Assembly: GCA_036785375.1 (NCBI GenBank) | Contig: JAWMAR010000027.1 | Span: forward strand, 6,572,001-6,636,000 | Origin: Leucoraja ocellata | Taxonomy: Eukaryota | DNA length: 64,000 bases | Direction: 5' to 3' | In this document: positions 1 through 64,000 of the stretch, one piece after another | How the letters are laid out: each line of letters begins with the position of its first letter | Numbering within the stretch: the stretch's first letter is position 1 | The notes under the pieces: model-generated | What the model was told of the DNA's origin: nothing | The model's input: the letters and a program-made list of their open reading frames with translations, nothing else | Databases searched by the model: none | Program-made: the position numbers and the translations under genes

Positions 1-742
1 GTTAATGACTTGAAACATTAATCCTGTTTCACTCTCCACAATTGTTGTCTAACCAGCTACATGCTTCCAGAACTTCCTGCTTTTATTAAAGATTTTTAAG
101 CATCTGTCATATTTTGCCTTTGGATTGATAATTAATAATTCCATCTCATTTAAGATTCATTCAAATGACTGATTCCATAAATAATGTAGGCCGTGAATGT
201 CAACAGAAATTAATTAAAAACTCATAACTCTTCCCCTTTACCTTTTTTTCATGCAATTATTCTCATAGGTGTAGCAAGGCACATTTTAATACGTTATTTA
301 TTTAGTGAAAGGAATTTTTGAAAAGGAGCACAAGGCTAAATAGTCAATTTCCCTTTGGTGTGCCAACTCTTTCGGCAATGCACATAAACCACAATGAACA
401 ATCACAGGGGTTTTACAAATGGAAAAAAATGAGATTCACATCATTTGTTTGATATTTGCAGTAGACAGGAACACCAAAAAAGGTAAATAATCAATGTATA
501 TTTTTAATGAAGGAGGAAATTGCACTAAGCAACTACCTCTCCTAATTGCTGTTGATTCTTCAGAGAATTTCATCATGGAGGTAATTTCAATATTGCATTA
601 CAAAGTGCAAACACATGCTATTTGAATAGCAAACTTTGCTCAGCAGAAACTTTGAAATTGATCGACATAATAATTTATTAAACCTTCAAAATGATAATTG
701 CATCTTGAGACATAACATGATGCTGACACCTGCCGATGCCCT

Positions 743-2140
743 CTCTCAAGTTAACATGCTTGTAGGTTTACTATTGTCACACGTACACAGAAAAGCGTTG
801 TTGCATGATATCCAAATAGATCCCATACATTAATACACGCAAGTTTAACTAAAGTACAATAGGTATAGCAAAGCGGAAGATACAGAATGCAGAATATAGT
901 TCTCAGCATCGTAGCGCATCAGCTCCATGAACAAAGTCTAATGTCTACAACGTGGGGAAAGTGAATTGGATGTATCATAGCTTATTGGGACCGTTCAGGA
1001 GCCTGATAACTGAGGGGAGGAAGCTGTTCCCAAGTCTGGTGCTGCACACTTTCAAGGCAACAGGGAGAAGGAGGAATGATTGGGGTGGGACAATCTTTGA
1101 TTATGTTGGCCTCTTTTCCAAGGCAGTCTGAAGTGTAGGTGGAGTCTGGTCTCTGTGATGGCATGTGCAACAACAACAGAGCAGTTCCCAAGCCAAGCTG
1201 TAATGGAACCTGACAATAAGCTTTCTATGATGCATCTGTTGAACTTTGTAAGAGTCATATCCTAAATTTCCTCAGTCTTCTCAGGAAGTAGAGGGATCGG
1301 TGTGCCTTCATAGCTGTTGTATTAATATAGTTGGTAGACGAGAGATCGTTGATAATTTAGTAAACCTCATTATAACGGACAAGATGAACTTTAATACACA
1401 AAAGGACACAAAGTGCTGGAGTAACTCACAAGGTACATGGATAGGTTTGGAGGGATATGGGCCAAAAGCAGGCTGGTGGGACTAGTGTAGATGGGAGATG
1501 TTGGTCGGAGTGGGCAAGTTGGGCCATGCCAGATTAGCGGGGGGAGGCCTCCTCAAATGGAGTGGACTGTGTGGTGGGTGAAGGAGGGTCCGGCCGGGGC
1601 TGGAAGCGGCCATTAGAAAGGGGTTGGTAAAAAAAGAGGGTTTACCGTATTAACGCCAACTAACTTGAAGTTGTCAACCATTGCCACATTGGTAACTTTA
1701 ATGCTGATTGGGGCATGTGGTCCACCATGTTTCTTGAAGTCGATAACTAGCTCCTTTGACTTGCTGACATTGAGAGAGAGGTTATTGTCCTGACATCATG
1801 TTACTAAGTAGGCAGTGGAGGCCAATTCACTGGATGTATTCAAGAGGAAGTTAGATATGGCTCATCGGGCTAATGGAATCGAGGGAAATGGTGAGAAAGC
1901 AGAAACGAGGTACTGATTTTGGATGATCAGGCATAATCATATTGACGGTGCTGGCTCGAAGGGCAGAATGGCCTACTCCTGCACCCATTTTCAATGTTTC
2001 TATGTTTCATCCATCTCCTTTGTGTATTCTATCTAATCTTTTTTCATGAGTGGGCCCACCACAGTGGTGTTATCTGCAAACTAGTAGATGGAGTGTGAGC
2101 TAATTTGGGCTGCATAGTCAAGAGTGTGTAGGGAGTGTAG
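743..2140 (-). mobile_element. Nested cluster: decayed LINE (possibly Rex1/L2-like) with CR1 tails (about 1432-1525 and 1808-2008, +) and a Penelope end (about 1400-1430)
   Basis: LINE-type 3' end (tttactattgtcac), CR1 tail gaagggcagaatggcctactcctgcac...tttctatgtttc, and acacaaagtgctggagtaactc. Confidence 0.55.
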
Positions 2141-2394
2141 TAGAAGATTGAGAATTTCAGACCCCATACTAAATGGCAAGGGCTATTGCTGCAGAAAGGT
2201 TTTATACAGTTTCATGTCATGCTGCTTGAATAACAGAATGTCAGGCTGTCAAACTATGAACGGCCTTGACATTAGAAAATATTTAAAATCATCCAGGAAC
2301 ATTCAAAACTATAAAAAGCTATAAAACAACTTAAAAAAAAGCACATAATTAAAGAAAATGAAGATTATAGAATTACTTTTTAAAGGATAAAAAT

Positions 2395-2690
2395 GTTTAT
2401 TTAGTTTAAAGATGCAGCATGAAAACAGGCCCTTCAGTCTACGCCAACCACCAACCCATTCACATTAGATTTATGTCATGCACTCCCCGCACACTTGGGG
2501 CAGTTTTACAGAGATCAATTAACCTACAAACCCACACATCTTTGGGATATGGGAGGAAACCAAAGCATCCGAGGGAAACCCACAAGGTCACAGGGAGAAC
2601 ATGCAAACTGCACACAGACAGCATCCAAAGTTTGGCTTGGTCTCTGGTACTGTGAGGCTGCAGGTCTACCAGCTGCGCTACTGTGCTCCA
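2395..2690 (-). mobile_element. HE1-like V-SINE (diverged)
   Basis: Same family motifs. Confidence 0.7.
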
Positions 2691-3336
2691 CTAAGTTAAT
2701 TAGAACAAATCAAACATAACAAGTCAATCCTCATCAAAATTTGAGAGCAGTTAGAAAAACAGTTAGGGAGCACCATACAATTTCAGTACCTCTCTTTGCA
2801 CTCATCCTGAATTTGGTGGCACTTCCACAAGGAAATGACAGCAGTTCAGTATAGGAACTGCTCTCAATTCCCAGCAACTTCACAATTTGCTGAGTGAGGC
2901 AGCTGTCCACACAAAGCACAGAGTGTGTAGCAGTGGGGGCTGTCTGATAGATATTTCCATATATTCATGACTCTTTCATTTTACCTTTAAATCATGTTAA
3001 TTTCCACTTATGCCCTCATAATTCACTTCAAATTATTAACCTGACTTTACCCTATATCTACATTGTAATATTTTACTTGCTTCAGAAGAGTAATATGATT
3101 TTATAATGACGTGAGAACGATTGCAAAATGGAAACCAATTAGACTTCAGCCTTTTCCTTTTACGTGACTTTTATTTTATTCGTGACATCTGCAAAAATTT
3201 TACATGGGCAAGAATGCCCAATTGCCCAAAAAAATGTTTTAATATAATTGCCAGATGGTAAGCAGATAGAATTTAACAATTTAGTTGAGCAACCGGTTAT
3301 AGAATCTGTTATCATTAAATAAGAGACTGTACTTAC

Positions 3337-3459
3337 TGCTGGTCATCCAATAAATATTTAATGGTGGTGGCCCATTGGGAGGGTTACATGGTAACACCAC
3401 AGACTCCCCTTCCTCCACCTTAATGGGTTTCATGCTCTCCTTAGGGAATCTCGGGATAG
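3337..3459 (-). CDS. CHL1: L1-family CAM exon, Ig2 N-terminal half (123 nt)
   Basis: ttgttttcacAG...GTAAGT; encodes [40 protein letters not shown] (CHL1 has PKFPKE...VEEGDPIVLPCNPP); phase 1 to 1. Confidence 0.92.
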
Positions 3460-5409
3460 CTGTGAAAACAAATTATTATTCGATGTTATTTGTCATGAAA
3501 TATAATTTTGAAAATGCACATTTCGTATACCAAATATAGAATACGAGAGGAAACAGACACATAACTCAGCATGAGGCACAAGACAAAGGTAATGAAAAAC
3601 AATATGCACCTGAATAGAAATCAATGGCGAACTGTTCAACTTACAGATTCACATCCTTCTACACATTAATGTTATAGCTCGCTGCATCCAGATACATAGT
3701 TAAGGCACAGTTTGATGCCGCAATAGAAATTGTTGGGTAGCCAACAATTTATTGTTCGTTGTAATTAAGAGGATCTATTTGTAATGTTCTTTAAGTTGAA
3801 AAGCTACAAAGATTTTGTTCAAATTATCCTTTTTCAATTTTTTTGTATATTGCCATCTGAAAAGCAGCAGCATAATTTAGAAAGCTGTTCTGGATAATTT
3901 GATTTGATTTGCAAATGTTCTATTTCTGTGTGCACACCCTTTTCTTCTCGTCACTGCATGTTAAACATTTGTAAATGAATAATTCAGGTTTAATGTTGAT
4001 GGAAGTCATTAAAAAAAACTTGTATGTTTCCTTTGTAACCTTTGAATACATCCACAATGTGTACTTATAAAGTAATCACATTCTTGAGGTCCTACGGCAC
4101 TTCACATAGGCAGAAGGAGAAGTGCGATGCCAGGGAAATACAAAGAGGTTGATACTTAAACAAACTGTTACAATGCAGCACCGCAACTTGCAATTATACA
4201 GTGCTTTTAATGTTAAAATGCTTTTCACAATGGAGAACATCAAACCAAATCTGAAAGTAAGCTGCATAACAAGGTGTTTGATTGAAAAAAGATTCTTACT
4301 AGAGGAAGGAGAGGTATACAGATAATGGAAAAGATAATTACAAAATGCTGGAGTAACTCAGTGAGACAGGCATCATCTCGGGATAGAGTAATGGGTGATG
4401 TTTTAGTTTGAGACACTTCTTCAGACTGTTAAAAATGGCATGGATGTGGAATGGAGTGACATATAGCTACCTATAATGAAACCGCATGGTCCTTAAGGAA
4501 TATGTTTTCTAAGATTGCGCAAATGCAAAATACAAAGACAAATAAAAGAGTCCTAAATTCTACAAGACAGTGAAAGAAAAATACAGTGCAAAAATATAAG
4601 TTTGTCCATGCTAAAAGTGAGATTTTGCAGGGTGTAAAGCCCCAAGTCACAAAAAAGCAATCCTTCTCATTGTATGTAAAGTGTACGTACGGTGGAAATG
4701 TCATAGAATCATAGCTTCATGGCAGCATAGAAAGGGGCCATCCAAGACATTCTGGGCAATTAGTTTGAGAGTAAAAGAAACTTCAAAACTAAGTCTTCCT
4801 TCTGCATTATTGTTTTTATTGGTATTGCTGAAGTTAAGAGGGGAAACAAATTTATCAGTTCCAAATCGCTGAAGTAATTTTTCACTGCACAAGCATAAAG
4901 CAGCAAATAGTATTGAAACTCTTAAAAGAGCTGAGAATGTCGTAACAGCAGGTTCATTCTCAACACTTTTACTTCTTTGTTGCTTGTTAAATCCTGCCCA
5001 GGCACATGTTTCTTTCTTTTCAAGAGTTTTCTGAAAAATAATGGTTCACAGGGATTCCAATCCATGTCCCAGTGGGTGAGAGACAATAGGATATGATTCC
5101 CTCTAAATCTTTCACCATTCAAACTAATTCACACTTAAATACACAACACTAATGTGTGAATGGAAGAAAGTTATCCTGCTAAGGTTAGAATTAAGCTTGT
5201 CATTAAGTAGAGGAGAAAGGTATTTACTCCTGCAAACATGAAGCACTTGTTATTGTTACTATTGACCGGAAATGGAAATGCATTTAATTTTCCATTATTA
5301 TTTTAACAAACAAATAGAAATTAACTAATTACAAAGATCAAAATTTGGCAGGAAAAATCAATTAAAAATACACTGATGAAGATTACAGAAATATTCAGTA
5401 TATCGGAAT

Positions 5410-5580
5410 TAGTTTAGTTTAGTTTAGAGGTGCAGCGCAGAAACAGGCCGTTCTGTCCACTGAGTCCATGCCAATGTGTGATCCCCGCACACTAACATTA
5501 TCCTATGCACACTAGGGATAATTTACGATTTTACCAAGCAAATTAACCTACAAACCTGTACGTATTTGGAGTGTGGGAGG
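5410..5580 (-). mobile_element. HE1-like SINE, 3' half
   Basis: (TTTAG)n tail plus family body. Confidence 0.75.
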
Positions 5581-6266
5581 ATAACCTACACGGAGGTAGC
5601 AACATTACCTAGCGTGGACAAGTAGATGCTCTGTTTAGAGCAAAATTTAGCAGAAACAAATATATTTCGCACCGCAGTTCATCTCAATTATACTTCTTGT
5701 TCTGAAATTAGTACATTGCTAATTGGGATATATAAAATTGCCACACCAAAAACAGCAGTATATCTGAAAACTCAAATTTCATCCAGCTGCTGACATTTAG
5801 AGGCAAATGGGCAAACCCACTACTTAATCACTAAAGCCACCAACGTGTAACATTCCCAGCAAATGGTAAATTCTGATCACTACCACAGGGCTACACGAGG
5901 CAGTGCAAGGAGGGGAGCACGTCCCAGATCCTGGAGACACAGAAGGATCACATCACCTGCAAGAAGAATGTTTCCCCGTTTGTATGAGGGGTTGGGGTGA
6001 GGGGTGAGGGGAGGGGAGACCCTTGTGGAACCAAGCAGTCAACATTGGCAGGTGGCTGTGAGAGAGGTCTGCACCACACAGGTCACTAGTGTGACCTGGC
6101 GTTGAAAATAAAAGCTTCGTAAAATTGATCAGATCCAAGTTCTTGCACCTATGGACTTCTTCATTGTATCTTCTAATAAACTACTAACTTTCCTTCTGAT
6201 TTTCTATTTACACGTACCCTTTCAATGCTGACATGGTAAGTTTTCCATCCGACATAAAGGTTTTTG

Positions 6267-6492
6267 GAGACACAAGGAATTGCAGATGCTGGAAGTTTGA
6301 ACAAGCAAAAACTCTGGAGGAACTCAGCAGATCGGGCAGCATCTGTAGAGGGAATGGACAGGCACGGCTTTGGGCCAAGACACTTCTTCAGCCCAATTAG
6401 TCTGAAGAAGAGTCCCAACCCAAAATGTTACCTATCCATTCCCTCGACAGATGCATGCCTGACCTGCTGAGACCTTCCGGAATTTTCTGTTT
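6267..6492. mobile_element. Older Penelope terminal-repeat fold-back
   Basis: ...cttcttcagcccaattagtctgaagaag... at the centre, with diverged inverted arms. Confidence 0.65.
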
Positions 6493-8699
6493 AGATCTTT
6501 CTGAATCTCTAGAAGTGGGCAGTTGAAGCTGAAGTATCTCATCAGAGGATATTTTCCCATAATTAGAAATCCACATTGATAGTTTTTCCTTGTTGGTCGA
6601 GGTAATCATTATAGTTCTTTCATCCGTGTATGCCATGGAAAAGACTGCGATAACACACACTTATGGCTGGCTCTCTCAAGAGAGACTGGGTTTCTAAGTT
6701 TTGGTCATAGTTATTGTCATGGAATTATGGGATAGCACGCATTTTGCTTTCAAGGTGTGACATTCGGAAGAAGACACAAGGGAGAAAGGCCGATTTAAAA
6801 TTTTAAATTGTACTTGGGCATGTGCTCTCTGCCCTTTGCATAAACCAAAAATACTCTAAGTTAAAAATAAAGGCAAGTTAAATTTATCTCGAAAAGTACA
6901 ATCAGATTCATCTGGAAAACTGGTGCAATAGGATTTAACTTGGAATATCTCTGTGTTAAATGCACAATTTGCCTCTGGTGGAGAGCTAACACAGACAGGA
7001 TGAACCAAATGGCCACCTTCTGTGATGTAAACACTTTATGATTCTATGTTATAAGTGCAATTAGTTATTATTACAACTCCCTCCAATCTACTGATTAAAG
7101 AGGATAAAAACATTCAGAATGGAACAAAAGCTCAAAAGTTTGCCTTTGACATCAACAGCTCAGTATAATAATATTTATCCATGAACATTTAATTGCCAAA
7201 TCAACGCGCTCAGTCACCCTCAAATTAAATACATAATGTTGTGCCCTGAATGGTGTTATCCAACACTGAACACTTCGTGCTGATAAACATATTCAGGAAT
7301 AAATTGAAATGTGCTTCAATTTCATGCAGAGCAGAAAATATTGCCCAGCATTTACTTCACAGCATTATATTTCCACACTCTTATTCGTCAAAGAAAATCT
7401 CAAATATTAAATGCTGGTTTGGGTGAAATCCAAATCAAGATTTTCTATTTGTGATCAGTTCTAGAAAAAAATGTGTTACCCATGTTGCCCTGCGGAATTT
7501 CTTTTTGAGTTCTGGCAGTCATAAAAACATTTTAATCCAAAAATGTTTAGGGCTTTGTTTAATCTCTGACTCGCAATTCCATTTTGGTGAGTTGCCAATC
7601 ACCTTTACCAGCAAGCGGGGATCAGCTACTTCAAGCACTGCAGGGAGAAGTTGAATTGATAGGACGTCACTTTGGAGCGTGTATATCGAGCAGGTAATCG
7701 TACCATCAGTAGAGGGCTGGGGAAACACAATCACCATCTGCTTCCTTGGACAGGAATGGAGTGATCGCAGGAAGCCAAGACAGAATTTTAGACAAAGCAG
7801 AATATTTGCTATAATTTGATTAATGAAGAATATAATGTGATCATTTTTTTCTGAATTCTCACAAATTAAAACATTAGTGGATCTACCCTTACAAATATCC
7901 TTTACAATTCATGGAATCGTAGGAAGATACTGCATAGAAGGTGATTCAGTCCATCGTGCTTGCATTTGCTTTTTGGCTCATGTCTCCATCACTGACTAGT
8001 CCTTTACATTGGCAGAAATAGTGAACCATAAAAATACAAATTTAGATACATTTGTAGTGCTGTGGTGATGATTTCAGTTATAATTAAATACCGTTGCCTT
8101 ACACCAAATGACCTTTAAATTAATTTAGTAGTTTAAATGAATAGGATTAATTTTATTATACTGATCAATGATTTATGATATTGTTTACCTTTTCGTACAA
8201 AAATACATGTATCGATAAGAGCAAGTCAATATGTTACTTCATACACTGCTCGGATTCATTCACAATAAAGAACAGCAGGTCACACAAGTAAATGCCTGTG
8301 GTAGACCAGAGCAATGATGCCAACTAGAACACTACACACAGGCCAAGAAGGAGTTTGCTTTGACACGCTTACATTAACACACAAACCTCCCTCATTATAG
8401 GTTCGGTTGTAACTTTAACAGGCTGCTGGTTGTCTGCTGGCACAAATTGTAGTGCCATCAACAGAAAAACAATTCAATATTTGGCCCTGAACATTCCCAG
8501 ATGGTTTGCTGGAACTTCTATTGATATACAACAGTACTTTACTCAGGCCTGTCAGATGCTCAGCGTGACATTTCAAGCGGAACTCAGATCACATCGTACT
8601 TGGGAATTGCAAAAATGAAAAGATAAACATGGAAATTACAAGAAAATTACATGCATTTTCTTGTTATGCATACTTACACTTTAGCATTTTTAGTATTTT

Positions 8700-8982
8700 T
8701 GTTTCAGAGATATAACTTGGAAACAGGCCCTTTGACCCACCCAGTCCGCACTGAACACTAGGGACAATTTTACATCTAAACATTTATACCATGCCAATTT
8801 ATACCACTACAAAGTTACGTCTTCGGCGTGTGGGTGGAAACCAGAGATCTCAGAGAAAACTCACGCAGGTCACGGGGAGAATGTAAAAACTCCGTACGGA
8901 CAAGCACCCGGAGCCAGGATCGAACCTGGGTCTCTAACGATGTAAGGCAGTTAGTAGCTCTACCGCTTTGCCACAGTGCCTC
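8700..8982 (-). mobile_element. HE1-like V-SINE
   Basis: Same family motifs; reverse B box ggatcgaacc. Confidence 0.78.
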
Positions 8983-10447
8983 CCAAATGTCTGTATTAAA
9001 ACTGATAACTTGAATCTAAATTTCCTGGTTTCAATGTAATTAAATGCAACAGTGGTGTTGAACTAGTTTTTTCAAGATTAATAGATAACTCACCAAGACT
9101 CTCTGTCATTCATATACACTGCTCCAACATGTAAAAGATAAGCTCACATCAATCTCCCAGATTCAACCAACCTGTTATCAAACGTCGGTGCATCTAAATT
9201 CTTTTGAGAAAATCCTATCCATTGTCCTCCTACATGTTTAGAAAGAATATGTTGCTTCCAACGCCTTTCAATGGGCAACATCTTTGTTTAACATGACAAT
9301 GAAGATGTAAGGACGGATGAAAGATTCCAAGAATGATGGAACCATTGCATCTCCCTTGCTCTTTCCACCATTATTTTACAACAGTGTTAACTCTTTATAG
9401 GCCAAGCGGCTTCGAAAGAATATTGGCAGACAGTTTTGTTATCCATATCAGCATGGACATGAGAGTCATCCTGTATACATTTAATGCAATTATCTTTCTA
9501 CTTCCACAAACACATTAAACATTGATACAACATAGTAGAGCACTGGAATAGACCCTTCAGCCCACAATGTCTGTGTTGAACATAATGCCTCTCAACAACA
9601 CTGCAGCACCACTTTTACCAGGGCTACAACAGTTCAATAAAATGGCTTACCACCTATATTTGAAGGGCATTTTGGCCATGGTCATATTTTCCTATCACAT
9701 AGGATGTTGTCATTTGACCCTTTAAGAATAAAACAACTCTTTGAGCATTTTTCCACAAATGTTACCAGTGAACTCTTTCCTTACATTCCCATCATCTCCC
9801 CTCCCACCTTCCCCAGATAGACACTTGGAGCAACTTGCAGTAGCCAATTAACCACCCAGTCTACATGACTTTGGGATGTGGGACCTGTTTTTGCGTGGAA
9901 CAGCAATAGTAAGCACATACAAGCTGTACATACTATCCTTATGATTAATACACAGGTCATCATTGTTAATTTTTATTCAACAAGTATTTCGCACACTAGC
10001 TCGAAGTTGTTCCAAGTTCTTTGCTTATTCCATTTGGAATAAACAAAGAACTTGTAACATCTCAGAGCTAGTCCTGAGATGCTGCAAGATCATAGCATCT
10101 CATAACATGGGGAGATGCTGTGATATCTCCCTATGCCTGTGCTGAAGATATGGGGAGCTTTCATATGCCATGATATACCATGGGGATAACTCTGCTTCCA
10201 GAATCCAGAAATTCTAGTCTGGGATCAGCAAACCCAAAGCTTGGAAATTACTCCAGTGTGCAATTATACCCATGTATTTTAAGCATTTAAAGCATGTAGG
10301 CATTCTTGTGCTTCTCCAGCTGGGACTATCATATGTGTCATTTCTTTGAAGTCAAAATACATTGATGTGGCACATTGGTTTGTCTGTCATTAACAGTGGC
10401 TGGGAAGCACAGCTACCTGTCAGGTAAACTGCTGAGTACTTTGTGCA

Positions 10448-10820
10448 TAGACACAAAATGCTGAAGTAACTCAACGGAACAGGTGGAATCTCTGGAGAGA
10501 AGGAATGGGTGACGTTTTGGGTCGAGACCCTTCTTCAGACTGATGTCAGGAGAGTGGGTGGTACAGAGATAAAATGCAGTCGGACACACCAAGACTGATC
10601 GAAGAACTGGGAAGGGGGAGGGGATGGAGAGAGAGGGAAAGCAAGGGCCACAAAGTTACAGAAGTCAATGTTCATACCACTGGGGGGTAAGCTACCCAAG
10701 CAAAATATAAGGTGCTGTTCTTCCAATTTGCGCTGGGCCTCGCTGACAATGGAGGAGGCCCAGGACAGAAAGATCAGTGTGGGAATGGGGGAAGGAGTTA
10801 AAGTGTTTAGCAACCAGCAC
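10448..10820 (-). mobile_element. Penelope-like 3' fragment with terminal repeat
   Basis: SEAQRKLEEQHLIFCLGSL.PSGMNIDF matches the 24 kb element. Confidence 0.8.
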
Positions 10821-11116
10821 TTTCTACTTTGTGCAGATGGGCAAAAGGGCTGAAATGGACATGAAGATCCCAAGGGTGGAGGTCTGTGCTGTTCAACTCT
10901 CTGACTGATCCTACAACAAACTATGACCTTACTTCACAGGTTCTGATGCTTGATGTGCTAATTTGGAGCTGCTTTCCTCCTCAAAACTCCTCATAGATTT
11001 CCTGCTAGTCTTGGAAAAAATGTTGCAGAAAGCATATATGCATCCTTGATGCTAATTCACGTCATAGCTTCAAGTCCATTAATCAAAGCCAAACATTGAA
11101 ATCTAGAAGTACTTAC

Positions 11117-11310
11117 TTGCAGTGCTGAAAACAATTTCCTCAGATACTGCTGTCCCCAGTTCATTGCTAGCATAACAATGATATTTTCCCTGAAAAGTGT
11201 TCAAATTGCCATTGTTGTTTTTCATCACAAATGACCCCGAGTTTATAGTTGTATTCATTCTGGGGTCCTGTGATGGATCATATTCTTTGCCATCCTTGGT
11301 CCACCGAAAA
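11117..11310 (-). CDS. CHL1: L1-family CAM exon, Ig1 C-terminal half (194 nt)
   Basis: ttctAG...GTAAGT; encodes FRWTKDG...FQGKYHCYASNELGTAVSEEIVFSTA (Ig Trp and YxC motifs; human CHL1 has FQGKYRCFASNKLGIAMSEEIEF); phase 2 to 1. Confidence 0.92.
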
Positions 11311-13934
11311 CTAGAATACAAAGGAGGGAATTTTTATTATAATATCTTATATATACCATGTCTTCTTGAATCACAAATCCATTCCAATATCAGACCAGAA
11401 TGATCTCACAGCAAATATACAGAGCGATGTTAAAATGCCTCAAGCTGATCCGACTTCACCAAGCTGAAAAGGACAACGGTAACTGTAAATAATGTCACAC
11501 CCGAAAACCACTACTCAGTTTATTTCCACTGAAAAATAATGTGAGATCAAATCACATAAAACAAATTCAGCAAAGATACAAAATATGTACGAAGTGTTAT
11601 GCCTGTCACAATAACATTTTTTTAAAAAGCTTGAAATGCTAATGTTGGTTGCTAATAAACATAAAAGTTCAAAATATGTTATTTTTACCTATTCTACACC
11701 GGTGCATCATTTCCAACTGAAATTAAAAACGCACGCATAAATACATGGTTAGTAGCTGATCTGACGGGAGATTTGACTAGGTGCAATTTTCTTTGGCTGG
11801 ATGGGTCAACAATAATTGAACCTTATCTACTGATCCTTATCAACAATAATTTCCCATTTTTGGTGACTGTCATAAAACGCGCCATTTTAATGATATTTTT
11901 CAAAAGACTGTTGGATATCCAAATAAACTCCATTTATGCCTCCCATTTGTCCATCCTTTATTACATTCTGAGATACTTGCAAACATTTATTAAACACAAT
12001 TTCCCTTTAATAAAATCATGCCAACTCTTTGCATCAATTATTAATTTCTGACTGGTCTACAATTACATTTGTAATAATCTCAATATTTTCCTGGATTTCC
12101 CAACTGACCAGGTCTTTGAGGCCAAGATAAGACTCAATATTTGAAGCATTTGAAGAAAGCTACAAGGTGCCGCTGGAAACGTGACGATACTTTGTGTACT
12201 GCCTCAGAAAATATCTACTGTTTTACATTATAGTCATTGCACACCTTTACTTATGTATGGGGATCATGACAGAAGCCTCCTCCTAGCGATCCCCGGAAAC
12301 GACGACACGATGCACTCTATGACGCGTTGGACGACCATGTTGGACGACGACAGAAGCCAACAGCGGGCTATACATCGTCTGACACACAGCAAACTTATGT
12401 ATGATTTGTGCTTATGTATAGTATTATTTTACTAGATTGTCTGCAAACCAAAGCATTTCACTGCATCAAGGTACATGTGAGAATAAAGTAACCGTTCCCC
12501 AGTTTCTTCCCCGCAACTCTCCTGCATGGATTAGATACATTTATGGTTTTACAATCTGATTTGATCTTTCCAGAACATACAGGATTATGGAAGTTCACAA
12601 GACACCCATCCACTTTAGCTACTTTTAATTAACATTTAGCCATTCAGATCCAGGAGATTGTTCTGCCTTTTGCCCCATTCATTCATTCATTGTCTATCAT
12701 CTATGCTCCAGTTTCAGGTTCTTCCCTCTTCTTTTGTCCCCAGATGTTCAACTATTATTGTGGTGTTTTCACAGTCAAGCCAGAAACAAAATGTTTGTTC
12801 AAAGACTTTGCTATTTCATTCACTTCCATCTCATCCTTTAAAGGAATCAGTGTTTACCTTTCTTGCTAAGTATTTGTTGAATCCACTTGAAGACAGGAAA
12901 ATGGGGTCAAGAGGGAGAGATGGATCAGCCATGATTGAATGGCAGGGTGGATTTAATGGGCCGAATGGCCTAATTCTGCTCCTATTACTTATTACATATC
13001 TGATTTATTTTTACTGGCTAGATTACTGTCAATCCATTTTCACTTTTTTCTTCAATAATCCTTTACTGGTTTCAAAACTTTTCTAATTGACAATATTATA
13101 TATTTTTTTCTGAATTTGATACCATGTTTGATTTCCTTAGTTACACATTGGATAAATCTTGCTTCTCCTAAAATCTGTGTACCTTAATGCAATATATATT
13201 GAGAACAATGCAAAGACTCTAAATACCCGTCACTGCTTATAACATCCTATGGCAACTGATGCTTAGGTTTGGATATCAATATTAATTCATCAACCTTGTG
13301 AGCTTAAAGGGTAGCACTGGTGAAGCAAGGTGTCAGTACTAGCTTCAGGCAGGACTCTGGTCCTTGCACATTGGTCTTCCATTTGACTGTGAGGACTTGC
13401 TGAATTGTACTGCTCTGAGGTGCTTTTAATCTTTATTAGATGCTGGCCTATGATTTATTTGAGTATTCATTGACATCAACATGATCCTTTGCACAATATA
13501 AATATGAATCCAAAAGGCAAGTATAAACCACAATAATTTGAGTTTGGAGTTGATCACCCTTTGTCTGATATTCCACCCCCCTACCCCCTCACCCTACCCC
13601 CCACCAAGACCTTATCATCATGGATAACTCAAATAGGGTTGCTGGACTCAAGAGTGTAATACTCTCACATTCATCGGCACAGCACGAGCTTCCATTCCAT
13701 CTCAAGGCTGCAATCTTAGCCAAGGTATCTCAGTAAATTGCAGCCTTGTTGTGGTGGTGAGGCCTGAATCTTTCAAATGCAATACCTTCTGCAACAAACC
13801 TACAGCGTTATCCATAGCAGTCAATTCAAAGGAGATGAACCAGGTGAATAGATATTTTAAGCACCATTTTGTTCGGTAGGTGATCAATGCTTCCTCCAGC
13901 AACAGTATTACATGGCATAAACGGCAATACTTAC

Positions 13935-14040
13935 TGGGGTGCTGGATTTCCTCTGGCTTCACACTTGATAATGAAATCATCAGTCGGATACACAACATGC
14001 CGCTTGGGCGACTGCTCCGTTATAGTAGGAGGCTGCTGAA
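13935..14040 (-). CDS. CHL1: L1-family CAM exon, Ig1 N-terminal half (106 nt)
   Basis: tttttttccAG...GTAAGT; encodes [34 protein letters not shown]; phase 1 to 2. Not in the supplied ORF track. Confidence 0.9.
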
Positions 14041-15109
14041 CTGGAAAAAAAATATTTTAAAGTAAAACATGAATTAGATTGAAGTGAAGTGGTGAAGTAC
14101 AATTCAAAATCAATTAATCATTCACACTAACAGCCGTAATTCTTCTCTTAAAGGCTTATGAGAGCTAAATTCTGATTAATTATGAGAAAATATTATGAGA
14201 AAAATTGAAGCATTTGAGGTCAAGATGTAGAAGCTGTTCACAAAGATGAAACACTGTAATGAGGTCTGTGTAATGAATACTTTTAATAATCCATTTCTGA
14301 GAGTTACCACTTCCAGTTGTATGAAAATAATTTGAAAGATCTGCTGGTGATATTATGATTACTATATTTCTCAGAACTATTCACTGCCATGCATGCAGAA
14401 TTTAAATTCCTCCTTTTCATTTGGGTTAATTTTTAATATCGAGGATTCCCACAGAGAAGTTTCACGGAAACATGTCATTTTGGTGTCTGCTCATCCAGAA
14501 AATACTCGCAGCACACTGAGATAAATATAAGCACTTGATAGAAGTTGACAAGAGCATAAAGAACATGACACTTGTTTCAAAGGAAATGCAAAAATGAGGA
14601 CAAGGCCATTTGACCCTTCGAGCTGTTCTACTACTGTAAACGATCACAGCTGATCATTCAAATTCAGTTGCATGTTTCTGCTTTCTCCCCATATTCCTTA
14701 ATCCTTCTCACCTCAAGAACAATACTTAACATCTTCTTGGATATATTTTATGATTTAGCTTCAACAATTATCTTTGGTAGGGAATTATATAGATTCACTG
14801 CTCCGTGGAGAAACTAATTCTTCTTTTCAATCTTAAATGGCTTAACTCTTATCATTACAATGTGATGCTACATCTTGGACTCCACACCATCATGTTGTAG
14901 ATTTCTAGAACCCCCCACCCCCCCACCTTCAAAACTCTGGTGAATCAATATATGATTTTGTAACCTGCACTGTCAAGGTTTAACCACCAGACAATTATAT
15001 GAAGAAAGCCATTTGGTGGATTGTAAGCCACCAATTTGGCATTCCAGAGTGATCATTATATATTTTAGATATTTAGAAATCATTAGGTTTCAGTAGATAT
15101 TTAGAGACC

Positions 15110-15515
15110 ATCTTTCTCTGGAACGTCAGAGGTTGAGGTGAGAGTTAATAGAAGTATATAAAATTATGCAAAGAATAGACAGGGTACACAATCAGAACCT
15201 TTTCCCTAGAGTGGACATGGCAAACGCTAGAGGGCAACAACTATTAGGTGAGAGGGGGAAAGTTGAATGGAGATGTGCGAAGCAGGTTTTTTTCACACTG
15301 AGAGTAGTGGGGGTCTGGATGGCATTGCCAGGCGCAATGGTGGCGGCAGATACGAGATTGGCATTGAAGAAGCTTTATATGGGCACATGGAAGTGCAAGG
15401 AAGAGAGTGATATGGATCATGTGCAAGCAGATGATATCAGTTTGTCTTGGCATCATGATCAACACAAACATTGTGGGCCGAAGGGCCCGTTCCAGTGCTG
15501 CACTGTTCTATGTTC
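15110..15515 (+). mobile_element. CR1-like LINE 3' fragment
   Basis: Decayed ORF2 end (NLFPRV..RG..FFTLRVVGVW.ALP) and tail gggccgaagggcccgttccagtgctg. Confidence 0.75.
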
Positions 15516-15544
15516 TATTTTTAAAATATATTATTTTTATTTGA

Positions 15545-16635
15545 AGATAGGCACAAAATGCTGGAGTAACTCAACGGGTCAGACAGCATCCCTGCAGAAA
15601 AAGAATACATGATGTTTCGGGTCGAGACCTATTTTGCCAATGTTTGGCTCCACACTTATGACGTTATCGGAAAAAATAATTTACAACTCCTGCCCTCAAC
15701 TTTTGGATAACATTTACCATCTCGTTGGTGGACTAAAATGCTGGAGAAACTCAGCGGGTGAGGCAGCATCTATGGAGCGAAGGATTAGGTGACATTTCTG
15801 GCTGAGATCATCTTGTTGTACATACCAGGCATGAGGCATTAGCGGTAACACCAACATTTAGTTTACTTTTATCCATTCCCTCAATAATTTGTTTATAATA
15901 TATAAGATTGCTTCCGTTTGTTGACTTTCAGGTTAAAATGCCCTAGTTACGCCAATTTCTGCTCATAATCTGGACTCCAGATGTGGAGTTCCTAATCGCA
16001 CTTCTCAGTACCTCAGTCAACAAATGATTGCCTTAGGTGTAGAACTCATATTCTGTTTTTAAATCGAAGATAAACACAAAGTGCTGAAGTAACTCAGCGG
16101 GACTGGCAGCATCTCTGGAGAGAAGGTTGACTTTGTGTCGAGACCCTTCTTTGGGCTCGAAACGTCCCCCATTCTTCTCTCCAGAGATGTTGCCTGTCCC
16201 ACTTAGTTACTCCAGCATAACAATTGTCTCATGCCTGGATGCATTATTCTAGCTACTGTCTAACTTGCACACAATGAAGATTTTTTTTTTACTACTTTAG
16301 ATTTACCTGCAAATTTGCCGCAGATGGCAAAACTAAATGTGCTCTGCGATCGTGCCTACATTCATAATTCATTTGCAGAGAACAAAGTGCTAGACAACTC
16401 AGCGGGTCAGGCAATATCTCCGGAGGACATGGACAGGCAACGTTTCAAGTTGGGACCCTTCTTCAGATCCCTCGCCTGCAAATTCCTCCATAGATGCTGC
16501 TTGACCTGCTAAATTACTCCAGCACTTTATCATTCCAGCGAAATTACTCCACTAAATTACTCCAGCACCTGCTAAATTATTCCAGCACTTTAATTTCTAT
16601 GCAAAATTCTCGCATCTGCATTCATTGTGTCTCCA
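15545..16635. mobile_element. Cluster of four Penelope terminal-repeat copies or fold-backs
   Basis: Same family motif at about 15545, 15733, 16066-16220 and 16378-16635; the last has tandem aaattactccagcac copies. Confidence 0.65.
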
Positions 16636-18726
16636 AATTTAATTTCATTGACTAAAAAAGAACTGAGTGATTTGGAAGTAATTTGTTTTCCATTACTGTC
16701 ACTTGTCTTGACACTGTTTATTCCAGATAACAAACAAATAATTTCAAACATTATGTTCTGCTCTTGCAATTTATACCCACATTATAAATTAGACAGCAAC
16801 CTCCATTAACAGTTTCAATAATATAATTATAAGACGATACTGTGCTTCAACACAGTATATCATTAGGCAAATTTAAGCTGCCTTTGTGATAATATTTTGT
16901 CAGCTCGAGTAAAAATGCTGCAAGGAGGCTGGTCAAAAAAATACAAGTATTAGCAGGAACAACAGACTTAGGAAAGGACAAAGCTCTGCCCATTTGGCTC
17001 AGTAGTTTGAAGGAGAGAGACCTGATCATTTCAGACCTAGCTGCCAGAGTGTGTGGTCAGAAGCGAGTTAGGTGTCGGTGAATATGGCTGTACATTCATA
17101 TCTATACCTCACTGTCCCACAATATCAATGTGCGAATAGCTTTACCCATCACCTCATCCTTGCCTCCTCTCTTCACCATGACCCTACACTCAAACTTTCT
17201 CGATCTTTAGCTTCAGCATGGAAACAGGCCCTTCGGCCCACTGAGTCCATGCCGACCATCGATATTCCACTTACACAGTTCTATGTTATCTCATTTTCAC
17301 ATCGAATCGAGTCAAGAATTCCAGCTTCACGGGCTCCATTTGCTGACTGTGGGAAACACCCAGCTTGGATTCCAGCACCCTGCAGTTGACTTATAAATGT
17401 CAATTGGACCATTATAGATCTCATCGCATCAGGAGATCAGCCATCCACAGCCTCCAGCTGAAATAAAGTGCACCAACCCCATACTGCTATTTCTTAACCA
17501 AGGTCCACAAACAGTATTGACCTGGTAAACTGATTATTTTTGCCTAAACTTGCTCCACCAAACTTATCTCTTCATACCTTTACCCTATTCTATCACCCCT
17601 TGTGTCGTTTCTTACCACATTCATCTGAGCTATCGCTCGTGCCCTCAACCATCTTGACACCGTATGTTTGCTAGTTGTAAGTTTCATCCTTGGTGTTCCC
17701 CACTTTCTCTCTCTAATCATACTCGGGTCTCTGGTGCTGTAGGGCAGTAACTCTACCGCGGTGCCACTGTGCCGCCTGATATCCTATCACTGCCCACAGG
17801 ACACGTAGAACTCTCAGCAAGATGGCCCTTCCAAATGTGGTCAGGCACAAGTAGACCACGGGTAACTATGCCACGAAAAAGGTTTGAACTGGCAAGATGG
17901 GGGGCAATAATTTCACACTATGCAGGTTTCACAATGCCACTTGCCTATTGTGAGGTGGGTATAAAACTCGGGAAAACAACAGATTCAAATTACATATTAG
18001 CAAAATGTCAGCTCAACTTAAATTCTCAAATTTTCAACTGATTCATTGCAGCTCTTCCAAATAAAATGCTATATTGCTGCATTTACGTGCTGGTCAGGCT
18101 GATTGCATGAAATAAAGCAAGCTATAACCCTAAAATCATCTCCAGTCATGCACATTGAAGAATACTGTGATGAAATTTCATGCCTGCACAGACATAAGTG
18201 ATTGGGAGACAGATAGGAGATTCATCAAATTGAGGGATTCTAGCCTTCATGGATTCTATCGTGCAGAAATAGTCGAAGAGGAACCACCAGATTTGCACAA
18301 TTGGGCAGCTGTTTAACTGGAAAAAGGCTGTCATTTTGCTCGGTTCGATGGGAAGATAACTTGTAATTGCAGCTTCTTGCCATAAAAATGAAGTCAGCAC
18401 ATTTTGTTAGATAAATGCGCTGCTGTAAATTTTAAAGTGAAATTTAGTTATTTTGTTATCTCTCAGTTCATAATTGCTTTGAATTTTGCTGAGCAGATGA
18501 CGATGCTCCAAAAATGCTCTCATACACCCGGACTCTGAGCAGACCACTTGACAAACTTCCTACAGGGAAGAAGCCATCATTTTACTATTGGTGGACACCG
18601 GAAAATTTCACAGAAGGCTCTTGTTTCAGATTATCCAGGAGACTGCAACCTAGTCAGGAGACCACCTCATTTTCAATGTTCCCACAAGGTCTAATGTATT
18701 GTTTTAGGGATGCAACTTCAAAACAA

Positions 18727-19205
18727 GAGTTTTAGACTTTAGAGATAAGCGTGGAAACAGACCCCTCGGCCCACCGAGTCCATGCTGACCAGTGATCTCC
18801 CTCGTACACCAGCACTATCCTACACACTCGGGACAATTTACAAATTACAGAATCCAAATTGACCTATAAACCTGTACGTCTTGGGAGTGTGGGAGGAAAT
18901 TCCACGGAGCACCTGGAGAAACCCCTGGAGCACTGATGGCGGCATGGAGGTAGATATCAGCGGTAGAGTTGCTGCCTTGCAGTGCCTTAGTCTCAGGTTC
19001 AATCCCGACTACGGGTGCTGTCTGTACAGAGTTGGTACGTTCTCCCCGTGAGTTTACTCTGAGATCTTTGGTTTCATCCCACACTCCAAAGACGTACAAG
19101 TCTGTAGGTTATTTGGCGTGGTATGAGTGTAAATTGTCCCTAGTGTGTGTAGTTTAGTGTTAATCTACCATAGATAGATGGTGTGAGGGTGACAGACTGT
19201 TTCCA
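18727..19205. mobile_element. Two adjacent inverted HE1-like SINEs
   Basis: Minus copy at about 18727-18930 and plus copy at about 18937-19205. Confidence 0.8.
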
Positions 19206-21379
19206 CATATTATTTGCCGTCTGAGAACAGGGTTTGTGGAGTTGGGTCTTTGTGAGAATCTTGAGCAATTTGATTAGCCTGCAATATGGTTAGACACATG
19301 TGCAAGAAGGAACTGCAGATGCTGATTTACACTGAAAATAGACATAAAATGCTGGAGTAACTCAGCGGGTCAGGCAGCAGGTCTGGAGAAAAGGAATAGG
19401 TGGTGTTTCGGGTTGAAGCCCTTTTTCAGACTGAGAATCAGGAGAGAGGGAAATTGGAGGTACGAAATGTACTGATGACCAAGGATAGATGGGGCCCACA
19501 GTAGTCCATTGTTGACTGGCACCTCATTCACACCCATGACCATGTGAAAGCAGTGAAAGGTCTGTCCATGTGCTGCATATGCTATGTGTCCTATAAAATC
19601 CAATGTAATTTATACCGTAGCCATGACAGCAGCTCTGCAAACAGGTCAAGGACTGTTACCATTGGTTTGGAAAATCTTAGCCTTCAGAAAGCTGAAAATT
19701 GAAGGATGGCTCCCAGAATTTATGTGAGGGTATGCTCCCAGAACTTAAACACTACTTCCCTCTCTCTATCTGGATACCCAGCCATTCTGTCTTCACTCTC
19801 AGCTCATACAGTGCCCATAGTGAGGCCACCTCATAAATAGATTCCTTAGGCTAAGGGAGACCAAGGAAAATAAAATCATCCAGAGAGTAGCTGCAATCTG
19901 GAATACACGACCGGAGTTGGTGGTGGAGGCAGATAAACTCACAATTTAAAATATATCTCGATAAAAACTTAAATCGCAAAGACATAGAAGTCGGTGGAAC
20001 AAGTGTTGGCAAATGGAATTGGCACAGATGGTTGCCGTAGAACTGGCGAGCCGAAGGGCCTATTCCTTGGCTGTACGAGTCTATGACATATTGTGAGAAT
20101 AAATCAAAGGAATATTCAGGAAGGATCCAAAGTTTCTATGCTAAAGAGCTGAATGTTTCGAGTTGGGACCCTTCTTCAGATGAGCATCTTAAGAAGGGTG
20201 CCAATCCTAAACGTCATGTCCATTCCCCTCCACAGATGCTGCCTAACCCACTGAGTTCCTTCAGCAGTTTCTTCTTTACTCAATTCCAGCATCTGCAGCC
20301 TCTTGTATTTGGCATGTATCATGGCCAGGAATACCAGCTTAAATTTCCTGAACAGTAAAATGATTTCCTTTCCCCCCCATAACAAATCAATTTTATTCAA
20401 TCACGTTGCACTTAAAAACATTGCTAAGTTATCCAATATCTCAGCAAACTTTCTACCCCTTGCCATCCAACTGTCTACAGTTATTTCCTGAACTTTTTTT
20501 GCAGCTGAATCAGAAGAAACTTCATGAAATACTTATGAAAAGATCAGTGTCATTGTAATTCATCAATTGGGATTGCAAAATAGAATGGGAAAGCTCGATA
20601 ACAATGCATTGTGACAAACATTGAAACATGCAACAATTAAGGGGCCAACTCTATCGTTGTTAGCTCATCCAGCAGATTGTGAGTAACTACAGCACAACTG
20701 AGTCAAAATCCCAGACCCAACAAAATATTTGTTAATGTCACTGGAGTTTTGTTTTTATATTTTTCAGAAAAAGAATCATAGGATCATTGGACAGTGAGAA
20801 CAAATCACAAGTATATTTCCCAATATTATTTTCCAAATGTTTTCCAATGTCCTACTTGCTATTTGCTGGTGTGCCCACTGGCTGGTGTACCCACCAGCAT
20901 GGGGACAGCGTTCTAGCTGCTGATTACATTAATAAACTATTTCATTAAGGCACCTCTGATTTATTTGGCAATCACTTAAATCTATATTTTATCCCCCTTG
21001 TCATGCAAAAGACTGAAGATCCAATTTATTTAGTCCACCACATCCATTATGATTCTGAACGTCAAATAATTTATGCACCTGCCATACCTTGAGGAGAATA
21101 TCCCCGTTCACGAGTTTAACCACAAAAATAATCTCGCAGCTTTGAGAGTTATTCTAGTCAATTGCCTCTTCCAAATCACTAAAGTTTTCACATGCTTTCC
21201 AAAAGTGTGGAGCCCAGAACTGAACACAATCGAGCCAGGGTCAAATTTATTATTCATAAAGATATTGCAACTTAATGTAAGGTTAACTAAGTTGATAATA
21301 AAGCAAAAGAGATCTTGAACTCCATAGTTAAAAATGCAAAGCCTTGGAGCTTTTGTGCTTTATTAAGGTCTTGTTGAGC

Positions 21380-21690
21380 ATTTAGACATTAGATTTTAGA
21401 GATACAGAATGGCAACAGACCCTTCAGTCCACCAAGTTTGTGCCGACCAGAGATAACCCTGTCCGTACACAAGCACTATCCTACACACTAGGGACACTTT
21501 ACAATTAACAAAATCCAATTAACATACAATCCGTATGTCTTTTGAGTGTGGGAAACCAGAGCACCCAGAGAAAACCCATGCGGTCTCGGGGAGAACGTAC
21601 AAACTCCTTACAGACAGCACCTGTAGTCTGGAGCCAAAACAAGATCTCTGGTGCTGTGAAGCAGCCGCTCCACCAGATGCATTACTGCCT
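21380..21690 (-). mobile_element. HE1-like V-SINE
   Basis: Same family motifs. Confidence 0.78.
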
Positions 21691-23465
21691 TCTTGCATCA
21701 TTTTTTACATCTCTATCAACCTCAATTCTATTTAGTGCTGTCTTGCCTCATTATTCGTACAAAACCATTTTACATTCACCTCACACACAGTTACTTTGAA
21801 TTTTAGCTGCCATTATTTCAGGTCCATCATCTTGATGTTTCCACTTTTTTATTCTCACAAAATTGCATTTGAAATTGCCACTTGGATGTTTTATTCTCAA
21901 TTATTGTATGACAGCAAATTCTGGATGATTTTATTTGAAATTCCAGCTTTGAATGATGTAATAGTGTCACTATATTTCTAAGCTTAAGTAGATTATTTCA
22001 TCAAACAGAGCAACATATTTCAATCCTGGATGAATTTTCATTGTGTGTTTTGCAATCAGGATTACAAAAATGCTGAATGTCAATCATCTGGCGTGAAGGT
22101 CATACATTTGCATCCGTTAATGTGATATATTTCTGATGTTTGGCATTCACAGAAGTAAACACAACTCTCCAATGTTGATTAGTGAGAGTACAGGACCCTC
22201 AGAGATTTTACATCACAAAGAAATGCAAAAACACGACTGCCTTTGGCATCTAATTTATCTGACAGGTATTCCTATACGTCAGCTTGGTTTCTTCCAAGCT
22301 TCTACACTGCATCATTAATAACCTTGCTGACCTATTCCAAGGATTACATCAGTCAATGTTGACAGGAGTCAATGTTGACAGAAGAATTCTATCGGACTCA
22401 AAATCTTCGCTGAGCATTTTTTATGAAGCAAATTGTCTCATCAGCTGTTTAAAACAGTAGACTTATTGGTTTAAGTTATTTACTATTTATTTTGAAAAAT
22501 ATTGTCAGTCATAGCTAAAGATAGTTGCTTATCTATGTCGGGCACAATGAGTGCTGGAATTGTCTTCTAGTAATCCACAGCTCTCACCTTCTAAAATTAA
22601 GGACTTTAAAAAGTGCCAAAACTCATTGTGCCACCGATGTTGTCAAAAAGATCGAAGATACATTTACTCAGAGTTGTGGTTATATAATGTCACATTGCAG
22701 TTGCAAGAGTTTAAAAAGGTAAGAGGGAATAAAGATGAATTGAAATACCATGCCATTGATCTCTTCGGAAGGAAACAAGTTAGAAGTGGCGACATTGCAA
22801 TGGATTGTAAATTCAAACTACTGATGCTCAGAACAGAAAGAGTTATTGGGAGATCGAAGTGCAAGAGATTCGAGGTGAGAGGGCAATCCATCATCAGATA
22901 AACATTTTATTGCAATGTACAACCTCAATATTCAGTACCTTTGAATTAAAAATCAATAATCTGCGCATTACTTTAGATGCAGTGCGTTCATATTTGGATG
23001 TGAATAACCGGTTCAGCTGAATTCTTACTATTTAGGTCATCGAAGGACTTTATGCTTTTTGGATTTTTGGTCTAATATATTAGACAAAGTTTAGTTTACT
23101 ATTATCACGTGTACCGAGGTACAGTGAAGAGCTTTTCGGTGCGAGCTATCCAGTCAGCGAAAAGACTACACATGATTACTGCAAGAATTAATTTAATTGT
23201 TCAGTTGTTGCTATATACTGCATAACAAACACTCTTGACTTGATTAATCTGAAACAGTGATTCATTATTTTTCTGCTGCCTATAAATAAAAGGCGAGCAT
23301 ATTGTGCAGAAATGTTATGACAAAATTATTCTGAATAAAAGTTCATAACGAAAATGGATTATACGTCGAGCTTCAACACATGAACAGATAACGGATTGCA
23401 AAGTACTCCATGTAATGGACTGAAAGAAACAGTCAAAATGCTTTAATTCCAACAGGTTAACTTAC

Positions 23466-23483
23466 TTAGTTCATGAATGAAAG
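23466..23483 (-). CDS. CHL1: Candidate 18-nt phase 1-1 microexon (adds AFIHEL)
   Basis: ttttcattttccctttgctttccttggatataaAG|CTTTCATTCATGAACTAA|GTAAGT. Frame-preserving, no stop, and at the position of the L1CAM YEGHH, NrCAM and neurofascin N-terminal microexons. Confidence 0.7.
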   Translation of the reverse strand, partial: LSFMN

Positions 23484-23813
23484 CTTTATATCCAAGGAAA
23501 GCAAAGGGAAAATGAAAACAACAATTATTACATGCTCCATATTCTCCAGTCAGTTCTTTATTATGTCTTAAGCTTTGAGTATGAAAACTAGTCGATGCAA
23601 AAAGACAACTGATTACTTGTAGGTTGTATGCAAATGTAAAAATAATGCTAACTTATACTCGTAGATCGTAAAAGACGTATTTATTGTCTCAAATTGTGTT
23701 TGTTTAGCCATGCAGAAACAATACCATTTCAATTTGATGACATAAAGTGTTGTACAATGTTTGGATTGTCGCATTTAAGTGTATCATTTTCAAGAACAAA
23801 TTATTTCAAAAAT

Positions 23814-25330
23814 GTGTAGGAAAGAACAGCAGATGGCGGTTTAAATCGAAGGTAGACACAAAATGCTGGAGTAATCAGCAGGGCAGGCAGCATCTCTGGA
23901 GAGGCATGGGTGACGTTTCGTGTCGAGACCCTTCTTCAGACTGTTATCAGGAGAGTGGGCGGGACAGAGATAGAATGTAGTCGGAGACAGTAAGACTGGT
24001 GGGAGAACTGGGAAGGGGGAGGGGATGGAGAGAGAGGTAAAGCAAGGGCTATATGAAGTTAGAGAAGTCAATGTTCACACTGCTGGGGTGAATGCTACCC
24101 AAGTGAAATATGAGGTGCTGTTCCTCTAATTTGCGCTCAGCCTCACTCTGACAATGGAGGAGGCCGAGGACAGAAAGGTCAGATTGGGAAAGGGAAGAGG
24201 AGGTATAGTGCTGAGCAACCGGCAGATCAGGTAGGTTAAGGCGGTGGTGTTCAGAGAAACGATCGCCGAGCTTGCACTTGGTCTCATCGATATACAGGAG
24301 TTGACACCTGGAACAGCGGATACAGTAGATGAGGTTGGAGGAGGTGCAAGTAAACCTCTGCCTCACCTGAAAAGACTGCTGGGGTCCTTGGATGGAGTCG
24401 AGGTGGGAGGTAAAGGGACAGGTGTTGCATCCCCTGTAATTGCAGGGGAAAGTACCTGGGGAGGGGTGGTTTGGGTGGGAAGCGATGAGTTGACCTTCAA
24501 TGAGGGGATCAATGAGGGGATCTTATTGAAACATATAAGATTATTAAGGGTTTGGACATGATAGAGGCAGAAAACATGTTCCCATCATTGGGGGAGTCCA
24601 GAACCAGGGGCCACAATTTAAGAATAAGGGATAAGCCATTTAGAACGGAGATGAGGAAAAACTTTTTCACACAGAGACTTGTGAGCCTGTGGAATTCTCT
24701 GCCTCAGAAGGCAGTGGAGGCCTGTTCTCTGTATTGTTTCAAGAGAGAGTTAGATGGAGCTCTTAAAGATGGCGGAGTCAGGGGATATGTGGAAAGGGCA
24801 GAAACGGGGTACTGATTGTGGATGATCAGCCATGGTCACATTCAATGGCGGTGCTGGCTCGAAGAGCTGAATGGCCTACTGCACCTATTGTCTATTGACC
24901 AGGGTATTGCGGAGGGAATGGTTTCTGCTGAAAGCAGAAAGAAGAGGAGATGGGAAGATGTGGCCAATAGTGGGATCCCGTTGGAGGTGGCTAAAATGTT
25001 GGAGGATTATATGCTGTATGCGATGGCTGATGGGGTGAAAGGTGAGGACAAGGGGGACTGTCCTTTTTACGAATGGGGGGAGGGGGAGCAAGAGTGGAGC
25101 TACGGGATATCGGGGAGACCCTAGTGAGAGCTTTATCTTTAATGGAAAGGGGAAAACCCCGTTTCCTCAAGAATGAGGACATCTCCGATGGAAAGCCTAA
25201 TTCTGGGCGTAGATGCGGCGTAGACGGAGGAATTGGGAGTAGAGGGATAGAGTCTTAACAGGAAGCAGGGTGGGAAGAAGTGTAGTATAGATAGCTATGG
25301 GAGTCAGTGGGTTTGTAATAGATGTCAGTC
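23814..25330 (-). mobile_element. Penelope-like retroelement, 5'-truncated and decayed (RT C-terminus, linker, GIY-YIG endonuclease, terminal repeat)
   Basis: Minus ORF pieces MSSFLRKRGFP..., VPLVLTFHP...PLLSAFSRNHSLRNTLV and FTCTSSNLIYCIRCSRCQLLYIDETK..LGDRFSEH..VAQHY..EEQHLIF (PLE-type GIY-YIG), with frameshifts. Terminal repeat at about 23814-23945. Confidence 0.85.
24496..24894 (+). mobile_element. CR1/HER1-like LINE 3' fragment nested in the Penelope element
   Basis: ORF SRTRGHNLRIR..FRTEMRKNFFTQRLVSLWNSLP (CR1 ORF2 end) plus 3' tail; target duplication TTGACC at 24490-24495 and 24895-24900. Confidence 0.88.
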
Positions 25331-26715
25331 AATAATATGTCTAAATGCCTTGATTTATAAATTTTATTTTACTTATTGTAAAATGCCATTACTTCCTTCG
25401 TTGTGTGAAAGCAGTCTAGCAAAATGATGTTTTGTTCCTAGGTGTTCATATGTTTGGTTGTGCCCGATTTCACTGCTACGCTGATAGGATTGGTTTTAAC
25501 AGGGTAAGTTCAGGAAGCTGGAACTTCTTGGCTGAGCCTAAACAGGCGTCAATATAAAAATATGTTGCTGCTGGCAGAATTGGTAGTTCTGGTGCCAACA
25601 GTCTGGCCTTTTCTAAACCCCACATTTAAAACTTACTTGGATAAAACATTGCAATAGAGTCCTTGTTTTGTACCACAGAAAGAAAATCCAGTCAAATATA
25701 GGTTACTAGTTCAATCTAAACTGACAATGTAATAGCCAACAGTTAATTTAATTTCCTCCAATTACACTGTAATAGAACCACACAAATAATTCGATTTATC
25801 AGATGCAACATTGCAATCAGTTGAATCATTAATCAACTTAACATTCTTACAAGATTTGTTAGTTATTATACACATTTATTTATTAGGAACATTTTAATAA
25901 GTAAACTGGTGGACATCTTTGACATTCTTGATCATATCTAATTTTCTCGGCCTTTACTTATATACACACACCTGTGAATCTTAGTTATCTTGCACATATA
26001 TACACGCTTAATAATTGAGAAGAAAATCATAAACAGTATTAGCAGCAAATCCATCAATTAGCGTGTAAAACATTGACGAGCTTATCAGTAATGTTGCATT
26101 TATTAAAGCACAATGACAGCCACTTCATTAATTGATCAGTTATTCTTCTCGTTATATGTAGCTATCTTTTTTTATACTGCATATATAAGACGTCCTGTTA
26201 ATGAACATTTATGCTGCCATACCCAGCAGCCACATTAAAAGCCTGAATAATGGATCAAGTCTCATCAATAATTTATCGCACGTCAGTAGCTGGTTGCAAC
26301 TGGATCACAAAATTACTAAAGCTTGATAGGATTCTGCTGCAGATTTCTTGGCAGTATAAGGGATTTTATTTTTTTACCATTTTAACTCCTGAATATTAAA
26401 TTCATTTTCTCAGTTTTGGAAACAAGGATTTTTACCAATATTCTGGATGCTGCAATTTTCATCACAATAAAAGATAATTGTCAATGCAAAATTGAGAGCA
26501 AATTTAGACAAATAATTCCTAGCTATGCTATTCGAGATCAGAATAACAAAATTACACCAGCAGCATTCTAATTAATAAAGTCTTTCCAAAATTCATTAAT
26601 TTATATGGACAAGATGGGAAAAGAGCTAGTACCATTATCACATGTGAATTCACACATGAAACCAGATAGCCATAACATGATATAAAAAGCAGGTATTTAA
26701 TTAATTGATTCTTAC

Positions 26716-26794
26716 CATCTTCTGGAATCTCCATGGATGAACTCCACTTGGACCAACACAGAAAACATAACAGGAGAGTTCTTGTTAGTAGCAT
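26716..26794 (-). CDS. CHL1: L1-family CAM (CHL1-like), first coding exon: signal peptide
   Basis: ATG at 26794 gives MLLTRTLLLCFLCWSKWSSSMEIPED plus 1 nt, then a GTAAG donor. A hydrophobic signal followed by (M/I)EIP matches L1-family N-termini (CHL1 IEIPSS, L1CAM IQIPEE). Family is secure; the paralog is less so. Confidence 0.8.
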
Positions 26795-26907
26795 CTTCAG
26801 CAGTTGGGAGATCAAACAAGAGCCAAAAGAAAACGTGAAGAATCCCTCTGTGATTCCACTGTCTCAGTTCAGTTTACCGCACAGCCATGAGTCACACTGA
26901 CCAGAAT
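26795..26907 (-). other. 5'UTR part of the first coding exon
   Basis: Strong acceptor tttcaccctttgtacctctccAG precedes 26907 on the minus strand, implying upstream non-coding exon(s). Confidence 0.65.
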
Positions 26908-29677
26908 CTGGAGAGGTACAAAGGGTGAAAATTAATCAACGTTAATCCACATGTTCTGCAAGATTCAAACTGAAGTAAACCCAAATAAGGTTTGCAAGGT
27001 ATAACATAATCTTACCAGCAATGCAATTTAATTTATTTCTCTATGGATGAAAGACATTTAGTGTTAAAATAAGATGACTGTCTCTTATTTCTACTTTCTC
27101 CGGCAAGAGATTTGTAAATGTAGGTCTGGTTTTCGCAGTTTGTTCTGCTTTCACACAGACAAACAGAACATTGACTTCATGCAATCAGATTACTGTGACA
27201 GCAGTGATATGGTAAAGAAGTAATTTGCACTTCTCCTTCTGGGATTTGTTGTTACTGCTGGAGGGGACCCCACTATTCAGACATTCTGAACAAAAGACGC
27301 TAAATAAATTTTAGACATGAATCGAAAAAATAAGGTATTTAAGAATAGTTCATTCAACAAATTGTACATCAGACCCTTAATACCCTCTGTTAACGTAAGC
27401 AAAATATCACCAAGAGAATCCAAATTTGACATATGTGCATTTTCTATTCTTTGGAAGAATTTACTCATGGTTTCGGAAGCAGTCAATATTTCTGCTTCTT
27501 TTTTCCCTCCAAAATCAATTAACTTTTGCCCATTTATGTTCCAGAAACATAAATATTGCATCTAAATTTCAAGAAAATGAAAACTAATTTTGATGGGAAC
27601 TCTTAAAAAATAATAATTGTAAAGCAAATGGTTTATGTATATTTTTGTTTTACCCAGCGGGAAGGGCGGAGAGGTATGAAATACACTTTTACTATAAGTA
27701 TTCAGCCCACAAGTCACAACGAGTTACAAGGCTAAAGGATGTTTAAATGGTACTTGAAACCACTTTGCACTAATCAAAAGCTGTGGCTAAGGTAGATTAT
27801 GATGCAACATATTGGCAACCTAAGAAGCTCATTAGGGAGATAAGCAGGATCAGTGGGTCCATTCACAACACTGGGCAATTACAGAAAAAGGATTCTAAAT
27901 CAATTTTCATTTGGGTATAATTTGCCATCAGTCATGGTCAAAATAGTGCCTTGGGCCTCATACCAATGACTGACAAGTCTGGTGCTCCTGGACAAGTCCA
28001 TGAGGGTTTTCTTGGGCCCTGGAGAGACCGTCGTAATGAGTTGATGTCAGACCTGTCAGGCAAAGGCATGTGGTTATTTGCATAGAGGTTGCAAAGCTTG
28101 ATTGGACTCTTCATGGCTTGTGACCAGAGGAGCAAAAAGGTTGGCAGAAAAAATATCAAAATGCAGACTACCTGGAAAACCACAGGTCATGTCCATTATT
28201 ATGTTTTGGCGGGTTGAGACGAGAGTCGATTTCCAAAATCAGTTTTATTGACAAAATGACTAAATCAACGGAGTAACACAACACAGCAATACAAAAGTCC
28301 AACCACAACGGTGGTCGAGAACAACTGATGGGGCATCGCCCAGAAAGCGTGCAAACACAAAGCACCTCCCCATAGTCAAGTGACCGAAGCACCTGACCGC
28401 AGGGTTCGATTACCTGCGGGCACCAGCAGGTGCCGCCACAATGTCCGGTTTACAGATAACATTTTGCCAAAGACAAAAAGATAAAATTGGATTGCTTGAC
28501 TGCAGCCAATGAATGAAATGCGGGATAGCTTACTGCTGCATTCTCACTCGTACCGAACCTGCATATTTTTTATCCCTTCCTCTCCACTTCGGTGACTGCA
28601 ACATTCCATGCTTTACTGACTTTGCTTTGTTTTTTTTTGTTTTTTAAGGAGTCCAAGGAAGAATAATAGCACTGTTCTCCCTAATCCTGATCCACATACA
28701 ATGAGTCCATTGACTGCTGTTATTTGGAGGAAGCATCCCAATTGTGTATGTTGTCCTTTTCTTGAAATCCCTTCATTATTTTAGAAGAGCCTGCTATTCA
28801 CCGAGAACAGCTTATTTTAAACTAAGGCCCTTCATAGAAGGTCCACCACAGAAACAGGCCATTCTGCCCTTTTGCTGCATGCCAGTCATGATCCTCATTT
28901 AACCAGAACCTTTCATATCTTTTTGCTCAGGTTCCTCTGAAGTGTATTTAAATTATTCACTTGAGTCGAGTTATTCCCTGGAGGAGTTAATTCCACATTC
29001 CACAAACTCTCAGGGCAAAATGTCAAATTCCCTATTGGAGTAAATATTTTATTTATGGTTCCATTTTAGCCACTAGCAGGACAAGACAAACTATGTCCCT
29101 TTATGTGTGAGCCGTCCTTCATATTGCTTTCTGCTGAATCGTCTCATGCTTTCCATCTCGTTTTTGTCCTTCAATCAGGTCATACTTCAACTTGGGCTTT
29201 TTCGGTTATGAGGGGGTAAACCAAATGTTCTGAACAACCAGGCATGCAATGGAGTTCATCCCTTTCTTTGAATTATGTTTCTAGCATCAAAATGGAAGGT
29301 GCATTTTAAACCCACAAATATTTCCAGGAAAGGGAATTGCAGCCTTCAACAAACAAACATTCCTTGGAAGATAGATGTAATCCCTTTGGCAGGCTCCTCT
29401 CATAGTTTCTCCTTCAAGAACCTAAAGCAGCTGATGTAGAAACATCCGTGCTACCATGCTAACAAGAGATGTTTGTTGTACAACTGATATAATTATTCAA
29501 AAAGGCAGAAGAGAGAATGCAGTGCATATGTTGAGAGCTAAATATCTAATATATACGTCTAGACTGCAACTGGAGACTCTAGCTAACAGAACCAACTTTT
29601 GTCGTGTTCCAACATGCTATCCTCATTCGTATCAGTTCAATGTTTTTAGACTTAAATTGCTCTTTTGATTAAGCTGA

Positions 29678-30432
29678 ATGTTTGGCCGATTAGGAAAAGG
29701 GGAGATGCAACGAGACCTGGGTGTCATGGTACACCAGTCATTGAAAGTAGGCACACAGGTGCAGCAGGCAGTGAAGAAAGCGAATGGTATGTTAGCATTC
29801 ATAGCAAAAGGATTTGAGTATAGGAGCAGGGAGGTTCTACTGCAGTTGTCTTGGTGAGACCACACCCGGAGTATTGCGTTCAGTTTTGGTCTCCAAATCT
29901 GAGGAAAGACATTCTTGCCATAGAGGGAGTACAGAGAAGGTTCACCAGACTGATTCCTTGGATGTCAGGACTTTCATATGAAGGAAGACTGGATAGACTC
30001 AGATTGTACTCACTAGAATTTAGAAGATTGAGGGGGGGGGGGGGGGGGGGGATCTTATAGAAACTTACAAAATTCTTAAGGGGTTGGACAGGCTAGATGC
30101 AGGAAGATTGTTCCCGATGTTGGGAAGTCCAGAACAAGGGGTCACAGTTTAAGGATAAGGGGGAAATCTTTTAGGACCGAGATGAGAAAAACATTTTTCA
30201 CACAGAGAGTGGTGAATCTCTGGAATTCTCTGCCACAGAAGGTAGTTGAGGCCAGTTAATTGGCTATATTTAAGAGGGAGTTAGATGTGGCCCTTGTGGC
30301 TAATGGGATCAGGGGTATGGAGAGAAGGCAGGTACAGGATACTGAGTTGGATGACCAGCCATGATCATATTGAATGGTGGTGCAGGCTCGAAGGGCCGAA
30401 TGGCCTACTCCTGCACCTATTTTCTATGTTTC
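29678..30432 (+). mobile_element. CR1/HER1-like LINE, 5'-truncated
   Basis: VRPHPEYCVQFWSP..DILAIEGVQRRFTRLIP..LYSLEFRRLRG, tail TTTCTATG repeats, target duplication TAAGCTGA at 29670-29677 and 30433-30440; internal G20 run. Confidence 0.9.
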
Positions 30433-31081
30433 TAAGCTGATTGAATGAAGATCCTGCTACCTACTGTCTGTAGCATCATGTTTGTTCTTCAAAGGACTGA
30501 TTCTATTCATTGTTCTACTTTGGCTAATTATCTTAAAACATAAAATCCACGTGAATTATATGATCTCCCTCTTGCAACATATTATTAAGCTGTTATAACA
30601 CTTCCTTGACATTTTAACAAGACTGCTTTGGAAAGATATGAATGCCTCAGCAATCTTTCACTTTCAACAAGTTCTTAGAACTTTGCAAGCAATTCTGTTT
30701 GCTGTTGAAAACCATCAATGCGAAGAGGTGAAAGGATGGAAATAATATTCTTTGGATTTACAAAACTCAAAAAAACAACAATTATCATTTGAAAATGTAT
30801 AAACGAAATAAACAGTGAAATAATCAATTTGTGGCTAGACTGGTTATTTGCGAGCAAAGTAATGAGTATTATGCTTGAAACATAATTGGCTTTTCAGCGC
30901 GCAAATGTTTCCAACATAAAGGATTTCAATCAAACTTGCATTCCAATTAGCAATTACATTTTCACATCTTAATCAGTTCCCTATAAGACAAACATTGCCA
31001 TTCAAATGGAAGCTTTCTCCATAACTAACCCTATCTACAACACTTATTAATTCCCAAACAAACTAATATCTATTTCAACAT

Positions 31082-31276
31082 GTGTAAGAAAGAACTTCAG
31101 ATGCTGGTTTAAATCTAAGGTAGACACAAAACGCTGGAGTAACTCAGCGGGCCAGGCAGCATCTCTGGAGAGAAGGAATGGGTGACGTTACAGGTCGAGA
31201 CCCTTCTTCAGACCATTCCTTCTCTCCAGAGATGCTGCCTGTCCCGCTGAGTTACTCCAGCATTTTGTGTCTACCT
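31082..31276. mobile_element. Penelope terminal-repeat fold-back unit
   Basis: 65-bp inverted arms at 31117-31181 and 31213-31277 (2 mismatches); flanking 13-bp direct repeat TCTATTTCAACAT. Confidence 0.8.
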
Positions 31277-34200
31277 TCTATTTCAACATATTCAACTCTG
31301 CGTGATGAAGGACTGGAATAGCTCATTTATAGGAAAGACTTGACCCTGGATGACCAATACGATAAATGTATCTGAAGGTACATTATTGATCTGCACCTAA
31401 CATTTAACATCTGCAGTACTTTCATTCAGTTTTGCCAAATAACCAATTCCTGAGACATACAAAGGAAAAGACACAAAGTGCTGGAATAATTCAGCGGGTC
31501 AGGCAGCAGATAGGTGACTTTTCGTGTCAGAACCCTTCTTCAGACTGATTGTATGGGGGGATGTGAGGAATGAACTCGGAAGAGAGGAGGGGGAGGACAA
31601 AACATAGCAAGCAATAGGTGAGCACAGGAGAGTACTATGTTTACACATCTGTTGTGCTGCTGCAAGTAAGAATTTCATTGTTCTGTTTTGAGACTTACAA
31701 CATTAAAACATTTGACACTTGAGGGCTTTTTTTGATTGGCAGATGGCTGGACAAAGGCCAGAGATGAAAATAATGTGTAAAACAAAACAGCTGAAGAGTT
31801 GCTAATTGTGAAGCCCAAGGAAGGAATGTAGGTGGAGGTGGAGGAGGATGGGGTTCTTATCCACTTTCAGATGCTGCCTGACCTGATGTGGGTTCCAGAA
31901 TGTTCTAACTTTTGCTCTAGCCATTTTGATCATTTTTATCTCCACTCTCACTGGATATAAACATTTCTTGTATTTTTTCAAGACAGCAGAGAATCTGAAC
32001 AGCAGAGGAACAAAAAAATAAATACACCGCCTACTGAGCCGCAGGATATCCCTCTGCTCTTTATCTTGGTGTTGAATAATAAATTTAATAAACATGGTCT
32101 GTTGCTTTAATATTGCAAGCTGTGTGGTGTTTCAGAAGTCAACGTATTCAGGAGTACAGACATCAAATCCACAAGGTAATTCAAATCTCATGAGAAAGAC
32201 CTTCATAAAAACTAATTTTCACACCAATCTGTATCTTATTATTCCACCCTGCTTATTTTTTCATCTCTTTATGAGAATGCTTTCCCTATCTGACGTGCAG
32301 GGTCTAAGCAGCTGGTGTCAGTTAGCATAATCTGCTGTCTTTCTGAATCCTGTTACCAGTTTTTCTTGTGGAAATACTTTGAACCAGATATAAAAATACC
32401 CAGAAATTCAGGACTATTTGAAATTTGCAGCAATTTGATGTTAATCTTGCTGAAATAAAGAGAATACACAAAATCAGATAAAAAAAGATAACATCGCAGA
32501 ATTCCAAAAGTTCCCAGACAAAAACAATGTATTCAGAGTATTTCTGGGAATCTGATATATACTGAGGGTTTTGTTCCTCCCATGATGAGCTGTATTACTG
32601 GCAGCAATGCTTACGTGATTATTGCTCATAAATGAGAACATCACAGATTCCTTGATTGACCTCACTGGTCAATATAGTGGTGACGGAATTCTGCAAATTC
32701 TGAACTCAACATTTATTGCTACTGACTAAGAAAAAAATCTCTTGACAGTCTACTTCTATTTTTCCCATGAATAACAATTTTGGTCTAAAGACCGAAAACA
32801 TCACCCATCCATGTTCTCCAGAGATGCTGCCTGACCTGCCAAGTTAATCCACACTTTTGTTTTGCATAAACCGGCATCTGTAATTCCTTGTAAGTCATCA
32901 ACAATTCTATGCAGTGACACCAGGGCACAATACAATTTCATGATGGTATTAATCAGAAATCTTCAGGGCAGGAGCCGTTTATTTACTTTCTTCAGATATT
33001 TCTGGTTTGCACTCCTTCATCCAAGAAGGCATTACCCACTTTCCTGCGCCATCCTACAGAGCATTGTGGAAATGAGTCAAGAGTGTTTTATTGTCATATG
33101 TCACAAAATGGAACAATAAAAATCTTACTTGCAGAAGCTTGCAGCAAACCTGCCTCTGTGAAAGTTTAAATTTGGTTGAAAGCTCCTTAATGAAGTCATT
33201 GCTTAAAATGAGGATGATCCATTTGAGCGATTTATATTTGATGACTGTCGAGTACCATTGGGGCAAAATTCAAAGCTCATAGAACAGAAAAAAAATCCAC
33301 TTATTGGTCATAACAATGGATGCTCTGTTAGTATTGAACAACGATGCCTCCTGTTCAATAGCATAGTCATACAATTTATTTTGGTTTACCATTTGGACCA
33401 ATGCCTGTGTATGGACGTTGCTTGACATGATTTCCAAGAAGCCGGAAGGCCACCTGGTCCTTTGAGTTCCTCCACCATTCATCATAATCAGGCTGGTCAT
33501 CTACTCCAGTTTCATTCCCCTTTACTCTTGCTTTCCTTAATATCCAGATTTCTAACAGTCTTTGGTACCACTAAGCATCCACAATCCTTCATGTGGAGAA
33601 TCCCAATGATTTACCAGCCTCTGTGAAAATAAACTTTTTCTTTATCTCAGTCCAAAAAAGGTATTTCCCTTATTTCAAGGTTGTGACCCCCGGTTCTGAA
33701 CTCTCCAGCCAAGAGTCACTGGTTGAAGCGTTCAAATCTGATGAACTCAGAAGTGGGCCAGTTTTCACGGAAATAGAATTCGATATTGAGGTAGCAAACA
33801 CATCCAGATGGAAGATGGGGTAGTGTTCCTCAAGATTATGTAGGCGTATTGTTGGAAAAATCCTGGAAGACACAGCAAGTTAGGTTGCAATGTGAGAGGA
33901 ATTAAGAATTGCAGTGATGGGCATTGGTGAGTCAGTCCTGCCCCCCAACCCCTCTCAAAGGATCATTCGGTCATTAGATGATGAGAAGGGAGGAGGAAAA
34001 ATGGGGATAATTAATCCAGATTAAATGTACAACCACAAATTTGAAAACTGGGCAAAGAAAAATACACGAAGGTTTGCGCTGTTATGCGGATTTTGTGGTC
34101 TATTGGTCTCCAAGGTGTTAATTCCTCACGCAGCTCTCCTCTCACCTTTCCTCTTTCAATTGTGCCATCAATATCTTCTTTCTGCTTCTTGTGACCATGT

Positions 34201-36934
34201 TCCGACCTTCCTTATAACTGCATGTGAATTACCGGCCTCCATTACCTCTGATAGAGTATTTATATTTCCGAACTCCTCTTTGGATTTATTGGGACAATCC
34301 TATTTTTCTCACTGTTCATACTTTATGGGTTATATGTAATTTGAAAGATCTCAATACCTTTTCTGTTTTTAACCATTGCCTTCCAAGAAAGATGTTCAAA
34401 CTTTTCAATCTTTCTTGATAAACACATCTCGGTCAACTGAGTGAATCATTTTAAATTCTTCTCTAATGCTCCTATTTTCTTTGAATAACAAATAGAGCAG
34501 ATTTTGGATTAAAATGAGTTTTCTGTTACATTCTGCCTGAATATATTCACTTTTAAAGTAACTATTCGGCATTAGAGCATAACTTTTATCCAGGAGCTCT
34601 GTTTTTACTTCCTAAACCCTAAATAAATGTTGGTTAGCAGGTTAATTGTCCTCTTTCAATTGTCCTTAGTGTTGAGGTAAGTGGAAGAATCTGAAAGAAG
34701 AGAAGAATGCGGGGAGATAAAAAGTGGGATTAATGTAGGTTGAGTGGAAATAAGGTGTTTGAGAGTCAACACAGACTCAGTGGGTTGGAGAGCCTGATTT
34801 TGTGCAGTATCCCTCTCTGATTTTATGGCACATACGCAATTCCTTGGGTCAAGAAAGGACCTTCGGAGAACATTTACTTTTTGGCACCAATTTATTTCTG
34901 GAGCTCGGTGAGATTACGTGGGAGAAGAGATGTGTGGTGTCAAATCTAATCAAAAAAACTCTCTGCGTCAGAGATCTGTTTAAAGCTTATTTCATCTCAC
35001 TTTTTTAAACTAAGCATGTTCCACGTTCTAAATATTTAAATTCTTAACTGTTATAATGGAACCTCTGGGACATTGTTTATTCATAAAACATAAGTAGATG
35101 TTCAAGTTGAACCAGACTCAACTTCACTAAAATGTTGCTCTGCCTGCCTGAACTGTAACTGCAGTTATATTATGATTGTGCCCTTAAAGGTCATGAAAAC
35201 TTCCTAAATTACACTTGACCCAATCACTAAAGGCAGCTATCCAAGATGGTGCCAAATATTGTCACAAATAGCCAATAATGCAGTTCAACAAGTGTGGATT
35301 AAAGCCATACCCATACACGTGAACTGTACAAAACACAATTAAGACCTTTCAAGAGTTAATTCCACGATCAAGTGTAAAGAAGATTTTGTTAAGTTTCCAT
35401 GACAAAACTCTAGAACAGTCCATAAACTGGCTAATTACCTCAAAGCCTCATTCTTTCCACCTTTAATGTGGCAACGACCCATTCACACGTAGAGGTTATT
35501 GAACTTGTAGCCTTGGAGGAGAAGGATGTGCACCTCCCTACTGTAACAACTGCAACAGACTCCAAGCTCAATTTTCCTGCCCTACTGAGCAGCTAGTTAT
35601 TTTTAGCAGAGTCCATTAAATTTTTACGCCAATTTTAATCACAATAAAATATCTTCATCTCATAATTGGTCATAATTTGGAGTAGATGAAATGAACAATA
35701 AAACAAATAAATTAAATGCAAGAAAATTGAAAACAGGTGAAATGACATGGTTGATGGAAGACTGTTTTCTGTTGGTGGGTAATGCATTAGATGCAGAACA
35801 TATCATCTACGGAGAGCCAAGACTTGGCTTTCTGCTTGGATCTAATTGCTAAAAGACAGCATAGGAATAATGCCTATTACCACGAACAAAATGAAACCTG
35901 TACACTGGGAAAAAAAATGTTTAAAGCCGCAAAGAATAGAAGAAATGTCGAGGCCAATAAAATTAAGCTCTAGAATCAGGATGTGGGTGGTTTAATATGG
36001 CATGCAGCACAAGGAGAATGAACAGGAAGTGCAAAAAACCATTGGAGTAATTAGGGCAGGAAATAAAGAAGGTCAAATGGTTAGCAAACCAGATTATGCT
36101 CTTTTCTTGCCTGTGCACATTGTCACTGGGCTCATGACCAAATCCATTATGCCCATTTGCTTGTTACAAGTTCTGCGCTACCCAGGGAGTAATACATCTG
36201 TAGTGGGTGAACAAAAATATGTCAATCGTGGCGACTTGGCAAGGTGGCTGCCCACTCCACTTCATCTCCCAAGTCTTTCAGCCAAAGCTTGTGATTCAGA
36301 TTCAATAGCATCAGCTGTTTCAGCAGTGAACTCCGGCAATAAGATTGAAAGCGTTATATTGTTGAGACAAAATCCAAAGTACTGGAAATAGCATGAAATA
36401 ATAACCTATTTTTCATCTTTAATCAATAAAAAAGTCTCTAATTAATTTTTAGACAGTGTATGGAAATCCTGACCCATCTTAAGAGTAAAATTCCCGTGGC
36501 TAAAATGAAATTATGTTAACATTATAAGAGTAAATTAAAATTCAACTAAAAACAATATACTTAGTTATTTCACATAAACTTTCTTTGCTGCCAATTACAT
36601 TACTAGAGTAACGTGGATTCATTCAACAAACTACATATCACAATAAGGTCCCCAAAAATTATCAGAAAGTGGTTTGAAATGTCATTTGAATGGCTTACAC
36701 ACAAATATCTTTGCTAAAACAAGCTTTGCACAGCAGCTTACAGGGCAAGAATGAAGTGAAAATGGCTGTCAAAAGTCTGCTGCTCAGCTATCTGAGAGGA
36801 GCTTCAAAATCTGGAAAGCACTCCTTTCATCGTTTTACAGACAAATGTCAAAATTTTTCCATGACTAGCCATATCCATAGGGTACAATGGATGCTCTTTC
36901 CTTTCGTGCTTTATGTACACATATAGTTACACAA

Positions 36935-37373
36935 CACAAAAACAAGCCTCTTGCCCAATTTATCTTGCCAACCAAGATGCCCATCCAGTCTGGTCCCATA
37001 TCCCTCTAAGCCTTTCCTATCCATGCACCTGTTCAAATGCCTTTCAAGTGTAGTTATTGCAACTGCCTCAACCACTTCAGCTCGTTCCATAAATCTACCA
37101 TCTGAGCAAAAAAAAACTCCCTTCAGGTCCCTCAACCCTAGAAAAAATATGGTACATTGCACTTATCTAGGCCCCTTGTGCTTTTGTGCATCGAGAAGAT
37201 TACCCCTCAGCCTCCTATACCCTAGGGAATAGTGTCCTGGCCTGCCCAATCTCTCCCTACAGCTCAGGCCCTTGAGGACTGCCAACATTCTTATAAATTT
37301 TAACTGTACTCTTTCCAGCGTACTGGAATCTTTCATATAGCAGGATGACCAAAACTGAACCAATACTCTTAAG
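36935..37373 (-). mobile_element. CR1-like LINE fragment
   Basis: Minus ORF VQFWSSCY.KD..TLERVQ.KF.RML..L..LS.RERLGR.G.YSL..RRLRG. Confidence 0.75.
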
Positions 37374-37655
37374 ATTGACACAAAGTGCTGGAGCAACTCA
37401 GCGGGTCAGGCAGCATCTCTGGAGGAAAAGGACAGGTGACATTTTGGGGCAGGACCCTGCTTCAGACTGAAAGTAGAGGTGAGAGAACTGGAAAAGGCCA
37501 GAACAAAGCAGGGCCAGCAACAGATGACCAAGGCAGGGTAGAGCCCATAATGGCCCATAGTTGGCAGGGAAAGAGATGCTGCCTGGCCCGTTGAGTTACT
37601 CCAGCACAATGTGACCAGCTTCAGAATATACCATCATCTGCAGTTCTTGTCTGCA
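37374..37655. mobile_element. Penelope terminal-repeat fold-back unit
   Basis: Inverted gctggag.aactcagcggg arms; flanked by CAATACTCT(T)AAG. Confidence 0.7.
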
Positions 37656-39683
37656 CAATACTCTAAGTACAGGCAGAGAGGTCACAAGTGGGGCCCCACG
37701 TACAATTTCAAGTCAAGGCCATTAAGCTCTGTAATATTAAGGTCTGCTAATTTCAAAACTGTGTTTGAAAATAATGCATTCTGTTCAATATGGCAGCTGC
37801 TGTGACTTGCACTACAAGTATGAGTAAAAGAACAAAGTGCTAGAATAACTCAGCAGCTTCGGCAGCACCTCTGAGGACATGAATAGACGATATTTGGGGT
37901 CGTGACCCTTCTTCAGACTGTTACGGTCCTTCGTGGAAGTCAGGCAGGTGATGAAGTATCGACTGAAGGCATGGATCCAGTGGATGATGAAGAGGAGTTG
38001 GTGTCCATGGCATGTCTGAGTGAGTGAGGCCCGTAGTTTTTGCAGAGACTGAGGGAGAGCCAGCCAGTACCGGCGCATGGTGGAGAATGCATGGAGGAAG
38101 AACTGTTGCTGGAAGTGGTGGATACCTTAGATCCAGGTCAGGTCTGAACTGGGAATCCTGGATTTGGAGTTGGAAGCCACAAGTCACAAGATTGTGATGC
38201 AGGTAAGTGCTGCAGAAACACACATGATCGTGGTTGCGTTTCTGGGTCAGAATATGGTAGAAAAGCAGGAATTACAGAGGAGGAGCAGTTAGAGCAAGTC
38301 TCACAAATCTCCCATCAGAGACAGGATAGGAACTCGAGGTGGGCATACTGAGGAGATTTCACAATGGAGCAGTAAAATTGAAACACAAGGAACTGCAGAT
38401 GCTGGAATCTTCAGCAAAACACCGAGAGGTTCAATATATCAGCGGGTCAGGCAGCATCTCTGGAGGACATGGATAGGCCACATTTCGTGTTGGAGCACTG
38501 CATCAAACTACAAATACGTGAATTTATATCAGAATCTGTCAGAAAATCAACATCCAAAGTGCCCAAACTGCCTCTGCTACATCAGATTCATTGTTTGTTA
38601 GAAGTTTCAAACTTCTATGCCTCATTAGTCACGGTAACTAAACATTCTGAGTCATAAATATGGTTGACCAACCTCTCAACTACTAAAGTCTATTTTTATG
38701 AGTGTGCAGTCTCAGAACACTTAAATATTAAATGATTCGTAAAATAATAAAAATCACCACATTCTCCTTAAAATGCATTCAAACGTCAAAAATGTCTAAA
38801 GTGGTTTCTGCAAAATCATATCAATGTGAAGTATATGTCATGTCTTTATTTCCAGACTTGTCATATACTTCAATCTGACGAATGCATCAGTAAACCTTTT
38901 CACTGGACACTTCAGTTCCACAATAAATGGAACTCAAAGTGATCACTTGACAGGTGGAATTTATAGTCTGCAATCCCCTAATTTTTTCAGGATAGTCTTG
39001 GTCAAGTTCCTTTGCTGCTGACTGGAAAATCCAGGACATTGTGACGATGGGCGAGGAAGAGCAAAGATGACTTCTAGTCTATAAGAAAAATTGGATTGGA
39101 CTACTTTTTACAACTTTATCTATTCCATTCAAAGTGCTAGTTTGGAGAATTTGTTTGGGTTTAGTTATCAACTAAGCCCTGGAGTAATTGGTCGAGTTAC
39201 CTAAAAACCTTATGTTAATGTGCACAAGGTTGTCAATAGCAGAGACACAAATCTTCACAGGATTAGTTTGAGCAGGCAAGTCCTGTTAATGAATCTAGCA
39301 ATCAAAAAGCCCGAGGAGCTGTTGTGGGAATGGACGAGGCGAACAACACAGATTTTCAAAGAAGGTCGGGTAATCCAACAATCAAAATCTCACATAAGAA
39401 TTATCGGTGGACAAACGGAAAAGGCCATTCAGTAATTTAAAAGCATTGTTTTTGTTAAAATAATGAACAATGGGAAGGATTATTCATTATAAAAACAGAT
39501 AAAGGCTATCGATTTTAAAATGTAGTCCCATCTTTATTATCGGACCAACTAGTAGAGATTTGTTTTATTTAGTTATTCCGTCATCGTGCAAAGTCCATTC
39601 CTGAACCCAGGAGACAATTAAGAGTAAACTACACAAGCAGGTCATGATGGTACACCTCTTTATTTTACAATAATCCAGAATTC

Positions 39684-40013
39684 GGTATATATCCGGTAGG
39701 CGGCGCGGCTCTGGCCAGCAGCGGCCTCTGCAGCCTGTCCGCGTTTTGTTATTTTTTGTCTGTGTTTCTGTGTAGTTTTTGTTATTTTATGTTGGGGTGT
39801 GTGTGTGGGGGGGTGGGGGTGGGGTGGGAGGGGGGGGGAAACTTTTGAATCTCTCCCTGCACTGGAGACCCGACCTTTCTCGTCGGGTCTCAGGTGTCGT
39901 TGAGGCCGCAACGAGGAGCGGCCTCCAACGGGAAGAAGCCGGGGACTCTGGTGCCGACTCACCTCACCGTCGCGGAGCTGGCCGAGACCGGAGCGGGTGG
40001 AGCGGTGGAGGAG

Positions 40014-40074
<61 letters not shown>

Positions 40075-40586
40075 GATGCCGCTGCTGAGTCGGAGGCTGC
40101 TACTGCGGGTCTGCGGACGGCTCGGACGACCCCGCGCGGCTCCCTGGAGGGAGACCGCTTTTCGGGCTGCTGCAACGGCGAATTCTCCCGCCCGTGTTGC
40201 GGGGTCGAAGAGCTCCTGGAGCGGGGCCTAACACCATTGCCCCGCGCGGCTGGAACGGCCGCGGGACTTTGCGAGCGCACACCGGGGGCTCCAACATCAA
40301 GACCCGGTGTGCGACCTTGCACCACCCGGCGTGGCTTCAATGGCCGCGGGACAATCGCCATCGCCAGCCGGGGGCTTTGACTTTGACTGTGACATCGGGG
40401 GGGGGGAGAGTGCAGTGGAGAGATAAGTTTTTTTGGCCTTCCATCACAGTTATGTGATGGATGTTTATGTTAAATGTAATTATGTTGTGTCTGGGGTCTA
40501 TTTGTGTGTAATGTATGGCTGCAGAAACGGCATTTCGTTTGGACCCCCAGGGGTCCAAATGACAATTAAATTGACTCTTGACTCTT
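39684..40586 (+). mobile_element. GC/CpG-rich ~0.9-kb putative non-autonomous retroposon
   Basis: Sharp compositional edges, 3' end gacaattaaattGACTCTTGACTCTT, flanking GAATTC at 39678-39683 and 40587-40592. Confidence 0.65.
40015..40071. repeat. (GCT)19 trinucleotide repeat
   Basis: Pure tract, read directly. Confidence 0.97.
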
Positions 40587-40689
40587 GAATTCTGCAGTTA
40601 CCTTTTCTGAGACTAGTTTTAATTCTAGATTTATTTGTTTATTTAAATTCCACAACTACCATGGTAGTTGTGGAAAATACATATCTAAA

Positions 40690-41450
40690 TCAACATAGAG
40701 TTATAAAGCCACTGAAACAGGCCATTTGGCCCACTTTGTCCTTGACCAACTGAGTTGGCATACATACTGAGATAGTCCCATTTGTTTACATTTTAGTCTA
40801 TAGCCCCTAAACCGTTTCTTATATCCACATATCTGCCCAAATATTTTTGAAAAGTTATCATTCTAAATGCATCTATAGCTTCCTTTGTCAGCTCATTCCA
40901 GATACCGATTATCCTTTGAGTGAAAAAGTTGCCACCGAGGTCCCTCTTAAATGTCGCCCCTCTCACCATGAATTATTCCCCCCAGTTACAGAACCCCCTA
41001 CCCTTGGAAAAAGGCTGGGAAACCCTGGAGAAACATCTTCAACTGGATGCATATCTATTACGCTCCTGGGTTAGTTATATATCGCTTGATCACATAATTA
41101 GAGATTATTCAAGTGAAAGATATGGGAAAATTATAACCCATGTAATTCAGCAGACTGAAAGAAAGGCTGCTACTTTCCTGAATGTTTGGAGGATTTGAAA
41201 TAGACAATAGACAATGGGTGCAGGAGTAGGCCATTTGGCCCTTCGAGCCAGCACCACCATTCAATGTGATCATGGCTGATCATCCCCAATCAGTACCCCG
41301 TTCCTGCCCTCTCCCTATATCCCCTGACTCTGCTATTTTTAAGAGCCCTATCTAGCTCTCTCTTGAAAGCATCCAGAGAACCTGCCTCCACCGCCCTCTG
41401 AGGCAGAGAATTCCACAGACTCACCACTCTCTGCGAGAAAAAGTGTTTCC
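40690..41450 (-). mobile_element. Two CR1-like 3' fragments (about 40690-41020, old; 41198-41450, young)
   Basis: Reverse tail tagacaatagacaat..ggtgcaggagtaggccatttggcccttcgagcc, matching the 24.5 kb copy. Confidence 0.75.
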
Positions 41451-42223
41451 GAAAGGAAATATTTAGGAGAAAGAGCAGATTTGCAGGAGTTGAAAATGAA
41501 GAATAGGATACATTGTCACCAGCAGGTGATTTTCATTCAAATAAAAAATGCACTGATAATAATGTAACCGTGTAATTTGTCCATACAATGTGTGCACATT
41601 GCAACAAATTTCAAGCATCAAATTGATAATGGTACGTTTTAACCTTTCCTTACTGGATGCATCGTCACAGCTGTTCAGTATTCACTTGCACAGCTCCCCA
41701 TGTTAAAATGCTAAAACAAATCAATCACACCAATATTAATATTTCATGAGAATCTTTGGAATACACTGTTAATGGCTCAGCATGTGACAATGATTTAAAA
41801 GACCAACAACTTCTGTCAGTCAGTAACTGATTGATAAAATTCTCATTTAAAATTCTCCGCAAAATATGATCCCAATTGATTTAGTAAGGAACTCTTGTTC
41901 GCTTTAAAACAATTGTATGGATCACAATGTGTCTTTTCATGTAGCACCTTGGCCCATGGCACATTTTAGTCATAATCTGTGAATGGCTAAATGCACTGTT
42001 GAACTGGGAATGGTTTCCATACATCACATAATAATGGTGAAGTTCAAAGTCAATTACTAAATGTAATCTGCATTTCCAAACACGACCGATAAACTGTTGG
42101 GGTGTTTGTACATCAGCCCATTGTGTCTGGAATTTGAGGCAATTGGCAGGCAACATGCATTTTTTCATATTGCGCTGAAACAGTTGTTTGTGTCTACATG
42201 CTTTCTACAGGCCTTAAATGCAT

Positions 42224-42490
42224 TAGTTTAGTTAAGAGATACAGCATAGTAAACAGACCTATCGGCCCACTGAATCCACGCTGGCCAGCGATCACCTGTA
42301 TGCTAGTTCTATGTACGGGGCCCAATTAAATACAAACTTGCACGTCTTTGGAATGTGAGAGGAAACCGGAGCATCGGGAGAAAACCCATGCAGTCACGAG
42401 GGGAAGCGTGCAAACTGCGTAGAGATAGCGCCCTTAGTCAAGATTGAACCCGGTTCCCTGGCACCGTAAGGCAGCAACTATACTGCTGCG
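42224..42490 (-). mobile_element. HE1-like V-SINE
   Basis: Same family motifs. Confidence 0.75.
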
Positions 42491-43624
42491 ATTTAATGTT
42501 TTAATATGATTTAACACTTAACAGGTCTTAATGCCAGCAAGGATTCCTGCGTGACCCGTCCTTGTCTGAGTCACTAGCAGGAGGATATCAGCAAAGATAA
42601 CCATTGGATTTCAGAAGGGAGCTGGTTACCCCAATATTGCAGTCATTTCCATTTTGGAGAGAGAGAACCCGGCCATTTGCTGCTTGCCCTGGACACCTAT
42701 TTCCAATAGCTCCGTCCTATTTGTCTGCCTGAAACAATGATACCTACACCCATCTCTGACCTGCAACGAGAATAACAATATTTTAGATTTCTTGCTGGCA
42801 TGTGTCACACACGTTTCTCACTGGTTTGGTCATATCACAAACGTAGCTTCAGATACTTTCCCAACAGAATATCCATCAAACTGGCCCATTTTCACCACTG
42901 CATGCACCTCATGGTCAAATCTGCCACAAATCAACCCCCAGCAGTTGATGCACAAGCTTTCAGTGAAAACTGTCTCTTTAAAAGCTCCCATCTTTTATGG
43001 GAGTTTATCGTTTTAAGTGTAGGTGGCATTGCACTGAACATGGAAGATATTGCCCAACCAAGGGCCCCATTAAATTTCATATGCACAATAAGCACAAATT
43101 TAATTTGTACACCACAGCATTTTCCAACATAGACATCTTTCTCTTTACTAATTAGAAAAATGCACATATCAATTAAAACAAAACCATAATTTTTCAGATG
43201 ATAATGATAACTTAATCTAATAATTTATCAGCAATTCCCACAACATTAAATTGCCAAGAAAATTATGCTGAAAAAAATGTGCGCTAAAATGACCGAGCAC
43301 AGGGCCAGTTTGTCAGTTCATTATGTTGCAACTCACACATGAACATCATTTGATAATTTGAATGTTGTTCACATTAGTCAGGCTGCTAGCAGAAGAGCTT
43401 GATTAAGGGCAGGTCGCCACTTCCTAGCAGATTGGAACTTACTGCCTATTTCCACTGCTGGAAGTCACTGCAGAGTTTCGAGAGCACGCTGTGTATTCTT
43501 GCTAAACTAGAGTTGAGCATTCCCCTTTGCAGTTCCTTGTTGAAGAATCACAGATCCTTTATGGGACAAATGTTCCCATATTATGCAGCAAGTAGATTTA
43601 AAGGTATATTGTTTGCCTATAATC

Positions 43625-43945
43625 GCAGCACAGTGGCCTAGCGGTAGAGTTGCCGCCTTACAGCGCCAGAGACCCAGATTCGATCCTGACTACAGGTGCT
43701 GTCTATAGGGAGTTTGTATGTTCTTTCTGTGACCTGTGTGGGTTTTCTCAGAGATCTTCGGTTTCCTCCCACACTCCAAAGTGGTGCAGGTTTGTAGGTT
43801 AATTGGCTTGATATAATTGTATAAATGTAAAATTGCCCCTAGTGTTTGTTGGGTAGTGTTAATATGCATGGATTGCTGATCAGTGGTGCTTGGTGGGCCG
43901 AAGAGTCTGCTTCCACGCTGTATCTCTAAGCTAAACTAAACTAAA
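43625..43945 (+). mobile_element. HE1-like tRNA-derived V-SINE, near full length
   Basis: A box TGGCCTAGCGG, B box GATTCGATCC, V-domain ggtttcctcccacactccaaa, (CTAAA)n tail. Confidence 0.85.
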
Positions 43946-45456
43946 ATATAAGTGATGGGCTGCTAAGAGAGCTGACATACACTTAGTGGGCCAAATGGTC
44001 CGATTCTATCACAAGTAAACATGGAAAATAATGTGAAGTAATACAAAACTATGTCTACTCATTAGTCCACAGAAATCAATATACAACAGACTTCAAAACG
44101 AACGAGGGAAAAGACTGAACCAGAAAGTCATCCCTCAAGTGCAATCACTTTTACCAGAAAGCATCTTGGGCTTTCCATCCAATTCTGTTCACTAAGGCAT
44201 AAAGACATTCAAAACAAGAAGACATCAGGGTGGGAAGCTACAAAGCGGAATACTAAATCTGTTTAAATGTCAATAGATATGTGGGCTTTTTAACCCTGAA
44301 AGGAAATAAATCAAATAAATAGGGAGAACAATTAACACATACCATAAAGAGAAGATGGATAGTGTCTACATACTAAATATGGCAAAACACACTTCAGTAA
44401 ATTTGAAGACTTCTAATCAATTAGACCATTCAGCGAAATAGGTTGCGAATGTAATATTTAAGCATAATGATGTACTAGTATAATAACATGTTGACTGTTG
44501 CATGTAATTCTGATCGGCATAAGACTGTGTATTCTGGGGAAATAGTAGTGAAGAGCTACAACACTCATCATTAACATCACAGGAAAGTTTATTTAACTTG
44601 AATAGGATTTTTTTTCCCCATCAAATTAAAAACTTGCTTAATTACCGAATCATGAATGAAAAAGGGGACAGGAGTTATCAAAATAAAGGCTTGCACATTC
44701 TCGCAAATCCACTGTTTGAATATTCCAGAATGATTGAAATCTCAATGTAATACTGTAAAAAAAAACGAGAAAATGTATCCTTGACTGTTGACACCAAAAC
44801 TTAATATTGAACGCTGTGTGATCATTTTAATTTGCACCCAACTAGTGAATTAAATGTTCCTAAAAAGTAACTTAAAAAAAAAAATCAGTATTCTGACAAG
44901 TTTTGATCTATTCTTATTTAAAAGTATTTTTAAAATGTTTTAATTCTATCATTATCAGGGATAATTTGGGTTGCACACATTTTTTTCCTTTGTTCTCCAT
45001 ACCATTGTTAGACGCGAAAGCTCGAGTCACTTAGTAGAGATATTTCAGGCAGGCAGATTAAACATTTGCTTCCCCAATGCAGGCTGTGATTCCAGACCTT
45101 GCATTTTGAATAACCTGGGGCATCAGCAGAAACATTGTATGGTGCCTTGAATAATGTTATACTGAGAACGTTATGTATTTACCAGAATCAAAAGGAGCTA
45201 TAGTCAAAAGAAACACACTTCCATAAGGATTATCATATCTGCCGTGAAAGCTTGCTGATCCTTTAGGTTCTTAGGCTACAATTTGATTACTTGTTTCATG
45301 AATGTCACTCAGCAAAATATAACACATGTCCTTCTCTTCACCAGTTTCCATTTATTCTTCATATTGCATTATCTCTTCCCACACCACAACACATACATGA
45401 TTTTGTTGACTCGTTCTGAACACCCTTGTTTGCTTTGTACACTTTTCTAAACTTTA

Positions 45457-45975
45457 GGTTGAGGGGTGACCTGATAGAAGTATGTACCATTATGAGGCAT
45501 AGATAGAGTTAAGTGCCAGAACTTTTCTCTAAGGATGGAAAATCAAATACTAGAGGGCATAGCTTTAAGGTGAGAGGCGGAAAACCTAAAGGAGATGTGC
45601 GGGGCAGGATTTGTTTACACAAAGGTTGGCGATTGCCTGGAACAGGGGTCAAGAGTCAAGAGTGGTTATTGTCATTGAGATGGAACAATGAAATTCTTAC
45701 TTGCAGCAGCACAACAGGGAAGCAAACATAGCACTCTATAAAACCTGATGGTTGTGGGGAAGAAACTGCTACTGAACCTAAATGTTACAGTTGTGGAGTT
45801 ACAGTTGTGGAGTTACAGTTGTGGAGCCAGACACAATAGTGCCATTTAAGAGATTTTTGGATAAGCACAAGGATATGCAGGGAATGGAGGTTTATGGATT
45901 ATGTACAGGCAGATAAGCATGGTCTTGCCATCATTTTCAACACAGACATTGCAGGTCGAAGGGCCTGTTCCTAAT
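45457..45975 (+). mobile_element. CR1-like fragment interrupted by another LINE tail (about 45648-45790, -)
   Basis: SNTRGHSFKVRG motif; internal aagagtcaagagtg..attgtca; 14-bp unit gttacagttgtgga x3 at the junction. Confidence 0.65.
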
Positions 45976-47396
45976 CGTTCTAATATGAGAATTTGTTTAC
46001 ACTTTCCAAACAGATCGCACAGTTCATTAGAATCAAAAAACAGACAATAAACTCACAACCATATGCTCATAATTAGCAGTAGCTTAATCACAGTATTATG
46101 TTCCATTCAACATATATTCTTCATAAAGTGTCAGTTTCTGTACTATTTCATGCCTGTAACCATATGGCTTGGAAATGAATGTTTTAATTTAGGCTGGAGA
46201 CACAAGGTAATGCAAATGCTGATTGACCAAAAAATATATAAAATGCTGGAGTAACTAAGCAGATCAGATGGGTCCCACCTGAAACATCACCTATCCACCT
46301 TCTCTGAAATGGTGCCTGGCTGCTGTGTTACTCCAGCACTTTGTCTTTTTTGATATTGTATCAGTATTCATCTAACAAGTGGCTAAGACACAGGTATTCA
46401 GTTTGATTGTTAATCTGCATGGTCTTTGGGTGGAATATCATGTTTGTAATACTTAAATAACATTTAGCTTACAGTCAAATACGAAATAAGTAAACTCACC
46501 AATATTTTCTATTTCAACACCTATAGCCAACTTTCAATAACTCACTAAATATTGATGTAAAATTCCCTTTGATTTTCAATTGTAATTCTATTGTCATTAA
46601 ATATTCAGCCACATCAGCCAAACCTGGTCAAAGACTCTAGGTTTCCAGTGAACAACAACACATGACAAGTCAATGGGGATGGAATTCAATCACGTAACAG
46701 ATGTTCTTCACAAGCTGCTAACCTAATGAAAGCAAGTTATACCCCTGATAATCAGAGCAAAGAGAAAACATCAGGCATTCAAGTGATTCACTTTTGCAAG
46801 AAATCTACCATCAACATTGACACATTTTATTGAGCAGATTTCATTTGAATGCATTGTGTGTTTCTAAAACAGTGCTGGCTGTAGAATCACATTGTTGCAC
46901 AGGCATCACCAAAAGTACAGTTCTGCAGCACAAATGTAAACAAGGAGGAAGTGATGACGGGGGAATGGTTACTGCCATACACTCTACATGTTATGAAACT
47001 CACACCAATTAACAGTACGATGCAAATGATCTCATTGACATCCAGACATCAGCATTATGTGTTCGCGGCTTCATTTTTTTCGATAAAATCTAATTTCTCT
47101 TGAGATTGTTTTGGGACTTTCCTGCGGCAATTGCAAAACCAGAGTTGGTATAGCTTGTTAACAACTACTGAGACTGAGAATTCCTCTGTCTATAAGGAGC
47201 AGCAACAAGGTAAATAGGTTTTGCCATTATGGTTCAGTGAGGGAGACTAGGATTTTAGGCAGGGTATAAAGTGGGCAACATCAAATCAGCCACGTAATTG
47301 GCCATATACACATGATTTGTCTTTCAATTCCCCTCCCGTGAGGGATGGAAAGGGGAAAGAACAAAGGACCCGGAGTGGGGGGACCACCTTGAAGGT

Positions 47397-47429
<33 letters not shown>
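47397..47429. repeat. Poly-G (33 nt) inside a G-rich repeat fragment (about 47350-47560)
   Basis: Read directly; flanked by three diverged GAACA(A/G)AGGA units. Confidence 0.9.
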
Positions 47430-50400
47430 CGGGGGAGGGGGGGTGGGAGAACAAAGGAGGAGCTGGCGTGGGGAAGGGGTGGGGGTGAGGTGAACAGAGG
47501 AGGACCTGGTGCGGGATACTTTGTGACTTAGTCAGAGCCGTTTATGTGATCATTATTTGCTCGACCCGAAACATCATCCATTCCTTCTCTCCAGAGATGC
47601 TGCTTGTCCCGCTGAGTTAAGCCCCTCCCACTTAGGAGACCTAAACAGCAACCTCTGGTGACCTTGCCCTCCACCCAAAAAAAAAAATCAAGGTCGAGGT
47701 GACCTGCAACCTCCTACCACCTCTCACGCATATGTTGAAAACCGTCCTCGACTATGAAGAAATCCGGCTTCGACTAGACCTGCGACTAAAAAATTATCGA
47801 TTTTTAAAAGACTCCAGCTTTTTGTGTCTATCTTCGAAGCAAAGAATTTCACTGTGCCTTGTCACATGTGACAATAAAGTATTGCATTCCATTCCAATTC
47901 AAAGCAACAATTTGAAAATTAGGAAAAATGTCTAATAGGCACCCAACGATATTGGTATAATCATTCAGTGAGGCCAAACAGTATTGGTGAGATGGATTTA
48001 ATTCCCACTCTTATGATATATTGAACATTGAAAGCTAATTTGGGATTCTATAATTAGCAGTATGCAGAGTAATGTTTTATATTATTTCATCTTTAACAGC
48101 ACAGACACCCAGTGAATCTGTGGATATGGACCAGGGATCTAAATAACCCCAGCCAGCAAAACTGGATGCATTTGTTCCTCAGAAGGTGCAAGACATCACT
48201 AGTAAATTCACCTGTCCAATGCTGACAAGAGTGCTGGCTTCATTACTCACGATTACACCCAAGTCTACTTCACCCAAAGTAATCAAAATATTATTTCTAC
48301 ATCACAATGCAGAGGTCAATCAAATAGAATTCAGAAATAAAATCCTCAATGCCATAACAAAAAAAAAAAAACAAAGACGGCAACAACCTCTGGGCGAAAG
48401 GGAACTGAATAATTACTAGAAATCTTTCCTTCAATTTACCTAAACAATCTGCAAGTCTCCCATGGATACCAATGTTAAATATTTAACGCACTGCAAGATC
48501 TGCCATGGAGACCACTTATGTTCTTTCACAGGACGTCACGCAGAAGTACTTCATAGAGAAGCTAGGATTTTAGCACACATGAACTTTGTTCAGTCTTTCA
48601 CCAGCCCTCCACTGAAAAGGTTATTAGGAAACAGTGCAAACTGTGTGCATGGCAAGGATTTTAAATAAACTACCCATAATAGAAAACAGATTTGCCTTTG
48701 TCACAACACAGTGGATACTCAATTGTGACTATCGCCTTTTATCTGACATCATTTCTGCTGAAGTTATTTTCTTCTGCATTTCTTTATCTAGCTCGCATGC
48801 AGAAGTAATAATTGTATCAATGCTTAATTTTTCTTGCCACCATTCTTTGATGATTTGTTCAATCCCAAAAGGCACCTGATTTTTACTCCCTACCACAGAT
48901 GATGTAACTCTTCATGTGTCTGTTGTTCATGAGCAAGCCTTGCTATGAATGCCCGAAGGTTCTCCAATCACAGGTGGCATTAGGTCAGGTCACAATGTAT
49001 AAGAAGGAACTGCTGATGCTGGTTTAAACCATAGATAGTCACAAAAAGCTGGAGTAACTCAGCGGGACAGACAGCATCTCTGGATAGAAGGAATGGGTGA
49101 TGTTTTGGGAAGAGAGTCTTCTTCAGGCTAGTTAGGGAAAAGGGAAACGAAAGATATAGACGATGATGTAGCGAGATAAAGAACATTTAATGAAAGATAC
49201 AAAAAAGTAACAATGACATAGGAAACAGGAAATTGTTAGCTGTTTTTTCGGTGAAAACAAGAGGCTGGTGCGACTTGGGTTGGGGAGGGATAGATAAAGA
49301 AGTAAAAGATAATTCCTTTTACTAAATATCACATCCAAGTAAAATTTGAATAAATTAGCATATTTTTTACAATTATAATCAGAATACAAAATGCCCCAAT
49401 TATGTTGACAGTTGTAGTTCCTCTCCAGGGTTCCATTTCTGAGAAATGTTAATAACCTGAACAGTATCCAAGTCAGAAATGAACAGAAACAGTAATGCAG
49501 TGTGTGGAAGAGGATCACAGAAACAGGTCCCAACCCGAATTGTCACCAATGTATATAGAAATAGAAATTAGGTGCAGGAGTAGGCCATTCGGCCCTTCGA
49601 GCCTGCACCGCCATTCAATATGATCATGATCATATCTTCCAGAGATGCTACCTGACCCGCTGACCCACAAATCAGCACTTTGTGTTCCACACAAGATTTC
49701 AGCATCAGCAGCCCCTTGCGTTCACAGAAATAGCTGCGACCAGACACCGAGCAAGTGTGGAAAGACTGGCCGTCAACCATCTCCATTAACTTGGTGATTG
49801 AGGAAGAGAGACTGCTCAGTGCCTCCAGCACTGCTCAGCTCAACCCAGCCACCGATGGTTGTGGTTTGGGATTTGGGGTGGGGGAGGGTCAAAGAGGAGA
49901 TGGAGATGGAGATGGAGGCCGTGCAAATGCCCTGGTCCCACCTGACGCAAATAGCTTGGAATCCCGCAGTAGCCAACAAGTGCACCCCATTCCATCCATC
50001 CTGCCGGTGTTTAAACACTTATTCATATATTTTGGCTGTTCATAAGACAGGCGTTTGTAACCTGATGGATGAACTGTACAGTCAAAAGAAGAATTACTCT
50101 GGTCTTTATCCTCAGCTCAGCCAATTCCATCCAGAAGTAGCAAAAATATATATATTTCAAATTAAATTAAAGCACGATGATTCAACACAGGCATTTGAGA
50201 ATCTGAGTCTTTTGTTCCTTTCTAGTGTAATATTATCAAGGATAATCAATACAACAAAATTCTGATGTTTTGTAAATGATACCATGCACAACAGTGCTAA
50301 ACATTAGGCTTGTATCTTTTTTTTTTAACAGGGATACAACTAAATGTTTCTGGAATCGGCTAAAGATTTGTTGCACCAGCCTCAATGATCCACAACAAAA

Positions 50401-53400
50401 TCTTATCCATGAAAGATACCATTGTCTATACTTTATCTGTTATCTTTGGGTACCCTTAACCCACAACTCATTAAATTCTGTGCTCCACTAATCAATTCCA
50501 TGCTGTGAACTCAGAGATCCAAATCGCCTGAGGCGTGATCAAATTTCAACCTTCTAACTGTGTTTCCTGTGGTATAAAAGATATCCTATCTCCTCTGTGT
50601 CTTATTAACCCAGGCATCACCCCTTCCCCTTTCAATAGTTACAAAATAAAGATTCATTTCACGTCTTCTTTTCCGTATAAACTATTTTGCTCTTTCAACT
50701 GGTTGGAAGTCCAATGTCCCTCGGAGTCATGACACAGCTGAAATTGTCCCTTGTGTGTGTCGGATAGTGGAAGTGTGCGGGGGTCACTGGTCGCCGTGGA
50801 CTCAGTGGGTCAAAGGGCCTGTTTCTGCGCTGTATCTCTAAACTAACTGAAAAACATTGTCCCAATACCTGTAATATTTTACACTTTTTTAAAATTTTAT
50901 GAACAATTTCATTCTTCTTAAAAGTTTATTTTACTTCTCTTTCAGTTGCTTCAATTTTCTTCATTGTTCAGTTTGTCGGAAGGTAAAACATTCAATTTTC
51001 AATGGCAAGCATGCTCGTTGTCGACTTTATAATGTCACATGCACAGGTACAGTGAGTTACAGGAAAAATGAAAATCTTGCTTGCAGCAGCATCACAGGCA
51101 CAAACACGCAGACAAACACACAAAGACGTTAAATTGCATATAACATTTCGAAAAGACAGTAATAAAAATGACATGAGTGCAAAACACAACATTACAGATG
51201 TGACGATGTTTTCAACCAAACACATTTAATTTTATTTTTAAAGCAGGCAGATTAAAGCAGGAAGCTGAGACCCCTCAGTATAATAGACTTTTTATTTTTT
51301 AGCATGCAAAGGCTTGAATCCTTGTCCTTAAGCTCGCAGCCTGAACCGCCTCATGAGACACACACCAGTCTGTGGGCCAAGTGAAGCGGGAACATTTATT
51401 TTTGTCTCCCCCTTTCAGCAGAAGCCTTTAAACATGCAGAGCACCACACTGACCAACAACCCCTACTCTGTGGCATTTGCTCTGATCCAATACAGTATCC
51501 AAGAGTGGTTGTGGAGCCTCAGTACTCTTCAATGGAAATTTGATTAAAGCATTTCTAGAAATTGAAGGGTTGTACTGAAAAAACGGCTAAGATCTTTATG
51601 AATGACCAAGAAAATTCTAAGTGCAACATGACCTTGTCTCACTCACGCCCTTACACTCAATAGGAAAATGACTGGTCATGCCCAATCCAATAAACCATTC
51701 AACAATGGCGAACTTACTTTCTGACTGCTCACTCACCAGTGAGTCAGCCTGTCGACCCAACTCCTACTAAGTACAGAAACTCCATCCCTAAAGCACTGGG
51801 AAAATACCTTTACCAGAAGGGCTGCAGTGGTTTAAGTTCAGCCACTTGAACTTGAGCTGGAGCAAGTCAGCAGCTCGCCATCGCCTTCTCAAGGGCAATT
51901 AGGGACAGGCAAAAACTCTGCCTTTGTCACCAATACACAGAACTTGAAAAAAATAATGAATTAATGGATTTATTAATAATGAATCCATTAATAATAAATA
52001 AATAAATAAACTGAATATTCCTGAAGCTGATTTCTGTGGAATCAAAGAAACCCTAACATCCAGATTTGTTTGCCAGATGTTTTCCACATGCTGACGTTCT
52101 GTTCCACCCCCAATCTACAATCTTTTCTTGCCTGATAAAACATTCAGAGCTAACGTGCCTGTGTATTGTAAACTACAGTATGTATCTCCAGCTGCAACCA
52201 TTTTTACAACATTGTTTAAACAATCGTTATATGCAATTTATTTTGTACAATGTTTTAACTCCCTAGTATTTACTTTATCTATCTATTATAACTTATCTTT
52301 TCCTTATTACCTCTCCCTTATTATATATTATGTCCTGTGTTGACCTTATAATTAAAACAACGACCTTGCCTTCCCAAACACTATCTTATTTCTGATTAGC
52401 TCACCTCGTTACTTAAAATAAATGTTTTTCCCTTTAAGGAGTGTCCACACCATCCAGTTAACAAGAAATTGGCATAAGTACTTCACAAAAACACCTTGGA
52501 GCTTATAGATTGACTCGACTGTAATGCCCCGTCTATGTCTGAAAGATGACAATCTCCCACAGTCACAACCAAATCCTGAACACTAATCCTCATGACCTTT
52601 CATTCCAATATGCCTCCTTTACCTTTATTAATACATTATTGACATAGCATTTACCTTGCATGAGAAACATTACTGTACTCTGCAAAACTAATCTGATCAA
52701 CCATCATACCCTTGATGGTTGCTGAGAATCACCTACCGGAGTGTGTTACTTATTTAATATGTAAATTCTTCAGTTTAATTTCCGTGATTCATTTTTGTTT
52801 TCACTATGGAGAGCGGTCTTTTTCTCGTGGCCTTGGTGATTAGATCAGTATCAACATTCTGCACTCTAAAATCATGTGGAGATGCAGAAGCTTCCTCTAG
52901 CCTTAAGACAAATTCTAGTCTAAATCTACTGTAGGATACATTTGTTCATTTATTTGAAAATAATTTACTGTTATAGTCATTCATATGTCACTGATTCCTA
53001 TAATATCAACCTAAAATGAGCCATGGATGATGATGAAAAAAATCTAATGATGCATTTTAGCCATATCCACCAAGATGACCAGGCATCAACAATTAGGTTG
53101 ATGCCATAAGAACACATGCATAATGTAACATTGACACATGTCAGATGTTCAGAAGACCCACTGGCAATTAAATATCGTTGCCTTAGAAACAATTGCATCC
53201 TTGCACACTAAATAAGATTTGGCAGCTTTTCGTCATTAATTACATTTCATTGCCTTACAAAGAGATCCAGACTCTTGTCTCTTTAATTAAAAGAGAGAAA
53301 AACATTGAATCTATGACTCCTTGGTAATGAGCATGACCAGATTTTTGTGCAACAGGGATGAACCTATGCATTAAACAAAATGACCTATTTGCTCTCTAAA

Positions 53401-54659
53401 GGCACCATGCAGTGTGCAATCACTCGAATAGTCTTTTTTTATTATTAATCCAAATAGATTCTGTTTCACTTCATACCCGTCCTGAACATATTCCATCGAA
53501 GCTTTGATTCCGTCATATTTTTCCCCCCTTTGTGATTAAATACAGAGTGGAAATATTAGTAACACCTTATTATTATATGCATTTCTAAACTGGTCTCTTA
53601 TAAATATGCAGTCACCATGTTCCAGGATTCATGAATTCATAAAAGCCATTTACCCCCACACATAAATACATTTTCAATAAATCAAATGGGATCAAGGAAA
53701 GAGCGTTCACGTCGCAGCCCTGTTTCCACTAATCTTTCCACCACCACGCACAAGAAGTGCAAGTGCAGATGCTGAGAGGTGTGTTCAGCTCTGGCTGAAC
53801 AACTAATATTGTGTGTGGACTCAATAAGAAGAATAAATCAAATCAAAATGTAGTTTTATTGTACATAGAAAAATCTTGAAGTTCAAATGACGATTGCTTA
53901 AAAGGAATAATAAAACCATTCTACCTCAGAATATAGCTCCTTCTCTTTCCAGCTAAACTCTGCCCCATTTGATCTTTAGCTGAGATTGCTTTAAGTATCT
54001 TTAGTCATAGAGTCAAATAGCAACAAAACAGGCCCTTCAGCCCATCTTATCCATGGCAAGCATGATTCCCCATCTACACTCGTCCCACCTGCCTATGTTT
54101 GGCCCATATTTTTATAGTCTTCATAGCTTATCGCATGCTGAATGTCAGGGAGCAGTCCTGCTTGCCATTTCTTTGCCTCCATGCTGCATTTTCTCATTGT
54201 TCTGGCCAACCCTCTCACCTCCAATCTTCACTATTCAAAATTCCAATGCTGACCTGTATTCATGCACGTTACTGGCTTCTGCTCTGAGGCAACTTCTAAA
54301 TCTTCTTTTTGGCTTGCAATTATGGTATAGATGGCATGATCTCATTGCACAATGTATTGGTCAAGGGTCTTTCGCCACACTTTCATACCATAATCAGAAG
54401 AATATGATGGTTGATCAAGATAATTGTTTTAATTCAAGGTTCACATTTGCGTTTAAGCATTGAGTGGCCAGCCTCAAACTGTTATGCTGTCTGTACGATT
54501 TTACTGTAAAAACAGTAACTTTGTATGTACTTTGCAATATCTTGACGTTATGATAGGTACAATACAAATGTGTGGTTGTGCTTCTGTTGTCTTTGCAACC
54601 TTGAGTTAAATCTAAGTTTAAGGCTTTTAATTGATCTATTTTTATTTAGGCTTTACACT

Positions 54660-54968
54660 TAACTTTAGACTTTACAGATACATTGTGGAAACAGGCCCTT
54701 TGGCCCACCGAGTCCATGCCAGACAGCGATCACCCATACACTAACACTATCCTACACACTTGGGACAATTTACAAATTTACCAAAGTCAATTAACCTACA
54801 AACGTGTACGGCGATGGAGTGTGTGAGGAAACCAGAGCACCTGGAAAAAAAACCACGCGGTTACAGGGAGAACGTACAAACTCAGTACAGACAGCACCCG
54901 TAGTCAGTCAAACCCGGGTCTCTGGTGCTGTAACGCAGCAACTCAACCAATGCTTCACCGTGCTGCCC
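54660..54968 (-). mobile_element. HE1-like V-SINE
   Basis: gaaacaggccctttggcccaccgagtcc...acagacagcacccgtagtca. Confidence 0.8.
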
Positions 54969-55855
54969 CATATTTCCCATGCATACCTCCTTTCATTCTA
55001 TCATTGGTGGCAATAACATTTGTTCATCCCACTGATGGTGTTTGGAGCTCCCCTCGTGAACCTCATCAACACGTTACTGCACTCTTGCCTTCACAAATTT
55101 ATCTTTTTAAACAGAGTTTGTGATTATAACACCAAACATTTCTCCTACCATCTGGCAACCATTTATCTTGTATGAATAACCTTCAATATTTGCAGCATTA
55201 TATAAATTAGCTTTTTCGTTGTTACAGTCATTCTTTATAGCAAATTACCCATAATTATTTTACACAGGATTTCACATTCATTGCAGCCTGGTTAAAATAT
55301 AAGCAAAGGTTGAACCGATATTACAACAAAAGACTTGGAATTTAAATGGAGAGGATCGCTCAAGCTTTTATTGAAGGCTGGGTTTTGACTGTCCCAGATG
55401 GATTGCTCAGGAGAAATTAATACTCCTAGCTATGTGATGATGCTCCCTTGCAAATTTCTAGCACATTTCATAGCAGCTTGATGAAAACACTGTTTGATAG
55501 TAGCTCTTCAGCCGTCCCTGACTTTGAAGATCTCACTTTATTATAATAATGGCAAATTGGAATGGCAGTAATTATCTTGAAAAATCACAAGCGGAGGACA
55601 TTCAAAATAAATGGATTGAGATAGGCTGCAAGCAAACACATCCGATGTCTCAATTCAATTTTACCAATCGTTTCCGCTTTACATTATCTATGTGTCTGTC
55701 ATGCCACCTTATTTACCAAACAATTGAATGTGTGCTGGGTAGAAAAAATGGTTAATATAAAAACTAAGATTAATTTTTTGTGTCAGCTTTGTTCACTATT
55801 TTGTCATATAGTATCGTCAATATCATACAATATTCAACTTCTGTCGTGACAGACA

Positions 55856-57218
55856 TTGAATAATTTTCATCTCCAGATCTTTTTGCCTAAAGACATTTTA
55901 AACAGATGCTGCATAACTCCACTGGTGTCGACTTGTGCTGTTTTGGTGCCGACGTAATGGGAAAAGACACGACTGAAGAACAGGATATTTGTGCACTCTC
56001 TCTCACTCCTGCCAGTGTGTAATGCCTGTACCTTTATCAACCACACATCAAATATAACAAAGGCATCCAAGGTGCACTGTATGGCATTTCAACTCTTCTC
56101 AACTTTAACCTACAGTTCGCCAAGGACAATTGACCCATTTGGAACAGTTTGCACATTGTAGCTTTTCATTAGATGTTGGATGAAAAATTTTAATTTGCCA
56201 TTGCTAACCTTTCCCTTGATTGAGATCAACCAGCCCAAAGGACCAACATGAACATTTAAAAATCTACTCATGGTTCACAGAACAGCTCAAAAGAAGTTTT
56301 CCAGCAGCGATAGACATATTTTACAGGTTCTTTTGTTCTTAAAAAGCCAATCTAGTTTTATAACAAATGATTCTATGGAACATACCATTGGTGACATATT
56401 TTGGACAATGGACTGTTATAAATTGGTATGACTAATTACTTAGCATTGAATGTTACTAGGATGCATTTTAAAAACAAAGCAGCTTACTCAAGTCATTAAG
56501 ATTCAAACCAGGAAGCACTTCTGAATTTTATTATTGAAAATCAATAATGGTTAAAAGAAAGATCACAGTAGAGAACATTTTGACTCCATTAATTTCAAGA
56601 TTTTTATTGTTACTAGAATGTAGATGAAATAAAAGACAAGATTTTACCACAAACTACTTTGAAAGCATAAGTGTTATTTGAGATAAATGGATGTCAGAGT
56701 ACCTGTCTGACCCTCTCCCAACATCATTAACAGGCAAACACACACACACACACGTATTATTTATCTCAGATTAAATTCAAGAAGTTGGCTTTTTAATCTT
56801 CAGTTTACCATCATTAAGACGCATCGACACAAATTAGATAGACAATAAAAAATCTCTGCAAGCGACCTATGATTTTAAAATTGTATTCATACCATGGAAA
56901 TTGAAACATGCGGTGCTATTTTTCAAGGCACTATATGTAAAATAATGTGGAACATGAGTACTGTGATTTCTTGGTCACTATTCAACTTTAGCAGCGACAA
57001 GCACTGAATAATTTCCATCTCCAGATCTTATTGCCTCAAGACATTTAAAACAGACGCTGCATTATTCCATTGCAAGAGAGCCTTTCCCTCTTTGGTGCTG
57101 ACATAGTGGGAGATGGCAGGACTGAAGGACAGCATATTTTGATGCTTCCTCTCTCAAACCAGCATGTAATGCCTGAAGCACAAATCAAATATTAGAAATA
57201 TTAGAAAGGTTCCCACGG
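55856..57218. repeat. Diverged direct duplication of about 200 bp (55856-56073 and about 57004-57218)
   Basis: tgaataatttYcatctccagatcttWttgcct.aagacattt.aaacaga.gctgcat...gactgaag.acag.atattt...tgtaatgcctg in both copies. Confidence 0.85.
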
Positions 57219-58670
57219 TAAGGGAGATCAATTTTTCTCACCTTCAAACTTGTAGCTCAGTAAAAAAAAAAAAAATTTGAAGGAGACAGAGACATTCCAA
57301 GATACAAAAAGGCATCAAGAAGTACAGGAAGAGAGCAGATAATGAGAAAGAGAGTTATTGTCCTGAATGGCAAACCAGACATGAAGGGCCAAATAACTTA
57401 CTCCTGCCACTGTTTTTCTATATTTACAAAGCATTATTCTCAAAATTGAACAGAGCACTTTTAGTCAAAAGATACACCTGCACTGATAATTAGTTTTAAA
57501 CATTGGATGCACTCCTGAAGATGCTGTTTCAACTCCAAGGCTCCTTTCCAGCATCAATGAGATCATCAGTCCTTGTGAACCTATTGCCTTGGCTGTGCAA
57601 CAAAGCAATTTTAAATGGGTTCCATGACCAGAGACAAACCTAACAGAACTCAAGCATAACTCGAGTAGGTCACCTTTGGTTTATTTACTTAGCTGTTGTC
57701 CCACAATTCTCAATAGTATCTTCCAGCTGATCTATGTGATCTATGCCTTCCCTTCCTCTCAAGATAATTATCCTTCAATATCTGTTCTCATGCAACAGCC
57801 AATACCCCACCTTGTCTGATGACATGACTCCTCTCCAGGGTTTCAATCGAATCCAGCCCACGATATTCTAACGTATTCCCACAAATCCCAATCAAATAGC
57901 TCAACTGCGTGACCTCTACTCCTCTTTTTTTGGTGATCACCCATACTAGGACCCACAATTTATTCCTTGGAGCACAGGAAGATGAGGTGTGATCTTGAGG
58001 ATGTTTTAAAGATTTAAACTTTACAAAAATGGATTCAGCTGAAACTAATACATGCTGTTACCTTGTCCTATTAATTGCAAAACCAGCAGGTAGCTCTAAG
58101 CCTTGCTCTTTTTACACTAACAAGATGTTTATGTGCCTTTTTCCCCATAACGAGAGAGATAACGAGCACAACATTGAGTGTCTCCTCTATAATATAAACA
58201 TTTAGAGGATGTTCAGACTCTCGGCTCTTACCCTATAAGATTATAATGTGCATCATTAGTTAAAAAAAATGCTTGTTCTGCAGAAAAATAACTTTCTCAT
58301 ATTACCATCTCTGGCTAACCCTTCCTCTCTCGAAAGAACCTGTCAATCTTAAGAAGCAAGAGGCTGTACTATGCTCTGTAGATAAGGTATTGCTGAATCG
58401 CTGATTATTGTAGTATAAATACATGTACTTAATCACTGCCCCTTTGTGTGGGGATTAGAACTCTGTAATCCACATACTGTAAGAGTTTTACCACGTTGGT
58501 CCGCGTGGGCAAGTTGGGGGACATTTTATATCCCCCATCATGTACAATGCCACATCCGTAGCACCAACACTTTGAGCATTGGGTACTCCTCGAGTGTCCA
58601 CCAGCAAAATAATGACATACAAGGCACAGATCTGCCACATCAATGGCACCTTGCCACACATTTCATTTAT

Positions 58671-59196
58671 GGACACAAAATGCTGGAGTAACTCAGCGGG
58701 ATAGGCAACATCCCTGGAGAGAAGGAATGGGTGATGTTTTGGGTCGAGACCTAGTTTAGTTTAGTTTAATTTAATTTAGAGATACACTGTGGAAACAGGC
58801 CCTTTCGGCCCACCGGTTCCGCACCGACCAGTGATCCCCGCAAATTAACACTATCCTATACCCACTAGGGACAATTTTTACAATTACCAAGCCAATTAAC
58901 CTACATGCCTGTACGTCTTTGTAGTGTGGGAGGAAACCGAAGATCTCGGAGAAAACCCACACAGGTACAAATTCCGTACAGACAGCACCCGTAGTCAGGA
59001 TCGAACCCAGGTCTCCAGCGCTGCATTCGTTGTAAGGCAGCAACTCTAGTGCTGCACCACCGTCTTAGTCTGAAGAAAAGTCTCATCCCGAAACATCACC
59101 TAGTCCTTCTCTCCAGAGATGCTGCTTGTCCTGCTGAGTAACTCCAGCATGTTGTGCCTTTCTTTGGTTTAATACAGCATCTGCAGTTCCTTTATA
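58671..59196. mobile_element. Penelope terminal-repeat fold-back with a SINE at its centre
   Basis: Arms at 58671-58751 and 59085-59196; flanked by CACACATYTCATTTAT. Confidence 0.75.
58752..59083 (-). mobile_element. HE1-like V-SINE
   Basis: Reverse complement of the 43.6 kb family; (TTTAG)n tail on the left. Confidence 0.85.
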
Positions 59197-59956
59197 CACA
59201 CATCTCATTTATATGGCCATCATAGTTATGTGGGTGGATAGGGAGAATTTTTCTGTATAAATGTCCTTATCCCTTTCCTCTCCACTCACAGTTCCTAACA
59301 CACATTGAAGGCTGCACAGAGGTTTGTACATTAGTTCACCTCTGTAAAAAATCACCCAGTGTGTCGGAAGCGGATGAGAAAGTGGGATAACATAGAACCA
59401 GTGAACATAGAACATAGAATGGGTGATAGATGGTCAGCATGGACTCAGTGGGCCAAGGGGCCTGTTTCAATCTTGTGCATCTCAAACAAAAAAAGCGGTT
59501 ACATAAGTAGATAAAAAATGCCAACATGATAGAGAATGGCTTCTGAACAACAGGCCTCTTGAGGGAGAAGTAGAACCTCCTAGTTTACACTAGATTTCCA
59601 GGCCTAGGTCTCTCAGAACAAACACATAGTGCTTTTCTTTTAAAGATTATGAAAATGAATATCAGGCTTACCCAGTGAGGAATATTATGATGTAGATCAC
59701 AGTAGAAGTTCAACCAAGAGTGATTCACCCTTGAATTACTAATGTACTTTTCACACCCACACGCAGGATGATAACATTCACAAACAAATCCTCTTTTTGT
59801 AACATTACTGGAGGACTTAGACCAAGTTGTCCAGAAAGTAGCTATCACCGGTTGCACTGGACAATTTCATTTTAAAACTGGAGAAACAATGAAATGCAGA
59901 ATCTGATTAATTACCTAAAATTGGATAATTCAATATACGTACCCTATGGTTTTAAA

Positions 59957-60300
59957 TTACCTAAGTGGATATGAGGTGCTGTTCCTCCCGTTTGCTTGTG
60001 GCCTCACGCTGGCAATGGAGGAGGCCCAGGTCAGAAATGTCACTATAGGAATGGGAATGGGAAAGGGAGTTAAAATGGTTAGCAACCAGGAACCCCAGAC
60101 AGACACTTGCATTCAGTCCACCAAGGTCTGCTGAATCTCCAGGTTGTTAACTATTTTAACTCCCCTTTCCATTCCCTTACCGACTTATCTGGGCCTGGAC
60201 CTCCTCCATTGCCAGAGTGAGGCAAACTGGAGGAACAGCACCCCATATTCCACTTGAGTAGCATGATGATATGAACATTGAATTCTCCAGTTTAGGTAAA
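59957..60300. mobile_element. Two inverted Penelope GIY-YIG fragments
   Basis: atatgaggtgctgttcctcc...gggagttaaaatggttagcaacc followed by its diverged reverse complement. Confidence 0.7.
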
Positions 60301-61507
60301 CCACAGTTCACAGTTTAGGTAAACTACCCCCCCCCCCCCTCCAAGTAATTCCAATTGCACACCCATTCCAATGTTCAAGACCCAGCCCTCTAGCCCTTAT
60401 TAGTCCAAATCCCCTGACATCTCTATTTTATTAAGTTTCAGAATGCCCTTTTCCTCAGCCTCCTGAAGGCCTCAAATCTCCGATGCCCGTCCCAATCCCG
60501 GTTTGCAGCCACTTTTTCAATCTCCATGCAGCAATCTGACCCTCTCAGCTCCAGAATTAACCATTATCGTCAAACATCCGCTACCACCCTCCCCAGCCGT
60601 CTCCTGCTGCCTGCCATGGTCATCAATGTGACTCCAGGACCCAGTCCTTGGTCAAAGCAGCAGCCTTTTTGTTTCATCAAATCCCAGATCCCAGATTTGG
60701 TCTCTAAGACTGAAAATATGCAATGTCTTCAATGGTTCTTTATTATGAGGTGTAATTAAATTTTTTTTTGCTTACAGATCAGCAAGATTATAGCCAGACA
60801 CAAGTACAATCCCCGGTTAAGTACACAATGCATAGAAACAACCACCGGGTCCATATGCAACAATCGTCAGGTTTTAGCAGCATTTACAAAGTCCCAGTTG
60901 CAGTGGTCCCAAAGGCTTGTTGCAGCTGTTGCCTCCATCCAACCCATCCCGCGAACCGCTGTCCTTCCACCCGCCCAGCCACCTTCTGAAATTTGCCAAC
61001 CCAAAATGAAATGGCTATTCGCCCATTCCTGCAGTAACCATCCGTTTGGTTGCACTGTGTTGCAGGCCTTATATTAGAAAAAAAAACATCTGAAAATGCC
61101 AGTTGCACTGATAAATCATCAACCTATTCAAATTTCATTTCCATTTGTGATTGCTTGCAAGACTTATGACAAACTCATTTAAAGATTGATCATGAACAGA
61201 ATTATATTAAATGCATCTTTGGAGCTGTGCTTTATTTACTTCTCAATGGCAAGTAAATGGCAAAATATTTGAACACAAGCAGTATTGAGCATGTTCACAC
61301 AAACTATATATTCAATGTCTAATAAATAGCTTTTTAGCTTTATGGCTTTAACTGCTAAATGATCTGTGGTTTTGTTCGCATCAACGTCGTTCGCAAAAAT
61401 ACGTAGACTGGAAAGTGGGAAGCTTGCGGAATTTATAGCTGGTGGTAAATGTCAAAACTGTACACTGTGCCAGCAAATGTGAACAAATGAACAAAGTTTA
61501 GAGATGA

Positions 61508-61556
61508 CTGAGGAACAATTGTGACAATTTCATTGATTGTCACAATTGTTCCTCAG
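61508..61556. repeat. Perfect 21-bp inverted repeat with a 7-nt loop
   Basis: CTGAGGAACAATTGTGACAAT / ATTGTCACAATTGTTCCTCAG. Confidence 0.95.
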
Positions 61557-63199
61557 GAACAATTGAGGAAAACTACGTACATGGCAATGTCACTGCTTGA
61601 ATGTTGCAGTTCACAATTGCTAAATAATTGACATAATTGTGTATACTATTGTAGTTTTGCATGTCTATTGATTAATGAAATGTGCAACAAACCTTTTACT
61701 ATGAAAAACTATATAGCATCAATATATAATTAAAAAAAAAAAAATTTACAGTCCTGCCACTGTAATATTCCATTTTTTTGCCATATATTGCACACATTTC
61801 TTACTTGTTTTCAATTCTGTTTTCTATCTTGGGATGTGGATGACATTTAATCACAATCCCAGCTCTATTTTTGTTCAGAATATAGTGTGCATTCACATCT
61901 CACACTACTTTCATTTTAAAACCACTTTTTTTCCAAAGCAGAATATTGCAAATTATCTGCGAAATATCAAGTATGCCTTGGGCAGGGAATTGTAACACCA
62001 CTATATACACACCGGAGGCCTTTCTACATTGTATAATTCATATAGAAAAAGACCATGCTTATTGCTATTTTTAGTCTGACATCAAATAAAATGAAAAAAA
62101 AGCCTTCCAATTCCCAAGATATGCATACACTTAACTTGCATTCTTCTGCAGATGCTCCATTGCTAAGGGATAGACAAGAAATAACCAGTGCATATTAACT
62201 CACATCTGCTAGCGTCAACGCATATTTGGTTTTTTTTTCACAAATACCTTGCTGGTCCTGACATATTTGCTGACAGATGAATATTAATTTAAAAGGATAA
62301 CTGGTTCATTTGCATCAGGCTTGGGGATCTTGCTGAGATGCTTGCACAAGGAGACTGCGTTATTAACAATCTGCTGTAGGCATGATTTCACCAATTTTCC
62401 TCCTTGGTGATATCTGGAATACTTCCCTCTCTACAAACAGTAGTATTATAAAATAACACTATTGGTGTGCCTTGTCGGGGCCCCTTGATGTTTGTGGTTT
62501 ACATCAACAATTTGGGCCAGAATGTAGAAGCCGTGATTAGTACGTTTCAGATGACAATAAAGTGGGAAGTATTGTACATAGCAAAGATTGTTCTCCAAAA
62601 GGATACAGCACTTCAAAAACACCACCATTTGTAACATATTATTGCTACCAAATGATCTAATCTCATATCTTTTGTCAAGCAAGATATTAAAGTTTGCCCT
62701 CATCTTATTATTGAATGAGATGATCACCTATAGTCCTTTACATTCTCAGAAGTCATAAAAAAACACATTCTACTATTGTAAAGACCAGGGGAGTTTAATT
62801 TGCTAAAACAGATCAGATGGTAGCTAGCATTTAGAAGGAGCTTTCAAATTGACTGCCATGTTTCTTACACTTTTTGCATGGTTCACGAGTTCAATAAGCT
62901 CCCCAGCACTTTGGGTCATTCTGAAGGGAATGTGAAAGGCACTATATAAATGCAAGTCTGTAGATTTCATTGATCAAAAGTATCATTATAATGAAATCAT
63001 AGTCGAGTTAAGATTCTTTTAATTAATATTTAAACTGCTTGGTATGATTAATTTTGTCACAAGATAGCTACGATAGTAAGCATTATCAAATTAAAATTTG
63101 GGTTTAAATGATTTATAATGATCAGATAATCTGCCAGCAGAGGGAATTATTCATGATTAGAATTCTTCCGACTTGGAAGCAGTGCATAGAAAAACACAT

Positions 63200-63690
63200 C
63201 CAAACTCCGTACAGACAGCACCCGCAGTCGGGATCGAACCCGGGTCTCTGGCGCTGCAAGCACTGCAAGGCAGCAACTCCACCGCTGCGCCACTGTGCCG
63301 CCCACACCATTTAATCAAAAAAACCTAACATGCATGGTCCATACAAAGATGTCATTTTTTCATCCCGTATCAGTAATAGGCGTGGCATCATGATGCGGCT
63401 GAGAGCTGCTGCCTCACAACTCCACAGGCCAGGTTTCAATCTTGACCTCTGGTGCTGTTGGTGTGGAGCGTGCACATTCTTCCTCGGACCATGTGGGTTC
63501 CCTCCAGGTGCTCTATCTGCCTTGCATATGCCAAAGATGTGTTGTTCTGTAGGTCAATTGCCCACGGCAAATTACCCATGTGTGTAGGTGAGCGGCAGAA
63601 TCTGATGGGATTGATAGCAATGAGGGGAGAATCAAATAGGATTTGTATAAGGTCAGTGGAATGGGTGTTTTTTCTTCTTCGTGCGTATGG
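63200..63690. mobile_element. SINE head (-, 63200-63302) and old V-SINE (+, about 63380-63690)
   Basis: Reverse tRNA-like head ccaccgctgcgccactgtgccgccc with B box; diverged plus-strand copy. Confidence 0.7.
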
Positions 63691-64000
63691 CATGCACAGC
63701 CTAAAGCTGTCGGACAACTTGTTCCATTTGATCTTATTTGATTGTGGACACCAGGTTGTTTGCATTAGTCGAAACAGGGCGGACCACGTAAAGGTTGCAA
63801 TCTCCCACCCCAAGAATGGGTGCTCATTATTTAGCATGGACTGTGTAGGTTAAAGAGGCCATGCCCATGCTGTATGGTGAAAGCAGCCTTTACATGCATT
63901 CCATTTGCTTTGTTTCTGCTCACTAACATAAACTATTGTGACATCACTCACTCCCTCAGATGCCACTCTGATCCCTATCACTAGCAGACAGAACAGGAGA

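Follow-up and report, generated by a model that had tools for sequence, protein, structure and literature searches.

The window analysed here, a stretch of 64,000 nt, contains exons of a skate adhesion gene of the L1 family (L1CAM or CHL1) on its minus strand (Table 1). The exon at 11310-11117 matches proteins that are annotated in chondrichthyans as 'neural cell adhesion molecule L1-like protein', with 92% in the match to a skate, and by tblastn further coding exons of the host gene were placed at 26794-26717, at 14041-13934 and onward. Between the first two of these resides an 18-nt microexon, which a simple splice-site scan did not pick out and for which the support comes from homology. The microexon preserves the reading frame, the protein being ED-A-FIHEL-I-QQP upon inclusion and ED-V-QQP upon skipping, and of 15 chondrichthyan proteins, 7 contain the corresponding six-residue insert and 8 lack it, both groups including sharks and rays. 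Based on this comparison of protein sequences, we consider the microexon to be real. As it is common to sharks and rays, it likely predates, and by far, the insertion of the approximately 6%-diverged element described below. It presumably occupies a place equivalent to that of a microexon of the same length in NRCAM. The latter, also of 18 nt, has been described for the human gene (PMC12456627).

Intron 1 of the host gene harbors a fragment of a Penelope-like element (PLE). Related loci align to this fragment by blast across approximately 23813-24495 and 24895-25342, and another repeat is nested between the two parts, which by its likeness may be the 3' end of a CR1/L2-type LINE. Longer copies of the family possess a YIDD-type motif, which we assume to be that of the RT, followed downstream by a CxxxCxxC linker and then by a GIY-YIG region, where they read YIGET and the window copy reads YIDET. 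The Pfam match to GIY-YIG reached E=3.6e-4 (below cutoff) in L144, one of two longer copies, and E=0.12 in the window copy, and at E<=0.1 no Pfam family was obtained from six frames of the window. L144 displays the layout of an EN+ PLE, that is, an RT followed by a C-terminal GIY-YIG endonuclease, with the latter match being weak. Judged from this order of motifs, the focal element is an EN+ Penelope-like element, of which the window holds a 5'-truncated and frame-broken copy. A CX2-5CxxC linker between RT and EN has been described as a feature of Neptune that is common to Nematis, too (PMC8557442), and the Cys-rich linker of the focal element fits either of these groups.

The hammerhead motif is located about 110 nt past the stop codon of the GIY-YIG-type frame (24522-24049), in the terminal repeat of the PLE, where it is present once and joined to PLE coding sequence. 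Directly ahead of its core, a pyrimidine-rich tract ends in CAG, and among the 48 copies with shared upstream sequence 92% have the AG, and the pyrimidine content is 81%. The tract resembles the 3' splice site that closes the Penelope intron of D. virilis, which lies at helix I (PMC4209133); use of the focal tract as a splice site is putative. Non-LTR retrozymes, which consist of tandem units with a type-I hammerhead in each (bioRxiv 10.64898/2026.07.22.740005), were considered as a different origin of the motif and excluded by the single copy joined to PLE coding sequence and by the distance of the nearest same-strand family matches, which lie at about 3.8 kb and 7.3 kb from the focal copy.

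Table 1. Features at the locus, with positions counted from the first nucleotide of the window.
Feature	Position	Strand	Basis and remarks
First coding exon of host gene, signal peptide	26717..26794	-	tblastn
5'-truncated PLE fragment	23813..25342	-	RT-region end, Cys-rich linker, GIY-YIG, 3' UTR, hammerhead, ~100-nt terminal module; frames broken; ends approximate
Nested unrelated repeat	24495..24895	+	blast alignment pieces; frame 24516-24815; ends approximate
Decayed stretch coding for linker and GIY-YIG endonuclease	24049..24480	-	CxxxCxxC linker; Pfam E=0.12
Pyrimidine-rich tract ending in CAG, 3'-splice-site-like	23941..23970	-	directly before core; putative
Minimal type-I hammerhead motif	23910..23941	-	2-bp helix I, CUGAAGA core, bulged A, mismatched stem II, GAAA, ACGU
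Terminal module common to the whole repeat family	23813..23909	-	profile search for the family
18-nt microexon of host gene	23466..23483	-	AG and GTAAGT ends; homology
Host exon after the microexon, start of Ig1	13934..14041	-	tblastn

A minimal hammerhead in the terminal repeat

On the minus strand the motif reads CAGT-CTGAAGA-A-GGGT-CTCG-ACAC-GAAA-CG-TC-ACC, in agreement with an earlier sequence-only reading of this DNA, and its numbering places C3 at 23939, G10.2 at 23930, the mismatched A11.2 at 23921, H17 at 23912 and N1.1 at 23911. Cleavage is predicted to occur after C17, i.e. between 23912 and 23911. The catalytic boxes CUGANGA and GAAA..UH are present with 11 of 11 core bases and an intact C17, an unpaired A is bulged out between A9 and 10.1, the pair G10.1-C11.1 is present, and a palindromic 15.2-16.2 (ACGU) replaces helix III. 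The arms of stem II, GGGT and ACAC, flank a CTCG loop and contain the one mismatch that had already been pointed out, G10.2·A11.2 (23930/23921). Stem I had been called weak, and helix I indeed comprises 2 continuous bp, the pair 2.5-1.5 being lost in the focal copy.

This architecture is that of the minimal hammerheads (min-HHR) of metazoan PLEs, of which the single motif remained uncleaved and dimers were cleaved little (PMC4209133, Cervera and De la Pena 2014). Shared with this class are the CUGANGA and GAAA boxes, the one unpaired base before stem II, the G10.1-C11.1 pair, the palindromic 15.2-16.2, the lack of helix III and the position in PLE terminal repeats, as well as an occurrence mostly as solitary copies with some opposite-strand pairs (PMC4209133). 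In the skate family, the terminal module often occurs in inverted pairs arranged head to head, with 116 pairs among 671 matches; examples within the window are located at 6306-6494, 16068-16218, 20152-20275 and 31118-31276. The skate family departs from the motifs of Schistosoma (PMC4209133) in its stem II, which has 4 bp and a tetraloop as compared to 7-8 bp, and in its continuous helix I of 2 bp as compared to 4-5 bp. Based on the element context and on the agreement with the published architecture, we consider the focal sequence to be a genuine minimal type-I hammerhead of the metazoan PLE class, as the sequence-only reading had proposed. Within that class we regard the copy, again from its letters, as degenerate, a descendant rather than an intact member, because a continuous and stable helix II is absent; its broken stem II is a departure from the min-HHR as defined in PMC4209133. 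Literature searches found no report of the motif in skates or sharks, though that study may contain a shark entry in its figures or supplement.

A search for hammerheads with Rfam gave no match, either in the whole window at the gathering threshold or in 23700-24200 at E<=10. In contrast, a strict descriptor that was written after the published min-HHR definition (PMC4209133) produced 30 matches in 910 kb, all 30 of which fall inside the focal repeat family and none outside it, and no match in any of 10 shuffles. The focal copy itself does not pass the descriptor. Constraint on the motif was further assessed among 10 subfamily consensuses built from 383 copies. Here, the core varies at 1 of 13 positions and inner stem II at 1 of 6, whereas variation is seen at 4 of the 6 free positions (N7, loop 2, H17) and at 12 of 18 positions just downstream. 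From this pattern, the hammerhead seems to have been retained in the source elements, although the more distant tail is fairly constant as well, with 11 of 40 variable positions. It is hardly credible that the match is a chance resemblance and no hammerhead at all, an explanation that could draw on the missing Rfam match, on the 2 bp of helix I and on the lack of convincing two-sided covariation in stem II, but which has to account for a descriptor confined to one repeat family (30 of 30, with none in 10 shuffles), for a core far less variable than its free and downstream positions, and for the agreement of both architecture and PLE position with the published class (PMC4209133).

In the family consensus, helix II consists of a continuous 4 bp at -3.4 kcal/mol. 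It is nearly invariant among the subfamilies, the single change being a one-sided one from U-A to U·G, and two-sided changes are near independence in the 207 of 383 copies that are without indels. In a covariation set of 81 sequences, in which the focal copy was joined by 80 of the 159 copies that were eligible, the observed value for stem II pairs with two-sided change was reached by 239 of 500 shuffles; the observed cell count and covariation score were reached by none of the 500, a result which relatedness, even by itself, and CpG decay can produce. Helix I comprises 2 continuous bp in most copies, and the pair 2.5-1.5 is found in 54% of the 207 copies. The oldest subfamily in the sample (8-12 copies) has a CUGAUGA core and a possible 4-bp helix I (AGUU/AACU). 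Core and palindrome are kept together in 91 of the 415 core-covering copies; 29 of these lack an intact stem II, and the other 62, corresponding to about 15% of the core-covering copies, count as intact. The only copy in the window that passes the descriptor is located at 16439-16466 on the minus strand, in the intron after the microexon; its stem II includes two G·U pairs, at +1.1 kcal/mol.

Divergence and folding of the focal copy

Compared to the majority of 48 close alignments, the focal copy differs at 41 of 668 positions overall (~6%), at 4 of 50 around the motif and at 1 of 28 in the core. The motif is, accordingly, not conserved in excess of its flanks (4/50 versus 41/668), which rules against a domesticated intronic ribozyme. 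Domesticated intronic hammerheads have been described in RECK, CTCL and DTNB (PMC6155905), and the Cpeb3 ribozyme is likewise intronic and tunes its host transcript (PMC10919898). The skate motif is similar to these in being an intronic ribozyme-like motif sense to the host pre-mRNA; however, they are conserved among distant species or were shown to be active (PMC6155905, PMC10919898), whereas the skate copy is a lineage-level repeat which has lost stem II.

The sole difference in the core is a C-to-A change at 23921, which creates the G10.2·A11.2 mismatch beside the closing pair G10.1-C11.1. The computed energy of stem II is +0.3 kcal/mol in the focal copy versus -3.4 kcal/mol in the intact motif, and that of the active dimer +8.1 versus -6.1 kcal/mol, with Mg2+, tertiary contacts and help by proteins being left out of the folding energies. 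In a context of 300 nt, the pair probability of stem II is 0.0 for the focal copy, as compared to a mean of 0.21 and a median of 0.06 for 40 intact copies. According to these folding models, the G·A mismatch abolishes stem II of the focal copy. A competing hairpin is predicted at 23908-23931, in which the stem II arm GGGU pairs with ACCC just past the cut site. By computation, it is preferred by the focal copy and by the subfamily consensus as well, and the letters of the other main subfamilies also permit it; this hairpin may represent an off-state.

We conclude, with a probability of about 0.9, that the motif is a minimal hammerhead at the 3' end of a broken PLE and that this copy is likely an inert fossil, which does not cut the pre-mRNA and has no control over the microexon. 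Going by published work, the motif of the active parent element would cut RNA only as a dimer formed via the ACGU palindrome or together with the element's protein. After insertion, the focal copy may have drifted neutrally, and the change at 23921 would have left only the competing hairpin. Some observations argue the other way. The focal copy has kept an intact core together with C17 and the CG palindrome, and the 100 nt upstream show a single difference, in a region by whose likeness the comparison copies were partly chosen. Contigs of a related species extend into both ends of the element, breaking within the repeat, and since both ends are reached, the insertion is shared and has been kept for some time.

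Distance to the microexon and signs of activity

The cut site is 428 nt away from the microexon, which lies downstream in the sense of the transcript. Hence, the motif is, as had been stated, sense to the host pre-mRNA and about 430 nt upstream of a microexon that is real. The weight of this distance depends on the abundance of the family, which was estimated by a profile search for the terminal module, the sample being 120 arbitrary 10-kb pieces of large contigs together with 310 kb around the window. The profile gave 363 matches in 910 kb and none in a shuffle, and 671 matches in a larger sample of 1.51 Mb, i.e. about 0.44 copies per kb; 28 matches are within the window. Extrapolation to the genome yields about 1.5 million copies, a rough figure that rests on arbitrary pieces of large contigs and the surroundings of the window. 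For a given point, the probability that a core-covering sense copy lies in the 430 nt upstream of it is 0.057, and the probability that any family copy lies within 430 nt is 0.32. The motif is close to the microexon by chance position, and this closeness is unremarkable because the density of copies is so high.

The sequence-only reading had further suggested that the motif could affect the nascent RNA. This might be envisaged as cleavage of the nascent pre-mRNA, by a dimer with another copy or with PLE protein, which would tune the output of host mRNA or the inclusion of the microexon in a manner similar to Cpeb3. The sense orientation, the intact core and palindrome, and the many other family RNAs that are present in cells, as judged by reads of a related species, are in line with such a role. 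In addition, protein-assisted cleavage has been published for another PLE (PMC11167929), and there are precedents for intronic ribozymes (PMC6155905, PMC10919898). We nevertheless regard cleavage of the pre-mRNA as highly improbable. Stem II is lost, with the active dimer at +8.1 kcal/mol, and among the terminal-module matches there is no second family copy in intron 1 that could act as a partner. The motif lacks excess conservation, its closeness to the microexon is expected from copy density, and the microexon is shared with distant relatives and would be older than the insertion. Moreover, sense copies are not depleted in the host gene, which has 28 core-covering copies in sense and 27 in antisense orientation (3 and 1 of which, respectively, are intact). 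A bias towards sense among the core-covering copies of the window vanished over the whole host gene, and the 10-kb pieces revealed no strand clustering (125 of 243 pairs).

An effect on splicing that does not require catalysis is very unlikely as well. Here, the pyrimidine tract with its CAG, which precedes the core in this copy and in 92% of the 48 copies, would offer a decoy 3' splice site, which lies some 457 nt ahead of the AAG acceptor of the microexon, or the 1.5 kb of inserted sequence would shift inclusion; the intron of the D. virilis PLE that closes at helix I (PMC4209133) provides a parallel. However, the equal numbers of sense and antisense copies in the host gene (28 versus 27) speak against this explanation, as do the position of the PLE fragment, whose end lies about 330 nt ahead of the microexon and outside the microexon's own pyrimidine tract, and the lack of a junction at the focal AG among the joints listed for a related species, a list outside which 3626 further joints fall.

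Traces of cleavage were sought in the genome and in RNA reads. Only 4 of 614 tail-reaching copies start at the cut column, and no peak is present there. Among 294 anchored copies (of 383), up to 146 are without shared sequence upstream of the motif and begin a few bases upstream of the core, corresponding to 23940-23943 of the window, rather than at the cut site. A further 100 are accompanied by an inverted partner, and in 48 the alignment runs on into shared element sequence. Start points just ahead of the hammerhead agree with the proposal from published work that PLE insertion uses uncut RNA as its template. The RNA reads came from two libraries of a related species, stranded as judged by exon bins, and cover the motif bin near-equally on both strands (1294/1332 and 1072/906). 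No pile-up of ends was observed at 23911-23912 among the six listed. Reads of this kind represent the whole family in another species and not the focal locus, and such libraries are poor for cleavage ends; the absent pile-up is, therefore, weak evidence on cleavage. Similarly, RNA-seq ends at the hammerhead site were reported as not found for PAc, the Poseidon element of Anolis carolinensis, the hammerhead of which cut only with its protein and was not needed for insertion (PMC11167929, Frangieh et al. 2024). The skate motif is like that of PAc in being the terminal hammerhead of a vertebrate PLE without RNA-seq ends at the cut site; in contrast to PAc, an intact Poseidon element active with its protein (PMC11167929), the skate copy is a truncated fossil with a Cys-rich linker of the Neptune or Nematis type.

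If the focal copy did regulate the microexon, this would be a case of a retroelement ribozyme co-opted for the control of neural splicing. The evidence points to neutral debris instead, and it is the family, with its roughly 1.5 million copies and about 15% of the core-covering ones intact, that may be useful as material. It might be hypothesized that these PLE ends, with an acceptor-like tract and an off-state hairpin, provide sense copies that are cut with PLE protein or partner RNA, or that act as decoy acceptors, and that in this way inclusion of the neural L1-family microexon is shifted in skates; we consider this to be very unlikely.

Two features of the contig lie apart from the motif. 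The 5' half of the host gene is present a second time, in inverted orientation and over at least 140 kb with about 96-98% identity, approximately 6,280,001-6,419,500 of the contig corresponding to 6,543,200-6,687,200, the latter containing the whole window. The differences of this inverted copy match the variants of one sequencing run, and another run mostly carries the letters of the window in unbroken contigs. These sequences make it likely that a second haplotype was left uncollapsed in the assembly and that there is no true duplication; near-identical pairs of a similar kind are also found on other contigs. Finally, 39660-40469 of the window is GC-rich, contains a long triplet run of the GCN type and is open in several frames on both strands.
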